64,000 bases of DNA. Origin: a virus. Of the stretch, positions 1 through 64,000 are shown piece by piece. The stretch is from the IMG/VR virus record IMGVR_UViG_3300021093_000007; one strand, 5' to 3'. Every line of letters starts with the position of its first letter. The stretch's first letter is position 1. The position numbers and the translations under genes were made by a program. The notes under the pieces were generated by a model. The model did not search any database and was not told where the DNA came from. It saw nothing but the letters and a program-made list of their open reading frames with translations.

Positions 1-1
1 T

Positions 2-3000
2 AAAGGTTTTGATTATACTGATGAACCAAAAATTACAATTTCAGGTGGAAACGGAACTGGAGCGGAAGCAAAGGCGAATTTATCTAGAATTATCCATTCA
101 GTATCTTTTAATGCTGGTAGTTTATATGATCAGGTTAATTTAACGAATAATTCTATTGGATTTACAACATACCATAAATTTAGAAATTTTGAAAAAATAA
201 TTTATAATTCACAAAATCAAACTAAAATTGGCAATCTGGTTGACGATGCGATTTATTTTGTCAACATAATTGATCCTGTTCGTATAAAATTACATAACAC
301 TTTAGATGATGCCATTTCTGGTATTAATACTGTTACTTTTGGATCTTACGGAGAAGGTCTCCAAAAATTAACATCTACAGATAGAAAAAAAGTTATATCC
401 TCAATTGAAGTAATTAATCCTGGAAAAGGATATAGCAATAAAACTTTATTCTTTAATGGTGACTCAATCAATTTATTTGATAATACAATTACAATTCTAA
501 ATCATGGTTATTCAGAAAAAGAAACTATATTATTTGATACTGATGGAATTTTACCAGTAGGTCTTTCGACTAATTCTGAGTATTTTATTAATGTTATTAA
601 TAAAAATACATTTAGAGTTGCTTCTGTTAACCCTGTAGGAGTTGGAAGCACAATATCAAATGATTATAATTATGTAAACAAAAGATTTATTGATTTTTCA
701 GATGTTGGTTCAGGGCAGCATTCTATAAAGTATCAACCAATTAATATAAAAATTGAATCTCCAATTGGAGTTACTACTTTTGCTGGTCAAGATTTTAATG
801 CCAGAATCAGACCAATTTTTACTGGAGCGATACAATCAATCTCCATGAAAAATATTGGTGACAATTATGGCGACCCAAATGTTGTAAACTATAATCGTCA
901 ACCAAATATAACACTATTAAATGGTGAAAATGGACAAATTAGTGTAATTGTATCATCACAAGGCAAAATAATTGGTGCGATTGTAAATAACCCAGGTTCA
1001 AATTATAATTCACCACCTTTGCTAGAAGTTATTGGTTCTGGATTTGGTGCTATTTTGGTTCCAGTAATATTAAATGGAGCAATTGTTGACGTAAAAATTA
1101 TTGAAAGTGGATTTGGATACAATCAAGTAAATACTATTATTAAAGTAATACCTACAGGAAATGGTGCTAGATTTGAAGCTAAAGTTAAATCTTGGACTAT
1201 TAACATAGTTGAAAGATTATTCCAGTCAGATCAGGTAAATAATGATGATGGAATAGTAAGCAATCCTCTTGCATCAGAGAAAGGATTGCAATTTGTTCAT
1301 GCTTACGCTGCTAGAGAACTTAGAAGAAAACTTCTATCAACATCATTAGATATTTTGGGTAATAAAGTCTATAGAGCAGACATAGACAATGAAAGTAATG
1401 TCACAAAATATCATTCTCCTATTATCGGATGGGCTTACGATGGTAACCCAATTTATGGACCTTATGGTTATGCCGACAAGGAAGGTGGTGCAGTTGTAAG
1501 ACTTCGTAGTGGATATGAACTAAAGTTAAAAGGATATAGACCATCTACAGCGTCTTTCCCTCCTGGATATTTTGTTCAAGATTATGAATTTACAAATAAT
1601 GGTGATTTAGACATACACAATGGAAGATATTGCAAAACTCCAGAATTTCCAAATGGAACTTATGCATATTTTGCAACTGTAAATACATTAAAAGATGCGT
1701 CTGGACCATTTAATGGATATTTAAAACCAATATTTCCATACATTGTTGGAGATACGTTTAAATCTAAACCGATTGAATATAATTTTGATCAATATTCAAA
1801 CTTATCCTTTGTCAATTTAAATAAAACTGGTTGGATTAGATTTACAAGTCCATTAGGATTACTTTTAAATAAAACAAAATATCAAGGGTTCATTCAACCA
1901 GATACTTTTAGTAAAGGATTTACTGAAGTTAATAGTATTAGTCCTGGTGAACTAACAGAACTCCAAATAATTTCTCCTGGAGATAATTATTCAATACAGG
2001 ATAATATATTCTTTAACAGTCAAGGAACAGGAGGTTCTGGAGCATACGCTAGAATTTCAGAAATTAAAGGTAGAGATGTAGATTCTATCTCATATAGCTT
2101 TAGTAAATTAGTTGATGTGGAGTTTACTCCTTTTGGGTCTAGTGGAAGGTATGTAGGATTTGCTAGCACTTCCCACTCTTTAATAAATGGTGACATTGTA
2201 TCTGTTCAAAATTTAAATATTTTATCTACAGAATTTGCATCAATTTATACAGTTGGCATATCTACAAATACTCTTACATTATCATCAAGCATAGGTAATG
2301 ATGGACAAACTGGAATAGTCACATATTTAAATGTTTCTGGTAATCTAAATTTTCCTATTTTATCTGTAAATGATGTTTATAAAATTGAATCGGAAAAATT
2401 CAAGATTATAAACGTATATCCACAAGATTCTAGAATTAAAGTTTATAGATCATTTAGTGGATCCGTATCAGCTGCACATACTTCAGGTGATGATATAGTA
2501 GAACTGAGTAGAAAATTTACTTTTAATAGTGGTTTTAGTACATCAACAGAATATCGTTTAAACAGTGAATATTACTTTGATCCTAGGGAATCTGCAATAA
2601 TTCCATCTGAAAATCTAATACTATATTCAACTCCAGTTCCACCATCTCTTGTCCCATCTGCTTGGGATTATTATACTTCAGGAATAGGAACTGGAACTGT
2701 AGAATATTTTAGTGCTGTTTCTCCAGATGGTTCAACTAATGCTGCAAAAGTTTCTTTTGCTTCAACCACTGGAGCATCTGATGCATTTGGATTAAAATTT
2801 GAACCTGTTTCATTATCATCAGATTTTAATACATTTTCAGTATTTTTAAGAGGACACACTGGAAATGAGCAGATTTATTTTATTTTAGATGATGGATCTT
2901 TATATTATTCACAACTAGTAACACTAAGTTCAGATTGGAAAAGATATAGTCTTACCGCTCAAACTGGTGCTGGAACTCATAGAATAAGAATTGGAACATT

Positions 3001-6000
3001 TGGTACACAAGGTCTTACTTTAAATTCATCACCAACAGTGTATGTATGGGGTGCTCAAGTTGAACTTGGAAAACTAACTAGTAGTTATTATGAAACTTCG
3101 GGAAGTGCATTAACAAGAGCATCTAAAAAGTCTGGATTATTGTTCTTTAGTAATCCTGGAGTAACTCAGAAAAAAGGAATACAAACAATTGTAAATACAT
3201 TTTATTTACCAAATCATGGTTTCAAAACTGGTGATAAAGTAAAATATAACGTTGGGCATGGATATACTGGTGTTCGCGTTTCTTATGCGGCAACAACAAC
3301 ACCACTTTTAGATTCTCAGGACTTATATGTTGCAACATATGATAATGATTTTATTGGTGTTTCCACTCAAAGAATAGGAATTGGTAGTACTGGTGGATTT
3401 GTTGGAATTGGTTCTGATGTTCTAGAATTGTTTAGGATTGCAGACTATGGAACTGGAGAGGTTCATAGTATTAAGACTAATTTACCATTAACTATTCGTG
3501 GAGACGTTTATAAGAAAACCGCCACTGTTATAACAAATAGAGAGCATGGTCTTACAAGTGGAGACGAAGTTAACATTAAGGTTACTTCTGGTATTACTAC
3601 AACTTTTGTTATTTCTTATGATGACATTAACAGAAGGATGTTAGTAAATCCAAGAGTATTTGTTGATGTTGCTATTAATTTATCTAGAAATACTATTACA
3701 TTACCAAATCATGGATTTGTAACTGGACAAAAAGTAATTTATAATTCGGCAACACCGTCTTCTGGGTTAATAAATTCAAAAATATATTATGTTATTGTCT
3801 CTGATGACAACACAGTTCTTTTATCTCACTATTATTACGACAAAATTTCATCAAATACTGCAATTGAAATAGTAAATATTGGAACCCAAGCAGCAGGTTC
3901 TATCACACCAGTTAATCCAGAAATATTTGCAACAAAAAATTCAACAATTATTTTTGATTTATCAAGCACTACACTAGCTTCTGGTTCTTTACCCTCATTT
4001 GACTTTAACATTTATTTTGATCCTCTCTTCCAAAAAGAATTTTATACGTCTCCACAAAATACAGGTGCATTTAATTTTAGAAAGAGTGGAACAATCGGAG
4101 AATCAAATGGAAAGGCTGAGTTAATTATAGATGATTTCATTCCAACATCACTATATTATAACTTGACTCCAATCAAATATGCTGGTGCAACAGCAGCAAA
4201 ATTAGAAATTATAAGTGATTCTCTTAACGTTAAAAATCCTAACAAATTATCTGTTGTCGATAGTAAGTTTAATAGAATTACTACAGTTTCTGGTATTACT
4301 TCTAATACTTTTAAATATTCATTAGAACTTACACCAGAAAGATTTAGTTATAATAATTTACAAGCACAAACAACATATTCTACAGCATCTCGCACTGCAA
4401 TAGGACCTGTTGCTAAAATTAGTATTGATTCTGGAGGTAGAAATTATGTAAGACTACCAAATGTGACCCAAATTGTAAGTGGACTTGGAACTGCAGCTCT
4501 ATTTTTACCAAGAAGTAAAACTATTGGTAAAGTTAATGGTGTTGTTTTAACTGACATTGGATTTGATTACCCATCAGATAAAACATTAAGACCTCTTGCA
4601 AATTTTCCATACACATATAAAATTGAACCACTATCAAAATTTAAAAGAATTCAAATAGTTACTCCTGGGGTAAACTATTTTGTTGCTCCACAACTTGCAG
4701 TTGTTGATGGATTTACAGGAAGAGTAAATACTGAAGTTTCTCTTGAATATGAAATTGGAGATACTGAGGTAACAATTATAAGAAATACAACAGGTTTGTA
4801 TAACGTAACACCAAAAATATTACCAATTAATAATCCAAATGGAATAAGAATTGAAAATATTGTATTTGATCCAGGAACTTTAAATGTCACAGTTTCTTTT
4901 GCTGTAACATTTGCATCATCACAAGATTATCCATTCATTGTTGGTGAAAAAATAATTGTAGAAAATACAAATATTGATGCCAATTTTGGTGGTAGAGGAT
5001 ATAATTCTGCTGCTTATGATTACAGGTTGTTTAGAATTACAGCAGCAAATCCAGACATTGGTGGCGATAATCCAACTTTAACGTTTAATTTAACTGGATT
5101 TTTAAACCCTGGAGAAGAACCAGGTATTTTTGATAGTTTTGAATCTTTTGGTACAGCGACTCCAGAGGCATATTTTCCAGAATTTGATGTTGATTTGGAA
5201 AAAGATAGTTTTAGAAATGGGGAAATAATCGTAGCCCAAGATGGAAATGTTGGTGTCGTTCAATCTTATGACCGAAGAAATGAATTTTTAAAAATAAGAT
5301 CTAAAAAAATATTTAAGGTAGATGACCTTGTGATTGGAGCATCTTCTCAAAACAAAGGTCTTATATCGTCTGTTGATGGTATTACTGCAAAATACTTAAT
5401 TGAATCCAATAGTATTACTAAAAAAGGTTGGTTAAGAGAGACAGGAAAACTCAATCAATCTTTCCAAAGAATACATGATAATGATTATTATCAATATTTT
5501 TCATATTCTGTTAGGTCTCCAATTGAATATCAAGTTTGGAATCCGTTAGTAAGTAATTTAATACATACTGCAGGATTTAAGAAATTTAGTGAATTAACAA
5601 TTGATTCATATGATCCAAATGTTGCTGGAATGTCCACAGCACAAAATTTAAATGCACTAATAGCTATTTCCGATCTAACAGAAGTTGTTGACTTAAATTC
5701 TGTAAAAGATTTTGATATTGCTAGAGAAAAAAGTATTCAAGTAGAAAATACTTTAATATCAAATGAAATTTTATTTAATTTACCATTTTTAGCACAATAT
5801 CAAGAATTTATAGGAAATAGAGTTTTAACAATTGATGATTTTAGCGATGAATTTAATGGAGTTAACAGGGGATTTGGATTAAAATCTGGAGGTTTTCCAA
5901 TATTTGAGGTTTCTTTTAATGGAAGTGATTCTACTAAACTTGAATTTGGTGATGGGACAATAAATCTTGGAAATCACTTTTTTGTTAGTGGAGAAGAAGT

Positions 6001-9000
6001 TGAATACATTCCACCAAATAATGATTTTGCAAACGCTATTAAAATTGCGCCATCAGATTTTGGTTCTGGAATTGGAGTAACAAATCTTTTACCTTCTAAG
6101 TTTATTATAATTAAGCAAGACAATCAAAAAGTAAGAGTTGCAACTTCAGCAACAAATGCGCTATTGTTTAACCCTATTGGAGTTGCAATTACAGCAGTTG
6201 GAATTGGTAGCACCCATTTATTCAAATCAATATCTCCAAATAATAGACTTTTAATTACAATTAACGGCACTATTCAATCACCATTAGTTGGAACTGCATA
6301 TACAATAGCAACTACTTCTAGTGTTGGGATAGGAACAACTAACATTGACGTTGTTGGAGTTACATCTATTTTTAGTGGTGATTTGATTCAAATTGACGAT
6401 GAAATCATGTTAGTTTCTGCCGTCAATTCAACCACTAATGTATTGAATGTTAAAAGAGCATGGATGGGATCTACAGAAGATACCCATGCAAGTAATGCTG
6501 TAATTACTAAATTTGTCGGAAATTATAATGTTTTAGATAATAGACTACATTTTTCTGAACCAATGTGGGGTAATTTACCAATTGGATTTGGAACTACCGC
6601 AACATCTGCTGGAGATATTGACTATACTGGATTAACAACTAGTTCTAGATTTAGTGGAAGAGTATTTTTAAGATCAGCATTAAATCAATCAATTACAACT
6701 AGTTTTATAAAAGCCTATGATAATAATTATGTTTTTGATGATATATCAAATCAATTCAATGGTATTACAACAACCTTTACATTAAAATATCAAGGTAACG
6801 ATATTGATAATATTACATCTAGTAATACTCTAATCTTAATAAATGATATCTTCCAAGGACCTCAAAGATTAGGAAATGTCCTTACAAACATTCCTGGGGA
6901 CTATAAACTTATTGCTGGTGGAGGACAATTACAAGTAGGATTTAGTGGTCCAGTCGCGGATCCAACATTAACAAATGATATTAATGTAAACAGCACTCCT
7001 AGAGGTGGAATTATCGTCAGTGTTGGATCCACAGAGGGATTTGGATATCAACCATTAGTTGCTGCTGGTGGAACCGCGTTGGTATCTACAGCAGGAACAA
7101 TATCTCAAATATCTATAGGTAATTCTGGTTCTGGTTACAGATCAGGATTACAAACAGTAAGAGTTGGGATTCAAACCTTTAGTTATGGATCTGCAGATAT
7201 AACTTACATTGGAATTGCTTCAGTCTTAAATGGGCATGTAATTGGTGTTGCAATAACTAATCCAAAAGTATTTTATGCTCCAAGAGAAGTTGCCAACATT
7301 GGTTATAGTTCTATTACTGGTGTTACTACAGTAACAACTTCAACTCCACACGGATTGCGGTTAGGTGAAGAAGTATCAGTAGTTGGAGCAGCATTCACAT
7401 GTGATTACTATCCTCCAATTGGAGTAAGCACGGCAGTATATAATAATACAACTGGTATAATGACAGTTACTACTGTTGGCATAACAACTCTAAATGTTGC
7501 TAACTTTACATACGATAACACAACTGGATTATCTACTATTGTTACTACACAACCCCATAAATTAATAACACAAACGGCAATTGGTAGAAGTTTTAGTCTT
7601 TCTGGATTAGCATTAACATGCGTTGGTTACGGGCAAACTTTTGCAGTTTATAATTTTATTTACGATGAAACAACTGGATTATCCACAGTGTTTACTGTTG
7701 GAAATCATGGGTTAAGTTCAGGTGATAATTTTAAAATGAGAGAACTAGAGTTCTCTTGTACAGGTCCTTCAGGAGTAACTACAACAATATTCCCAGATGG
7801 AACTCAGGGTTATTTCTTTACTGTTAATACTGGTACAGAAGTTGGAGCAACAACATCTTTTACTGTTAATGTTGGTCCATCTACCATACCACATACTTAT
7901 GTTTCTGGTGGTGTAATTCAAGTTGGTATTAATACCGACATATTCCCTGGTGACTCAATAGTATCACCTTTAGGAAATACATTTAAAGTTCTTTCTGCAC
8001 CAGATTCTTATACACTCACATTTAATTCTGGAATATCTACAATTCCACATTCATATGTAAGTGGTGGAACTTTAACTCTTGGACATAAGTTAAAAGTTGG
8101 AACTGACGTAATTCTAACGGGATTGGGATTCACAAGTGCTCTTGGGATAGTCACACACCCAAATACAAATACTACAGATTATTGTGGAACTCAAGTAACT
8201 AGAATTAATAATATAAGTGAATTTGAACTTAATGTTGGAATTGGATCTACCACATTAGATTATGTGTCTGGAGGAACTGTTGAAGAAATTATCATTGCTC
8301 CTAGACAAATTAACAATTCTCCTACGGGACAAGACCCAGCAGCAAATGGAACGGGAATAGTTAAAATAGTTGATGATTATACATTTATCATTAATTCTGG
8401 AACATCACCATATACTCATTTTTATAAAAAATGTGGAAAGGTTACCAAACCTATTGACGTTGTATTTGACAGTCCTTTAAATTATTATAATATTCCACTA
8501 ATTTATAAACAGGGTGTAGTTGGATTTGGAACTGGTGCCACTGTTGATTTGGTTCCAAGTCAAGATAGCACAATTTTAAACTTTGAATTAAATAATTTTG
8601 GTTATGGGTATGGTTCTGGTGAAACATTAACTGTTGCTATTGGAGGAACAACAGGAATTCCAACTACTGGAATTTCAACATTCAATCATTTTGAACTTAC
8701 AATTGATAGAACTTATCAAAGTAAATTCTCTGGATGGAATGTTGGTGAATTTATTGTACTTGATGACATTTCAGACTTTTTTAACGGAAGAAGAAGATTA
8801 TTCCCATTAACTGTAAATGGGGAAAGTATATCATTCTTTGCTAGAGCAAACTCTGGAATTAATTTACAATCAAATTTACTTGTGTTCATAAATGATACTT
8901 TACAAACTCCAGGAGAAGGATACCAATTTAATGGAGGAAGTACATTAAGATTTACGGAAGCACCAAAAGGATTGGTATCTGGTTTTAGTACAACTGGTGA

Positions 9001-10606
9001 TACAGCTAAACTTTTAATGTATACTGGAACTCAAAACATTGACGTTAAAACCGTTGATGTTTTACCTAGTGTTAAAGTTGGTGATGATGTTCAACTGTAT
9101 AGTGATATTGATGAAACATTTACAGAAGAAAGAAGACTTGTAATGGATATTATATCTGCAGATAAAATCATTACTAATAACTATGGTGGTCAAGGTGTTA
9201 CTCTTAATGAACTGTTCTCCAGACCAATTAGTTGGTTTAAACAAACTGTAGATAAAATTATAGACAATGAATTTGTTGGTAAAGATAGAGTATATTATGA
9301 ACCAGCAATTAGTCCAAACACAAATATTATTGAATCTATTGGAATTGGATCCACTTATGTTTTTGTCTATAGTATTAGACCATTATTTGATGATTCTTAT
9401 GAAGGTATACCTCTTGAGGAAAGGTCTATTGTTCAAATACTTAGCCAGGATAATTTAGAGTCTGCAACTGCAAGAGCAACTCTAGGATCTGGTGGATCAG
9501 TAACTAGTGTACTAATAACAAACCCTGGGTATGGATATACAATTGCACCTCAAGTAACAATACAAAAACCATATGGATTTGGGACTAATGCTACAGCAAC
9601 TGCTACAATTGGTACTGGAGGATCTATTACTTCAATATCAGTTGGAACTGGTGGAACAAATTATTTTTATGGTCCACTAGATTCAATTACAATAACGCAA
9701 CAAGGTAGTGGATTCCCACCATTGAGTCCTGGTAATAACACTTTCTACAAGGCTAGGTTAAAATCAGAAACTGGAATTGGTAGAGGAGCAACTGCTGATA
9801 TACAAATCAGCATCTTAAACTTTAACATATCTTCTGTCAACGTTATTGACAACGGTGCAAACTATGCTGTTGGAGATATTGTTTATGTTGATACCTTTGA
9901 CAATGTTGGATTGGCAACGACTTCTAGAAAATGGGCATTAAAATCACCAATGAAGTTTACAGTTGCCTCCATTTTACCGCCTGAAGTTTTAATCGCACCT
10001 CCAGCAAGAAAGGTTGAAGATGTAATTAGAGTATCTTATGAAGGAGATTATGGAATTGTAGTTGGCGTTGCAACAACATCTTGCTCTGGCGTTACTACAT
10101 GCTTAAGTCTAGAATTTGATTTATTCATACCATTAGATTCTAGAATAAGAACAAGTTTGAATATATCTCAAACTGGAATTACAACAGGATACTTATTCAA
10201 TGTTGTTGGATCTAATTTTGGAGTTGCACCTCAAGCATCACTACGAAGTGATGGTTCTATTTTAGGTATATCATCTCAATTTGCAGATATGACATTTGAA
10301 TGCACAGATTGGTATACAAAATCTGCAATTATACCACCTGGAATTAGCGGATTAGCATCAACTGTTGGAATTGCGACTACGGTTACAACTGTAGTTGTAA
10401 AAGTTCTCAATAGTCCTTTAAGTGGTATTGTTGGTTTTGCTACAACAGCATTTTATGGACATTACACTTGGGGTAAGATTAACATGCCTGTTAGAATTGG
10501 ACCTGGAACTTTCTCGGCACAGCATGATACAAGACAATCAGGAATATCAACAAATCCAATAATAAAAAGAAAGAACCCATTAAAATATTTGGGTTACATT
10601 AGCTGA
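2..10606 (+). CDS. gp7: Giant baseplate wedge/structural protein (gp7-like of T4-like cyanophages), 5'-truncated by the window edge
   Basis: The frame of ORF 845..10606 reads open from position 2 (KGFDYTDEPKITISGGNGTGAEAKA...), so the true start is upstream of the window. It has repeated NPGxGY beta modules, a YHYH-like block (HSPIIGWAYDGNPIYGPYGY), the HDNDYYQYFSYSVRS...LIHTAGFKKFS wedge motif, and lies directly before gp8. Confidence 0.8.
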   Translation, partial: KGFDYTDEPKITISGGNGTGAEAKANLSRIIHSVSFNAGSLYDQVNLTNNSIGFTTYHKFRNFEKIIYNSQNQTKIGNLVDDAIYFVNIIDPVRIKLHNTLDDAISGINTVTFGSYGEGLQKLTSTDRKKVISSIEVINPGKGYSNKTLFFNGDSINLFDNTITILNHGYSEKETILFDTDGILPVGLSTNSEYFINVINKNTFRVASVNPVGVGSTISNDYNYVNKRFIDFSDVGSGQHSIKYQPINIKIESPIGVTTFAGQDFNARIRPIFTGAIQSISMKNIGDNYGDPNVVNYNRQPNITLLNGENGQISVIVSSQGKIIGAIVNNPGSNYNSPPLLEVIGSGFGAILVPVILNGAIVDVKIIESGFGYNQVNTIIKVIPTGNGARFEAKVKSWTINIVERLFQSDQVNNDDGIVSNPLASEKGLQFVHAYAARELRRKLLSTSLDILGNKVYRADIDNESNVTKYHSPIIGWAYDGNPIYGPYGYADKEGGAVVRLRSGYELKLKGYRPSTASFPPGYFVQDYEFTNNGDLDIHNGRYCKTPEFPNGTYAYFATVNTLKDASGPFNGYLKPIFPYIVGDTFKSKPIEYNFDQYSNLSFVNLNKTGWIRFTSPLGLLLNKTKYQGFIQPDTFSKGFTEVNSISPGELTELQIISPGDNYSIQDNIFFNSQGTGGSGAYARISEIKGRDVDSISYSFSKLVDVEFTPFGSSGRYVGFASTSHSLINGDIVSVQNLNILSTEFASIYTVGISTNTLTLSSSIGNDGQTGIVTYLNVSGNLNFPILSVNDVYKIESEKFKIINVYPQDSRIKVYRSFSGSVSAAHTSGDDIVELSRKFTFNSGFSTSTEYRLNSEYYFDPRESAIIPSENLILYSTPVPPSLVPSAWDYYTSGIGTGTVEYFSAVSPDGSTNAAKVSFASTTGASDAFGLKFEPVSLSSDFNTFSVFLRGHTGNEQIYFILDDGSLYYSQLVTLSSDWKRYSLTAQTGAGTHRIRIGTFGTQGLTLNSSPTVYVWGAQVELGKLTSSYYETSGSALTRASKKSGLLFFSNPGVTQKKGIQTIVNTFYLPNHGFKTGDKVKYNVGHGYTGVRVSYAATTTPLLDSQDLYVATYDNDFIGVSTQRIGIGSTGGFVGIGSDVLELFRIADYGTGEVHSIKTNLPLTIRGDVYKKTATVITNREHGLTSGDEVNIKVTSGITTTFVISYDDINRRMLVNPRVFVDVAINLSRNTITLPNHGFVTGQKVIYNSATPSSGLINSKIYYVIVSDDNTVLLSHYYYDKISSNTAIEIVNIGTQAAGSITPVNPEIFATKNSTIIFDLSSTTLASGSLPSFDFNIYFDPLFQKEFYTSPQNTGAFNFRKSGTIGESNGKAELIIDDFIPTSLYYNLTPIKYAGATAAKLEIISDSLNVKNPNKLSVVDSKFNRITTVSGITSNTFKYSLELTPERFSYNNLQAQTTYSTASRTAIGPVAKISIDSGGRNYVRLPNVTQIVSGLGTAALFLPRSKTIGKVNGVVLTDIGFDYPSDKTLRPLANFPYTYKIEPLSKFKRIQIVTPGVNYFVAPQLAVVDGFTGRVNTEVSLEYEIGDTEVTIIRNTTGLYNVTPKILPINNPNGIRIENIVFDPGTLNVTVSFAVTFASSQDYPFIVGEKIIVENTNIDANFGGRGYNSAAYDYRLFRITAANPDIGGDNPTLTFNLTGFLNPGEEPGIFDSFESFGTATPEAYFPEFDVDLEKDSFRNGEIIVAQDGNVGVVQSYDRRNEFLKIRSKKIFKVDDLVIGASSQNKGLISSVDGITAKYLIESNSITKKGWLRETGKLNQSFQRIHDNDYYQYFSYSVRSPIEYQVWNPLVSNLIHTAGFKKFSELTIDSYDPNVAGMSTAQNLNALIAISDLTEVVDLNSVKDFDIAREKSIQVENTLISNEILFNLPFLAQYQEFIGNRVLTIDDFSDEFNGVNRGFGLKSGGFPIFEVSFNGSDSTKLEFGDGTINLGNHFFVSGEEVEYIPPNNDFANAIKIAPSDFGSGIGVTNLLPSKFIIIKQDNQKVRVATSATNALLFNPIGVAITAVGIGSTHLFKSISPNNRLLITINGTIQSPLVGTAYTIATTSSVGIGTTNIDVVGVTSIFSGDLIQIDDEIMLVSAVNSTTNVLNVKRAWMGSTEDTHASNAVITKFVGNYNVLDNRLHFSEPMWGNLPIGFGTTATSAGDIDYTGLTTSSRFSGRVFLRSALNQSITTSFIKAYDNNYVFDDISNQFNGITTTFTLKYQGNDIDNITSSNTLILINDIFQGPQRLGNVLTNIPGDYKLIAGGGQLQVGFSGPVADPTLTNDINVNSTPRGGIIVSVGSTEGFGYQPLVAAGGTALVSTAGTISQISIGNSGSGYRSGLQTVRVGIQTFSYGSADITYIGIASVLNGHVIGVAITNPKVFYAPREVANIGYSSITGVTTVTTSTPHGLRLGEEVSVVGAAFTCDYYPPIGVSTAVYNNTTGIMTVTTVGITTLNVANFTYDNTTGLSTIVTTQPHKLITQTAIGRSFSLSGLALTCVGYGQTFAVYNFIYDETTGLSTVFTVGNHGLSSGDNFKMRELEFSCTGPSGVTTTIFPDGTQGYFFTVNTGTEVGATTSFTVNVGPSTIPHTYVSGGVIQVGINTDIFPGDSIVSPLGNTFKVLSAPDSYTLTFNSGISTIPHSYVSGGTLTLGHKLKVGTDVILTGLGFTSALGIVTHPNTNTTDYCGTQVTRINNISEFELNVGIGSTTLDYVSGGTVEEIIIAPRQINNSPTGQDPAANGTGIVKIVDDYTFIINSGTSPYTHFYKKCGKVTKPIDVVFDSPLNYYNIPLIYKQGVVGFGTGATVDLVPSQDSTILNFELNNFGYGYGSGETLTVAIGGTTGIPTTGISTFNHFELTIDRTYQSKFSGWNVGEFIVLDDISDFFNGRRRLFPLTVNGESISFFARANSGINLQSNLLVFINDTLQTPGEGYQFNGGSTLRFTEAPKGLVSGFSTTGDTAKLLMYTGTQNIDVKTVDVLPSVKVGDDVQLYSDIDETFTEERRLVMDIISADKIITNNYGGQGVTLNELFSRPISWFKQTVDKIIDNEFVGKDRVYYEPAISPNTNIIESIGIGSTYVFVYSIRPLFDDSYEGIPLEERSIVQILSQDNLESATARATLGSGGSVTSVLITNPGYGYTIAPQVTIQKPYGFGTNATATATIGTGGSITSISVGTGGTNYFYGPLDSITITQQGSGFPPLSPGNNTFYKARLKSETGIGRGATADIQISILNFNISSVNVIDNGANYAVGDIVYVDTFDNVGLATTSRKWALKSPMKFTVASILPPEVLIAPPARKVEDVIRVSYEGDYGIVVGVATTSCSGVTTCLSLEFDLFIPLDSRIRTSLNISQTGITTGYLFNVVGSNFGVAPQASLRSDGSILGISSQFADMTFECTDWYTKSAIIPPGISGLASTVGIATTVTTVVVKVLNSPLSGIVGFATTAFYGHYTWGKINMPVRIGPGTFSAQHDTRQSGISTNPIIKRKNPLKYLGYIS

Positions 10607-10612
10607 TAAATA
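10606..10612 (+). promoter_or_regulatory. T4-type late promoter box (ATAAATA)
   Basis: ATAAATA overlapping the gp7 stop, 27 nt before the gp8 ATG. Confidence 0.6.
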
Positions 10613-10639
10613 AAAGATATAGAAGTCTAAATTCAAAAA

Positions 10640-12223
10640 ATGGCAGCAATTATAACTGATTTATTGAGAGTTAAGAACGCAAGAGCTTTCATCGATAAAA
10701 TTAGGGACCCTAGTAATTCTTACTATACTTTTATTGGACTTCCCAATGCAGATGAAGTTCAAGATAATTGGAATACTAGTCCACCGTCTCCACGAGACTG
10801 TTTTGATGATACCAATTTTTATTGGGACACTATGGTTGCGTTGAAAAAAATTGCTGCTGATGATGTAAGACCAGTTGTTAGAAAAATACAATGGGCTTCA
10901 GCTACAATTTATGATATGTATCGTCATGACATTAATAGAAATAATTTATCAAAACCATCTAATAAAACAAGTTTATATTCTTCAAACTATTTTGTTGTCA
11001 ATAGTGAATTTAGAGTTTATATTTGTTTAAATAATGGTATTGATCCAGAAAACCCAAATGGAAAACCTTCTCTTGATGAACCTAAATTTACGGACTTAGA
11101 ACCAAGAGCAGCTGGTACTAGTGGTGATGGTTATATTTGGAAATATCTTTATACTATTAGTCCAAGTGATGTTATTAAGTTTGACTCCCTCAATTTTATA
11201 CCTCTTCCAGTAGACTGGGAAACAAATGCAGATTATTTACCAGTTAAAAATAATGCAGAAACAAGTGGTCAATTAAAAACTATTACTGTAAAGAATAGAG
11301 GGTACTTAGTTGGTCCACCAAACACTACTTATACCAGAGTTCCTATTAAGGGAGATGGTCTTGGTGCAGAATGCACCATTGTAATCAACAATGACGCTAA
11401 AGTAGAATCAATTACAATCTCAAATGGTGGTTCTGGATATACCTATGCAAGTGTTGACTTAGTTGGAGGAAATGTGCCTACTGGTTCTTTAACTCCAATA
11501 TTTGATGTAATAATTCCTCCTCCTGGTGGTCATGGTGCTGATGTATATAAAGAACTAGGTTCTACAAATGTTCTTATATACTCTAGAATTGAAAATGATG
11601 ATCAGAATCCAGACTTTGTGACGGGCACTTCTGTTGCAAGAATTGGAATTATTGAAAATCCTCAAGCATATGAATCAAGCACAGTTATTACTGAAGATCG
11701 AGTTAGTTCTTTATTTGCCATTAAATTAAAAGGTTTAGCACCAAATGTAGACGATTATAGATCAACAACTTTTCAACAAAATGCATATATTACTCAAACT
11801 GTAGGAACTGGTGCCACTGCTATTGGTAGGGTTGTTTCTTATGATGCACAAACTGGTGTTTTAAAGTATTGGCAAGATAGATCTTTAGTTGGATTTAATA
11901 CAGACGGGACACAAAAATCAAACCCAACTTATGGTTTTAGACTAAATAAGTTTACGTCCACAGTTACAACTGGGGGTTCTTTAAGAATAATCGGTGGATC
12001 TAAAGACTTATATGTTGATGATGGATTTGGGACAGACAATACTCCAGGTATAAGTACTGTCATAAATAATAAAACATACTATTTGGGACAAACTTTTATT
12101 AAAGGAGTGGCTTCTCCAGAAGTACAAAAATATTCTGGAACCGTTCTGTATGTTGATAATAGACCTTCAATTACAAGGTCAGTGAATCAAAGAGAAGATA
12201 TCAAAGTTATTTTGCAATTCTAG
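10640..12223 (+). CDS. gp8: Baseplate wedge subunit gp8
   Basis: MAAIITD start, YDMYRHD, VYICLNNG, GDGYIWKYLYTI, C-terminal YVDNRPSITRSVNQREDIKVILQF typical of gp8. Confidence 0.9.
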   Translation: MAAIITDLLRVKNARAFIDKIRDPSNSYYTFIGLPNADEVQDNWNTSPPSPRDCFDDTNFYWDTMVALKKIAADDVRPVVRKIQWASATIYDMYRHDINRNNLSKPSNKTSLYSSNYFVVNSEFRVYICLNNGIDPENPNGKPSLDEPKFTDLEPRAAGTSGDGYIWKYLYTISPSDVIKFDSLNFIPLPVDWETNADYLPVKNNAETSGQLKTITVKNRGYLVGPPNTTYTRVPIKGDGLGAECTIVINNDAKVESITISNGGSGYTYASVDLVGGNVPTGSLTPIFDVIIPPPGGHGADVYKELGSTNVLIYSRIENDDQNPDFVTGTSVARIGIIENPQAYESSTVITEDRVSSLFAIKLKGLAPNVDDYRSTTFQQNAYITQTVGTGATAIGRVVSYDAQTGVLKYWQDRSLVGFNTDGTQKSNPTYGFRLNKFTSTVTTGGSLRIIGGSKDLYVDDGFGTDNTPGISTVINNKTYYLGQTFIKGVASPEVQKYSGTVLYVDNRPSITRSVNQREDIKVILQF

Positions 12224-12232
12224 TAAAGAGTT

Positions 12233-15200
12233 ATGCCACAAGAAACTAATTTAAACGTATCTCCGTATTTTGATGACTTTGATCCAAATAAGGGATATCA
12301 CAAAATATTATTTAAACCAGGATTGCCAATCCAATCTAGAGAATTAACATCTTTACAATCAATTCTTCAGAATCAAATTGAACAAGTAGGTACACATTTG
12401 TTTAAAGAGGGATCAGTTGTAATCCCTGGACAAATTAATTATAATAATTCTCTTTTTGCCGTAGAAATTGAAAAAGAATATCTTGGAATACCAATTTCAA
12501 GCTATGCTGAAGATTTAGTTAATGTGTATATTAGAGGACAATCATCAAACGTAAAAGCAAAAGTTGTCTCTAGTGTTGATCCAGAATTTTCTGCTAGAGG
12601 ATACTATACACTATTTGTAAGTTATGTTTCTACTGGTTCAGACGGAAAAGAAGTTTTTGATGATAATGAAGTTTTAAGTTTAGAAACGAATTTATCAACA
12701 TCTGTTATTAATTTTCAATCTGGTCAAGGGTTTGGCATTACAGCTGCTGTTAGTTCAACTTCAATAGGATCTGCAGTATTTTTATCTGAAGGTGTTTATT
12801 ATCTGAGGGGAACTTTTGTAAGAGTTAGTCCACAAACTCTAATTCTTGATGCACATAATCAGTTTCCTACTTATAGGGTAGGATTGGAGATCTTTGAAGA
12901 AATAATAACATCTGGTTTTGATCCATCTTTAACTGACAACGCAAAAGGATTTAATAACTTTGCAGCTCCTGGTGCTGATAGATTAAAAATTACTGCGGTC
13001 TTAACAAAAAAACCATTAGATTCTGAGAAGAATGAAAATTTTGTTGAGCTTTTAGTATTAAGACAAGGAAATATTCAACATATTGAAGACAAAACTCAAT
13101 ACAATGAATTAGCAGAAGAATTAGCTAGAAGAACTTATAATGAATCTGGAAATTTTTATGTGAAACCTTTTGCAATTACTGCAAGAGAATCATTAAATAA
13201 TCGAAAGGGTAACAATGGAATATTCTTACGTGGACAATTAACATATAATAATAATATTCCTGCTGAGGATTTAGGAACGTATAAAATATCTCCAGGTAAA
13301 GCTTTTATCCGTGGTTTTGAAGTAGATTCAAAAACAATACATTATTTAGATTTTGAAAAAACAAGAACAACTAAAACATTAGAAGACCAAGCAGTTAATT
13401 ATTTTACTGGTCCAACACTATCTTTAAACCGAGTTATTGGTGCTCCTAGAATTGGATTCAGCACATCATCGTCAATAAGTTTAAGAAATTCTAGAATTGG
13501 CATTACTTCAACAACATCTTCTGGAAAAGAAATCGGAGTTGCCAGAGTTTATGATTATGCTTTAGAGTCAGGATCGTATTCTTCTGTTGTTGGTGATTTA
13601 AATGAATGGGATATTTCGTTATATGATATTCAAACATATACTGATTTAAATTTAAATGAAGCAATAACTTTAACTGTTCCAACTTTTGTAGAAGGTAAGT
13701 CTAGTGGAGCAAGTGGACATTTAAGATTCAATACAACTACTGGAATTGCTACGGTATATTGCACTAAAGGATCTTTTGTAAGAGGTGAGAAACTAATCTT
13801 AAATGGTGTTGATAGTAATAGAATTATTACCAGTCCAATTGAATACAAAATATCAGACATAAAATCAGTATACAGTTCTGTTGGGGTGGGTCAAACCTTT
13901 AATGGTGATACAAAATTATCAAGTCTTCTCTCGATTGGTGTTGTAAACATTACTGGAAAATCTGGATCCGCTCCAGGAGTATCTACAGTAACTAGTTCTA
14001 ATATAGATTTTCGATTGATAGCAAAAGAGGGTGATTTTGTATCATTCAGCAATCCTCTACTTACAAACTTAAATACAAAAACATACGCTAGAATTTCTTC
14101 AATTATTAGTGCAAATAGTATAGTAATTGCTGGAGTAACTACTGTTTCAAATATAAATGATGGTGGTCTGCCAACTAGTAATATAACACCAACAGATTTT
14201 GAATTAATTGGTGCAAACTTAAGATCATCGATTGATAATACTCTATACACACCTCTTCCCAAAAAGTTTATTTCTAGTGTAGATTTAACTAGGTCTACTT
14301 TATCAATTAGAAAAGAATTTAATGTAATTATCACTGCCAATGCAACTAATACAATACAATCAGGAACAAATGAAACATTTTTACCATTTGATGAGGAAAG
14401 ATATGTTTTAATAAATTCCACTGGTGGTTTTGAAGAACTTACTGAAGATAAATTTAGATTTAGTAATGGTGGAAAAGAATTAAGAATATTTGGATTAAAT
14501 GTGGCTGGTTCTGCCAGATTAATTGCAACTCTTACTAAAATAAATGTATCTAATAAAGTAAAATCATTAAATAGAACTGGTTCTGTTATTGTAAATAAAT
14601 CAAAATTATCTGCTTCTGGAATTGGTTCTACAACTTTAGATGATGGTCTAACATATGGAAGTTATGGTTATGGTCTACGAGTTCAAGATAAGGAAATCTG
14701 TTTGCTTGAACCTGATGTAACAAAAGTTTATGGTGTATATGAAGCAAATGATACGAATAATCCGACTTTACCATCTATAAGTTTATTTAATCTTGATGGT
14801 CCAACTGGTAAGGTAGATGATTTCATTATTGGAGAAGAGTTAATTGGTTCTACAAGTGGAGCAGTTTGTCTTTATATTGAAAAAGTTGGAACTTCTACAA
14901 TAGGATTAGTATATTTAAACGATCTTAGATTTGAAATTGGGGAAACTGTTAGATCTGAGACAAGTGGAATTAGTGGGACAATAAATGACTTTGATCCTGG
15001 TGATGAAAATATTATTGAAAGATTTACTTTGGATGCTGGACAAAGAGAAACTATTTGTGATTATTCTAGATTAGTAAGAAAACCAAACACAAAAGAACCA
15101 AGAAGAAAACTAAGAGTTATATACGAATCAGCAACTTATAGTGATTCTACAGAAGGAGATATTACTACAGTATCTTCATATAATCAATTTAATTATTGCG

Positions 15201-18200
15201 ATTTACCTTTAATTAAAAATAATGAAAGAATAACGGATATACTTGATATTAGACCAAGGGTTCGCAAATTTAATTCTAGTTCTACTAGTTCTTCTCCATT
15301 TGAATTTTCGTCTAGATCTTTTGAAGATGGAACAAACTCTGCTAAAAATATTTTAGCTTCGGATGAATCTATTATTCTTACATATTCACATTATCTACCC
15401 AGAATTGATAAACTATTTTTAAAAATAGATGGAGGATTTCAATTAATTAAAGGGGTTCCTTCGGAAACTCCACTTCCACCAATTGCTTTAGAAGACTCAC
15501 TAGAAGTTGCTACAATAAATCTACCTCCATATGTTTGTAGCACAGAAAACTTACAAATAAGTTTAAATGCACATAAACGTTATAGAATGCAAGATATCTC
15601 CTTGCTTGAAGATAGAATTAAAAACTTAGAGTATTATACTGCATTATCAATTTTAGAATCGAAAACAGAATCATTATTCATTCCAGATGAAAATGGATTA
15701 ACTAGGTTTAAATCTGGAATTTATGTTGACAATTTTAGCAATACTAGATCACAACTAAAAATTGGTAAAATTACTAACAGTATTGATCCAACAACACTTG
15801 AATTGAGACCATCTCACTTCACAACATCCATAGACCTTTTAGTTGGTTCTAAATCTCTACTAGGAATTGGAACTACAGCAAGTCCAACAGCAGACCCTGC
15901 TTTTGTAACTGATATCATTGGATCAAATATTAGAAGAACAGGTCAGTTAATTACATTAGATTATGCAGAATATTTGCAGTTTACTCAACCATTTGCAACC
16001 AGAGTTGAAAACGTTACTCCATACCTAGTTGTAACTTATACTGGTAATATTCAATTATTCCCATCATCTGATATTTGGGTTGATCAAGTTAGATTACAAC
16101 CGCTTAGAATAGATGTTGATGACTACACTCAAACTAGACTTCAATTAGAGTATGCTGGATATGACCAACAAACAGGTTTAGGACCTGTTAGATGGGGAGC
16201 ATGGCAAGCTACTTGGACTGGATCTAGCACTGCTTCAACTAGTAATACCGTTGTAACTTCAACTAGCACTTCAAATACAGGTAGTGCATTAGTAACAACT
16301 AACCAATTACAAACTACAACAGTTACAACTACAACAAGAACAGGTACAGAAAACAGAAGTGGTACTCAGTTAAGAGTTTCTGAACAAATTCAAACCACGA
16401 ATGAAGGTGATAGAGTTGTAAGCACTTCTGTAGTTCCCTTCATGAGATCTAGAAATATTGAATTTACTGGAAGAAAGTTCAGACCATATACAAGACTTTA
16501 TGGATTTTTTGACGGTGAAGATGTAAACAACTTTATTATTCCCAAATTAATAGAAATAAGAATGATTAGTGGATCATTCTCTGTAGGTGAATTAGTTACT
16601 GGAACCATGACAACTGGTTCTACTACAGTAACCACTGGTTCTACACCATCAATTACATTTAGAGTAGCAACATCAAATCACAAATATGGTCCAATATCAA
16701 ATCCAACAGATGTATTTTTAAGAAGTCCTTATGATGAAAGTTATACAATACCAGCAAACTACTCAAGTTCTAGTATATTACTTAATGTTGATACTAGAAC
16801 CTTAGCGGAAAATAACCAATCACTATATCGTGGATTTATAAGAACAGGTATGAGGTTGAGGAGTGCTTCTGCTGAAGCAGAAGTTGTTTCTATTAGATTA
16901 TTCAGTGATAGTGTAGGATCTGTTCTTGGATCATTCTTTATACCAGATCCAAACTTACCATCAAATCCATCTTTTGAAGTTGGAACAAAAATTTTCAGAT
17001 TAACCTCACAACAATCGAATAGTACTTTAGGTGGTTTAACTTCTACTTCTGGACAAGAAGCATATTTTGCTTCTGGATCCATTAATAATATGCAGGAGAC
17101 TATAAGATCTACAAGAAAACCAAGATTTGATGTCGTTGCTGCTAGTGAAAGTAGACCAGCTACAGATGTTCAATCTACTACTACTGTAAGTAATTCAACA
17201 ACTCAAAGTATTACTCCACTACCCCCACCACCGCCACCACCACCGCCGCCAGCACCATCCCCGCGCCCAAATCCATCATTCCCTTCCCCCAGGAATCCGC
17301 CTCCACGTCCACCAAATCCACCGCCACCACCGCCACCACCGCCACCACGGCGACCACCACCACCACCACCACAGCCACCACCACGAAGAGGTGGTAAGGA
17401 TCCTCTTGCACAGTCATTCACTATTAATGATGATGGTGGGGCATTTATTACTAGTATTGAGGTTTATTTCAGAACTAAAGATTCGCTACTTCCAGTAACT
17501 GTTCAGTTACGTCCAATTGTTAATGGTGTTCCTTCTGAGGACATATATCCTTTTGGAGAAGCAATAGTAGAATCTGATAATGTTGTTGTGTCCGCTGATG
17601 CAACCCAACCAACAAAGATAACATTCCCAGCCCCAGTATATCTGCATTCAAATACCGACCATGCTGTAGTCTTACTATCAAATTCAAACGAGTACACTGT
17701 TTGGATTTCCAGAATGGGTGAAACTGATATTTCTACATTACTGCAACCAGAATCAAGACAGGTTATTGTATCTGCACAACCATATTTGGGATCTTTATTC
17801 AAATCACAAAATGGTTCTACTTGGACACCAAGCCAGTATGAAGATTTGAAATTTAATCTTTTTTCTGCTGGATTCCTTGCTGATTCTGGAACAGTATCAT
17901 TCTATAACCCAGAATTAAATACAGGTAATAGGCAAATTGCAACCTTAGTGAAGGATGCTTTAGAATTTGATGCCAAAAAATTAATTATTAGCACAGGTGA
18001 TATTATCAATACATCTTCATTAGTCATTGGTAATACTGTTATTCAAAAGAATACAAGTGCTAGAGGTGACTATGTTGGTGTTGGTGGCTCTGCATCAGGG
18101 TCATTAGTTATTGTTAATGCTGGTATTGGTTATACTCCATCAAATGGCACATCATTTACATTCAATGATGTACCTTTAAGTTCTTTTAGTGGTAATGGTA

Positions 18201-19885
18201 AAAATGCTACTGCAGATATTACCATTGGACAAGCAAGTGGAGTAAATGGCGTCGCTCTTGCAGCAACAATTAGAACTGGTGGATATGGATACCAAATTGG
18301 AGACGTTTTAGCAGTTCCATCAATTGGAAATAATTCTTTAGGAAGAAATCTTCAATTGTCACTATCAAGTGTCGTTGGTGTTAACCAGTTAATACTTGAC
18401 AATGTACAAGGAGAATTTGAAATTAATGCCGCCAAACCACTTCAGTTTGTAAGTGCATCGAGTGGAATAACAACTATACTTAATGCTACTGGAACAAATT
18501 CAGTTGTTAATGATTTTGAATTAGCATCTTTATCTGAAGATGGTTTACATATTAAAGTAAATCATAAAAATCATGCTATGCATTCTACAACAAACGTTGT
18601 AAGAATCAGTGGTGTCAAAGGAGATGTTAAATCAACTATATTAACAGCAGATTATAATAATTCAGATTCTGGTCCTATTAGTATTGCAAATACAACTGGG
18701 TTTGAAGTATTTGAAAATGTATCTATTGGAGCAACAAATCCAGGATATGCACTTTTAGACAACGAAATTATTTCATATACTGGCATTGCTAATGGTCAAT
18801 TAATTGGAATTACTAGATCAGTTGAAGGCACTGGTGCATTCAGTTATCCAAATAGAACTACCATTCAAAAATATGAAAATAATGGAATTTCTTTAAGAAG
18901 AATTAACAGACTTCACTATTTACAGGATGCTTTGGTTGAAAGACCTATTGATCTTGATAGTTATTACATCAGAGTTAATACTAGTGAAAATGGTATAGAC
19001 AGATCTTCTATTTCTGGATTCCCTAAACTTTATATAAATGCATCAAAATCAAGTGGTGGAGATTCTATCTTAGCAACACAAAATATTCAATATGAAACTG
19101 TAAACCCAATTGTTCAAACAATGGTTCTACCTGGAACCTCTGTAAAAGCAACTCTAAAAGGTATTACAGGAACAAGTGTTGATGGTGAGGAAATTTCATT
19201 CGTTGAAACAGAGGCAACCCCAATTAACTTAACAGAAGATACTTATTTACCAGAACCTAGAATAATCGCCTCTAGGGTGAATGAATTGGAACAAACAACA
19301 AACTTCCCTGGAAATAAATCCATGGAATTAACGTTTACACTAGCAACATCCAATTCAAAAATTTCTCCTGTGATCGATCTTGATAGAGTTGGAATGATTT
19401 TAGTATCCAATAGAATTGATAGTCCAATATCAGATTATATTAGTGATCCTAGGGTTTCTTCAATTAATGATGACCCATCAGCGTTTATCTATGCTAATCA
19501 ACCAGTTGAATTAGAAAACGCAGCTACTTCTTTAAAAGTTATATTTGCAGCATATGTAAACACTTTTAGTGATGTACGTGTATTCTATTCAATTAGTAAT
19601 GATCCATCTGCTGAACCAATTTACTATCCTTTCCCAGGATATGAAAATCTTGATATTAATGGGAACATTGTTAACCCAAGTCAAAATAATGGTAAACCAG
19701 ATAAAAATGTCCCTAAAACAGATATTTTATCTGCAGAGTCTGCAAATCTGGTATTTAGAGATTATGAATTTAGCATTGATTCCTTACCAGAGTTTAGATA
19801 TTTTAGTATTAAGATAGTTGGTTCTTCAACAAACCAAGCATATCCACCAAGAATCAAAGATTTGAGAGTAATTGCGCTTGCTTGA
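12233..19885 (+). CDS. Large virion structural protein (VrlC-like, DUF4815-type)
   Basis: N-terminus MPQETNLNVSPYFDDFD...FKPGLPIQSRELTSLQS, APGADRLKI, RYRMQDI..LEDRIKNLEYYT, DPLAQSF, C-terminal PPRIKDLRVIALA; follows gp8 as in cyanomyoviruses. Confidence 0.8.
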   Translation: MPQETNLNVSPYFDDFDPNKGYHKILFKPGLPIQSRELTSLQSILQNQIEQVGTHLFKEGSVVIPGQINYNNSLFAVEIEKEYLGIPISSYAEDLVNVYIRGQSSNVKAKVVSSVDPEFSARGYYTLFVSYVSTGSDGKEVFDDNEVLSLETNLSTSVINFQSGQGFGITAAVSSTSIGSAVFLSEGVYYLRGTFVRVSPQTLILDAHNQFPTYRVGLEIFEEIITSGFDPSLTDNAKGFNNFAAPGADRLKITAVLTKKPLDSEKNENFVELLVLRQGNIQHIEDKTQYNELAEELARRTYNESGNFYVKPFAITARESLNNRKGNNGIFLRGQLTYNNNIPAEDLGTYKISPGKAFIRGFEVDSKTIHYLDFEKTRTTKTLEDQAVNYFTGPTLSLNRVIGAPRIGFSTSSSISLRNSRIGITSTTSSGKEIGVARVYDYALESGSYSSVVGDLNEWDISLYDIQTYTDLNLNEAITLTVPTFVEGKSSGASGHLRFNTTTGIATVYCTKGSFVRGEKLILNGVDSNRIITSPIEYKISDIKSVYSSVGVGQTFNGDTKLSSLLSIGVVNITGKSGSAPGVSTVTSSNIDFRLIAKEGDFVSFSNPLLTNLNTKTYARISSIISANSIVIAGVTTVSNINDGGLPTSNITPTDFELIGANLRSSIDNTLYTPLPKKFISSVDLTRSTLSIRKEFNVIITANATNTIQSGTNETFLPFDEERYVLINSTGGFEELTEDKFRFSNGGKELRIFGLNVAGSARLIATLTKINVSNKVKSLNRTGSVIVNKSKLSASGIGSTTLDDGLTYGSYGYGLRVQDKEICLLEPDVTKVYGVYEANDTNNPTLPSISLFNLDGPTGKVDDFIIGEELIGSTSGAVCLYIEKVGTSTIGLVYLNDLRFEIGETVRSETSGISGTINDFDPGDENIIERFTLDAGQRETICDYSRLVRKPNTKEPRRKLRVIYESATYSDSTEGDITTVSSYNQFNYCDLPLIKNNERITDILDIRPRVRKFNSSSTSSSPFEFSSRSFEDGTNSAKNILASDESIILTYSHYLPRIDKLFLKIDGGFQLIKGVPSETPLPPIALEDSLEVATINLPPYVCSTENLQISLNAHKRYRMQDISLLEDRIKNLEYYTALSILESKTESLFIPDENGLTRFKSGIYVDNFSNTRSQLKIGKITNSIDPTTLELRPSHFTTSIDLLVGSKSLLGIGTTASPTADPAFVTDIIGSNIRRTGQLITLDYAEYLQFTQPFATRVENVTPYLVVTYTGNIQLFPSSDIWVDQVRLQPLRIDVDDYTQTRLQLEYAGYDQQTGLGPVRWGAWQATWTGSSTASTSNTVVTSTSTSNTGSALVTTNQLQTTTVTTTTRTGTENRSGTQLRVSEQIQTTNEGDRVVSTSVVPFMRSRNIEFTGRKFRPYTRLYGFFDGEDVNNFIIPKLIEIRMISGSFSVGELVTGTMTTGSTTVTTGSTPSITFRVATSNHKYGPISNPTDVFLRSPYDESYTIPANYSSSSILLNVDTRTLAENNQSLYRGFIRTGMRLRSASAEAEVVSIRLFSDSVGSVLGSFFIPDPNLPSNPSFEVGTKIFRLTSQQSNSTLGGLTSTSGQEAYFASGSINNMQETIRSTRKPRFDVVAASESRPATDVQSTTTVSNSTTQSITPLPPPPPPPPPPAPSPRPNPSFPSPRNPPPRPPNPPPPPPPPPPRRPPPPPPQPPPRRGGKDPLAQSFTINDDGGAFITSIEVYFRTKDSLLPVTVQLRPIVNGVPSEDIYPFGEAIVESDNVVVSADATQPTKITFPAPVYLHSNTDHAVVLLSNSNEYTVWISRMGETDISTLLQPESRQVIVSAQPYLGSLFKSQNGSTWTPSQYEDLKFNLFSAGFLADSGTVSFYNPELNTGNRQIATLVKDALEFDAKKLIISTGDIINTSSLVIGNTVIQKNTSARGDYVGVGGSASGSLVIVNAGIGYTPSNGTSFTFNDVPLSSFSGNGKNATADITIGQASGVNGVALAATIRTGGYGYQIGDVLAVPSIGNNSLGRNLQLSLSSVVGVNQLILDNVQGEFEINAAKPLQFVSASSGITTILNATGTNSVVNDFELASLSEDGLHIKVNHKNHAMHSTTNVVRISGVKGDVKSTILTADYNNSDSGPISIANTTGFEVFENVSIGATNPGYALLDNEIISYTGIANGQLIGITRSVEGTGAFSYPNRTTIQKYENNGISLRRINRLHYLQDALVERPIDLDSYYIRVNTSENGIDRSSISGFPKLYINASKSSGGDSILATQNIQYETVNPIVQTMVLPGTSVKATLKGITGTSVDGEEISFVETEATPINLTEDTYLPEPRIIASRVNELEQTTNFPGNKSMELTFTLATSNSKISPVIDLDRVGMILVSNRIDSPISDYISDPRVSSINDDPSAFIYANQPVELENAATSLKVIFAAYVNTFSDVRVFYSISNDPSAEPIYYPFPGYENLDINGNIVNPSQNNGKPDKNVPKTDILSAESANLVFRDYEFSIDSLPEFRYFSIKIVGSSTNQAYPPRIKDLRVIALA
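17216..17390 (+). repeat. Low-complexity CCA/CCG repeat encoding a ~58-aa poly-proline linker
   Basis: PLPPPPPPPPPPAPSPRPNP...PPPPPPPQPPPRRGG, a local GC-rich island. Confidence 0.9.
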
Positions 19886-19886
19886 T

Positions 19887-20123
19887 ATGAACGATACCTA
19901 TCATAACTATCATGTAAAAGTTGAAAATCATAGCAATCTCGTAAGAGATACACGCAGCAATGCAATTATCAACACCGATAAAAAAGGATATGATCATTAT
20001 AAATCTTTGAAAAAAACAAAATCTTTGGAAAAGATGAGGATAGATCAAATTGAGTCTGATTTATCCTCACTAAAAAATGATATTAATGAAATCAAAGATT
20101 TATTGAAGGCATTATTAAAATAA
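19887..20123 (+). CDS. Small conserved hypothetical protein with C-terminal coiled coil
   Basis: ATG at 19887, 1 nt after the VrlC-like stop; KVENHSNLVRDTRSNAIIN motif, heptad-rich end. Confidence 0.75.
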   Translation: MNDTYHNYHVKVENHSNLVRDTRSNAIINTDKKGYDHYKSLKKTKSLEKMRIDQIESDLSSLKNDINEIKDLLKALLK

Positions 20124-20145
20124 TAATCAATAAAGGTACTCAAGC

Positions 20146-20985
20146 ATGGCTCAACCAACATCTAGACAAGAACTTATAGATTACTGTAAAAGAAAACTTG
20201 GATATCCAGTCCTTGAAATAAATGTTGCCGATGAGCAAATTGAAGATTTGGTTGATGATGCTCTGCAGTTTTTTTATGAGAGACATTTTGATGGGGTAAC
20301 GCAGACATATTTAAAGTATCAAGTAACCCAGGAAGATATTGATAGAGGAAGAGCTAAATTTGGTGGTCCTGGTATAGCAGTAACTTCAACAACAACTAAT
20401 ATTGTTGGCGTTGCAAAGACATTTAATTATTTTGAAACTAGCAACTATCTTCAAATACCACCACATGTAATTGGTGTCAATAAGGTGTTAAGTTTTGAAG
20501 GTTCAAATTCAATTTCAAGTGGAATGTTTAGTATTAAATATCAGTTATTTTTAAATGATATTTACTATTGGGGTTCTGTTGAATTACTAACATATTCAAT
20601 GGTCAAAAGATATTTGGAAGATATTGACTTTTTATTAACTACACAAAAACAGATTAGATTTAATCAAAGACAAGATAGGTTGTATCTTGATGTAGATTGG
20701 TCTGCTCTTACACCAGGACAGTTTTTGATTATTGATTGTTATAGAATTTTAGATCCTACAGAATCACCAAGAATTTGGAATGATTCATTTTTAAAGCCAT
20801 ATTTAACAGCATTGATTAAAAAACAGTGGGGGCAAAATTTAATTAAATTCCAAGGTGTTAAGTTGCCTGGTGGAGTGGAATTAAATGGAAGGCAAATTTA
20901 TGATGATGGTGAAAAAGAATTAAGTGAGATTATATCAAAGATGTCATCTACATACGAATTGCCACCATTAGATATGATAGGTTAA
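20146..20985 (+). CDS. gp13: Neck protein gp13
   Basis: PTSRQELIDYCKRKLGYPVLEINVADEQIEDLVDDALQFF; KKQWGQNLIKFQGVKLPGGVELNG. Confidence 0.93.
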   Translation: MAQPTSRQELIDYCKRKLGYPVLEINVADEQIEDLVDDALQFFYERHFDGVTQTYLKYQVTQEDIDRGRAKFGGPGIAVTSTTTNIVGVAKTFNYFETSNYLQIPPHVIGVNKVLSFEGSNSISSGMFSIKYQLFLNDIYYWGSVELLTYSMVKRYLEDIDFLLTTQKQIRFNQRQDRLYLDVDWSALTPGQFLIIDCYRILDPTESPRIWNDSFLKPYLTALIKKQWGQNLIKFQGVKLPGGVELNGRQIYDDGEKELSEIISKMSSTYELPPLDMIG

Positions 20986-20989
20986 TCAT

Positions 20990-22390
20990 ATGGCATTAAA
21001 TCCTTTCTTTCTACATGGATCTTCTGGGGAACAAAGTTTAATCCAGGATTTAGTAAATGAGCATTTAAAAATGTTCGGGGTTGAAATATATTATATTCCC
21101 AGAATTTTTGTAAATGAAAAAACTATCATGGAGGAAGTCTCTAGATCACAATTTAGAGATGCTATTCCCATAGAGGCATATGTAGATACTTATGACGGAT
21201 ATAGTGGTGCTGGAACATTACTATCTAAATTTGGAGTCCAAGAAGTTGATGATTTAACTTTAGTAATATCACAAGAACGTTATGAAGTTGCGGTTAGACC
21301 ATTTATAGAAGTAAGAGATAAATCAAAATTAACAAGTAGACCTAAAGAAGGTGATTTAATATATTTTCCTTTAGGTGATCGTTTGTTTGAAATTAAATAT
21401 GTAGAGCATGAAAAACCATTTTATCAACTACAAAAAAATTACGTTTATGAGTTAAGATGTGAATTATATGCCTACAATGATGAAGAAATTAATACTGGAA
21501 TTCTTGAAATTGATGATAACGTTAAGGATGAAGGATATATCCAAACTTTCAATATGGTTGGTCTTGGATCAACTGCAACTGCAATTACAAGTTTGAGAAA
21601 TGGATCAGTAAGGAAAATTACCGTATCCAGACGTGGATCTGGTTATACTTCTGCTCCTAGAGTTGCTATCACATCAGCACCTTCTGGTGGATTAACTGCT
21701 GTAGGCATCGCATCAATGATTAGGGGCATAGTAGATTTCTGCGATACCAGTCCAGATTTATCAAGAGTCCAAGCAGTTAATATTACCAATCCTGGATTTG
21801 GTTATACTGTAGCACCAAGAGTAACCTTTATTGGTGGTGGAGGGAAGGGAGCATATGCAACAGCATCAATATCAAGTCAAGCAGTAGGCATTATCACTAT
21901 CACAAGTGGTGGTAGTGGGTATATTGGTATTCCAACTGTAAGTTTTGTAAAATCTGGAATTGGAAGCACTACTATAAATGCTGTTGGTAGAGCAGTTGTA
22001 TCTACTGCTGGCACAGTTACTGCAATTATTCTTGAAGATGCTGGTGGTTACTACGAAAGTGCTCCAACTATTATAATTGCTGGACCACAACAAACCGTTG
22101 GATATGGCACATATGTATTCAATGAAAGTGTAATTGGTGCTGCAAGTAGTGCTAGGGCAAAAGTAAAATCTTGGGATGCTGTCAATCAGGTTCTAAAACT
22201 TGGTAATATTTTAGGGGACTTTATTGCAGGAGAAGCAATAATTGGTCAGTTTAGTGGAGCAGCATATGCAGTTAAGATTCTAAATAAGAATAATATTCCC
22301 GAAGACAAATTTGCTCAAAATCAAGACATTGAAATTGAAGCAGACCAAATAATAGATTTTAGTGAAACAAATCCATTTGGGATTCCATAA
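20990..22390 (+). CDS. gp14: Neck protein gp14 with inserted beta-repeat modules
   Basis: MALNPFF...EQSLIQDLVNEHLKMFG, RPKEGDLIYFP, HEKPFYQL, ends DFSETNPFG. Confidence 0.92.
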   Translation: MALNPFFLHGSSGEQSLIQDLVNEHLKMFGVEIYYIPRIFVNEKTIMEEVSRSQFRDAIPIEAYVDTYDGYSGAGTLLSKFGVQEVDDLTLVISQERYEVAVRPFIEVRDKSKLTSRPKEGDLIYFPLGDRLFEIKYVEHEKPFYQLQKNYVYELRCELYAYNDEEINTGILEIDDNVKDEGYIQTFNMVGLGSTATAITSLRNGSVRKITVSRRGSGYTSAPRVAITSAPSGGLTAVGIASMIRGIVDFCDTSPDLSRVQAVNITNPGFGYTVAPRVTFIGGGGKGAYATASISSQAVGIITITSGGSGYIGIPTVSFVKSGIGSTTINAVGRAVVSTAGTVTAIILEDAGGYYESAPTIIIAGPQQTVGYGTYVFNESVIGAASSARAKVKSWDAVNQVLKLGNILGDFIAGEAIIGQFSGAAYAVKILNKNNIPEDKFAQNQDIEIEADQIIDFSETNPFGIP

Positions 22391-22406
22391 AGGAGAATTG
22401 TAAACA

Positions 22407-23396
22407 ATGTTTGATCATTTTTATCACCAAGTCTTCAGAAAGACTGTTATTGCATTTGGAACACTTTTTAATGGCATTACCATAAAAAGAGATGGTTCTG
22501 GTAATGATCCTTCTGAAGTAATACAAGTCCCTTTAGCTTATGGACCAACTCAAAAATTCTTAGCAAGAATTGAGCAAGAACCAGATTTAAACAAACCAGT
22601 ACAGATTAGTTTACCCAGGATGTCTTTTGAATTTACTGGGATATCATATGATAATACTAGAAAACTAGCAGCAACACAAGCTTTTACAACTAGTTTAAAA
22701 AATGATGGCAAAGAAATACGTAGAATGTATTTTCCAGTTCCATATAATATGGAATTTGAATTGTCAATCATGACTCTTTTGAATGATGATGCACTTCAAA
22801 TTATTGAACAAATTCTTCCATACTTTCAACCAAATTTTACTCTTACAATTGATCTTGTTGAGTCTATAGGTGAAAAAAGAGATATTCCAATATCTTTAGA
22901 AAATGTATCCTTCCAAGATAATTATGATGGTGATTACAATTCAAGAAGAGTTTTACTTTATACTTTAAAATTTGTTGCTAAAACTTATTTGTTTGGTCCA
23001 GTTCCAGATTCTTCAAAGGACATCATCAAAAAAGTTTCTATTGGTCTTGTTGGTGGAGAGTACAGTACTACAGCATCAAGAGGTTTAATCTACAAAGAAC
23101 CAATTGCTACAAGAAGTTATGCAGGAAATTTAGTGACAAACTTAGCAACTGATATTACAGATACACTAGCAATTCTTGAAGTAAATAATGCGTCAAATAT
23201 TCCAGAAAAATCTTACATTACAATTGATGATGAAACAATATATGTGAGATCAAAAAATAATAATACTTTAACTGTAACAAGAGGTGCTTATAAAACAGAC
23301 AACGTTGAGCACGTTGGTGGAAGTGGTATCTATTTAATTTCTTCAGCAGATAATTCATTAATTATTGCTGGTGATGATTTTGGATTCGGTGGATAA
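22407..23396 (+). CDS. gp15: Tail sheath stabilizer/completion protein gp15, with C-terminal extra domain
   Basis: FYHQVFRKTVIAFGTLFN, VPLAYGPTQKFLARI, LPRMSFE, QIIEQILPYFQP. Confidence 0.92.
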   Translation: MFDHFYHQVFRKTVIAFGTLFNGITIKRDGSGNDPSEVIQVPLAYGPTQKFLARIEQEPDLNKPVQISLPRMSFEFTGISYDNTRKLAATQAFTTSLKNDGKEIRRMYFPVPYNMEFELSIMTLLNDDALQIIEQILPYFQPNFTLTIDLVESIGEKRDIPISLENVSFQDNYDGDYNSRRVLLYTLKFVAKTYLFGPVPDSSKDIIKKVSIGLVGGEYSTTASRGLIYKEPIATRSYAGNLVTNLATDITDTLAILEVNNASNIPEKSYITIDDETIYVRSKNNNTLTVTRGAYKTDNVEHVGGSGIYLISSADNSLIIAGDDFGFGG

Positions 23397-23400
23397 TATT

Positions 23401-23832
23401 ATGAAAGATAAATTTGAGAATCTAAGTAATGCTTTTGATGTTGATTCATCAATTGTAAAAAAAGAGACTGCTGAAATATCTAAAGATATTAAGAGTGATG
23501 ATTTTGATGTAACTAAAGATTATGAATATACTAGAGGTAATTTATATTCCATTATAGAAAAGGGTCAAGAGGCACTAGACAGTGCTTTAGAATTAGCAAT
23601 TGATGGTGGACAACCAAGAGCATATGAAGTTGTTGGGCAACTTATAAAAAATGTTGCGGATGCCACGGATAAATTATTAGACCTCCAGAAAAAATTAAAA
23701 GACCTTGATGATGATAATTCTAGTAGAAAAGGAACAACAAATGTTACTAATAATGCGGTGTTTTTTGGATCTACTGATGAATTATCAAAATTTTTAAAGA
23801 AACAAAAGGGAAATGATCTTCCAGATAAATAG
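23401..23832 (+). CDS. gp16: Terminase small subunit gp16
   Basis: DYEYTRGNLYSIIEKGQEA, PRAYEVVGQLIK, NNAVFFGSTDEL; ATG at 23401 preferred over the track's 23365. Confidence 0.9.
   Translation: MKDKFENLSNAFDVDSSIVKKETAEISKDIKSDDFDVTKDYEYTRGNLYSIIEKGQEALDSALELAIDGGQPRAYEVVGQLIKNVADATDKLLDLQKKLKDLDDDNSSRKGTTNVTNNAVFFGSTDELSKFLKKQKGNDLPDK
23825..23831 (+). promoter_or_regulatory. Late promoter box (ATAAATA)
   Basis: ATAAATA at the gp16 stop, about 20 nt before ATG 23851. Confidence 0.6.
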
Positions 23833-23850
23833 AAAAAAGTGTTTGTAGAA

Positions 23851-25257
23851 ATGGCAAGTTTTACTATAGAACCCGATGATATTAGATCTGGTCAAAAAGC
23901 TGCAAAAATAAGGGCTCTTGCAAAACAGGGCGCAACTCCAGGTGAGAGAAGGGCAGCCCAAAGTAAAACAAAGGGTCCTAGTATGCCAAAAGTAAGGGCA
24001 GGTGATAAAAATATTACGGACATTCATGCTGGATATGAACCATCATTAGCGGAAATCGTTCTTGGTGAAGAAATGTGTGGTAAAGGGCACTATTGGTGCA
24101 ACACTGATAGACAGTGTAAAAAGATTCCTTCAGGATTTAAGATTGATGGTCAACCAATGGGGACTAAAAGAACTGAGGTTGGAATTGGTAAACCAGTTGC
24201 TGAGCAGACTACCTGTAATCATACTAAAAAAGGAAATAACTGTCCTGTTCATGGGACAAAAGATTGTTCGGTTAAAGAAGAGAGTGTAACTATTGAAGAT
24301 ATGTTTGGTAATAAGTTTGTTGAATTTATTGATTTAATTAAACCACAAGATGTAGTGGATGAGAAAATGGGTTTATGGGATAATATCCATGCTCGCAGAG
24401 AAGCAGGAAAACCACGCAAAAAACCAGGACAAAAAGGTTATCCAAAAACATTAAATGTTGAAAATCATATTGATGTTGCTATGGGTAAAGAATTGGATGA
24501 TGAGGGGTCAATGATTCTCAATCAACTCAATCAACTTGAAATGCATTGCAAGAGAATGAGAGAAGTTATCAAAGATCCTAAAATGCAGATTCCTGCATGG
24601 GTACAATCCAAAGTAACTCTTGCAACTGATTATATGGATGCAGTTGCCAATTATATGTCTGCTAAAAATGAAGAGTATGAAATTGATGAGGCAGTAAGAC
24701 TTCCTTCAGAATATGGTAATTTGATTGCTGCAATTGTAATGTGGAGAGGTAGATCACAACAACTTACATTATTCTTCCCCCAAGCAAAAATGCCATCTAA
24801 AAAAGATGTTCAGAGAGAAGTCGAAAAGATTTATCCTGGTGGCAAAGTTATTACTTTTGGTTTAACCGATATTGCAAGTAACTACTCCGCAATTGATGCT
24901 CCGATTGTTAGGGTTGGATATTATGGTGGAAATCTTGGTAAACCAGGCCCAAATAAGAATTATGTAAAACCAATGGGAGAAGAAGTTGAAGTTGACGAAG
25001 ATTGGCAATCAGTCAATCGTAAAGATAAAACTGATGGTATGAGTAAAGCAGCAGTAGATGCATATCGCCGTGAAAATCCCAAATCTAAATTAAAAACGGC
25101 AGTTACTGAGAAAAAACCAACTGGTAAAAGAGCAAAACGTCGTTCTTCATTTTGCAGCAGAATGAAGGGCATGAAGTCCAAGTTAACTTCCGCAAAAACT
25201 GCAAGAGACCCAGATTCAAGAATCAACAGAGCCCTTCGTCGTTGGAACTGTAACTAG
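23851..25257 (+). CDS. Modular hypothetical protein (candidate internal head polyprotein; basic C-terminal module, DUF6321-like)
   Basis: String of short unrelated modules separated by Glu-rich junctions; ends RRSSFCSRMKGMK...DPDSRINRALRRWNC; preceded by a late promoter. Confidence 0.7.
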   Translation: MASFTIEPDDIRSGQKAAKIRALAKQGATPGERRAAQSKTKGPSMPKVRAGDKNITDIHAGYEPSLAEIVLGEEMCGKGHYWCNTDRQCKKIPSGFKIDGQPMGTKRTEVGIGKPVAEQTTCNHTKKGNNCPVHGTKDCSVKEESVTIEDMFGNKFVEFIDLIKPQDVVDEKMGLWDNIHARREAGKPRKKPGQKGYPKTLNVENHIDVAMGKELDDEGSMILNQLNQLEMHCKRMREVIKDPKMQIPAWVQSKVTLATDYMDAVANYMSAKNEEYEIDEAVRLPSEYGNLIAAIVMWRGRSQQLTLFFPQAKMPSKKDVQREVEKIYPGGKVITFGLTDIASNYSAIDAPIVRVGYYGGNLGKPGPNKNYVKPMGEEVEVDEDWQSVNRKDKTDGMSKAAVDAYRRENPKSKLKTAVTEKKPTGKRAKRRSSFCSRMKGMKSKLTSAKTARDPDSRINRALRRWNCN

Positions 25258-25276
25258 TAAAATTTAATTAATTATT

Positions 25277-26923
25277 ATGGCAGTTGATCATTATCTTGGT
25301 AATCCTTTATTAAAAAGGGCAAACACACCTCAAGGATTTACCGAAGAACAAATTATAGAGTTTGCCAAATGTATAGACGACCCAGTTTATTTTGCAAAAA
25401 ATTATATCCATATTGTTACCCTGGACTATGGATTGCAGACATTTAATCCATATCCATTCCAGGAAAAAATGCTTGATCGATTTCATAATAATCGATTCAA
25501 TATTTGCAAACTTCCTAGACAGTCTGGTAAGTCTACAATCGTGGTCTCGTATCTTTTACATTATGCAATTTTTAATGATAACGTAAATATTGCAATTCTT
25601 GCTAACAAAGCATCAACTGCAAAAGACTTATTAGACCGCCTTCAAACAGCGTATGAGAACCTTCCTAAGTGGTTACAGCAGGGCGTTCTAACATGGAACA
25701 AAGCATCTCTTGAACTAGAGAACGGTTCTAAGATTATTGCAGCGTCTACATCTGCATCAGCAGTTCGTGGTGGTTCATACAATATCATCTTTCTGGACGA
25801 ATTTGCGTTCGTTGCAAACCATATTGCAGACCAATTCTTCAGCTCAGTATACCCAACAATTTCATCAGGTAAAAATACAAAGGTTATAATTGTTTCTACC
25901 CCACACGGTATGAATCATTTTTATAAACTTTGGCACGATGCTGAGAGGGGTAAAAATGAATATATCCCAACTGAAGTTCATTGGAGTGATGTTCCTGGAA
26001 GAGATGATGCTTGGAAGAAGCAAACTATTGCCAACACATCTGAGCAACAATTTAGAGTTGAGTTTGAATGCGAATTCCTAGGATCTGTTGATACTCTAAT
26101 TAGTCCAAGCAAATTAAGGAACTTGGTTTATGAATCCCCAGCAATTAGTAATCAAGGACTTGATGTTTTTGAAGATTGTAAAGAAGAACATAATTACATT
26201 ATAACTGTTGATGTTGCCAGAGGTGTTGGTAATGATTACTCAGCATTTACTGTTATTGATATAACTCAATTCCCACATACATTAGTGGCAAAGTATAGGG
26301 ATAATGAAATAAAACCAATGCTATTTCCCAGCATTATTCATGAGGTTGCTAAAAATTATAATGAAGCTTATGTGTTATGTGAAGTAAATGACGTTGGTGA
26401 CCAAGTTGCTAGTATTTTACAATATGACTTAGAATATAATAATCTTCTTATGTGCTCAATGAGAGGTAGAGCAGGGCAAATTGTTGGACAAGGATTCTCT
26501 GGCAAAAAGACTCAACTTGGAGTCAAAATGTCAAAAACTGTCAAAAAAGTTGGTTGCCTTAATCTGAAGACTCTAGTTGAAGAAAGTAAACTTCTTTTTA
26601 AAGACTATGACATTATTAGTGAATTAACTACTTTTATTCAAAAGTCAAATTCTTTTGAGGCAGAAGATGGTTGTAATGATGACCTAGCAATGTGCTTGGT
26701 AATCTATGCTTGGTTAGTTTTACAAGATTACTTTAAAGAACTTACAGACCAAGATGTAAGAAAAAAATTATATGAAGAACAAAAAAATCAAATTGAACAA
26801 GATATGGCACCATTTGGATTTATTGTGGATGGGTTAGATTCAAATAGTTTTGTTGATGGTGATGGTGACCGATGGTTTACTGATGAATACGGTGATATGT
26901 CTTATATGTGGGAGTATCAATAA
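25277..26923 (+). CDS. gp17: Terminase large subunit gp17
   Basis: YLGNPLLK, Walker A PRQSGKST, Walker B IIFLDEFAF, VSTPHGMNHFY, nuclease DVARG and NDDLAM. Confidence 0.97.
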   Translation: MAVDHYLGNPLLKRANTPQGFTEEQIIEFAKCIDDPVYFAKNYIHIVTLDYGLQTFNPYPFQEKMLDRFHNNRFNICKLPRQSGKSTIVVSYLLHYAIFNDNVNIAILANKASTAKDLLDRLQTAYENLPKWLQQGVLTWNKASLELENGSKIIAASTSASAVRGGSYNIIFLDEFAFVANHIADQFFSSVYPTISSGKNTKVIIVSTPHGMNHFYKLWHDAERGKNEYIPTEVHWSDVPGRDDAWKKQTIANTSEQQFRVEFECEFLGSVDTLISPSKLRNLVYESPAISNQGLDVFEDCKEEHNYIITVDVARGVGNDYSAFTVIDITQFPHTLVAKYRDNEIKPMLFPSIIHEVAKNYNEAYVLCEVNDVGDQVASILQYDLEYNNLLMCSMRGRAGQIVGQGFSGKKTQLGVKMSKTVKKVGCLNLKTLVEESKLLFKDYDIISELTTFIQKSNSFEAEDGCNDDLAMCLVIYAWLVLQDYFKELTDQDVRKKLYEEQKNQIEQDMAPFGFIVDGLDSNSFVDGDGDRWFTDEYGDMSYMWEYQ

Positions 26924-27153
26924 TGGAATTAGACAAGCAGATAAAGCTGAGTCATTTATTGCTTGTAGATAGAAGATGTAGAGTATGTGGAGAGAATAAA
27001 AATTTAATTGATGGATTTTACAGAACTCGTAAAAAAAGGGGGACAGTTGCTTCTTCATATTCTTATGAATGTAAAGATTGCACTGTAAAAAGGATTACTA
27101 GTTCTAGAAAAAATACTATTAAAGTTATGGAATGGGAATATCCAGATTGGTGA
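26923..27153 (+). CDS. Small CxxC...CxxC zinc-finger protein
   Basis: RRCRVCGENKNLIDGFYR...YSYECKDC; ATG overlaps the gp17 stop (TAATG). Confidence 0.75.
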   Translation: MELDKQIKLSHLLLVDRRCRVCGENKNLIDGFYRTRKKRGTVASSYSYECKDCTVKRITSSRKNTIKVMEWEYPDW

Positions 27154-27196
27154 TATTTGTTCACCCACAATTTCCCCCATGTAATTACCCATTTTC

Positions 27197-27203
27197 CTAA
27201 ATA
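27197..27203 (+). promoter_or_regulatory. Late promoter box (CTAAATA) for gp18
   Basis: CTAAATA followed by SD AAGGAG (27227-27232) and ATG 27241. Confidence 0.65.
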
Positions 27204-27240
27204 TTTTCAGATAAACTGAGACTTTTAAGGAGAATTATCC

Positions 27241-30036
27241 ATGGCGACTCCTCAATTATCTCCTGGTGTACTGACTAGAGAGGTTGATTTAACCGTAGGA
27301 AGAGCTGACAATGTATTAGATAACATTGGAGGTATTGCAGGACCCTTTGAACTTGGTCCAGTAAACGAACCAATTACTGTTTCTACTGAACAGGAACTAA
27401 TTAGCATTTTTGGTAAACCCCAAACCGCAGACAACCAATACGAGTATTGGATGAGTGCATCATCATACTTATCGTATGGTGGAGTCCTATCTGTTATTAG
27501 AACTGATGGTGCAAACCTTAAGAATGCTAACTGTGGTGTTGGAACAACTAGCGTAACAAATGTAAAAATTAAAAACTTTGATGACTTCAATGCTAATTAT
27601 AGCAATACAGCAGCAAACTTTTATTATGCTGCTAAGAACCCAGGTACATGGGCAAATGGTTTGAAGATTTGCTATATTGACGATCTTGGAGACCAAATTC
27701 TTGGTATTGCAACAACTTCTTTGTCGAGCATTGGTGCTCAAGTTGGATATGCAGTAACTGTAGATGTTAGTGGTCAAGTTATTCCTGGCACAGGAACAAC
27801 ATCAGTCTTCCAAGGTTATTTAAAGGGAGTTATTACTCAAGCGATTGATTCTCCAGAAACAGGTGTCAGTGCTTTAGTTGTAAAAATCCATTCTAGAGTT
27901 TCTACTGGTGGTACAGAACCAGGTAGACAATATAGAACACATTATACACAAAATAGTTCGTTTGCATCTTTCTTAAAAGATCAAAGAGTTACAATTATTG
28001 ATCCCAATGGATTAGTTGTCTCACCAACCGATTCAATTTCTGCAGTCGGAATTACTTCCTCCACCGCAATTAATGGTCAACAAGGACAAGCATATGCTGG
28101 AGTTGGTGGAACAACTGCAGGAACTGGATCTGGAGCAACATTTACTATTACCAGAAATAATACTGATGGTAACGTTCTAACTGCAGCAATTGTAAATGCT
28201 GGTTTAGGATATACTGTTGGCGACACAGTATCAATTGCTGGAACTGCTGTTGGTGGTTACAATTTATCTCAAGGTGTTATTAACAACATTGGACTTACAA
28301 CTGCTCCTGTAGTTGCACCAGCATCTAATGGTGTATATCTTGCTGTTGCTGGAGTAAGCACAGTTGGTTCTGGTGTATCCTTCAATGTTTACAGAAATGC
28401 TTCTGGTGGAATTGGAACTGTTACAATGGTCAATCCTGGATTGGGATATGGATCAAATACAGTGGTTACTATTCCTGGAGCATCAATTGGTGGAGTTACT
28501 CCTGGAGATAATGCAACATTAACAGTTTCTTCTTTAAGAAATGATAAGGTTATTCTCACAGTAACAAATAGCAATTCAAGAGTTGTTATTGCTGGTGTTG
28601 ATGATTGGTACGATTCTCAAACTTTGGGACTCGATAATTCAACAATTTACTGGAGAACAATTGCACCAAAACCAGGAACATCAAACTATGTTGATGAGCG
28701 TGGTGGATACAATGATGAATTACATCTTGTTGTAGTTGACGATGATGGAACTTTGACAGGAGTTAAAGGCAACATCCTTGAGAAGCATTTATTCTTATCG
28801 AAAGCAAAAGATACTGTATCGGAAGTTAATTCTCCACAAAAAATGTGGTATAAGAATTATCTTGCAAATTATTCAAACTACATTTATGCTGGTGCAAATC
28901 AATCAACACAAAATGATTCTACCTGGAATACATTTCCAACAGGTATTAACTTCAACTTAGCAGATTCAGCTACAATTTACAACTTGGCAGATCCAAACAC
29001 GGTATTTAGTGTTCCATCACTACCATCTCTTATTTGGGACAGAGATTCAAAAGATGCTTGGTTTTCTTCTATCGGTAGAGTTACTTATGATCTCGGAAAT
29101 GGCAAAAATTATACTACTCAAGGCAATTTAAAATCCACCTTAGGTGATATTATGGAATCTTATGAATTATTCAATAATAAAGAAGAAATTGCGGTAGATT
29201 ACTTAATGATGGGTCCTGGATTAGATTCGCTTAGTGATTCTCAAGCAAAAGCAAATAAACTGATTTCTATCGCAGATGGTAGAAAGGACTGTGTTGCAGT
29301 ACTGTCTCCACATAGAGGATCCGTTGTTGATCTATCAAATCCAATTGTTCAAACTAACAATGTTATTGAATTCTTTGGTCCTCTTCAATCTTCATCATAT
29401 GCAGTTTTTGATAGTGGATATAAGTACACCTACGACAGATTCAATAACTTATTCCGTTATATTCCTTGCAACCCAGATGTTGCTGGATTAATGGCAAGAA
29501 CAAATCTGATTGCTTATCCATGGTTCTCACCTGCTGGTCAGCAAAGAGGTGTTTTAAAGAATGCTATTAAACTAGCATTTAATCCAAATAAATCTCAAAG
29601 AGATTCTTTATATTCTGCAAGAGTTAATTCAATTGTCAATCAAACTGGAGCAGGCGTAATTCTTTTTGGAGATAAGACTGCACTAGCTTATGCATCTGCT
29701 TTTGATAGAATTAACGTTCGTAGATTATTCTTAACAGTTGAGCAAGCTCTGGAGAGAGCTGCTGAAGCACAACTCTTTGAATTTAACGATCAGATTACAA
29801 GATCTAATTTTGTAAACATTGTTGAACCTTACTTACGTGATATTCAAGCTAAGCGAGGAATTTATGATTATCTTGTAATTTGCGATGAAACCAACAACAC
29901 TCCAGATATTATTGATAATAACGAATTTAGAGCTGATATCTTCCTGAAACCAGCTAAATCTATTAACTATATTACTCTAACATTTGTTGCGACCAGAACT
30001 GGAGTCAGTTTTGAAGAAGTCGCTGGTAGAGTTTGA
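27241..30036 (+). CDS. gp18: Tail sheath protein gp18, enlarged by inserted domains
   Basis: LSPGVLTREVDLT, YAAKNPGTWANGL, PWFSPAGQQRG, FDRINVRRLF, FLKPAKSINYITLTFVATRTG. Confidence 0.96.
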   Translation: MATPQLSPGVLTREVDLTVGRADNVLDNIGGIAGPFELGPVNEPITVSTEQELISIFGKPQTADNQYEYWMSASSYLSYGGVLSVIRTDGANLKNANCGVGTTSVTNVKIKNFDDFNANYSNTAANFYYAAKNPGTWANGLKICYIDDLGDQILGIATTSLSSIGAQVGYAVTVDVSGQVIPGTGTTSVFQGYLKGVITQAIDSPETGVSALVVKIHSRVSTGGTEPGRQYRTHYTQNSSFASFLKDQRVTIIDPNGLVVSPTDSISAVGITSSTAINGQQGQAYAGVGGTTAGTGSGATFTITRNNTDGNVLTAAIVNAGLGYTVGDTVSIAGTAVGGYNLSQGVINNIGLTTAPVVAPASNGVYLAVAGVSTVGSGVSFNVYRNASGGIGTVTMVNPGLGYGSNTVVTIPGASIGGVTPGDNATLTVSSLRNDKVILTVTNSNSRVVIAGVDDWYDSQTLGLDNSTIYWRTIAPKPGTSNYVDERGGYNDELHLVVVDDDGTLTGVKGNILEKHLFLSKAKDTVSEVNSPQKMWYKNYLANYSNYIYAGANQSTQNDSTWNTFPTGINFNLADSATIYNLADPNTVFSVPSLPSLIWDRDSKDAWFSSIGRVTYDLGNGKNYTTQGNLKSTLGDIMESYELFNNKEEIAVDYLMMGPGLDSLSDSQAKANKLISIADGRKDCVAVLSPHRGSVVDLSNPIVQTNNVIEFFGPLQSSSYAVFDSGYKYTYDRFNNLFRYIPCNPDVAGLMARTNLIAYPWFSPAGQQRGVLKNAIKLAFNPNKSQRDSLYSARVNSIVNQTGAGVILFGDKTALAYASAFDRINVRRLFLTVEQALERAAEAQLFEFNDQITRSNFVNIVEPYLRDIQAKRGIYDYLVICDETNNTPDIIDNNEFRADIFLKPAKSINYITLTFVATRTGVSFEEVAGRV

Positions 30037-30074
30037 CCTACTGGATTATTAAATAAAAAGGAGGAACCCTAACA

Positions 30075-30674
30075 ATGGCAAGAGCAATCAGAACTATCAC
30101 CGACTTCAAAGCAAAACTTCAAGGCGGTGCAGCAAGACCAAACCTATTTGAGGTCAGTATCCCAAGATTCCCATCTTCTGTAAGTGGTTGGGACGATGAA
30201 ACTTTTAATTTCCTTTGCAAATCCGCTGCTCTTCCAGCATCAAACGTTGCATCAATCGACGTTCCTTTTAGAGGAAGAATTTTAAAAGTCGCTGGAGATC
30301 GTACATTTGATGTTTGGACAGTCACAGTTATCAATGATGAAGACTTTAAACTAAGAACTTCATTTGAACAGTGGATGAACCAAATTAGTAAATTGAGCAA
30401 TGCTACTGGAGCAACCAGTCCAGCATCATATATGGTTGATGCATATGTTCATCAACTAGGTAGAGGACAAACTAGGTTTTCAACTGCCAATACTTCATCA
30501 ACCACAAATACTCCACTGAGATCATACAGACTTTATGATATATTCCCAACTAATGTATCACAAATTGATCTCTCATATGATACATCAGATACTATTGAGG
30601 AATATACTGTAGACTTCCAAGTTCAGTGGTGGCAAGCTGAGAGTAATGATCAAACTACAACTGCTATTACCTAA
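30075..30674 (+). CDS. gp19: Tail tube protein gp19
   Basis: GAARPNLFEV, VPFRGRILKVAGDRTFDVWTVTVIND, IEEYTVDFQ; SD AAGGAGG and TTAAATA upstream. Confidence 0.95.
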   Translation: MARAIRTITDFKAKLQGGAARPNLFEVSIPRFPSSVSGWDDETFNFLCKSAALPASNVASIDVPFRGRILKVAGDRTFDVWTVTVINDEDFKLRTSFEQWMNQISKLSNATGATSPASYMVDAYVHQLGRGQTRFSTANTSSTTNTPLRSYRLYDIFPTNVSQIDLSYDTSDTIEEYTVDFQVQWWQAESNDQTTTAIT

Positions 30675-30680
30675 TAAATA
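30673..30680 (+). promoter_or_regulatory. Late promoter box (AATAAATA) for portal
   Basis: At the gp19 stop, 28 nt before the gp20 ATG. Confidence 0.65.
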
Positions 30681-30708
30681 GTATAACAGTTTAAATTACT
30701 TACATATA

Positions 30709-32355
30709 ATGGCAAAATTGTTTGGATTCTCTATTGAGGATAGTAATAAAAAACCATCAGGATTGGTCTCCCCCGTTCCTCAGAATAATGAGGACGGGGC
30801 CGACTATTATCTTACTAGTGGATTTTTTGGTTCTTATGTAGATATTGAAGGTGTTTATCGAAGTGAATTTGATTTAATCAAACGTTATAGAGAAATGGCA
30901 CTTCATCCTGAAGTGGATGGTGCAATTGAAGATATTGTCAATGAAGCGATTGTTAGTGATACTAACGATAGTCCAGTTCAAATTGACCTTGATAATTTAA
31001 ATGCCAGTGACGGACTTAAAAAAAAGGTAAGAGAAGAATTTAAACATATTTTAGAATTAATGGACTTTGATAAAAAGTGCCATGAAATTTATAGGAATTG
31101 GTATGTTGATGGTAGACTTTATTATCACAAACTTATTGATTTAAAAAATCCTCAAGACGGAATTCAAGAATTAAGATATATTGATGCCTTAAAAATGCGT
31201 CATGTTAGACAAGCATCTAAAGGCAATAAGAATGATGCAAGACTTGGACCAAATGGAGAAAAGGATCCGATGGATTCTGGATTCCCAGATATCCAAGAAT
31301 ATTTTATTTACAATGCGTCAGCAAATCAGATAGGAACAATCAATAATAGTTCAAATCAAGTTAATCAGGGAACTAAGTTTTCAAAAGATTCTATTACTTA
31401 TTGCACATCTGGATTAGTTGACAGAAATAAAAATCTAACTCTTTCATATCTTCATAAAGCAATTAAATCTCTCAATCAACTCCGTATGATTGAGGATTCT
31501 CTTGTTATCTATCGTTTATCAAGAGCACCAGAGAGAAGAATTTTTTATATCGACGTAGGTAATCTCCCCAAAATTAAAGCGGAACAATATCTCCGTGATG
31601 TTATGATGCGTTATCGTAATAAACTAGTGTATGATGCTAATACTGGTGAAATTCGTGACGATAAAAAATATATGAGTATGCTTGAAGATTTTTGGTTGCC
31701 AAGAAGAGAAGGTGGTAGAGGAACTGAAATCTCCACTCTTCCTGGAGGTCAAAATTTAGGGGAGCTATCTGATATTAAATACTTCCAAGAAAAATTATAT
31801 CGTTCTTTAAATGTCCCATCTTCTAGAATTGGTGGTCAGGAAGGATTTAATCTTGGAAGATCTTCAGAAATTTTAAGAGACGAACTTAAATTTACTAAAT
31901 TTGTTGGTAGATTAAGAAAGCGTTTTTCCAACATGTTTAATGACATGTTAAGAACTCAACTTCTTCTTAAAAATATTATTACTCCAGAAGATTGGGAGTT
32001 GATGGAAGAGCATATTCAATATGACTTCTTATATGACAATCATTTTGCAGAATTAAAAGATGCGGAATTAATGACAGAAAGACTGAATATTGCAGCAACT
32101 GCAGAACCATATATTGGTAAATATTACTCACAAGATTATGTAAGACGTAAGATTCTTCGTCAAACTGATGAAGAAATTATTGAACAAGATAAACTTATTA
32201 AGAAAGAAATTGCTGCTGGAATCATTCCAGATCCAAACGCACCTATTGATCCAGCAACTGGTCAACCACTCGCAGCAGATCAAAATCTTGGGGCACCAAT
32301 TAACGAACCAAACTTGGATAGTCAAAGTAAAACTGTAGAACCGCCACAAATTTAA
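30709..32355 (+). CDS. gp20: Portal vertex protein gp20
   Basis: LRMIEDSLVIYRLSRAPERRIFYIDVGNLPK, EDFWLPRREGGRGTEISTLPGGQNLG. Confidence 0.97.
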   Translation: MAKLFGFSIEDSNKKPSGLVSPVPQNNEDGADYYLTSGFFGSYVDIEGVYRSEFDLIKRYREMALHPEVDGAIEDIVNEAIVSDTNDSPVQIDLDNLNASDGLKKKVREEFKHILELMDFDKKCHEIYRNWYVDGRLYYHKLIDLKNPQDGIQELRYIDALKMRHVRQASKGNKNDARLGPNGEKDPMDSGFPDIQEYFIYNASANQIGTINNSSNQVNQGTKFSKDSITYCTSGLVDRNKNLTLSYLHKAIKSLNQLRMIEDSLVIYRLSRAPERRIFYIDVGNLPKIKAEQYLRDVMMRYRNKLVYDANTGEIRDDKKYMSMLEDFWLPRREGGRGTEISTLPGGQNLGELSDIKYFQEKLYRSLNVPSSRIGGQEGFNLGRSSEILRDELKFTKFVGRLRKRFSNMFNDMLRTQLLLKNIITPEDWELMEEHIQYDFLYDNHFAELKDAELMTERLNIAATAEPYIGKYYSQDYVRRKILRQTDEEIIEQDKLIKKEIAAGIIPDPNAPIDPATGQPLAADQNLGAPINEPNLDSQSKTVEPPQI

Positions 32356-32357
32356 TT

Positions 32358-33020
32358 ATGAATCGTTATCATAGATTTTTGAATATTGGAGATTACATTC
32401 CTAATATTGATACTTCAAAGTATCAAACTGAGGGTATGAGATGGCCAGAATTCCATAAGCAACTTCAATTTAAAGACCTAGGTAATGATAAAATTTTACC
32501 TTGGTTAAATAGTTTAGGATTCACATCTCATTGGATAGAATTTTTCTATACCCCACCACACGATGATGGTGTTATACATTCCGATAACGTATATTATGCT
32601 GATTGGGCAAAGTTGATATTCCAATTTGGTGCTAAAGGAAGCACTATGAGATGGTGGACATCTGACATGGTTTTGAGAGTAAGCACTAGTGCGGAACAAG
32701 TTTGCTCAACAGTTATTCCAGAACGTAGTCAATATACTGTTGGAGATAGAACTAATGATCATTATCATGGTCAAGTTTTAGTTAGTAGAGAAGAATACTG
32801 CAAAAAAGAATATGAAGTTGAGATAGGGTCTTGCGGATTAATTAATGTTGGACCTTTACATAGTTCTTATAATCCAACAGATGATAAAAGATTTACGGTG
32901 ACTATTGCTCTAATTGATAAGAATAAAGATTACGAGCATCGTATTTTATGGGATGAGGCAGTAGAGGCATTTAAACCCTACATAGTTGATTCTTCAATAG
33001 ACCTTTGCGCCGTAAAATAA
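32358..33020 (+). CDS. Putative 2OG-Fe(II) oxygenase / cupin-fold protein
   Basis: FFYTPPHDDGVIHSD (HxD) ... GPLHSSYNPTDDKRFTVTI (distal H and R-x-T) pattern of double-stranded beta-helix oxygenases; starts 2 nt after the portal stop. Confidence 0.55.
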   Translation: MNRYHRFLNIGDYIPNIDTSKYQTEGMRWPEFHKQLQFKDLGNDKILPWLNSLGFTSHWIEFFYTPPHDDGVIHSDNVYYADWAKLIFQFGAKGSTMRWWTSDMVLRVSTSAEQVCSTVIPERSQYTVGDRTNDHYHGQVLVSREEYCKKEYEVEIGSCGLINVGPLHSSYNPTDDKRFTVTIALIDKNKDYEHRILWDEAVEAFKPYIVDSSIDLCAVK

Positions 33021-34743
33021 ACACGGTATGAGGATCGTTTTTATCGAAGGATTTAAATTCAGTATCTACTTTGTATGTCGCGTTTTCACATGTTAGATAA
33101 AATGGATATTCAGTTTTTTCATCAAAGATAAATGCACGTTGTAAAGATATAATATCTGTTGTGATTGAGTTTAATGTTTGTGTTGCCTTTTCTACAAGTT
33201 TAAAAATTTGGTCCTTATTGGTAAACATAAAGGCAAAACTTCCAGCATGTAGAGTATGCCCATGCTTGCCTTTATTTAATATTTTTCCAGTTTTCATGTA
33301 ATGATTTACTGCAGATTCAATTTCCCTATAGTGCTCCCCTATTACACCAGAATCTGATTTTATGAATTCAAATAAAGTATCATAAAATTGACGATAAGAT
33401 ATATTTAAACTTTCATAATAATGTTTAGCAACTATTTGTGTATATCCAGCAATATGGAATTGAACAATTAACCACCCATACATATACGCTTGAATTAATT
33501 CATCATTTGACATTGTATTAGTTTCCGAGATTAACTCGATAGTTTCTGTAACACCATCATAATCTCGATCATTTCCGAAAGATACATAATCTTCCGCTTT
33601 GATTGTTTTTATCCCATATACTTCTCTTGAGGTTGCACTGTTTAATTCAGTATCTCCAAACATTTGACAGAACCAGACATCAATTGATTCATGCTGACCA
33701 CACTCAAGAATTTTAGAAAATCCTTCCTTCCAAGTATCTAAAGTTTCTTCAGGCAATCCAAGAATCAATTCAGTATAAGTTTTTACCCCATACTCTTTAC
33801 TTTTATCAATTTGTTCAGATATTTTATTAATACTCATATTCTTTCTTTTAATCGCTTTAAGTGTTGGTTCATTCATAGTCTGCACACTTAAAGTTACACC
33901 TCTACTAATATCTCCAAGTATTTTTGCAATTTCAAAAATTACTTCAGTAGAGTTTTTAGAATATTGGATGTTTATTGCTTCAAGGTTACCCTCATCTGCT
34001 GCTTCTCTGAATATCTTTGCAATTTCCAAGTCGCGTTCTTTAAACATACCAAAGTTTGCATCAGCATTAAAAATAAATCCAACATTATTCTTTCTAGCCC
34101 AATCAATATCATCTCTAACTCGTTGAATATCAAAGTGTCTAACTTTTGTATATGTTAATCCACCCCAGTCACAATAAGTGCATCTATGAGGACAACCTCT
34201 ATTAGTTTCCATAGTCATTGCCCATAAAACACCTGGATTATCTTCAATAATTCTATCAAATACTCCAATCTGATAAGGACTTGGAAAATTTAAATCTTCA
34301 ATTCTTTTTTTTGCATAGATTCTATCAATTGTTTCGCTGTTGTTTACTTTCCTTAAAAAATCTAAAAATGCTTCCTCACCCTCAGATACAATAATACAGT
34401 CGATAAAATCATAATCATTTAATCTATGAGTTGCTTGAGGACCACCAAATTCAATAATACAATTTGGATATTTTTCTTTGATTAGTTTTGCTACATGTAA
34501 GTTATATTGTTCATTCCAAACATAACAACTAAATGCACAAATTGCAGGATTATCTAACCTATCAATTAAATCTTCTGGGTCTTCTCTTCGGAATATAAGA
34601 TCTTTTAATTCATAGGAATCTTGTATATCTTTAAATTGAGAACAATATGCCCACAAACATCCTACGCTATAAGGTAACCAATAAGTATCTTCTTTTCTAA
34701 TCTCAACCGCATATTGTGGTTGAAACATATAAAGGTTTTTCAT
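32971..34743 (-). CDS. Cobalamin-binding radical SAM enzyme (paralog B)
   Basis: N-terminal B12-binding-type domain (FSCYVWN...FGGPQ...IVSEGEEAF), ETNRGCPHRCTYCDWG (CxxxCxxC), DANFG, ELILGLPEET. Confidence 0.88.
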   Translation of the reverse strand: MKNLYMFQPQYAVEIRKEDTYWLPYSVGCLWAYCSQFKDIQDSYELKDLIFRREDPEDLIDRLDNPAICAFSCYVWNEQYNLHVAKLIKEKYPNCIIEFGGPQATHRLNDYDFIDCIIVSEGEEAFLDFLRKVNNSETIDRIYAKKRIEDLNFPSPYQIGVFDRIIEDNPGVLWAMTMETNRGCPHRCTYCDWGGLTYTKVRHFDIQRVRDDIDWARKNNVGFIFNADANFGMFKERDLEIAKIFREAADEGNLEAINIQYSKNSTEVIFEIAKILGDISRGVTLSVQTMNEPTLKAIKRKNMSINKISEQIDKSKEYGVKTYTELILGLPEETLDTWKEGFSKILECGQHESIDVWFCQMFGDTELNSATSREVYGIKTIKAEDYVSFGNDRDYDGVTETIELISETNTMSNDELIQAYMYGWLIVQFHIAGYTQIVAKHYYESLNISYRQFYDTLFEFIKSDSGVIGEHYREIESAVNHYMKTGKILNKGKHGHTLHAGSFAFMFTNKDQIFKLVEKATQTLNSITTDIISLQRAFIFDEKTEYPFYLTCENATYKVDTEFKSFDKNDPHTVFILRRKGLLKNQLCRV

Positions 34744-36545
34744 AATTTTACCATTGTATTTTTTGTAAGATATTTTCTTTTAATTACAAATAAATCATAT
34801 CTTTCATCTTCTGTTCTTTCATTCTCTATAGAATATTGAGTATCTTTTTTCTCCCAAGTATCTAAATCAAAAGGTAATACCTCTACATGAGGATAATTTA
34901 TGTTTGGATCATACACAAATTTTCTTTGGATGTCAAAAATACTTTTTTCTATATCAAAAGTGTTACGTGCAAAATCTTCAATAAAGTCTAATATTTTATC
35001 TTTATTTTCAAATCTTGATAAAGTATCATTTGGCATACCAACACCCAGTCCATGTCCACTTGAATGATTAGAAGGGACTTTTCCAGTATCAAAATATTCA
35101 GTTATTGCTTTTAAGTATTCTCTAAATTCAGTTCCCAAAAATCCAGAGTCATTCATTGTATATTCATATAAAGATTCATAAAATTTTCTATAACTTACTC
35201 CCAATACATATCGACAATACTTAGATAAAATTTGTGTATATCCAACATAATGAAATTTAATTGTTATCCAAGAAAACATATGGGCATCAAAAAAGTCTTG
35301 TTTAGACATCGTATCAGTCTCACAAATTAATTCAATGTATTCTTTTGTATTATCAAATTCATCATTACAGAACGATATGTAATCTTCTGCTTTAACAGTT
35401 TTTATACCATAAGTCTTTCTACTAAATTCACTACCTAACTCAGCATTTTCAAATACTTGACAGAACCAAGAGTCTACAGAAAAATGTTGTCCGTTTTCCA
35501 TTAATAAATCAATTCCATCTTTCCAAGAATCCACTGTTTCTTCGGGCATTCCTAAAATTAAATCCGTATATAATTTTACATTATGTTTTTTTGCCAATTC
35601 AACATGTCCAGCAATATCTTTTACGTGAAGATTCTTTCTTTTGATCGCTTTAAGTGTTGGCATATTCATACTTTGAACACTTAAAGTGACACCTCTTCTA
35701 GAATATTCTCCCATAATCTTTGCAATTTCAAATGAGGCTTCATTTGAATTTTTTGAGTATTGTAAATCTATATTATCTAACATTAAACTATTTTCTGCTG
35801 CTTTACGTAGCATCTTTGCAATTTCAATATCACGTTCTTTAAATATTCCAAAATTTGCATCCGCACATAAAACATAAGCAACTTTATGTGTTCTTATCCA
35901 TTCAATATCTTCAGCAATTCTTTCCAATTCAAATTTATTAATTTTACTCATAGTTGTACCACCCCAGTCACAAAAAGTACATCTATGTGGACAACCCCTG
36001 TTGGTTTCTAAAATTGCTGCCCAAATAACATCTGGATTTTTTTTAGATAACCAATCAAAAACTCCAGATTGGTAAGGACTTTTAAAATCTAAAGAATCTA
36101 TTCTTTTTCTTTCATGGACTTTGTTGATTGAATTACCAGTATTAATGCTTCTCAATAATTCTAAAAATGCTTCTTCACCTTCACCAAGGATAACACAATC
36201 AATGAATGGATTTTTTTCCATCATTTTTGTAGTTACTTGAGGACCACCAAATTCAATAATGCAGTTTGGGTATTTTTCTTTTATCAATTTAGCTAAGTAT
36301 AAATTATACTGCTCATTCCATAGATAACAACTAAATGCACAAATTGTAGGATTATCTATTTTTTCTAGTAACTGTTCTGGATTTTCTCTTCTAAAAATAA
36401 TATCTTTTAATTCAAATGATTCTTCTATATCTTTAAACTGTTTACAATAACTCCATAAACAAGAAACACTATAAGGCATCCAATAATTTTTAGTGTCCCT
36501 TACATTAACGCTATATTGTGGTTGAATGAAGTATATATTTTTCAT
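34740..36545 (-). CDS. Cobalamin-binding radical SAM enzyme (paralog A)
   Basis: FSCYLWN...FGGPQ...LGEGEEAF, ETNRGCPHRCTFCDWG, DANFG, DLILGMPEET; 4-nt overlaps with both neighbours. Confidence 0.88.
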   Translation of the reverse strand: MKNIYFIQPQYSVNVRDTKNYWMPYSVSCLWSYCKQFKDIEESFELKDIIFRRENPEQLLEKIDNPTICAFSCYLWNEQYNLYLAKLIKEKYPNCIIEFGGPQVTTKMMEKNPFIDCVILGEGEEAFLELLRSINTGNSINKVHERKRIDSLDFKSPYQSGVFDWLSKKNPDVIWAAILETNRGCPHRCTFCDWGGTTMSKINKFELERIAEDIEWIRTHKVAYVLCADANFGIFKERDIEIAKMLRKAAENSLMLDNIDLQYSKNSNEASFEIAKIMGEYSRRGVTLSVQSMNMPTLKAIKRKNLHVKDIAGHVELAKKHNVKLYTDLILGMPEETVDSWKDGIDLLMENGQHFSVDSWFCQVFENAELGSEFSRKTYGIKTVKAEDYISFCNDEFDNTKEYIELICETDTMSKQDFFDAHMFSWITIKFHYVGYTQILSKYCRYVLGVSYRKFYESLYEYTMNDSGFLGTEFREYLKAITEYFDTGKVPSNHSSGHGLGVGMPNDTLSRFENKDKILDFIEDFARNTFDIEKSIFDIQRKFVYDPNINYPHVEVLPFDLDTWEKKDTQYSIENERTEDERYDLFVIKRKYLTKNTMVKL

Positions 36546-37450
36546 AACGTAGATATAAATTTATTATGTTGTTCAATTCCTCTTTTATAAAAATATTTAT
36601 CGTCCCATCGTTTAATATCTCGTTCCATTAGATTATCATTTAATTTTCCAAAATTAAAAAAATCATTCAAGCTAAAATTATCTTTATCGTTTTCCCACCA
36701 TTCTTTATATGCTTCATAGCAACAAATAAAAGATTTCATTGGATACCATTCTGTAATGTGAGTTGAACCTTTGAAAAAAGGATTACACGGAATCAATGGT
36801 ATTGTATAAGTATTCCCAGTTTGACATAAAAAATAATCTGGAGTTCCTGCAAGATCATTAAAAAAATAACCATCACCTATTCCAGATTCTCTATTAATAT
36901 AAATTGAGTTTGCCACAACTCCAGTAAATTTATATTTACCATCAACATAAAAAAGTTCTAAAAGTTTTTCAACATGAGTTCTTTTTAATAATACTGGACC
37001 AAGAGAATAATTACTCTGAACTGGATGTAAATAAAATCTAACTATGTCTGGACATTCATGCCCCAATTGTATAGCATCCCAATCATAAGGAAGATATGTT
37101 AGTAAATTGTCCCAAGTAAAGTGCCAGTAATCGATAAAACTTAAATCATAATCATCTTCCATTACTATGACATAAGGTTCATTTGTTTCAAAATACCAAT
37201 TTTTTAAAGTATCAATTAAAAAATAATTATACGCCAAACATCTTTTAGATGCTAATTCAGAGTGAACATTTAATATTTTTTCCTCTAAGTTCTTTGGAAA
37301 TCCAAATGGCATCAAAATTTTTGTAAAGGTGATTCCATAAAACTTAAATTGATTTTCCATGTATTTTTGTCTTTTTACTTCATTTTCCAAAGTAAAATAA
37401 AATACATGAGGAAAGTTTTTTAATTTATCACATCCCATAATCAAATACAT
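36542..37450 (-). CDS. Glycosyltransferase family 25-like protein
   Basis: N-terminal YFTLENEVKRQKYMENQF, IVMEDDYDL, WHFTWDNLLTYLPYDWDAIQL; matches the GT25 (LgtB/Lex2-like) pattern of phage GTs. Confidence 0.7.
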   Translation of the reverse strand: MYLIMGCDKLKNFPHVFYFTLENEVKRQKYMENQFKFYGITFTKILMPFGFPKNLEEKILNVHSELASKRCLAYNYFLIDTLKNWYFETNEPYVIVMEDDYDLSFIDYWHFTWDNLLTYLPYDWDAIQLGHECPDIVRFYLHPVQSNYSLGPVLLKRTHVEKLLELFYVDGKYKFTGVVANSIYINRESGIGDGYFFNDLAGTPDYFLCQTGNTYTIPLIPCNPFFKGSTHITEWYPMKSFICCYEAYKEWWENDKDNFSLNDFFNFGKLNDNLMERDIKRWDDKYFYKRGIEQHNKFISTL

Positions 37451-37463
37451 TTTACTCGTTCTG

Positions 37464-37470
37464 TATTTAT
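37464..37470 (-). promoter_or_regulatory. Minus-strand late promoter box (ATAAATA) for the GT25/radical SAM operon
   Basis: Plus strand TATTTAT; the minus strand reads aATAAATA-cagaacgagtaaa-ATG (13 nt to the GT25 start at 37450). Confidence 0.65.
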
Positions 37471-37471
37471 T

Positions 37472-37478
37472 CTAAATA
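37472..37478 (+). promoter_or_regulatory. Late promoter box (CTAAATA) restarting head genes
   Basis: Back-to-back with the minus-strand box, 1 nt apart. Confidence 0.65.
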
Positions 37479-37502
37479 CTAGAGTAATTCATGAGAATAA
37501 CA

Positions 37503-37661
37503 ATGGAAGAACTTCTAGATATGATTGTTGGTGATGAAGCACCATCTGCAATCTCTGATAAGATTAAAGACTTACTGTATACTCGCTCAGCTGAAAAAAT
37601 TGAAGTGTTGAGACCTTCAGTATCAAATTCAATGTTTAATGCTGCTACAGATGCAGAATAA
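37503..37661 (+). CDS. Small acidic protein at the gp67 (prohead core) position
   Basis: Not in the ORF track; MEELLDMIVGDEAPSAISDKIKDLLYTRSAEKIEVLRPSVSNSMF...; in-frame alternative ATG at 37491. Confidence 0.75.
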   Translation: MEELLDMIVGDEAPSAISDKIKDLLYTRSAEKIEVLRPSVSNSMFNAATDAE

Positions 37662-37701
37662 TAAAGAACAATAAATAACTAAATAAAAAGTTTCTTTATT
37701 A

Positions 37702-37968
37702 ATGATGATTACTAAAATTGTATCTACACAACAAGATACTGCAATTACTGCTGGAACAGCATCAAGTATTAGTGATGCCACAGCTGTTCGTTTGTATAAC
37801 AATACTGTAGGAGTAGTCACTGTAGGAGTAAGTTCTGCAGTTGGTGCTGCATCTACTAGTTATTTTGCAATGCCTGCAGGGTCTGTTGAATTTTTGGCAA
37901 AACTTCCAACTGATGTTATTTGGTCATCATCAGCAATTAGAGCAAACAAAGTAGCATTCACAAACTAA
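37702..37968 (+). CDS. Small hypothetical virion-associated protein upstream of gp21
   Basis: Preceded by two late boxes (ATAAATA 37671-37677, CTAAATA 37679-37685); Ala/Ser/Thr-rich beta protein; stop 1 nt before gp21. Confidence 0.7.
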   Translation: MMITKIVSTQQDTAITAGTASSISDATAVRLYNNTVGVVTVGVSSAVGAASTSYFAMPAGSVEFLAKLPTDVIWSSSAIRANKVAFTN

Positions 37969-37969
37969 A

Positions 37970-38623
37970 ATGAAACTCATCAGAGAAGAGATCGAAAAGG
38001 TTGAAGTTATCACCGAGAGCATTGGTGGTAAAAAGCAAATGTATATCCAAGGAGTCTTTCTCCAAAGTGAGATGGTTAATCGCAATGGTAGAATGTATCC
38101 ATTCTCCATTATGGAAAGAGAAGTAAAAAGATATACAAATGATTATGTAAAAAAAGGTAGAGCATTAGGTGAACTCGGACACCCTGATGGTCCCACTGTA
38201 AATCTCGACAGAGTATCCCATAAAATTACTGAACTAAAGCAAGACGGTAATAACTTCGTAGGTAAAGCACAAATTCTGCATACTCCAATGGGTAAAATTG
38301 CAGAAGCACTTCTTAAAGATGGAGTAACTCTCGGCGTTTCTTCTCGTGGTATTGGATCATTAAGAGAAAATATCAAAGGTGGTTATAAGGAAGTTGGTGA
38401 AGACTTCATGCTTGCAACTGCAGCAGATATTGTTGCAGATCCATCAGCACCTGATGCTTTTGTTCAGGGAATTATGGAAGGAAAAGAGTGGGTGTGGGAT
38501 GGTGGAATTCTCCGTGAGAAGATTGCAAATCAAACCAGACAAAGAATTGAAGATCTTTCTAGAAGAAGAGAACTAGAAGAGCACAAGTTGAATTTATTTA
38601 ATGACTTTTTAAATTCACTTTGA
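37970..38623 (+). CDS. gp21: Prohead core protease gp21
   Basis: MKLIREE, NRNGRMYP, RALGELGHPDGPTVNLDRVSH, LGVSSRGIGS, DIVADPSAPDAFV. Confidence 0.96.
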   Translation: MKLIREEIEKVEVITESIGGKKQMYIQGVFLQSEMVNRNGRMYPFSIMEREVKRYTNDYVKKGRALGELGHPDGPTVNLDRVSHKITELKQDGNNFVGKAQILHTPMGKIAEALLKDGVTLGVSSRGIGSLRENIKGGYKEVGEDFMLATAADIVADPSAPDAFVQGIMEGKEWVWDGGILREKIANQTRQRIEDLSRRRELEEHKLNLFNDFLNSL

Positions 38624-38650
38624 CCATATATAGGTAAAAATTCTAATTTA

Positions 38651-38661
38651 ATAAATAAATA
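38651..38661 (+). promoter_or_regulatory. Late promoter box(es) (ATAAATAAATA) for gp22-gp23
   Basis: Overlapping ATAAATA boxes, followed by SD GGAG and ATG 38698. Confidence 0.65.
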
Positions 38662-38697
38662 TAGATTAAATTCATTAAGGTTAATCGGAGAGTCCAA

Positions 38698-39957
<1,260 letters not shown>

Positions 39958-40006
39958 ATTTAATATAATTCAAACAAAACCAAACACGTTACAAAGGTAA
40001 AAGCAA

Positions 40007-41416
40007 ATGTTCCAATCCGAGCATCTGCAGGAAAAGTGGGCACCACTTCTCGACTATGATGGTCTTGATCCAATCAAAGATTCACACAGAAGAGCAGTAA
40101 CCGCTGTCCTGTTAGAAAACCAAGAAAAATTCCTGAGAGAGCAATCTGCTTTCTCAAACGGAATTCTGATGGAATCACCAACCAATAGCGCAAACGCTGC
40201 TGGTGCTTCAGGTGGATTCTCAGGTTCCGCTGCAGCAGCAGGTCCTGTTGCAGGTTTTGATCCAGTTCTGATCTCACTCATCAGACGTGCAATGCCTAAC
40301 CTGGTCGCTTATGACCTCGCAGGTGTTCAACCAATGAGTGGTCCTACTGGACTCATCTTCGCAATGCGTTCACGCTACACCAATCAGAGCGGCACCGAAG
40401 CTCTGTTTGATGAAGCAGATACCGTATTCTCTGGTCAGAATTCAGGTATCGGTCTTACCGCTGCATCAAACGTTAATGCTGGTATGGGTACTACTACCCA
40501 GTATGGCAGCAACCCAGGTCTCCTGAACCCAGTTGGTACTGGTGCTTCAACTGGTTCTGGTGGTTATAACGTTGGTCAGGGTATGTTTACTGGAGATTCA
40601 GAGAATCTCGGTAACGGTGCTGGCAACCAATTCAACGAGATGGCATTCTCAATCGAGAAGGTTCTTGTTGAAGCCAAGTCAAGAGCACTGAAGGCAGAAT
40701 ACAGCCTTGAGCTTGCACAAGACCTGAAGGCAATTCACGGTCTGAATGCAGAAGCAGAACTTGCTAACATTCTCTCAACTGAGATCCTCGCTGAAATCAA
40801 CAGAGAAGTTATCAGAACCATCTATAAGGTTGCTGAGCAAGGCGCTGCTGCTAACACTGCTACCGCTGGTATCTTCGACCTCGACATCGACTCCAACGGT
40901 CGTTGGTCAGTTGAGAAGTTCAAAGGTCTCCTGTTCCAAATCGAGCGCGACGCTAACGCAATCGCACAAAGAACTCGTAGAGGAAAGGGCAACGTTGTAA
41001 TGTGTTCCGCAGACGTTGCTTCTGCACTGAGCATGGCTGGTGTACTTGATTACACTCCTGCTCTGAACGCAAACCTCAACGTTGATGACACTGGCAATAC
41101 CTTCGCTGGTGTTCTGCTTGGTAAGTATCGCGTATATATCGATCCTTATTCAGCAAACGTATCTGCTAACCAATACTATGTTGTTGGTTATAAGGGTTCT
41201 TCACCTTATGACGCAGGTCTGTTCTATTGCCCATATGTTCCTCTCCAAATGGTTCGTGCCGTTGGTGAGAACACCTTCCAGCCTAAGATTGGCTTTAAGA
41301 CCAGATACGGTCTTGTTGCTAACCCATTCGCTGAAGGCACCACTCAGGGTCTCGGCAGACTTCAAGTTAACGCAAACCGTTACTACAGAAGAGTTCAAAT
41401 CAAGAACCTCATGTGA
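40007..41416 (+). CDS. gp23: Major capsid protein gp23
   Basis: LQEKWAPLL, FDPVLISLIRRAMPNL, GVQPMSGPTGLIFAMRS, KSRALKAEY, FQPKIGFKTRYG. Confidence 0.98.
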   Translation: MFQSEHLQEKWAPLLDYDGLDPIKDSHRRAVTAVLLENQEKFLREQSAFSNGILMESPTNSANAAGASGGFSGSAAAAGPVAGFDPVLISLIRRAMPNLVAYDLAGVQPMSGPTGLIFAMRSRYTNQSGTEALFDEADTVFSGQNSGIGLTAASNVNAGMGTTTQYGSNPGLLNPVGTGASTGSGGYNVGQGMFTGDSENLGNGAGNQFNEMAFSIEKVLVEAKSRALKAEYSLELAQDLKAIHGLNAEAELANILSTEILAEINREVIRTIYKVAEQGAAANTATAGIFDLDIDSNGRWSVEKFKGLLFQIERDANAIAQRTRRGKGNVVMCSADVASALSMAGVLDYTPALNANLNVDDTGNTFAGVLLGKYRVYIDPYSANVSANQYYVVGYKGSSPYDAGLFYCPYVPLQMVRAVGENTFQPKIGFKTRYGLVANPFAEGTTQGLGRLQVNANRYYRRVQIKNLM

Positions 41417-41435
41417 GTCTGGTCACAACTTAATC

Positions 41436-41462
41436 AAGAGACCCGAAAGGGTCTCTTTTTTT
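41436..41462 (+). terminator. Rho-independent terminator after gp23
   Basis: AAGAGACCC-GAAA-GGGTCTCTT followed by a T run. Confidence 0.9.
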
Positions 41463-41464
41463 AT

Positions 41465-41471
41465 CTAAATA
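41465..41471 (+). promoter_or_regulatory. Late promoter box (CTAAATA) for gp3-uvsY-uvsW
   Basis: Immediately after the terminator, 11 nt before ATG 41483. Confidence 0.65.
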
Positions 41472-41482
41472 GTTAAAAAACG

Positions 41483-42046
41483 ATGGCAACTGGTAATCTT
41501 TATAGTAGTCAAATCCAAAATAGAAATTTTTTATCCTCTATTGGATTTAAATTTACTTTGAATAGAGCGCGTAAAGTATCGTTCTTTTCAAACTCAGCTA
41601 ACATACCAGGAATGACTTTAGGTGTTGCGGAGCAACCAACTTACCTAAAAAACATTGATATTCCAGGTGACAAAATTGTATTCCAAGATTTTACTCTGCG
41701 ATTTATTGTAGATGAAAATCTAGAGAACTACATGGAAATTCAAAGATGGATGCGCGGTCTTGGATTCCCAGAATCACTGGATGAAATTTACAATTTACAA
41801 AGAGAAGATAATACTCAATTGGGATTTGATAGCAAATCCATGAACATCTATTCTGATGGAACTTTACAGATTTTAAACAGCAATCAAAGACCACAGTTTG
41901 ATGTCATTTTTAAAGACATGTTTCCATACGACTTGTCAGAATTAACTTTTGATGCTACCAACCCAGACGTAGAATACTTTACTGCAGAGGTATCTTTCAA
42001 GTATACTATTTACGATATATATGATCCAAAAGGAAATAAATTATGA
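41483..42046 (+). CDS. gp3: Tail completion protein gp3
   Basis: NRNFLSSIGFKF, ANIPGMTLG, LRFIVDENLENY, FKDMFP, TAEVSFKY. Confidence 0.85.
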   Translation: MATGNLYSSQIQNRNFLSSIGFKFTLNRARKVSFFSNSANIPGMTLGVAEQPTYLKNIDIPGDKIVFQDFTLRFIVDENLENYMEIQRWMRGLGFPESLDEIYNLQREDNTQLGFDSKSMNIYSDGTLQILNSNQRPQFDVIFKDMFPYDLSELTFDATNPDVEYFTAEVSFKYTIYDIYDPKGNKL

Positions 42047-42480
42047 TTCTTGACCTTGAACAAATCCAACAAATGTGGGAAAAAGATGCTCACATTGACA
42101 TGGATAATCTACATACTGAATCAACTAACATCCCCCTTTTACATGCTAAATACTTTGAGATTTACAACAATGTAATTCTTCTTAAAAAGAAAGCAGAACA
42201 ACAAAGAAAGAATATTCGTCACGAACGTTATGAATATTTTACAGGTAAAGCAGATCCTGAAGTATACGTAGAAGATCCATTCCCTAAAAAAATTAGAGAT
42301 AAAGATACTTTACAAAAATACTTAGATGCAGATCAAAAGTTGTCTCAAATTAATTTAAAGGTTGAGTATTACGAAACAATTTTAAACTATCTAGAAAGTA
42401 TTCTAAAGGTAATTCAAAATAGAACTTACCAAATAAAGAATGCTATTGAATTCTTAAAATTCCAAGCAGGATATGGTTGA
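42043..42480 (+). CDS. uvsY: Recombination mediator UvsY
   Basis: MWEKDAHID, IPLLHAKY, YFTGKADPEVY, RTYQIKNAIEF. Confidence 0.9.
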   Translation: MILDLEQIQQMWEKDAHIDMDNLHTESTNIPLLHAKYFEIYNNVILLKKKAEQQRKNIRHERYEYFTGKADPEVYVEDPFPKKIRDKDTLQKYLDADQKLSQINLKVEYYETILNYLESILKVIQNRTYQIKNAIEFLKFQAGYG

Positions 42481-43945
42481 TAACTTTGATCTTTTGATTC
42501 AGAAATCAAACGAAGTATATTTAAAGATTACATGTGAACCTCACATAGAATATGAACTAAGAGATTATTTTAAGTTTGAGGTTCCAAACGCAAAATTTAT
42601 GCCTCAATATAGAGGTAGAAATTGGAATGGAGAAATTCATTTATTTGATCTAAGGACCAAACAACTCTACGTAGGTTTGTTAGATAAATTAATTTCTTTT
42701 TGTAGTAACTATAATTACAACTATAAATTTGAAGAAAATAAATTTTATGGAATGCCCTTTGAGGTTAACGATGGCATTTCATATGAAGGTGTTAAAGATT
42801 ATATGAAGTCTATTTGTTTTCATGTTCCGAGAGATTATCAAATAGAGGGAGTATACGATGCATTAAAACATAATAGAAAGTTATTGATAAGTCCCACTGC
42901 ATCTGGCAAATCTTTGATGATTTATTCTCTCGTAAGATATTATGTGGAGAAAGGGCAAAAAATTCTTGTAGTTGTTCCAACGACATCTCTTGTAGAGCAG
43001 ATGTATAAGGACTTCCAAGATTATGGTTTTGATTCGGAATCATATTGTCACAAAATATATTCTGGTAGAGAAAAAACATCAGAGTATCCAGTAACTATTA
43101 CAACCTGGCAATCAATATACAAACTTGATAGAAGTTTTTTTGAAAACTATGGTGTAGTTATTGGAGATGAAGCTCATCTATTTAAATCTAAATCATTGAT
43201 ACAAATCATGACAAAGTTACATCATGCTAAGTATAGATTTGGATTTACTGGAACCTTAGATGGAACACAAACCCATAAATGGGTTCTTGAAGGATTGTTT
43301 GGTCCATCATATAAAATTATAAGAACATCAGAATTGATGGAGAAAGGTCATGTATCAAAACTAGACATTAGATGTTTAGTATTAAAACATAAACCAAGAA
43401 TATTTGCAACCTATGAAGATGAAGTTCAATTTATAATTTCTCATGATAAGAGGAATAACTTCATTAAAAATTTATCCCTCGATTTAAAAGGTAATACTTT
43501 AATTTTATTCTCAAGAGTTGAGACTCATGGTAAACCATTATATGAATTAATAAACACTGCTAAAAAAACAAATAGAAAAGTATTTTTTATTCATGGTGGA
43601 GTTGATACTGAAGAAAGAGAAATTGTTAGGGAGATTACAGAAAGAGAAAAAGATGCAATCATCATTGCTTCATACGGTGTATTTTCTACTGGAATAAATA
43701 TAAGAAACCTACACAATGTAATTTTTGCTTCTCCTAGTAAATCAAGAATTCGTAATCTACAATCCATCGGAAGAGTTCTTAGGAAAGGCAAAAATAAAAC
43801 TAAAGCAATGTTATATGACATATCTGATGATTGTACATATAATTCAAGAAAGAATTACACTTTAAATCATTTAATAGAAAGAATTAAAATCTACAATGAA
43901 GAACAGTTTAATTATGAAATAATAACAATTAATTTAAAGGAATAA
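42473..43945 (+). CDS. uvsW: SF2 DNA helicase UvsW
   Basis: PRDYQ, SPTASGKS, GDEAH, GFTGT, STGINI, LQSIGRVLR. Confidence 0.95.
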   Translation: MVDNFDLLIQKSNEVYLKITCEPHIEYELRDYFKFEVPNAKFMPQYRGRNWNGEIHLFDLRTKQLYVGLLDKLISFCSNYNYNYKFEENKFYGMPFEVNDGISYEGVKDYMKSICFHVPRDYQIEGVYDALKHNRKLLISPTASGKSLMIYSLVRYYVEKGQKILVVVPTTSLVEQMYKDFQDYGFDSESYCHKIYSGREKTSEYPVTITTWQSIYKLDRSFFENYGVVIGDEAHLFKSKSLIQIMTKLHHAKYRFGFTGTLDGTQTHKWVLEGLFGPSYKIIRTSELMEKGHVSKLDIRCLVLKHKPRIFATYEDEVQFIISHDKRNNFIKNLSLDLKGNTLILFSRVETHGKPLYELINTAKKTNRKVFFIHGGVDTEEREIVREITEREKDAIIIASYGVFSTGINIRNLHNVIFASPSKSRIRNLQSIGRVLRKGKNKTKAMLYDISDDCTYNSRKNYTLNHLIERIKIYNEEQFNYEIITINLKE

Positions 43946-43947
43946 TT

Positions 43948-44355
43948 ATGGAAGACGACTTTTATGCAACAGTTAAGTTAAAAAGTGGAGAAGAGATATT
44001 TTCAAAGGTTATGCCTTGTTTTGAAAACAATAAAACTTTATTACTTATAACAAACCCAATTACAATATCTGAAGTTACAACCAGAGGTGGATCAACAGGA
44101 TACAAACTAGAACCCTGGTTAAAAACAACAAAAGAAGATATGTTTATTCTCGATATGGATGATGTCCTTACGTTAAGTGAATCAAAAGACCTTGAAATGA
44201 TTATGATGTATCAATCATGGATTAGAGACTCTACTGATTTTGATCCTAAGGATAATCCACATGGTATTAGGAAAAAGATCAATAGAAAGATGGGATACAT
44301 CTCTAATGTTAATGATGCTAAAGAGATCTTAGAAAAACTCTATAAAAATAGTTAA
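43948..44355 (+). CDS. Conserved hypothetical protein (KLxSGEEI family, possible Sm-like fold)
   Basis: ATVKLKSGEEIFSKV...NPI...LEPW; lies between uvsW and gp55. Confidence 0.75.
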   Translation: MEDDFYATVKLKSGEEIFSKVMPCFENNKTLLLITNPITISEVTTRGGSTGYKLEPWLKTTKEDMFILDMDDVLTLSESKDLEMIMMYQSWIRDSTDFDPKDNPHGIRKKINRKMGYISNVNDAKEILEKLYKNS

Positions 44356-44383
44356 TATATAAACTTGAAAGCGCAACAATGCT

Positions 44384-44412
44384 ATTATATCCATTTTGGA
44401 TACCTCTGTCAA
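44384..44412 (-). promoter_or_regulatory. Consensus sigma70 promoter pointing leftward (antisense)
   Basis: Minus strand reads TTGACA (44412-44407), 17 nt, TATAAT (44389-44384). Confidence 0.7.
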
Positions 44413-44415
44413 GCC

Positions 44416-44445
44416 TTGATTCTTTTTGTATAGTAGTGTTATAAT
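44416..44445 (+). promoter_or_regulatory. Sigma70-type promoter for gp55
   Basis: TTGATT, 18 nt, extended -10 TGtTATAAT (44437-44445). Confidence 0.65.
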
Positions 44446-44470
44446 TTCAACAATTAATACAGTAATTTTT

Positions 44471-44965
44471 ATGGGTATCCAACCAGTGCCTAAAAGAAAG
44501 AGATCAATTCACTACGTTAATAACAAAGAATTTCTTTTAGCTTTGATTGAGTATAGAAGGCAACTTAGTTTGGCTCAAGAACGGGGAGATCCAAGACCAC
44601 AGATTACAAACTATCTGGGCGAATGCTTTTTAAAGATTGCAACACATTTATCATTCAAACCAAATTTTGTCAACTACATTTTTAAAGATGACATGATTTC
44701 TGATGGTATTGAAAATTGTGTTATGTATATCCATAATTTTGATCCTGAAAAGTCTCAGAATCCATTTGCATATTTTACGCAAATTATACACTACGCCTTT
44801 TTACGTAGAATTCAAAAAGAGAAAAAGCAGTTAGAAATTAAAAATAAAATTTTAGAAAGAACTGGATTTGATGAGGTTTTCTTTGATGATAACCTGATTG
44901 ACGGTATGAATTATTCTGACTATAATTCTATCAAGGACAACATTCATTCCAAATCTAGGTATTGA
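44471..44965 (+). CDS. gp55: Late-transcription sigma factor gp55
   Basis: HYVNNKEFL, YLGECFLKIATHLS, DMISDGIENC, NPFAYFTQI; ATG 44471 preferred because the track's TTG start lies inside the promoter. Confidence 0.95.
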   Translation: MGIQPVPKRKRSIHYVNNKEFLLALIEYRRQLSLAQERGDPRPQITNYLGECFLKIATHLSFKPNFVNYIFKDDMISDGIENCVMYIHNFDPEKSQNPFAYFTQIIHYAFLRRIQKEKKQLEIKNKILERTGFDEVFFDDNLIDGMNYSDYNSIKDNIHSKSRY

Positions 44966-46008
44966 TGAAAGTAGCAATTATTACAGACCAACATTTTGGT
45001 GCTCGTAAAAACTCTAAACTTTTTCATGATTATTTTTTAAAATTTTATAACGATATTTTTTTTCCAACGTTACTTAAACACGACATTAAAACTGTTGTGG
45101 ACATGGGCGATACTTTTGACAGTAGAAAAGGAATTGACTTTGCAGCTCTTGCTTGGGCAAAAGATAATTATTACGATACCCTAAAAAAACTTGGAGTTAC
45201 TGTTCATACAATAGTTGGTAATCATACAGCATATTATAAAAACACAAATGAAATTAATGCTGTAGATCTTCTGTTGAGAGAATATGAAAATGTAAAAGTA
45301 TATTCAAAACCAACTGAAGTTCAACTTGACAAACTTAAAGTTCTGTTTATCCCTTGGATTAATGAGGGTAATTATGATGAAACTTTTAAGACAGTAAAAT
45401 CCACAAAATGTAAATGTGCCATGGGGCATCTTGAGTTCTCTGGATTTCCTCCATATCGTGGGTTTACCATGCAAGAAGGTATGGATTCCAAGTTGTTTGA
45501 TAAATTTGAATTGGTTTTTTCTGGGCATTATCATACTCGTTCTGATAACGGTAAGATTTTTTATCTAGGAAATCCATATGAGATATATTCCAATGACATT
45601 GGAGATACTCGTGGATTTCATATTTTTAATACAGAGACTCGTTCTTTGCAATCAGTAAATAATCCATATACAATGCATGAGACGATTTATTATGATGATA
45701 ATGACCATCAAACGTTTGATGCAAGAAACTATGAGAATAAAATTGTAAAACTTGTAGTTAAAAAAAAGACAAACGAAAAAAAATTTGATAAATTTATTGA
45801 TAAACTTTATCTAACAAATATTGCTGAATTAAAAATTGTAGAATCTTTTGCGGATTCCACAAATCTTAATGAGGAATATGATTTTGAATCGGAGGATACT
45901 GTATCTATTTTGAATAAGTATGTTGACGATTCTGAAGACTCAATAAATAAAGCGTCTATAAAAAGAATTATTCAGCAAGTATATAAACAAGCTTGTGAGA
46001 TAGTCTAG
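44965..46008 (+). CDS. gp47: Recombination endonuclease subunit gp47 (Mre11/SbcD-like)
   Basis: ITDQHFG, MGDTFD, VGNH, GHLE, SGHYH metallophosphoesterase motifs. Confidence 0.95.
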   Translation: MKVAIITDQHFGARKNSKLFHDYFLKFYNDIFFPTLLKHDIKTVVDMGDTFDSRKGIDFAALAWAKDNYYDTLKKLGVTVHTIVGNHTAYYKNTNEINAVDLLLREYENVKVYSKPTEVQLDKLKVLFIPWINEGNYDETFKTVKSTKCKCAMGHLEFSGFPPYRGFTMQEGMDSKLFDKFELVFSGHYHTRSDNGKIFYLGNPYEIYSNDIGDTRGFHIFNTETRSLQSVNNPYTMHETIYYDDNDHQTFDARNYENKIVKLVVKKKTNEKKFDKFIDKLYLTNIAELKIVESFADSTNLNEEYDFESEDTVSILNKYVDDSEDSINKASIKRIIQQVYKQACEIV

Positions 46009-46009
46009 T

Positions 46010-46279
46010 ATGTACATTCTTACTTTAGAAGGTAGAGAAGAGCAAGGTGCTTATTCTGTAACTAATCAAAAAGGACAACAAATTCTTTACCTCTTTGAAG
46101 AAGAAGATGATGCCGTAAGATTTGCAATGATGTTGGAAGAAGAAGATTATCCACCAATGACTGTAATTGAAATCGATGATGATTTGATTATAAAAACATG
46201 CGAAGTTAATCGCTATGAGTATGCAATTATTACTGAAAATGACATTGTAATTCCTCCAGAACAAAATGATATTATTTGA
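46010..46279 (+). CDS. Conserved small acidic hypothetical protein
   Basis: GAYSV...LYLFEEEDDAVRFAMML...DIVIPP; lies between gp47 and gp46. Confidence 0.75.
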   Translation: MYILTLEGREEQGAYSVTNQKGQQILYLFEEEDDAVRFAMMLEEEDYPPMTVIEIDDDLIIKTCEVNRYEYAIITENDIVIPPEQNDII

Positions 46280-47978
46280 AAAAATTCGCTACAAAAACTT
46301 TTTAAGCACAGGTAATCAATTTACCGAAATTGACTTGGCGAAGTCACCAACTACTTTAATCATTGGTAACAATGGATCTGGGAAAAGTACGATCCTTGAT
46401 GCATTGACTTTTTCATTATTTGGTAAATCTTTTAGAGGAGTTAACAAACCACAATTGATCAATTCTGTAAATGAAAAAGATTGTGTTGTTGAAATTGAAT
46501 TTAAAATAGGATCTAATAGTTGGAAAGTTGTTAGAGGACTTAAACCAACAATCTTTGAAATTTATAAAAACGGCGAACTTTTAAATCAAGAATCTGCTAG
46601 TAAGGATCAGCAAACTTGGTTAGAGGGAATTGTTTTGAAAATGAACTATAAGTCATTTACTCAAATTGTTATTTTGGGTAGTAGTAACTTTGTTCCTTTT
46701 ATGCAATTAGCAGCAGCTACTAGAAGAGAAGTCATTGAAGATCTTTTAGATATTAAAATCTTTTCTTCAATGAACTCTGTATTAAAAGATCGAGTTAAAA
46801 CTTGTAGAGATGAAATTAAAAATTTAGAATATAAAAGAGAGTCTATTCAAGACAAACTTAACATGCAACAAAGTTTTATTGAACAGATTGAAAATATTGG
46901 AAAAAAAGATATTCAAAATAAAAATCAAGTAATTAAAAATATAAGACAAGAAAATGAAAAGTTACTAGTTGATTCTCTTTCTTTGGAAGATACGTTAGTT
47001 CAAAAACAAGAACAATTAGTAGATTTTTCTGGTGCAACTGATAAACTTCGTAAACTTGGTAATCTAAAGGGAAAACTATCTCAAAAAATTACAACAGTAA
47101 TTGAAGACCACAAGTTTTTTACTAACAATACGGTTTGCCCAACTTGCACTCAATCTATTGAAGAAGATTTTAGAATAAATAAAATTAGTGACGCCCAAAA
47201 TAGAGCAAAAGAGTTGCAGTCTGGTTATAAAGAACTAGAGGAGGCAATTAAAGAGGAGGAAGATCGAGAGCGTCACTTTACTTCACTATCTAAAGAGGTA
47301 ACTAACCTAACGCATGAAATTTCTCAAATCAATACTAAGATCTCTGGATACCAAAGACAAATCGGAGATCTTGAACAAGAAATTCAAACTATTACCGATC
47401 AACTTAAAAACAGAAATACTGAACACGAAAAGTTAAAGGAATTAGAAGATCAATACGAAGAATTGCGTAAAGAGACTGATTCTAAAAAAGATCTTCTAAT
47501 TAACTATAATTTTGTATCTGATTTACTGAAAGATGGTGGAGTAAAAACTCAAATCATTAAAAAGTATCTACCTGTAATTAATACTCAGGTAAACAAATAC
47601 TTACAAATGATGGAGTTCTTTATTAATTTTAAACTTGATGAAGAATTTAATGAGTCAATTGAATCTCCGATTCATGATGATTTTTCTTACACTTCTTTTA
47701 GTGAAGGTGAAAGAATGCGTATTGACTTAGCACTTCTTTTTACTTGGAGAGAAATTGCAAAACTCAAAAATTCTTTGAACTGTAATTTAATTATATTTGA
47801 TGAAACATTTGACTCTTCTCTAGATACATTTGGAACTGATGAGTTTATGAAAATTATTCGTTATGTAATTAAGGATGCAAATACTTTTGTTATCTCACAT
47901 AAAGAAGGAATGCGAGATAAGTTTGCTGAAGTTTTAAAATTTGAAAAAATTAAAGGATTTAGTAAGGTATCATCATGA
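46266..47978 (+). CDS. gp46: Recombination ATPase subunit gp46 (Rad50/SbcC-like)
   Basis: GNNGSGKST, zinc hook CPTC, FSEGE signature, IFDE Walker B. Confidence 0.96.
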   Translation: MILFEKIRYKNFLSTGNQFTEIDLAKSPTTLIIGNNGSGKSTILDALTFSLFGKSFRGVNKPQLINSVNEKDCVVEIEFKIGSNSWKVVRGLKPTIFEIYKNGELLNQESASKDQQTWLEGIVLKMNYKSFTQIVILGSSNFVPFMQLAAATRREVIEDLLDIKIFSSMNSVLKDRVKTCRDEIKNLEYKRESIQDKLNMQQSFIEQIENIGKKDIQNKNQVIKNIRQENEKLLVDSLSLEDTLVQKQEQLVDFSGATDKLRKLGNLKGKLSQKITTVIEDHKFFTNNTVCPTCTQSIEEDFRINKISDAQNRAKELQSGYKELEEAIKEEEDRERHFTSLSKEVTNLTHEISQINTKISGYQRQIGDLEQEIQTITDQLKNRNTEHEKLKELEDQYEELRKETDSKKDLLINYNFVSDLLKDGGVKTQIIKKYLPVINTQVNKYLQMMEFFINFKLDEEFNESIESPIHDDFSYTSFSEGERMRIDLALLFTWREIAKLKNSLNCNLIIFDETFDSSLDTFGTDEFMKIIRYVIKDANTFVISHKEGMRDKFAEVLKFEKIKGFSKVSS

Positions 47979-48715
47979 AGGTTTTAGTCACTGGACATAG
48001 AGGATTTATTGGAAGAAATGTATTCGCTGATTGGCAAACCACCCACAATCATTTGGTTGTGGGAATGGATTTTCCGTATGATATTGATAATTTTGTTGGT
48101 GATGATTATGATTTGATTATTCATTTGGCAGCATTTGCAAATATCAGAGAAAGTCTAGAGAATCCTCAAAAGTTTTATGAGAATAATGTAGTAAAGTCTA
48201 AAAAGATATTCGACTGGTGTAGAGAGACAAATACTAGACTTTTATATGCTTCCTCTAGTGCTGTAGAGGAAGATTATTGGGAGAATCCTTATGCTATGAC
48301 AAAGTGGATTAATGAACAAATGGCACCACCCAACTCTGTTGGGATGAGATTTACCACTGTTTATGGTCCAGACAGTCGTCCAGATATGATGTATAGGATG
48401 CTTGAAGATAAAACTGCAACCTACGTAACCAATCATAAAAGAGATTGGATTCATGTTAATGATGTGTGTCGAGCAATTCGTTATCTTGCTAGTAGTGAAA
48501 TCTGTGGACCAGTTCCTGTTGGATCTGGTAAATCTGTCTATGTTAAAGATCTTGCAGAGAAGATGGGGATGGGTCACTTGCCAGTTAAAGAACTGACCCC
48601 AGGTGAAAGACAAGATAATGTGGCAGATACTATAATCCTAACTAGTATTGGATGGTTCCCAACCATTAACGTTCTGGACACGATCAATGAACACCCCAAA
48701 TTGGCAACATCATAG
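47975..48715 (+). CDS. NAD-dependent nucleotide-sugar epimerase/dehydratase
   Basis: VTGHRGFIG, HLAA, YASSS, YAMTK (YxxxK), RFTTVYG, RDWIHVND. Confidence 0.9.
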   Translation: MKVLVTGHRGFIGRNVFADWQTTHNHLVVGMDFPYDIDNFVGDDYDLIIHLAAFANIRESLENPQKFYENNVVKSKKIFDWCRETNTRLLYASSSAVEEDYWENPYAMTKWINEQMAPPNSVGMRFTTVYGPDSRPDMMYRMLEDKTATYVTNHKRDWIHVNDVCRAIRYLASSEICGPVPVGSGKSVYVKDLAEKMGMGHLPVKELTPGERQDNVADTIILTSIGWFPTINVLDTINEHPKLATS

Positions 48716-48860
48716 TAAAAAAGAACAAAAGCGGAAACTTAAACCGCAAGCACTTCGACAAGCAAAGGCACGACTGAGCCACTTCAAAAAGCAGCACATG
48801 ACCTCCCCCAAAAAGGGAGGTTCTTCTGTAGTATACGTTCACACGATTCAAATCAAATGA
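48687..48860 (+). CDS. Small basic hypothetical protein
   Basis: MNTPNWQHHSKKEQKRKLKPQALRQAKARL; overlaps the epimerase 3' end; stop overlaps the next ATG. Confidence 0.6.
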   Translation: MNTPNWQHHSKKEQKRKLKPQALRQAKARLSHFKKQHMTSPKKGGSSVVYVHTIQIK

Positions 48861-51007
48861 CTGTCCGCCACGAAATCAAGTCTCAACTCGCTAAACTGCT
48901 TGCTACCGAAGACCTTGTGGTTGAGCACAAGAAGGTAGAGACTGCTTGCTTTAATGTCCACACTCGTGTCCTTACTCTTCCTATGTGGGAGAAGGCAAGC
49001 AACACTGTGTACGACCTTCTGGTTGGTCACGAGGTCGGTCACGCTCTCTATACCCCCGATGAGGATTGGTTGAAGGAGCACAAGATTCCCCCGCAGTTTG
49101 TGAATGTGGTGGAAGATGCTCGTATTGAGAAACTGATGAAGCGTCGTTATGCTGGTCTTGCCAAGACCTTCTACAACGGTTATAAGGAACTTGCTGATGA
49201 TGATTTCTTCCAACTTAATGACGACAATCTGGAAACCTATAATCTTGCTGACCGCGCAAATCTGTGGTTCAAGATTGGTAACTATGTGGACATTCCTGTT
49301 GAGCGTGGCGAAGAGACTGAAATCATCAACTTGATTGCGGATACCGAGACCTTTGCTGATGTTCTGATTGCAGCAGAAGCACTTTATAAGTATTGCAAGC
49401 AAAAGCAGCAAGAAGAAACCAAGACTCAAATTGACAGTCTTGAATCTCAATCTTCTGGTGCAAGTCAACAACCTGCCTCTGACTTCTCTGATCAGCAGGA
49501 AGGTGAGAATAATCAAGAACAGCAAGATACTTCTGAATCTCCTGCATCTAGTGAAACTAAGCAAGAGAAGCAACCTAAGAATTCTCCTCAGGGTGGTGAA
49601 GAATTTGAACCTGAAGTGAAGACGATGGATAATCTTGAGGAAGCTCTTAAGGAACTTGTAGAAAATTCGTCATTTGAAAATATTTACTTGGAACTACCTG
49701 AGTTGGATCTTGACCGAATTATTGTTCCTAATTCTGAGATTCATTCAAAATGTAATGATACTTGGAAAGAATTAATTGAAGATGTTAATCTTCGTGGGAA
49801 TTCTGTTTTTGGTGAAGTTGATAAACGATATCAAGAATTTAAAAAGTCTGCTCAAAAAGAAGTTACTTATCTTGTCAAAGAATTTGAATGTCGTAAAGCA
49901 GCAGATTCTTATTCTAGGTCTTCAGTCGCTCGCACTGGTGTTCTAGACTGTTCTAAACTTCATACATATAAGTATAATGAAGATCTTTTTAGAAAAGTAA
50001 CCACTCTTGCTGAGGGTAAAAATCATGGATTGGTTTTTATTCTGGATTGGTCTGGTTCAATGTCCGATGTAATGGTAGATACTATTAAGCAGTTGTTTAA
50101 CTTGATCTGGTTCTGTAAAAAGGTTGCAATTCCTTTTGAGGTCTATGCGTTCACCACTGATTATCCTTTGGTCAAATATGAACCAGACGGGAAAGCAAAT
50201 CTTCGTATGCTATCTTATAAAAAACGTGATGGTCTCATTCAAGTGGGAGAGTGGTTCTCTTTGATGAATATTCTGACTAGTAAAACAAATACGAAGGTTT
50301 TGGAAGAACAAATGAAAAATATCTTCCGAATTGCACATTGTTTTGACCGTCATTTTTATTGTGGATATAGTATTCCTCCTGGTCTCAGTCTCTCTGGAAC
50401 CCCATTGAATGAATCTTTGATTGCTTTGCATCAGATTCTTCCTAAATTTCAGAAGGAAAATAAACTTCAAAAAGTTCAGTGTGTGGTTCTTACTGATGGG
50501 GAGGCTTGTAATATTGTTTATCATCGTGAAGTAAAGCGTCATTGGGAAGACAACTCGTATTTGGGCACTGCTCATATTGGTCCTAATGCTTATCTGCGAG
50601 ATCGTAAAACAGGTCATACCTATGCTTTTGATGGTAACTATCATATGATTACCGAAGTTCTACTTCAAAATCTTAGAGACAAGTTTTCTAACATTAATTT
50701 TATTGGTATTCGTATTCTTGAACCGAGGGATGCTGGAAACTTTATCCGTCGTTACTATGGTTGGTATGGTGATGAGTTGGATAAGATGATGAGCGTTTGG
50801 AAAAAAGAAAAAGCATTTACGATCAAGAGATCTGGATATCATTCATATTTTGGTCTCTCTGCTACTGCTCTTGCACAAGGATCTGAATTTTCCATTGAAG
50901 GGGATGCAACCAAATCTCAAATTAAAAGTGCTTTTGTTAAAAGTCTTAAAACTAAAAAAATGAATAAAAAAATTCTTAATGAGTTCATTGATCTGGTAGC
51001 CAAATGA
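48857..51007 (+). CDS. Zincin-like peptidase plus VWA domain protein (CobT-like partner of the CobS AAA+ ATPase)
   Basis: HEVGH...NVVEDARIE N-domain, acidic linker, MIDAS LDWSGSM, SGTPL, VLTDGE. Confidence 0.85.
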   Translation: MTVRHEIKSQLAKLLATEDLVVEHKKVETACFNVHTRVLTLPMWEKASNTVYDLLVGHEVGHALYTPDEDWLKEHKIPPQFVNVVEDARIEKLMKRRYAGLAKTFYNGYKELADDDFFQLNDDNLETYNLADRANLWFKIGNYVDIPVERGEETEIINLIADTETFADVLIAAEALYKYCKQKQQEETKTQIDSLESQSSGASQQPASDFSDQQEGENNQEQQDTSESPASSETKQEKQPKNSPQGGEEFEPEVKTMDNLEEALKELVENSSFENIYLELPELDLDRIIVPNSEIHSKCNDTWKELIEDVNLRGNSVFGEVDKRYQEFKKSAQKEVTYLVKEFECRKAADSYSRSSVARTGVLDCSKLHTYKYNEDLFRKVTTLAEGKNHGLVFILDWSGSMSDVMVDTIKQLFNLIWFCKKVAIPFEVYAFTTDYPLVKYEPDGKANLRMLSYKKRDGLIQVGEWFSLMNILTSKTNTKVLEEQMKNIFRIAHCFDRHFYCGYSIPPGLSLSGTPLNESLIALHQILPKFQKENKLQKVQCVVLTDGEACNIVYHREVKRHWEDNSYLGTAHIGPNAYLRDRKTGHTYAFDGNYHMITEVLLQNLRDKFSNINFIGIRILEPRDAGNFIRRYYGWYGDELDKMMSVWKKEKAFTIKRSGYHSYFGLSATALAQGSEFSIEGDATKSQIKSAFVKSLKTKKMNKKILNEFIDLVAK

Positions 51008-51168
51008 ATTTAAAACATGTAGTTAAAGAAGAAACCAAAGAAGTATTGGTTGTGTGTGATAGTGCAATCACTGCTATGGGAGTTGGTGCCTGGGTAAAAA
51101 AATATTATCCAGGATATACTCCTAAAATAATTTCTAAACAAACTTTTGAAGGACTGGGACAATCCTAG
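51004..51168 (+). CDS. Small hypothetical protein (54 aa)
   Basis: Not in the track; ATGA overlap with the previous stop; MNLKHVVKEETKEVLVVCDSAITAMGVGAWVKKYYPGY... Confidence 0.6.
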   Translation: MNLKHVVKEETKEVLVVCDSAITAMGVGAWVKKYYPGYTPKIISKQTFEGLGQS

Positions 51169-51245
51169 AACCGTCTACTGACAACTCTTCTTTGTCCAAA
51201 GTCCTTGTATAATTACTTTGTTGAAACAAACCACCTAACTAAATT

Positions 51246-52379
51246 ATGCCTCGCAAACTTGCTTTGAAAGACGAACAACTGATTGCTTCCATTCAAGAAC
51301 TTTATGGTTCTGAAATTACTTCTGGTGATCTTAGGGGTTTTTGTGCTTCTCGCGGTTTGAATTATCAGACTGTGACTCGTCGCCTTGAACAATATAAGTC
51401 TGCTCGTGGTCGCTGGAATCTTGAAGTGACTCAGGAGCGAGTTGAAGAGATTGAGCGCACCTTCCAATCACCTGCTGCTCTTCCTGCTATCGAACAAAAT
51501 CTTATTCCCGACAAAGATGATACCTTCGTCCAGTTTGGTAATTTTAAAGATGTTAAGCGTATTATTCAATCCAATCTTTTTTATCCGACGTTTATTACGG
51601 GTTTGTCGGGTAACGGTAAAACGTTCAGTGTGGAGCAAGCTTGTGCTCAACTCAAGCGTGAACTCATTCGGGTAAACATTACGATTGAAACTGATGAAGA
51701 TGACCTTATTGGCGGTTTCCGTCTTGTTGATGGTGCCACTGTTTGGCACAACGGTCCAGTTATTGAAGCCCTTGAGCGAGGAGCGATCCTGCTACTTGAC
51801 GAGGTTGACCTTGCCTCCAACAAAATCCTTTGTCTACAATCCGTGCTAGAAGGTAAGGGTGTGTTCCTGAAAAAGATCGGTCGTTTCGTAAAACCTGCTG
51901 CTGGTTTCAACGTGATTGCCACTGCTAACACCAAAGGTAAGGGTTCTGATGATGGTCGCTTCATCGGCACCAATGTGCTCAACGAAGCATTCCTTGAACG
52001 CTTCCCTGTGACCTTTGAGCAGTCCTATCCTGCTCCTGCTACTGAGCAAAAGATTCTGGAAGGTATTGCTCTGGACCTTGGTGTGGAAGACCGTGACTTC
52101 TGCAAGCGTCTGGTGGACTGGGCGGATATTATCCGCAAGACCTTTTACGATGGTGGTATTGATGAAATCATCAGCACCCGTCGCCTGGTTCATATCATCC
52201 GCGCCTATAGCATCTTCCAAGACAAGGCAAAGGCAATCCAAGTGTGTGTTAATCGTTTTGACGATGAAACCAAACAGTCCTTCCTGGAACTGTATGACAA
52301 GGTTGATGCTGACTTCAAGATGCCTACGGGGGTATCAAATGAAGTTCTTCCTAATATTGACGAACCCAGTCCTTTCTGA
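51246..52379 (+). CDS. cobS: CobS-like (MoxR-family) AAA+ ATPase
   Basis: GLSGNGKT Walker A, LLLDEVD Walker B, ATANTKGKG, NEAFLERF, ISTRRL. Confidence 0.9.
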   Translation: MPRKLALKDEQLIASIQELYGSEITSGDLRGFCASRGLNYQTVTRRLEQYKSARGRWNLEVTQERVEEIERTFQSPAALPAIEQNLIPDKDDTFVQFGNFKDVKRIIQSNLFYPTFITGLSGNGKTFSVEQACAQLKRELIRVNITIETDEDDLIGGFRLVDGATVWHNGPVIEALERGAILLLDEVDLASNKILCLQSVLEGKGVFLKKIGRFVKPAAGFNVIATANTKGKGSDDGRFIGTNVLNEAFLERFPVTFEQSYPAPATEQKILEGIALDLGVEDRDFCKRLVDWADIIRKTFYDGGIDEIISTRRLVHIIRAYSIFQDKAKAIQVCVNRFDDETKQSFLELYDKVDADFKMPTGVSNEVLPNIDEPSPF

Positions 52380-52385
52380 TATAAT
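52357..52385 (+). promoter_or_regulatory. Sigma70 promoter embedded in the cobS 3' end
   Basis: TTGACG (52357-52362), 17 nt, TGaTATAAT (-10 at 52380-52385). Confidence 0.7.
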
Positions 52386-52388
52386 TGG

Positions 52389-52412
52389 GGGAGGTCAATA
52401 TGCCTCCCTTTT
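52389..52412 (+). terminator. Stem-loop with short T tract (terminator or 5' stabilising hairpin)
   Basis: GGGAGG-TCAATATG-CCTCCC-TTTT. Confidence 0.5.
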
Positions 52413-52434
52413 GTACTTTAGTATGAATTAAAAA

Positions 52435-52956
52435 ATGTCTAAAACTTATGATGAAGGACTTCTTGATTTGTCCTCTTTTGCGACTGCAGTAAATCAAGAC
52501 TTTTGGGAAGAAGATGGAATTAGTTTGGTTGGTAATCCATTTGCATCTCCAGGTTCTTCTGATACAATTAACTTCTCTACTTCTTATGTTGGTAGTAGAG
52601 TTCAGGGTGGTTCTTACGATGACAAAGTTGAATTTAAATTGACAATGGACAACACGAACGGATTCTGGAAGTATGAGGAAGATAAGACTCTGAAAGAGGT
52701 AGAGCAGTATCTCTCTAGCACCTATCATTCTCATTACACTTCCGAAACATCTAAAACCCAAACTCTTGATTTGATTGAGAGTATTGGAGATGCAGAAGCA
52801 TTCACTCGTTCCAATGCTATCAAGTATCTCTCTCGTTTTGGTAAGAAAAATGGTAAGTCAAAGCAAGACATTCTAAAGGCAATTCACTATTGCGTTCTTC
52901 TTTATCACTTTGCTGGTCTTCATAATGAAAATAAGGGAACCTATGAAACTTTCTGA
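52435..52956 (+). CDS. DUF3310-like protein (T7 gp1.7-related nucleotide-kinase domain)
   Basis: C-terminal HY...TLDLIESIG..EAFTRSNAIKYLSRFGKKNG...DILKAIHY. Confidence 0.65.
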   Translation: MSKTYDEGLLDLSSFATAVNQDFWEEDGISLVGNPFASPGSSDTINFSTSYVGSRVQGGSYDDKVEFKLTMDNTNGFWKYEEDKTLKEVEQYLSSTYHSHYTSETSKTQTLDLIESIGDAEAFTRSNAIKYLSRFGKKNGKSKQDILKAIHYCVLLYHFAGLHNENKGTYETF

Positions 52957-53608
52957 TAAAACTCTCAATCTTCTTAAGAACTTTTCTAACATTAATCAAT
53001 CTATCCTTTTTAAAAAAGGTAGAAAACTTCGTACCATCAGTGTTATGAAGAACATTCTTGCTGAAGCGGATATTACCGAAGAGATTCCTAAAGACTTTGG
53101 AATCTATGATCTCAACCAATTCTTGAATGGACTAGATCTTCATAAAGATCCTGCTCTTGATTTTGCTAATGACAGTTATGTTGTGATTCGTGAAGGTAAA
53201 ACTCGATCCAATTACTTCTTTGCTGATCCGAATGTAATCATTACTCCTCCAGAAAAAGAACTTATTCTTCCTTCTGAAGATGTATCATTTAGTATTACTT
53301 CTGATCAACTGACTCGTCTTATCAAAGCTGCAAATATCTTCCAACTTCCAGACTTGTCCGTTATTGGTGAAGCAGGTGTTGTAAAGATTGTAGTTCGTGA
53401 CAAAAAGAACGATACCTCTAATGACTTTCAAGTTATTGTTGGTGAGACTGAACTTAACTTCTGCTTTAACTTTAAGGTAGAAAACATTAAGATCATTCCT
53501 GGAAACTATCAGGTCAGTATCTCAAGTAAACTTTTGTCACGCTTTGACAGTAAAGACTATGACCTGAAGTATTATATTGCTCTGGAACCTGATTCAACAT
53601 TCAAATGA
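52943..53608 (+). CDS. gp45: Sliding clamp gp45
   Basis: MKLSDKTLNLLKNFSNINQSILF, FGIYDLNQFL, YYIALEPDS. Confidence 0.95.
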   Translation: MKLSDKTLNLLKNFSNINQSILFKKGRKLRTISVMKNILAEADITEEIPKDFGIYDLNQFLNGLDLHKDPALDFANDSYVVIREGKTRSNYFFADPNVIITPPEKELILPSEDVSFSITSDQLTRLIKAANIFQLPDLSVIGEAGVVKIVVRDKKNDTSNDFQVIVGETELNFCFNFKVENIKIIPGNYQVSISSKLLSRFDSKDYDLKYYIALEPDSTFK

Positions 53609-54117
53609 ACATTTTTGTAACCTCTCCTTGGCCTGCTGAAAGTGCTGTCTGTCTTCCTGACAAACACATTGTCAAAATGCCATTAGAGTGCTGTCAGATG
53701 CTCTCTATCGTGGCATCTGACAAATGGGGACATGGATACGGAACTCTTCCAAAGTCTGATGGAACGCCATATAAGACAGAGAAAGGAGCATTCCGCAATC
53801 ATCCATGCACCAAATGGGCAATGGAAACGATCCATAATGCCTATTGGTTAATCAAGTGGGGTCTTAACTTGTCAGATGAGTATGCCCTTCGTTACAATAA
53901 GATTCACTCTTGCTATAAAACACTTGTGGATGCTTATTATCTCTTTCCTAAGGGGAAGGTTACTGAAGTAACATCGTTTGCGAGAGCAATGCCAGATGAG
54001 TATAAACTTGACACAAGCATTGACACTTTTACTGCTTACAAGATGTATATCGCATCCAAACCTTGGGTTGCATCTAATTATCTTCGTATGCCAGAACGAA
54101 AACCTGAATGGGTATAA
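53605..54117 (+). CDS. Pyrimidine-dimer DNA glycosylase (DenV)-like protein
   Basis: MNIFVT...DKHIVKMPLECCQMLS...NHPCTKW...EYALRY..IH...AMPDEYK. Confidence 0.6.
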   Translation: MNIFVTSPWPAESAVCLPDKHIVKMPLECCQMLSIVASDKWGHGYGTLPKSDGTPYKTEKGAFRNHPCTKWAMETIHNAYWLIKWGLNLSDEYALRYNKIHSCYKTLVDAYYLFPKGKVTEVTSFARAMPDEYKLDTSIDTFTAYKMYIASKPWVASNYLRMPERKPEWV

Positions 54118-54119
54118 TC

Positions 54120-54377
54120 ATGTCAAGTACTGATAAATTTATTCACCCACAATATCCAAGACTTAGTTGGTTAAGAATTGTTGGTAATTCTTTTTTTATT
54201 TTCGGATATGCAGTAATTCTATTTAATAGTGTTCAATTTGGAATTTATTTTCGATTATTTGGTAATCTTTTGTCTTTCCCCTATTTTTATCGAGTAAGAA
54301 TGTGGGATATGATGACTATTCGCAGTTTTTTTGCTATTATTGAATTGGTTAAGTTAATTCAGATTTTGTTTTTTTAA
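54120..54377 (+). CDS. Small membrane protein
   Basis: Hydrophobic segments (LRIVGNSFFIFGYAVILF; FFAIIELVKLIQILFF). Confidence 0.65.
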   Translation: MSSTDKFIHPQYPRLSWLRIVGNSFFIFGYAVILFNSVQFGIYFRLFGNLLSFPYFYRVRMWDMMTIRSFFAIIELVKLIQILFF

Positions 54378-54379
54378 TT

Positions 54380-55327
54380 ATGAGTCGTGATGAATTTTTG
54401 TGGGTTGAGAAGTATCGACCCAAAACAATTGAAGATTGTATTCTCCCAGAGGGAATTAAAAAAACATTTAAAGATTTTCTAAATAAAGGTGAAGTGCCTA
54501 ATTTACTTCTTGCTGGACCTGCTGGATGCGGCAAGACAACAGTAGCAAAAGCACTCTGTAATGAACTTGGGGTAGATGTTTATGTCATCAATGGATCCGA
54601 TGAGGGTAGATTCCTCGATACTGTCCGAAACAATGCGAAGAACTTCGCTTCGACCGTCTCACTTTCGTCAACTGCTAAACACAAAGTCATCCTCATTGAT
54701 GAGGCAGATAACACAACCAACGATGTACAACTCCTCCTACGGGCGTCTATTGAGGAATTTGCTAACAACTGCCGATTCATCTTCACCTGTAACTACAAAA
54801 ACAAAATCATCGAACCCCTCCACTCACGATGTGCCGTTGTGGAGTTTGGAATCAAGTCAAAAGAAAAACCAAAACTTGCTGCGTCATTTTTTACAAGACT
54901 TCAAGATATTCTTCAAAAAGAATCTATCCAATATGATCAAAAAGTATTGATTGAATTGGTTAATAAACACTTCCCAGATTGGAGGAGAGTTCTTAATGAG
55001 TGCCAACGCTACGCTGTTGGTGGAAAGATTGACACAGGAATTCTTGCATCATTCTCTGATACTAATGTCAATGAACTTATTAAAAATCTCAAAACTAAAA
55101 ACTTTACTGAAGTCCGAAAGTGGGTGGTCGGGAACTTGGACAACGATGCTAGTAGTTTACTTCGCAGGGTTTATGACACCGCTATTGATGATCTTTCACC
55201 AGCATCTATCCCTGCTGCCGTTCTTGTTATTGCTAAGTATCAATACCAATGTGCGTTCGTGGCTGACCAAGAAATAAATCTCCTTGCAGCATTGACTGAA
55301 CTTATGGTGGAGTGTGAATTCAAATGA
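54380..55327 (+). CDS. gp44: Clamp loader large subunit gp44
   Basis: LWVEKYRP, GPAGCGKT, IDEAD, SRC motif, FPDWRR. Confidence 0.96.
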   Translation: MSRDEFLWVEKYRPKTIEDCILPEGIKKTFKDFLNKGEVPNLLLAGPAGCGKTTVAKALCNELGVDVYVINGSDEGRFLDTVRNNAKNFASTVSLSSTAKHKVILIDEADNTTNDVQLLLRASIEEFANNCRFIFTCNYKNKIIEPLHSRCAVVEFGIKSKEKPKLAASFFTRLQDILQKESIQYDQKVLIELVNKHFPDWRRVLNECQRYAVGGKIDTGILASFSDTNVNELIKNLKTKNFTEVRKWVVGNLDNDASSLLRRVYDTAIDDLSPASIPAAVLVIAKYQYQCAFVADQEINLLAALTELMVECEFK

Positions 55328-55485
55328 AAAACAAACATAATCAAGTAAAATCTAAATGGTATTATATTTTTTGGGGATCAATGGCAGTTGCCGTTGTTAC
55401 TGGTCAGGTGTATATTGGTCTAGGTTATAAAGAAATGGCAAATGCCTTTAAATCAATTCAAATTCATGTAGGATGTTCACAATGA
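55324..55485 (+). CDS. Small single-TM hypothetical protein (53 aa)
   Basis: Not in the track; ATGA overlaps at both ends; KSKWYYIFWGSMAVAVVTGQVYIGLGY. Confidence 0.65.
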   Translation: MKNKHNQVKSKWYYIFWGSMAVAVVTGQVYIGLGYKEMANAFKSIQIHVGCSQ

Positions 55486-55769
55486 ATGTAAAACTTATTA
55501 GACTGAATAGCGGTGAAGATGTTATCGCTGATTTGATTAGTCAATCTGATGAAGACCTTGTTATCTCAAATCCAATCGTTGCTGTTCCTTCTGGTAGGGG
55601 TGAACTGGGATTTGCACCATGGTCGCCTCTTCTCAGTAAAGATGTAAAAGAGATTACGATTAATAGGCATTACATCGTTTACATTTCTGAGACTCAAGAT
55701 CAAATTGTTGAACAATACAATCAAATCTTTAGTCCTATTATCACACCTAACAAACAACTGTCCCTTTGA
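55482..55769 (+). CDS. Conserved hypothetical protein (KLxSGE family, possible Sm-like fold)
   Basis: MNVKLIRLNSGEDVIADL...NPI...FAPW. Confidence 0.75.
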   Translation: MNVKLIRLNSGEDVIADLISQSDEDLVISNPIVAVPSGRGELGFAPWSPLLSKDVKEITINRHYIVYISETQDQIVEQYNQIFSPIITPNKQLSL

Positions 55770-55785
55770 TTTTTTTTATTTTATT

Positions 55786-56343
55786 ATGAGTATTGATTTT
55801 TCTCGCGTTAATTTTGAAAGATTTTTTGGATGGGTAAATGCATCCAATACAAAACAAATGAAAAGTTCCTCCTTTAGGGGACTTCGCGCCCACTATACTG
55901 AGAAATCTTTTTGTAAGTGGTCTGATGATCAATTGACCCATGTGGGACTTTTTGATAATGGTAGAGATTTTATTATAAAAGAAACTGGCGAATCTGTTGA
56001 AATGAAAAGTCAACTTAGCATGTTTAAGACAAAGAAAGGTTATCATGGCGACTGCAAATCATTTGTACTGAAAAATTTTCATCCTTCTAACAAAGACAGG
56101 AAAAACTGGAAGAAAGAAGATTTAATTAAAACATTTGATTACTTGCTTTTAATTGATACGAAATCCATGTCTGTGGGTTATACTACCTGGGATAAAGTTT
56201 ACGAATGTGTCGATGAGACTGCAAATGATCCCAAATGTATATTGAAGAAGGGTGATTATACTTTAATTGTTGACAACGTTACTCCTGCCGAAAAAGATTG
56301 TGATGTTGATGGTATGTTTTCTTCGATTGAGGAGCATCTTTGA
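55786..56343 (+). CDS. Hypothetical protein, possible PD-(D/E)xK nuclease
   Basis: E(K)...GRDFIIKETGESVEMKS (D-x10-E-x-K); stop overlaps the dam ATG. Confidence 0.5.
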   Translation: MSIDFSRVNFERFFGWVNASNTKQMKSSSFRGLRAHYTEKSFCKWSDDQLTHVGLFDNGRDFIIKETGESVEMKSQLSMFKTKKGYHGDCKSFVLKNFHPSNKDRKNWKKEDLIKTFDYLLLIDTKSMSVGYTTWDKVYECVDETANDPKCILKKGDYTLIVDNVTPAEKDCDVDGMFSSIEEHL

Positions 56344-57185
56344 TGAAATCTCTTAAGACGCCTTTGAGGTATCCAGGTGGTAAGTCCCGTGCTTGCGTCA
56401 AGATGGATCCTTACTTTCCTGACCTTCGCAACTATGATGAATTCCGTGAACCATTTCTTGGGGGAGGAAGTGTTGCGATTTATATCACAAAAAAATATCC
56501 TTACCTAGATATTTGGGTGAACGATTTGTATGAACCCCTAGTAAATTTCTGGCAGCAACTCCAGATGTTTGGATATGAGATAAAAAGTGAACTTGTTGAT
56601 CTGAAGAAAGCAAATAATACTCCAGACAAAGCAAGAGAACTTTTCCTCCAATCAAAGGAACGGATCAATGACAAAACCGTGTCAAATTTTGATCGTGCTG
56701 TGGATTTCTATGTTGTCAATAAATGTTCTTTTTCTGGTCTCACAGAGAGTTCATCATTTTCAGAACAAGCCTCCAATGCCAACTTTAGTTTGCGGGGCAT
56801 CGAAAAATTGCCTGCGTATTCTGAATTAATCGCAAATTGGCGTATAACTAATTACTCCTACGATTATCTAATGGATGGAAACATGGGTGCTTTTATGTAT
56901 CTCGATCCTCCTTATGATATTAAGGATAATCTCTATGGGCGTAAGGGATCAATGCACAAAGGATTTGATCACGATAAGTTTGCTGCTGACTGCGATGCTA
57001 ATCCTATGGACCAAATGATTAGTTATAATTCGGATCAATTAGTAAAAGAAAGATTTAAAGGTTGGTTTGCAGCAGAATTTGATTTGACTTATACAATGCG
57101 TTCTGTTGGTGAATATATGCGTGAGCAAAAAACTAGAAAAGAATTGCTTTTGATGAATTATGAAATGTCAGGTAACCTTGTATAA
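56343..57185 (+). CDS. dam: DNA adenine methyltransferase (Dam/D12 class)
   Basis: PLRYPGGKSR, EPFLGGGS, VNDL, YLDPPY. Confidence 0.92.
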   Translation: MKSLKTPLRYPGGKSRACVKMDPYFPDLRNYDEFREPFLGGGSVAIYITKKYPYLDIWVNDLYEPLVNFWQQLQMFGYEIKSELVDLKKANNTPDKARELFLQSKERINDKTVSNFDRAVDFYVVNKCSFSGLTESSSFSEQASNANFSLRGIEKLPAYSELIANWRITNYSYDYLMDGNMGAFMYLDPPYDIKDNLYGRKGSMHKGFDHDKFAADCDANPMDQMISYNSDQLVKERFKGWFAAEFDLTYTMRSVGEYMREQKTRKELLLMNYEMSGNLV

Positions 57186-57300
57186 GGCAGGAACTGTCTT
57201 TAAGGAAGAGGTGATTGCAAAGGATTATCAAGATGCGAGACAAGTTGCTCTTGCTCGTAATCCTGGTGCAAAAGTTGTTAGTGTAACGTTTGTATTTTAA
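57160..57300 (+). CDS. Small conserved hypothetical protein (46 aa)
   Basis: Not in the track; MKCQVTLYKAGTVFKEEVIAKDYQDARQVALARNPGAKVVSV. Confidence 0.65.
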   Translation: MKCQVTLYKAGTVFKEEVIAKDYQDARQVALARNPGAKVVSVTFVF

Positions 57301-57313
57301 TAGGAGAATTGTT

Positions 57314-58030
57314 ATGTTTAGTTATGACTATAGATTTACCCCACATATTAATCCTGGAATAATCGAATTTAAACTATACAAATACCATATGGATTTGTTG
57401 TGGTCGTATATTAAAAAATCCACAGTCAATGATGGTTGGGAAATTGATAAAGATAATAATGTTGTTAAAAGAGGACCTTATCAACAATGGTCTCTTTATG
57501 ATACAACTAGACTTTTTGAGAATGAAGTATTAGTCCCTGCAGTTAATGCTTATATTGAACGTTGGGGATTTCCAATGACATGTAAATCTACACATTATCC
57601 AGTTCCTCGCCTTCATAGATTTTGGACTAGAATTTCAAAAGCTGGGGAGTATCAACCAATGCACTTTCATCAGTCTATTTGGAGTTTTATTATTTGGATG
57701 AAAATACCTTTTGAGCATCAAGATGAACAAACAGAAGAACTTACAGAGTTATATCCAGAATCTGGAAATATGACCATCTGTTATCTTGATTCTATTGGAA
57801 GACTTGCAAAACAACCCTTTAGGTTAGGTAAAGAATATGAAGGAACTATGCTTTTGTTTCCTGGAGATTTTAATCACATAGTTTATCCATTTCATACCAG
57901 TGATGAATATAGAATTAGTATTGCGGGGGATATTTCAGTTGATAGTATGCAAACTGCTGAACCGCTACCTGTAAATAGTTCTGGTGATTTTAAATATAGT
58001 AATTTTTACGATAATAATGAGGAAGTTTGA
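57314..58030 (+). CDS. 2OG-Fe(II) oxygenase-like protein (paralog 1)
   Basis: SD TAGGAG at 57301; EYQPMHFH, WSFIIWMKIP, LLFPGDFNHIVYPF...RISIAGD. Confidence 0.8.
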   Translation: MFSYDYRFTPHINPGIIEFKLYKYHMDLLWSYIKKSTVNDGWEIDKDNNVVKRGPYQQWSLYDTTRLFENEVLVPAVNAYIERWGFPMTCKSTHYPVPRLHRFWTRISKAGEYQPMHFHQSIWSFIIWMKIPFEHQDEQTEELTELYPESGNMTICYLDSIGRLAKQPFRLGKEYEGTMLLFPGDFNHIVYPFHTSDEYRISIAGDISVDSMQTAEPLPVNSSGDFKYSNFYDNNEEV

Positions 58031-58741
58031 ATGACTTACGAATATAGTTACACTGATCACATCAATCCTGGAATACTTAGTTTTAAACTAAGTAAGGAAG
58101 ATATGGATATGATTTGGGGTTATATTAAAAAATCTGCATATAAAGGATGGACATTTGATGAGAATAATAAAGTCATTACAAATGCAAAACATCAACAGTG
58201 GTCTCTATATGATACCACTAGAAAATTTGAACATGAAATTTTAATTCCTGCAGTAAATTCATATGTTGATAAGTGGGGATACCCAATTAATATAAAAAAT
58301 ACACATTGGCCTATTCCAGAATTTAATAGATTTTGGTGTAGATTTTCAAATTCTAGTGAATATCAAAGTCTTCATGATCACCAAGCTGTTTGGAGTTTTG
58401 TAATTTGGATGAATATTCCAACCTCTTGGGAAGACGAGCAAGAAGGAAAACTTGGAGAATCTCATCCATGTGCATCTAATTTTTGTTTTTGTTATACTGA
58501 TTCTGTTGGTCGTATAAGACAACAAACCTATAAATTAGATAGAAGTGGTGAAGGAACCATGCTACTTTTTCCAAGTGACTTTTTACACCAAGTATATCCT
58601 CATTTTACATCTAAAGAGTTTAGAGTAAGTGTCGCTGGCGATGTTGCAATATCTAGCATGATGCATTTGGAACAAATTCCAACCATGACCCCAGCAGACC
58701 TTGAAGCAAGAAACTTTATTGATATTGTGCGAGATGACTGA
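58031..58741 (+). CDS. 2OG-Fe(II) oxygenase-like protein (paralog 2)
   Basis: EYQSLHDH, WSFVIWMNIP, LLFPSDFLHQVYPH...RVSVAGD; colinear with paralog 1. Confidence 0.8.
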   Translation: MTYEYSYTDHINPGILSFKLSKEDMDMIWGYIKKSAYKGWTFDENNKVITNAKHQQWSLYDTTRKFEHEILIPAVNSYVDKWGYPINIKNTHWPIPEFNRFWCRFSNSSEYQSLHDHQAVWSFVIWMNIPTSWEDEQEGKLGESHPCASNFCFCYTDSVGRIRQQTYKLDRSGEGTMLLFPSDFLHQVYPHFTSKEFRVSVAGDVAISSMMHLEQIPTMTPADLEARNFIDIVRDD

Positions 58742-59120
58742 ATTAAAAGATTGGTTGAATTCAATTAATAATACAAAAGATAATTTAGTGTCTGATGATC
58801 CAACTTTAATTAAAAGTTATCCACCCTATATTATTAATAGGTGTTTATCATCACATATTGATGCGATCCTCTTTGCGAATGAGATGAATAAAAATCATCA
58901 CCTTGATAAAGAACTGCAATATTCTTTTTATCTAAATAGTTTGAGGAAAAAGAAGAGATTCTCTCCTTGGCTCCGAAAGGATAAAGTTAACGACCTTGAT
59001 ATTGTAAAACAATACTATAATTATAGTAATGACAAAGCAATGCAAGCACTGAAGATTTTATCTAGAGAACAACTGGATTTTATTAAACAAAGACTTGATA
59101 CTGGTGGAACAAACAAATGA
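58734..59120 (+). CDS. gp62: Clamp loader small subunit gp62
   Basis: MTELKDWLNSIN, YPPYIINRCLS, ANEMN, RKKKRFSPW. Confidence 0.93.
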   Translation: MTELKDWLNSINNTKDNLVSDDPTLIKSYPPYIINRCLSSHIDAILFANEMNKNHHLDKELQYSFYLNSLRKKKRFSPWLRKDKVNDLDIVKQYYNYSNDKAMQALKILSREQLDFIKQRLDTGGTNK

Positions 59121-59557
59121 CTAATAATACTATTGAACCTCAGGTTAATTGGACACCTAATATGATGGTGGAGGTCGTTCTAAATGAACCTGATGATTTT
59201 CTTAAAGTTCGTGAAACTTTAACTCGCATCGGAGTTGCATCGCGCAAGGAAAAAAAACTCTATCAATCTTGCCACATTCTTCACAAGCAAGGTAGATATT
59301 ATATTACTCACTTTAAAGAACTGTTTGCTCTGGATGGTAAACATGCAAATCTTACTGTGAATGATATTCAGAGAAGAAATAGAATTGCAAGACTTCTTTC
59401 AGACTGGGGTCTGATTAGTGTTGTGAATGGAGATTCTATTAGCGACATCGCACCTTTGAATCAAATTAAAGTTCTCTCTTACAAGGACAAGGGGGATTGG
59501 ATCTTAGAGCAAAAATATAATATTGGATCTAAGAAAAAACCATCTGTCGATGAATGA
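59117..59557 (+). CDS. regA: Translational repressor RegA
   Basis: PDDFLKVRETLTRIGVASR, LYQSCHILHKQGRYYITHFKELF. Confidence 0.96.
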   Translation: MTNNTIEPQVNWTPNMMVEVVLNEPDDFLKVRETLTRIGVASRKEKKLYQSCHILHKQGRYYITHFKELFALDGKHANLTVNDIQRRNRIARLLSDWGLISVVNGDSISDIAPLNQIKVLSYKDKGDWILEQKYNIGSKKKPSVDE

Positions 59558-59562
59558 TTCTG

Positions 59563-59587
59563 GAGGGGTTGACACCCCTCTTTTTTT
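59563..59587 (+). terminator. Rho-independent terminator after regA
   Basis: GAGGGG-TTGACA-CCCCTC-TTTTTTT. Confidence 0.85.
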
Positions 59588-59597
59588 GTGGTATGAT
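59569..59597 (+). promoter_or_regulatory. Sigma70 promoter overlapping the terminator
   Basis: TTGACA (59569-59574), 17 nt, TGgTATGAT (-10 at 59592-59597). Confidence 0.75.
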
Positions 59598-59661
59598 AAA
59601 TGAATCGATATAAAACTTTTGTTTAAATGTCGATAAAAAGCAAACTTGCTATTTTTCAATC

Positions 59662-60669
59662 ATGTCTCAAATCATTTCTTTTTACACGAATAGTGTAACA
59701 AATTGGAGTGCAGTGCTATCTAACTCCACCTTTAAATCTCTAGAACCTCCAGTATTTGCTTGTGCAGATTATATCCAGATTGAAGTAAAAAACTGGATTG
59801 ATCTTAATATTCAACAACCAACAAACAAAGCACGATCTGGCGGTGTTGATACAAATAACATTAATGGACTAATTCCCGAACTTCAGTCTGGATATCGTGT
59901 TACGGAACTTCCACCAATTTTAATGATTCTTCCAAATGGAGATCAAGAAGTTTGGGATGGATACAATCGGTATAACGCATGTTATGAACTTGGAATTCCT
60001 GACTATCCGTTTTTAGTTTATCGTTTAAAAGAAGATTGGGTAACTTCTTTGGAAGATGCCTATGATATTGTCGCTCTTGGTGCTAATAATCATAGAGTAG
60101 CGAAACGTCATACAATTAACGATTTTGTGAATCGTGGTGTTTGTTATTGCAAGCGTCATGGTAGTAACCTTTCAAAAAATGAAATCAAAACCTGGGTGGA
60201 TTCTATCAGCAATACATTTACACCTAAGCAAATAAGTGATATTGTTGACAAAGTTTATCAACAAACTACTATTGCTGTGAACATTGCTCCATATGTTCAC
60301 CCTAAAAATGCTCAACAAAAAGTATCTGAAATTGTTCAGACTGGATCTTCTATAAACCCAGTAATTATTTGTTGTAAAGAAGATACTTATATTGAACGCG
60401 GATTTCTTCAGATTATGAAAAATCTCGTTGAAAATGGTATTTCCGAAACTGATGTTGTAACTTACACCAAAGGATGTGAAACTGCGGAAGAAGTGGTAAA
60501 GCAACGTCAATCGGCCGTTGAATACTTAAAAAAACTCGATGCACTTGTTATACAGTATGTTACAAAAAGATTTACTTCACAATTGCCATCTTATACAATT
60601 TCAGGATCTCTTCCACAACTTATTGGAATCGAAGATCCTCAATCTTTAGTTAATTCTGAAAATGAGTAA
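59662..60669 (+). CDS. ParB/Srx-like N-terminal domain protein
   Basis: ARSGGVD...LPPILM...EVWDGYNRYNACYELG (DGxxR motif of the ParB/Srx fold). Confidence 0.6.
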   Translation: MSQIISFYTNSVTNWSAVLSNSTFKSLEPPVFACADYIQIEVKNWIDLNIQQPTNKARSGGVDTNNINGLIPELQSGYRVTELPPILMILPNGDQEVWDGYNRYNACYELGIPDYPFLVYRLKEDWVTSLEDAYDIVALGANNHRVAKRHTINDFVNRGVCYCKRHGSNLSKNEIKTWVDSISNTFTPKQISDIVDKVYQQTTIAVNIAPYVHPKNAQQKVSEIVQTGSSINPVIICCKEDTYIERGFLQIMKNLVENGISETDVVTYTKGCETAEEVVKQRQSAVEYLKKLDALVIQYVTKRFTSQLPSYTISGSLPQLIGIEDPQSLVNSENE

Positions 60670-60685
60670 AACCGAATAAAAAGGT

Positions 60686-60710
60686 GCGGGGAATAACACC
60701 CCGCTTTTTT
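60686..60710 (+). terminator. Rho-independent terminator
   Basis: GCGGGG-AATAACA-CCCCGC-TTTTTT. Confidence 0.85.
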
Positions 60711-60734
60711 ATGCTTTCTTGTATAATTAATAAT

Positions 60735-60790
60735 GGATGCCGAAAGGGTCCACAAAACACAAACTCGCTTTTAAAGGAGCTACCATAATG
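60735..60790 (+). promoter_or_regulatory. Structured hsp20 5' UTR, ROSE-like RNA thermometer candidate
   Basis: TATAAT at 60722-60727; GAAA-tetraloop hairpin at 60735-60751; CUCGCU-UUUAA-AGGAG hairpin at 60764-60779 pairs the SD with a bulged G. Confidence 0.55.
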
Positions 60791-61228
60791 ACTAACCTTG
60801 CAACCTCACGGTTTACAACTGCGGATCTTCCTGCCTTGATGGATAGGATTACTCGCAATAGTATTGGAATGGATGAATATCTTGATCGATTTTTTAATAT
60901 CCATGAAACAACTTCAAATTATCCCCCATATAATCTTGTTCAAGTTAGTAACGTAGAATCACGACTTGAACTTGCACTTGCTGGATTTAAAAAGGAGGAA
61001 GTACATGTATACACAGAGTATGGAAAACTTTTTGTCGAAGGGCAAAGGGAAGACAAGGAATCTGATACCAACTACGTCCATAAGGGACTGGCGCAACGAT
61101 CCTTCAAAAGGGCATGGGCACTATCCGACGACACGGAAGTGCGGGAAGTGGCATTTGAGGATGGACTGTTAACAGTTAGACTTGGTAAGATTGTTCCTGA
61201 ACATCATACTCGTAAAGATTATCTATAA
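60788..61228 (+). CDS. hsp20: Small heat shock protein Hsp20 (IbpA-like)
   Basis: NYPPYNLV, LELALAGF, YVHKGLAQRSF, FEDGLLTV; SD AAGGAG; true start ATG 60788. Confidence 0.95.
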   Translation: MTNLATSRFTTADLPALMDRITRNSIGMDEYLDRFFNIHETTSNYPPYNLVQVSNVESRLELALAGFKKEEVHVYTEYGKLFVEGQREDKESDTNYVHKGLAQRSFKRAWALSDDTEVREVAFEDGLLTVRLGKIVPEHHTRKDYL

Positions 61229-61231
61229 ATA
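61224..61231 (+). promoter_or_regulatory. Perfect T4 late promoter (TATAAATA) at the hsp20 stop
   Basis: TATAAATA overlapping the TAA. Confidence 0.6.
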
Positions 61232-61253
61232 TAATTGAATATCGTCGGCGCAA

Positions 61254-61298
61254 GGGTGGGGTCTGGCAAATATCAGATCTTGCCCCATTTTCTTTTTT
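61254..61298 (+). terminator. GU-rich hairpin plus T tract (terminator or small RNA 3' end)
   Basis: GGGTGGGGTCTG-GCAAATAT-CAGATCTTGCCC followed by CATTTTCTTTTTT. Confidence 0.5.
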
Positions 61299-61331
61299 GT
61301 GCTAATATTTAAATAAAGTTTTATCAAAATT

Positions 61332-61682
61332 ATGGCAATTAAATTAGCTGTTGTAAAAACAGGAGAACAGATTGTTACCAAAGTTGAGGAAATGCTTCTT
61401 GAAGATAAAGTAGTTGGATACTTCTTTATCAAACCTTGTTTGGTTGAAACCAGTGATCCAAAAGTTAATGAGGAAACTGGTAAGGCATCCTTTGACATTA
61501 AATTGAGTCCATGGATTCCACTGGGCAAGGGGATTAGATTCCCAGTTCCTCTTGACTGGATCGTTACTTTTATTGATCCAGTGGATGAACTGTATAAAAT
61601 GTATACTGTAGATATTCTTAGAGAAACTGAAGAAACTCAAGAACAATCTATTATTTTAACCGATTCATGTGAGGATTGCTGA
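61332..61682 (+). CDS. Conserved hypothetical protein (KxGE family)
   Basis: MAIKLAVVKTGEQIVTKV...KP...LSPWIPL...DWIVTFIDP. Confidence 0.75.
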   Translation: MAIKLAVVKTGEQIVTKVEEMLLEDKVVGYFFIKPCLVETSDPKVNEETGKASFDIKLSPWIPLGKGIRFPVPLDWIVTFIDPVDELYKMYTVDILRETEETQEQSIILTDSCEDC

Positions 61683-61683
61683 T

Positions 61684-61944
61684 ATGGCAAAAGATGCAAA
61701 GGTAATTATTTTCCAATCTGGAGGAACTTTAATTTCTCAAATTGAAGAACTAGAATCTGCAGATCTTGGAGAACCAGATTGCAAACTTATAGAACCATTT
61801 AATATTGTTTCTGATGGAACGTTGCAACCTTGGTTAGGAGAACTGACCAAGCAGAATGAGTTCATAATTCATTCCGACAAAATCTTGACGATTGCCGAAC
61901 CCAATGCTAGAATCAAAGAACTATATGAAAGCTTGACTAAGTAA
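61684..61944 (+). CDS. Conserved hypothetical protein upstream of gp43
   Basis: LISQIEE...GEPDCKLIEPF...LQPW...SDKILTIAEP. Confidence 0.75.
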   Translation: MAKDAKVIIFQSGGTLISQIEELESADLGEPDCKLIEPFNIVSDGTLQPWLGELTKQNEFIIHSDKILTIAEPNARIKELYESLTK

Positions 61945-64000
61945 TGAGGTTTTATACCAACGTCCAAATGGTCGGGGATCAATTTCTCGTAAGAGGATAT
62001 GAAGATGGAAAACACTTCATGACTCGTGAGAAGTTCACCCCGACCCTTTTTGTTACTGCAAATAAAAAAACAAATTATAAAACTTTATCTGGGGAATATG
62101 TAGATGCTATTAAACCTGGATTTGTAAGAGAATGTAGGGAGTTCATAAAAAAATATGAAGGTGTAGATGGATTTAAAGTCTACGGGAATGAAAGATATAT
62201 CTACCAATACATATCAGACAAGTATCCACAATCTGAAATTAAATTTGATATTAGTAAAATTAAACTGTTTACGATTGATATTGAGGTTGCATCTGAGAAC
62301 GGATTTCCAGATGTAGAAAATGCAGCAGAAGAAGTTTTACTTATCACAATTCAAGATTATACAACAAAAGAGATCATCACCTGGGGTCAAGGACCATTTA
62401 AGTTGAATAAGGGTAATCTTTATTACAAGAGATTTAATAATGAATATGATCTTTTGAACGACTTTATCAATTGGTGGATGGAAAATACTCCAGAAGTTAT
62501 TACTGGATGGAATAGTAAGTTGTATGACATTCCATATATTGTCCGTCGATTAGATAGAGTCCTTGGTGAGAAGTTGATGAAGAGATTGTCTCCTTGGGGA
62601 CTGGTAACAGAACAAGAGATTTTTGTCACTGGAAGAAAACAAATATCTTATGATATTGGTGGAATCTCTCAGTTAGATTATCTGGATTTGTATAAGAAGT
62701 TTACTTACACCAACCAAGAGTCTTATCGTCTTGACCATATTGCAAGTGTGGAACTTGGGCAGAAAAAACTAGACCACTCTGAGTTTGATACTTTTAAAGA
62801 CTTTTACACTAAAGGTTGGCAAAAGTTTGTAGAATACAACATCGTTGACGTGGAACTTGTTGACCGTTTGGAAGACAAGATGAAACTGATTGAACTTGCT
62901 CTTACAATGGCATATGACGCCAAAGTGAACTATGAGGATGTGTTCTATCAAGTTAGGATGTGGGATACAATTATCTTTAATTATTTGAAGGAGAGGAATA
63001 TTGTGATTCCTCCCAAAGAACGTTCAGGTAAGGACTCCAAGTATGCTGGAGCATATGTAAAAGAACCTATTCCTGGAAAGTATGATTGGGTGGTAAGTTT
63101 TGACTTGAATTCTCTATATCCTCACCTCATTATGCAATACAACATCTCACCAGAAACTCTTCTGGAAGAGAAACATCCAAACGTAACTGTTGATAAAATT
63201 TTAAATCAAGACATTACTTTTGAATTGTATAAAGATAAAGCGGTTTGTGCTAACGGAGCAATGTTCCGTAAGGATGTGCGAGGATTTCTCCCAGAACTGA
63301 TGGAGAAGATTTATAAAGATCGAACCATCTACAAAAAGAAGATGCTTGAAGCAAAGCAAGAGTATGAAAAGAAAAAGACAAAAGAATTGGAAAAGGAGAT
63401 TGCTCGATGTAACAACATTCAAATGGCAAGGAAGATTCAACTTAACTCTGCCTATGGTGCTATTGGTAATCAGTATTTTCGCTATTACAAACTAGCAAAT
63501 GCTGAAGCAATTACATTATCTGGTCAGGTATCGATCCGCTGGATTGAAAACAAAATGAATTCTTATCTTAATAAACTTTTGAAGACAGAAGAAGAAGACT
63601 ATGTTATTGCTGCAGATACTGACTCCATTTATCTTAATATGGGTCCTTTGGTTGAAACTGTATACAAGGGAAGAGAGAAAACTACTGAAGGCGTTGTCAC
63701 GTTCCTTGATAAGGTCTGTAAAGTGGAACTTGAAAACTATATTGAAGGTTGCTACCAAGAACTGGCTACGTATGTAAATGCATATGACCAGAAGATGCAG
63801 ATGAAACGTGAGAACATTGCAGAACGTGGAATCTGGACTGCCAAGAAGCGTTACATTTTGAATGTCTGGGATAGTGAAGGTGTCCGTTATGAAGAACCCA
63901 AACTCAAGATGATGGGTATTGAGGCAGTCAAGTCTTCTACACCTGCCCCTTGCCGCAAAATGATTAAGGATGGACTTAAGTTGATGATGAGTGGAACAGA
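61944..64000 (+). CDS. gp43: Family B DNA polymerase gp43, 3'-truncated by the window edge
   Basis: Missing from the track because there is no stop in the window. ATG 61944 gives MRFYTNVQMVG; exonuclease DIEV and TGWNS..YD; polymerase SFDLNSLYPH, KIQLNSAYG, AADTDS, KKRY. Confidence 0.97.
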   Translation, partial: MRFYTNVQMVGDQFLVRGYEDGKHFMTREKFTPTLFVTANKKTNYKTLSGEYVDAIKPGFVRECREFIKKYEGVDGFKVYGNERYIYQYISDKYPQSEIKFDISKIKLFTIDIEVASENGFPDVENAAEEVLLITIQDYTTKEIITWGQGPFKLNKGNLYYKRFNNEYDLLNDFINWWMENTPEVITGWNSKLYDIPYIVRRLDRVLGEKLMKRLSPWGLVTEQEIFVTGRKQISYDIGGISQLDYLDLYKKFTYTNQESYRLDHIASVELGQKKLDHSEFDTFKDFYTKGWQKFVEYNIVDVELVDRLEDKMKLIELALTMAYDAKVNYEDVFYQVRMWDTIIFNYLKERNIVIPPKERSGKDSKYAGAYVKEPIPGKYDWVVSFDLNSLYPHLIMQYNISPETLLEEKHPNVTVDKILNQDITFELYKDKAVCANGAMFRKDVRGFLPELMEKIYKDRTIYKKKMLEAKQEYEKKKTKELEKEIARCNNIQMARKIQLNSAYGAIGNQYFRYYKLANAEAITLSGQVSIRWIENKMNSYLNKLLKTEEEDYVIAADTDSIYLNMGPLVETVYKGREKTTEGVVTFLDKVCKVELENYIEGCYQELATYVNAYDQKMQMKRENIAERGIWTAKKRYILNVWDSEGVRYEEPKLKMMGIEAVKSSTPAPCRKMIKDGLKLMMSGT

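Follow-up and report, generated by a model that had tools for sequence, protein, structure and literature searches.

The window, a 64,000-nt stretch of viral DNA, comes from an uncultured T4-like cyanomyovirus of the Kyanoviridae type, and the cassette described here is a clade-conserved, putative tailoring set within it. The cassette occupies a 5.1-kb island in the head module. Its left boundary is the portal gene gp20 (30709..32355, + strand; Pfam Portal_T4 E 9e-193, PHROG 213) and its right boundary is a 56-aa ORF in the gp67 position (37491..37661, +; phrog_14164 E 2.9e-21), followed by the gp21 prohead protease (37970..38623, +; Pfam Peptidase_S77 E 3.7e-40). The ORF layout agrees with the earlier note, which had an island at 32358–37478 splitting the portal from the head core and protease genes. 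The 56-aa ORF is 55% identical to gp37 of phage S-SCSM1, which has no cassette, so it is not cassette-specific.

Two nucleotides past the portal stop codon begins ORF220 (32358..33020, +), an accessory member encoding 220 aa with a predicted 2OG/Fe(II)-oxygenase fold. The previously claimed coupling to the portal stands as regards this start, and requires correction at the 3′ end, where ORF220 and rSAM-B are convergent with a 50-nt overlap. The operon on the opposite strand begins with a GT25-like GT-A glycosyltransferase (GT; 36542..37450, −), also accessory, and continues with two paralogous cobalamin-type radical SAM methylase-like genes, rSAM-A in second position (H2; 34740..36545, −) and the portal-proximal rSAM-B (H1; 32971..34743, −). 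The GT/rSAM-A and rSAM-A/rSAM-B junctions are 4-nt overlaps, and among 56 greedy non-overlapping ORFs these three are the only minus-strand genes in the window, both as first described. The island has a GC content of 0.27–0.32, vs 0.33–0.48 in the flanking head genes.

A late-promoter-like box AATAAATA (37464..37471, −) lies 13 nt 5′ of the GT ATG, the spacing given in the earlier note. It directly abuts CTAAATA on the plus strand (37472..37478, +; 12 nt 5′ of the 56-aa ORF), forming back-to-back divergent late boxes. ATAAATA is depleted in the 64-kb window (14 copies observed vs 34.9 ± 6.0 in shuffles), and seven of the 14 precede a gene start on the same strand by 45 nt or less. The minus strand has two copies only, both inside the cassette. 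The internal copy (36594..36600, −) is 48 nt 5′ of the rSAM-A ATG, and overlaps the GT codons GAT AAA TAT within the motif W-D-D-K-Y-F, of which W, K, Y and F are invariant. Because the box coincides with conserved codons, coding and promoter constraint are inseparable here, and it is a possible, ambiguous internal late promoter. In most GT-bearing lineages checked [A/C]TAAATA is found 23–48 nt 5′ of rSAM-A (5 nt in L123). The back-to-back pair is kept in every related lineage examined, and TATTTA(N1-3)ATAAATA recurs in the corresponding intergenic region even where the flanking proteins of the lineages are only 50–90% identical. This conservation across lineages supports the late-promoter wiring, and the window also encodes a gp55-like late sigma factor (44426..44965; phrog_234, E 5.5e-66). 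The cassette is probably transcribed late in infection.

rSAM-A and rSAM-B are 51% identical. Both match Pfam Radical_SAM (E 1.4e-15 and 2.8e-15 respectively), and the B12-binding score is 36.3 bits for rSAM-A, over the cut-off, and 25.1 bits for rSAM-B, under it. The radical SAM motif CX3CX2C is intact in both (CPHRCTYC in rSAM-B). The best solved relative of rSAM-A is TokK (PDB 7kdx; E 1.7e-77 in a phmmer alignment spanning residues 22–490), with CysS (9n1b) at E 5.8e-35; the similarity to TokK is remote. The KedN5 family of NCBIfam, the best match of rSAM-B (179 bits), scores 179–185 bits with the window proteins against a cut-off of 700. At the positions of TokK Trp76 and Trp215 the aligned rSAMs retain tryptophan, and Arg280 is replaced. 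Judged by sequence, both are TokK/CysS-like proteins that resemble class B cobalamin-type methylases, and the identities assigned to the two genes earlier hold. FastTree analysis unites the head-module rSAMs in a single clade (support 100). Within it 14 of 15 H1 rows fall in one branch, with L134 beside that branch in an unresolved placement, and the H2 clade has a support of 99. rSAM-B is the constant core, present in every head-module architecture seen; rSAM-A evolves faster, has been lost in some lineages and has a third copy beside it in others. On this tree the H1/H2 split appears older than the lineage split.

The same arrangement is present in dozens of independent contigs (IMG/VR, ENA, NCBI, TARA and Logan), with flanking tail-tube and portal proteins 65–96% identical to those of the window where the site is occupied, and is thus not a chimeric assembly, a concern raised at the outset. 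The second and third rSAM, the GT and ORF220 are present or absent by lineage, and lineages with one rSAM, with three, or without the GT occur at the head-module site. In a complete relative (G001, 246.5 kb) the site holds two rSAMs alone, and no ORF220 homologue occurs anywhere in that genome. This composition is incompatible with the single obligate pathway of hydroxylation, glycosylation and methylation that had been proposed. A GT is the commonest co-resident gene. No cassette-bearing phage is in culture, and no close homologue of the window rSAMs or ORF220 was found among 50,697 phage records. The earlier description of the island as inserted holds relative to cultured cyanophages. Its standing as a candidate undescribed system is supported in that our literature search found no paper on a head-module B12 radical-SAM cassette.

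Highly variable make-up and a GC content below that of the flanks are what might be expected if the island were a passenger that currently does nothing for the phage, either a moron acquired recently or one in decay. The genes are however under purifying selection, with dN/dS values, calculated with saturated dS, of 0.075 for each rSAM and 0.10 for ORF220 (portal 0.048). In addition the H1 and H2 clades predate the lineage split, the late box is conserved and dozens of contigs have undisrupted ORFs. These conservation data largely refute passenger status, which we find scarcely credible.

The GT matches PHROG 2835 ‘glucosyltransferase’ (E 3.8e-28) and is 26–35% identical to cyanophage GT25 genes, and its motif MEDDYDLS is invariant among aligned homologues. 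The top fold matches of its AF2 model (pLDDT 77.7) are Mimivirus R655 and human COLGALT1. The GT itself has no Pfam match, PF01755 (GT25) included, while its paralogue S-SCSM2R_303 does reach PF01755. The original label of GT25 is therefore best restated as GT25-like GT-A, supported by PHROG, identity and fold. The gene is a paralogue of those in phage GT25 arrays; G001, lacking the cassette GT, has seven GT paralogues elsewhere, the best 44% identical.

ORF220 has no match in Pfam, PHROG or NCBIfam. Its AF2 model (pLDDT 87.7) is a double-stranded beta-helix that aligns best with proline 3-hydroxylase (1e5r; VIA-align Z 8.9), then with NO66, AspH and FIH, and the predicted 2OG-oxygenase fold agrees with the earlier description of the gene. 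The HxD...H...R motif on which that description was based (H74, D76, H168 and R178) is invariant across 43 homologues. An oxygenase and a GT25-like enzyme together could mean direct modification of virion or prohead proteins, in essence the pathway put forward in the earlier note, in which ORF220 would hydroxylate a residue, the GT would glycosylate it, and the rSAMs would C-methylate side chains or the attached sugar. The LH3/COLGALT1 pair carries out the first two steps on collagen hydroxylysine, and among class B rSAMs there are protein methylases, PoyC and Mmp10 acting on amino-acid side chains. Both top matches of the GT are hydroxylysine galactosyltransferases, those of ORF220 are mainly amino-acid or protein hydroxylases, and the cassette is a head-module locus with late boxes. 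The fold matches are however modest (TM about 0.45 and Z ≤8.9), and both genes are dispensable, being absent from the site in G001. Moreover, the window structural proteins checked contain no collagen-like G-X-Y run, and the nearest rSAM relatives are in NDP-sugar operons, not beside peptide substrates. Direct protein modification is thus unlikely.

The sister group of the head-module clade consists of single-copy viral genes (fork support 92). In L127 the rSAM is coupled to an NAD-dependent sugar epimerase/dehydratase and a DegT aminotransferase, and in P0195 it neighbours DegT (a faint match), NTP_transferase (a weak match) and PNP_UDP_1. Among 133 neighbours of 27 other viral relatives there are 11 Epimerase, 10 DegT and 8 GTP cyclohydrolase I genes. 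The 12 closest cellular relatives have Epimerase in 9 of 82 neighbours, and further GDP_Man_Dehyd, RmlD, NeuB, GHMP kinase, NTP_transferase, TylF and GT2 genes; a fused double rSAM was found amid GT2 and DegT genes. The commonest Pfam families beside the rSAM relatives are thus sugar genes. Transfer of a substrate by homology is weak because the sister group is ∼50% and the cellular relatives ≤38% identical to the window rSAMs, and it is the tree and gene neighbourhoods together that point first to a sugar.

Some viral relatives adjoin SnoaL, thioesterase, halogenase or lipase genes as well as GTP cyclohydrolase I, and all the characterised close relatives (TokK/ThnK, CysS and KedN5) are natural-product methylases. 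The rSAMs might then methylate a host metabolite, pigment, lipid or secondary-metabolite-like compound, benefiting the phage late. Against this, genes for carrier proteins, NRPSs or PKSs are missing from the cassette, and it is a GT that most often accompanies the rSAMs and sugar genes that predominate around their relatives, making such tailoring quite unlikely. GTP cyclohydrolase I, together with other rSAMs and PP-loop-type enzymes near some viral relatives, is also reminiscent of 7-deazaguanine pathways, and hypermodification of phage DNA or nucleotide precursors could involve methylation or extension of a base substituent or DNA-linked sugar shortly before packaging. The earlier note took late timing as an argument against this, but late expression is compatible with DNA modification; T4-like phages glycosylate their DNA, and mom of phage Mu is a late gene. 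However, no modification gene (hydroxymethylase, kinase or DpdA-like) is within or adjoining the cassette, the GT is not of the T4 alpha/beta-glucosyltransferase type, and no B12-type rSAM acting on DNA is known to us. We regard DNA hypermodification as very unlikely.

The cassette's probable role is to methylate, late in infection, a sugar decoration that the phage makes. To the fuller form of this reading, in which a sugar or glycan built by the phage is C-methylated late from the head module, we give about an even chance. Class B rSAM methylases use SAM twice: one molecule methylates cob(I)alamin and the other generates a 5′-deoxyadenosyl radical that abstracts hydrogen from an unactivated sp3 carbon; this carbon is then methylated by methylcobalamin, often iteratively in known relatives. 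Picocyanobacteria make pseudocobalamin. The paired paralogues, as putative C-methyltransferases of the TokK/ThnK/CysS type, would act on an NDP-sugar, or on a sugar that a glycan already carries, in either case the product of the phage’s own GT25 and NDP-sugar genes. The cassette GT would install or extend that glycan, ORF220 may contribute an optional hydroxylation, and the gp55-type late boxes would make these steps coincide with head assembly. The epimerase at 47975, earlier proposed as a source of the sugar donor, is not specifically linked to the cassette because cultured cassette-free phages have 74–76% orthologues. The final acceptor would be a virion protein, as the earlier note inferred, or the host envelope, the former being slightly favoured. 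The observations of that note are confirmed, and its interpretation is partly supported.

Several observations count against a sugar substrate. The substrates of TokK, CysS and KedN5 are small molecules tethered to carriers rather than sugars, the substrate-binding Arg280 of TokK is not kept, and the frequency of GTP cyclohydrolase I near viral relatives hints at other chemistries. The cassette is also at least 30 kb from the GT25 array in relatives, and cultured phages with such arrays live without it.

The closest known chemistry is that of the cobalamin-dependent radical SAM enzymes TokK and ThnK, which alkylate C6 of carbapenems, and CysS, which extends an alkoxy group of cystobactamid; all three C-methylate iteratively. 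Like TokK, the window rSAMs have three parts, an N-terminal Rossmann cobalamin domain, the radical SAM core and a C-terminal helical domain alignable to residue 511. The tryptophan under the corrin (Trp76) and Trp215 are invariant in the cassette rSAMs; according to the TokK preprint, TokK shares them with ThnK and CysS only. The tandem paralogues recall ThnK/L/P, whereas the replaced Arg280 is the substrate-carboxylate ligand of TokK, and the cassette genes are found in a phage head module beside a glycosyltransferase gene, not in an antibiotic gene cluster.

Cyanomyovirus islands of GT25, NDP-sugar and 2OG-oxygenase genes (for example S-SCSM2R ORFs 298–310; P-SSM2 GT25) likewise mix GTs, 2OG oxygenases, aminotransferases and one radical SAM gene, and the cassette GT is 35% identical to S-SCSM2R_307 and 26–29% to other GT25 genes. 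The S-SCSM2R genes have been filed under cell-wall synthesis/modification and antibiotic synthesis, with their role left unsettled (PMC12801897). Unlike the cassette, these islands are in a variable region, co-directional with their neighbours, and their radical SAM protein is of the small SPASM/maturase type (266 aa), not B12-dependent.

The LH3/COLGALT1 system also pairs a 2OG/Fe(II) oxygenase with a GT25 enzyme, but by sequence ORF220 is no lysyl hydroxylase, and the cassette’s rSAM core can dispense with both partners. Some viruses glycosylate their own virion proteins with GTs that they encode and express together with, or next to, structural genes, and the sugars added can include methylated and amino sugars. 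Mimivirus and chloroviruses have their own glycan machinery. Glycosylation of mycobacteriophage capsid and tail-tube has reportedly been described by Freeman et al. in 2023 (cited in PMC12801897). To our knowledge the methylations in these virion-glycan systems are O- or N-methylations made by ordinary SAM methyltransferases, and none of the systems includes a B12 radical SAM C-methylase. The cassette resembles these systems in having a GT predicted to fold like Mimivirus R655.

Judged from its sequence, the window belongs to a phage of the T4-like cyanomyovirus type. The island of ~5.1 kb lies in the head module. Starting from its left neighbour, the portal gene gp20 (30709–32355), the first gene encountered is ORF220 (32358–33020, plus strand), which encodes a 220-aa protein and starts 2 nt past the portal stop. 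It is followed by three minus-strand genes, those of two cobalamin-type radical SAM enzymes, rSAM-B (32971–34743) and rSAM-A (34740–36545), and that of a glycosyltransferase-like protein of 302 aa (GT, 36542–37450), which is the first gene of the operon. The prohead protease gp21 occupies 37970–38623. The 3′ ends of ORF220 and rSAM-B converge and overlap by 50 nt. Both minus-strand junctions (GT/rSAM-A and rSAM-A/rSAM-B) overlap by 4 nt, the translational coupling described in the earlier note, and its statement that these are the only minus-strand genes in the window holds among 56 non-overlapping ORFs. The GC content of the island (0.27–0.32) is below that of the adjacent head genes. Other head and tail genes of the window are those of the tail sheath, tail tube, scaffold gp22 and major capsid gp23, and it also encodes UvsY/UvsW, a gp55-like late sigma factor, the gp45 clamp, a cobS-like gene and a nucleotide-sugar epimerase. 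By portal sequence the closest cultured phages are Kyanoviridae of Synechococcus and Prochlorococcus, S-SM2 (75.9% identical) and then S-SCSM1 and P-TIM68. In the cultured S-SCSM1 and P-TIM68 a small ORF begins within ~40 nt of the portal, and the 5.1 kb is thus an insertion relative to these two phages.

Several further genes were examined for their relation to the cassette. The divergent 56-aa ORF to its right was rejected as a RiPP or peptide precursor, being 55% identical to gp37 of the cassette-less phage S-SCSM1 and a general PHROG member; by this comparison it is not a substrate specific to the cassette. A collagen-like acceptor was likewise rejected; the 19 ORFs of the window that were tested, most of them structural, contain no run of at least five G-X-Y repeats. 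In the gp68 position, adjoining the cassette, an 88-aa ORF (37702–37968) is 96% identical in the close relative L004 and just 47% in L001 and L010, despite portal, protease and rSAMs in the latter two that are 92–97% identical to those of the window; a small head-module gene seems to have undergone allelic replacement here. The cobS-like AAA+ gene (51246–52379, plus strand; phrog_249 ‘porphyrin biosynthesis’, E 6.5e-139) shares the window with two B12-dependent enzymes and may be relevant to cobalamin supply. Such a gene is common in cyanomyoviruses generally.

No close homologue of the rSAMs or ORF220 was found among 50,697 phage records and none in cultured phages; homologues are many in metagenomes. 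Wherever the flank suffices, homologues at least ~48% identical occupy the same site, between the portal and the ORF in the gp67 position or gp21. These were drawn from IMG/VR, ENA (contigs of 253–307 kb), NCBI, TARA and Logan assemblies, and because such independent assemblies carry homologues at the same site, the chimeric assembly raised in the earlier note as a possible source of the arrangement is excluded. Public assemblies contain one 92%-identical orthologue in 88 indexed blocks.

The composition of the cassette is variable. The set of GT, two rSAMs and ORF220 is that of this window. GT with two rSAMs is found in L110, L115 and L116; two rSAMs with ORF220 and an extra ORF of 118–141 aa in L112–L114; two rSAMs only in L014–L016 and L124; GT with one rSAM and ORF220 in L211, L213 and L214; and the four-gene set with a third rSAM beyond GT in L186–L189. 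The constant member is the portal-proximal rSAM, which in the window is rSAM-B. The third rSAM of L186–L189 (IMG/VR) is divergent (27–38% identical to those of the window), and the order there is ORF220, rSAM, rSAM, GT, rSAM. The portals of nearly all cassette bearers are 78–96% identical to that of the window (65% in L223), compared with 75.9% for the best cultured phage, which fits an uncultured clade. In a FastTree phylogeny of 86 rSAMs all head-module copies fall in one clade (support 100), the second-position proteins forming one branch (support 99) and 14 of the 15 portal-proximal proteins another (support 96), the position of L134 next to the latter being unresolved. These branches indicate that one old duplication gave rise to the head-module pair, the second copy having evolved faster.

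Comparison of the window with the L007 lineage gives dN/dS values, rough since dS is saturated, of 0.075 for both rSAM-A and rSAM-B, 0.10 for ORF220 and 0.26 for GT, alongside 0.048 for the portal and 0.11 for gp23. By this estimate the rSAM genes are under strong purifying selection. That the cassette might be a functionless passenger is a reading to which the conservation data are strongly contrary. Derivation as an auxiliary gene from the host was rejected; of 466 cellular loci, the 80 with the best matches include no cyanobacterial one, and identity does not exceed 38%.

The operon has its own late box, as previously proposed. This is AATAAATA (37464–37471, minus strand), 13 nt upstream of the GT ATG and identical to the T4-type late consensus TATAAATA at seven of eight positions. 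It is directly abutted by CTAAATA (37472–37478, plus strand), 12 nt upstream of the 56-aa ORF. The back-to-back arrangement TATTTA(N1–3)ATAAATA is kept in the equivalent intergenic region of all lineages examined, even where the cassette proteins are just ~45–60% identical to those of the window. ATAAATA is depleted ~2.5-fold in the window (14 observed against 34.9 ± 6.0 expected from dinucleotide-preserving shuffles). Half of the copies (7/14) precede a gene start on the same strand by at most 45 nt, portal, scaffold and baseplate-side genes being among these; depletion and placement together suggest selection against stray late promoters. The only two copies on the minus strand are both within the cassette. 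The prerequisites for late promoters are encoded in the window, as gp55 (phrog_234, E 5.5e-66) and the gp45 clamp. From box placement, depletion and conservation across lineages, the predicted late transcription of the cassette from a gp55-type box is well supported. DNA hypermodification by the cassette is a rival explanation of its role.

The second minus-strand ATAAATA (36594–36600) lies 48 nt upstream of the rSAM-A ATG, and most of the GT-bearing lineages that were checked have [A/C]TAAATA 23–48 nt upstream of rSAM-A (in L123, 5 nt). The box at 36594–36600 coincides with codons GAT-AAA-TAT of the GT motif W-D-D-K-Y-F, in which W, K, Y and F are invariant; because of this overlap its status as a second, internal late promoter stays ambiguous, and it was dropped as a proven one. 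There is no enrichment of sigma-70 promoters or terminators, and no terminator within the cassette. A near-consensus sigma-70-type sequence, TTGACA-17-TATGAT (11/12), is located inside rSAM-A (34908–34936, minus strand), ~165 nt upstream of the rSAM-B start. It could give a separate, possibly earlier rSAM-B transcript, or could have arisen by chance in AT-rich DNA.

Both rSAMs match the Pfam family Radical_SAM (PF04055; E 1.4e-15 and 2.8e-15). In all of 27 homologues the CX3CX2C cysteines (C185, C189, C192) are unchanged, and both paralogues have CPHRCT[FY]C. The N-terminal region aligns to the Rossmann-type Cbl domain of TokK. It matches the B12-binding family PF02310 in rSAM-A (36.3 bits against a cut-off of 32.1) and falls under the cut-off in rSAM-B (25.1 bits), which is alignable with rSAM-A throughout. 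Among proteins of solved structure, TokK (7kdx; E 1.7e-77, residues 22–490) and CysS (9n1b; E 5.8e-35) match best. In a HMMER alignment W76 of the window protein (CYLWN) corresponds to W76 of TokK (CYVWN), and W194 (CDWG) to TokK W215; both positions are invariant in the 27 homologues. [quoted passage not shown] The cassette enzymes thus have both signature tryptophans in common with TokK, ThnK and CysS, whereas Arg280, the carbapenam-carboxylate anchor of TokK, is missing in rSAM-A, where the aligned residue is Leu. Because of this replacement rSAM-A is not a carbapenam methylase, and is expected to act on some other substrate. The best NCBIfam match is NF033712 (KedN5-family C-methyltransferase), of which neither is a member, the scores being 179.1 and 184.8 bits against a cut-off of 700. 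Given the relation to TokK and CysS, the tryptophan signature and the loss of Arg280, the rSAMs are a new branch of TokK/CysS-like iterative C-methylases, with predicted activity on a different substrate.

Class B methylation consumes two SAM molecules, of which one converts cob(I)alamin into methylcobalamin and the other yields the 5′-deoxyadenosyl radical that takes a hydrogen from an sp3 carbon; the substrate radical then receives the methyl group from methylcobalamin, and relatives of TokK carry this out one to three times at the same site (10.1101/2021.07.10.451909). In the related protein P0196 (L099:8001–11852), from a marine metagenome, two TokK-like rSAM modules are naturally fused into 1283 aa, which suggests that the paired rSAMs act together. 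Around it lie a DegT aminotransferase gene, a pair of GT2 genes and four further B12 rSAM genes. Tandem rSAM paralogues are common in cellular loci too.

GT matches PHROG 2835 and is 26–35% identical to cyanophage GT25 genes. It gives no match to Pfam PF01755 even at E up to 5, and no sequence match in the PDB. Its paralogue S-SCSM2R_303 (28.6% identical, E 1e-32) matches PF01755 with 31.9 bits (cut-off 24), and the link of GT to GT25/PF01755 is transitive only, through this paralogue. The motif MEDDYDLS, containing DxD, is invariant in 16 orthologues. The AF2 model (pLDDT 77.7) finds Mimivirus R655, human COLGALT1 (a GT25 enzyme) and beta-1,4-galactosyltransferase at the top of a Foldseek search (E 6.5e-7 to 1.7e-5, TM ~0.45), and as modelled GT is a GT-A fold with a DxD metal/nucleotide-sugar motif.

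ORF220 has no Pfam, NCBIfam or PHROG match. Its AF2 model (pLDDT 87.7) is a double-stranded beta-helix, for which VIA-align gives modest Z values, 8.9 for proline 3-hydroxylase (1e5r) and then 8.5, 8.0 and lower. The top rows are nearly all 2OG oxygenases, 1e5r being followed by NO66, AspH, FIH and AlkB homologues. Every one of 43 sequences has H74, D76, H168 and R178, corresponding to an HxD...H triad and a basic residue ~10 positions after the distal His; in 2OG/Fe(II) oxygenases the latter binds the C5 carboxylate of 2OG. ORF220 is therefore modelled as a protein of the 2OG-oxygenase fold and a putative oxygenase. Distant homologues (25–56% identical) occur in L242–L260 (IMG/VR), often as tandem pairs, with no rSAM within the ~5 kb fetched on each side, so the ORF220-like family is wider than the cassette.

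These COLGALT1-like and hydroxylase-like folds are the best argument for direct protein modification, the earlier model in which virion proteins or a virion glycan would be hydroxylated, glycosylated and methylated. Beside it stands the complete 246.5-kb genome of a relative, G001, whose head cassette consists of two rSAMs only and which has no ORF220 homologue anywhere; ORF220 and the cassette GT are accessories to the rSAM core. Elsewhere G001 encodes three epimerases, and its GT25-like paralogues number seven, an array at 201.5–206.6 kb accounting for six. The best of these is 44% identical to the window GT, level with the orthologous-position GTs of other lineages, and the cassette GT thus belongs to a phage GT25 paralogue family.

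Characterised class B radical SAM methylases come mostly from antibiotic, cofactor and lipid pathways, and small-molecule tailoring by the cassette is a rival reading; three independent neighbourhood surveys point to sugars for the rSAMs. The first concerns the sister group of the head-module clade, single-copy viral genes ~50% identical. In L127 the sister-group rSAM overlaps an NAD-dependent sugar epimerase/dehydratase, with a DegT-type aminotransferase fragment two genes earlier. Another, P0195, is preceded by DegT (a faint match), a PNP_UDP_1 nucleosidase-family gene and NTP_transferase (a weak match). This PNP_UDP_1 (L098:1441–2130, MTA/SAH-nucleosidase family) could clear 5′-deoxyadenosine and SAH, inhibitory by-products of such methylases. 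The second survey covered, by Pfam, 133 neighbours of 27 further viral relatives (34–51% identical), the commonest being Epimerase/GDP_Man_Dehyd (11), DegT (10) and RmlD (9), then GTP cyclohydrolase I and other radical SAM genes (8 each). At L127:5967–9896 and other viral loci, GTP cyclohydrolase I, SnoaL-like, phosphoribosyltransferase and a second, distant B12 rSAM (687 aa) lie downstream of the sugar genes. The third covered 82 neighbours of the 12 closest cellular relatives (26–38% identical) in Alpha- and Gammaproteobacteria, Clostridia, Pelagibacteraceae, Methanoperedens and Nitrosopelagicus. Epimerase occurs nine times, together with GDP_Man_Dehyd, RmlD, Polysacc_synt_2, NeuB, GHMP kinases, NTP_transferase, TylF, transketolase-type subunits and GT2. 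The epimerase of the window (47975–48715, plus strand), earlier suggested as a possible supplier of the sugar donor, was rejected as a dedicated one, with 74–76% identical orthologues in cultured cyanophages without the cassette. It overlaps a gp46-like gene by 4 nt, and an orthologue is at the same place in phage Bellamy.

Taken together, these comparisons show a conserved, selected operon with late boxes around two intact TokK/CysS-like B12 rSAMs, with GT and ORF220 optional. We propose that the rSAM substrate would be a sugar, NDP-linked or glycan-bound, supplied by the phage GT25 and NDP-sugar machinery, with rSAM-A and rSAM-B methylating different positions or performing successive steps, and that, late in infection, the product would decorate either a virion protein or the envelope of the host. 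A sugar or glycan substrate has about an even chance of being correct; the virion as final acceptor is a tentative choice, on the unlikely side. It is doubtful, if conceivable, that sugars with C-methyl or longer alkyl branches, made by iterative B12 radical chemistry, are placed late in infection on the particles of the cyanophage or the envelope of its dying host.

If they are, the rSAMs would be the first radical SAM/cobalamin enzymes in phage morphogenesis, and an abundant cyanophage clade of lakes and oceans would depend for its fitness on the pseudocobalamin and iron–sulfur supply of the host. Should virions or host envelopes bear a C-methylated glycan, this would add a new type of surface chemistry to those of phages, which could affect adsorption, superinfection exclusion, grazing or immune-type recognition, with a new demand for B12, iron and SAM during infection of the main phototrophs of the ocean. 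As modules, a second or third rSAM, GT and the oxygenase have come and gone, which provides a natural experiment for the assignment of steps, and the cassette rSAMs add a new, compact branch to the biotechnologically interesting TokK/CysS iterative methylases.

To our knowledge, no class B radical SAM methylase has been assigned a role in a virus, and a full-text literature search gave no account of cyanophage head modules with B12 radical SAM genes. Here the rSAM pair is fixed at a single head-module site in a widely sampled, putative clade of uncultured cyanomyoviruses. The cassette brings TokK-like methylases together with phage glycan-tailoring islands; neither the setting nor the combination has been described. 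One comparison is with S-SCSM2R, for which a small SPASM-type rSAM was reported along with GT25 and NDP-sugar genes in another island, their function being left unsettled (PMC12801897). The two differ in both enzyme and location, the S-SCSM2R island having the small SPASM-type rSAM at a different place, whereas the cassette has TokK-like rSAMs within the head module.
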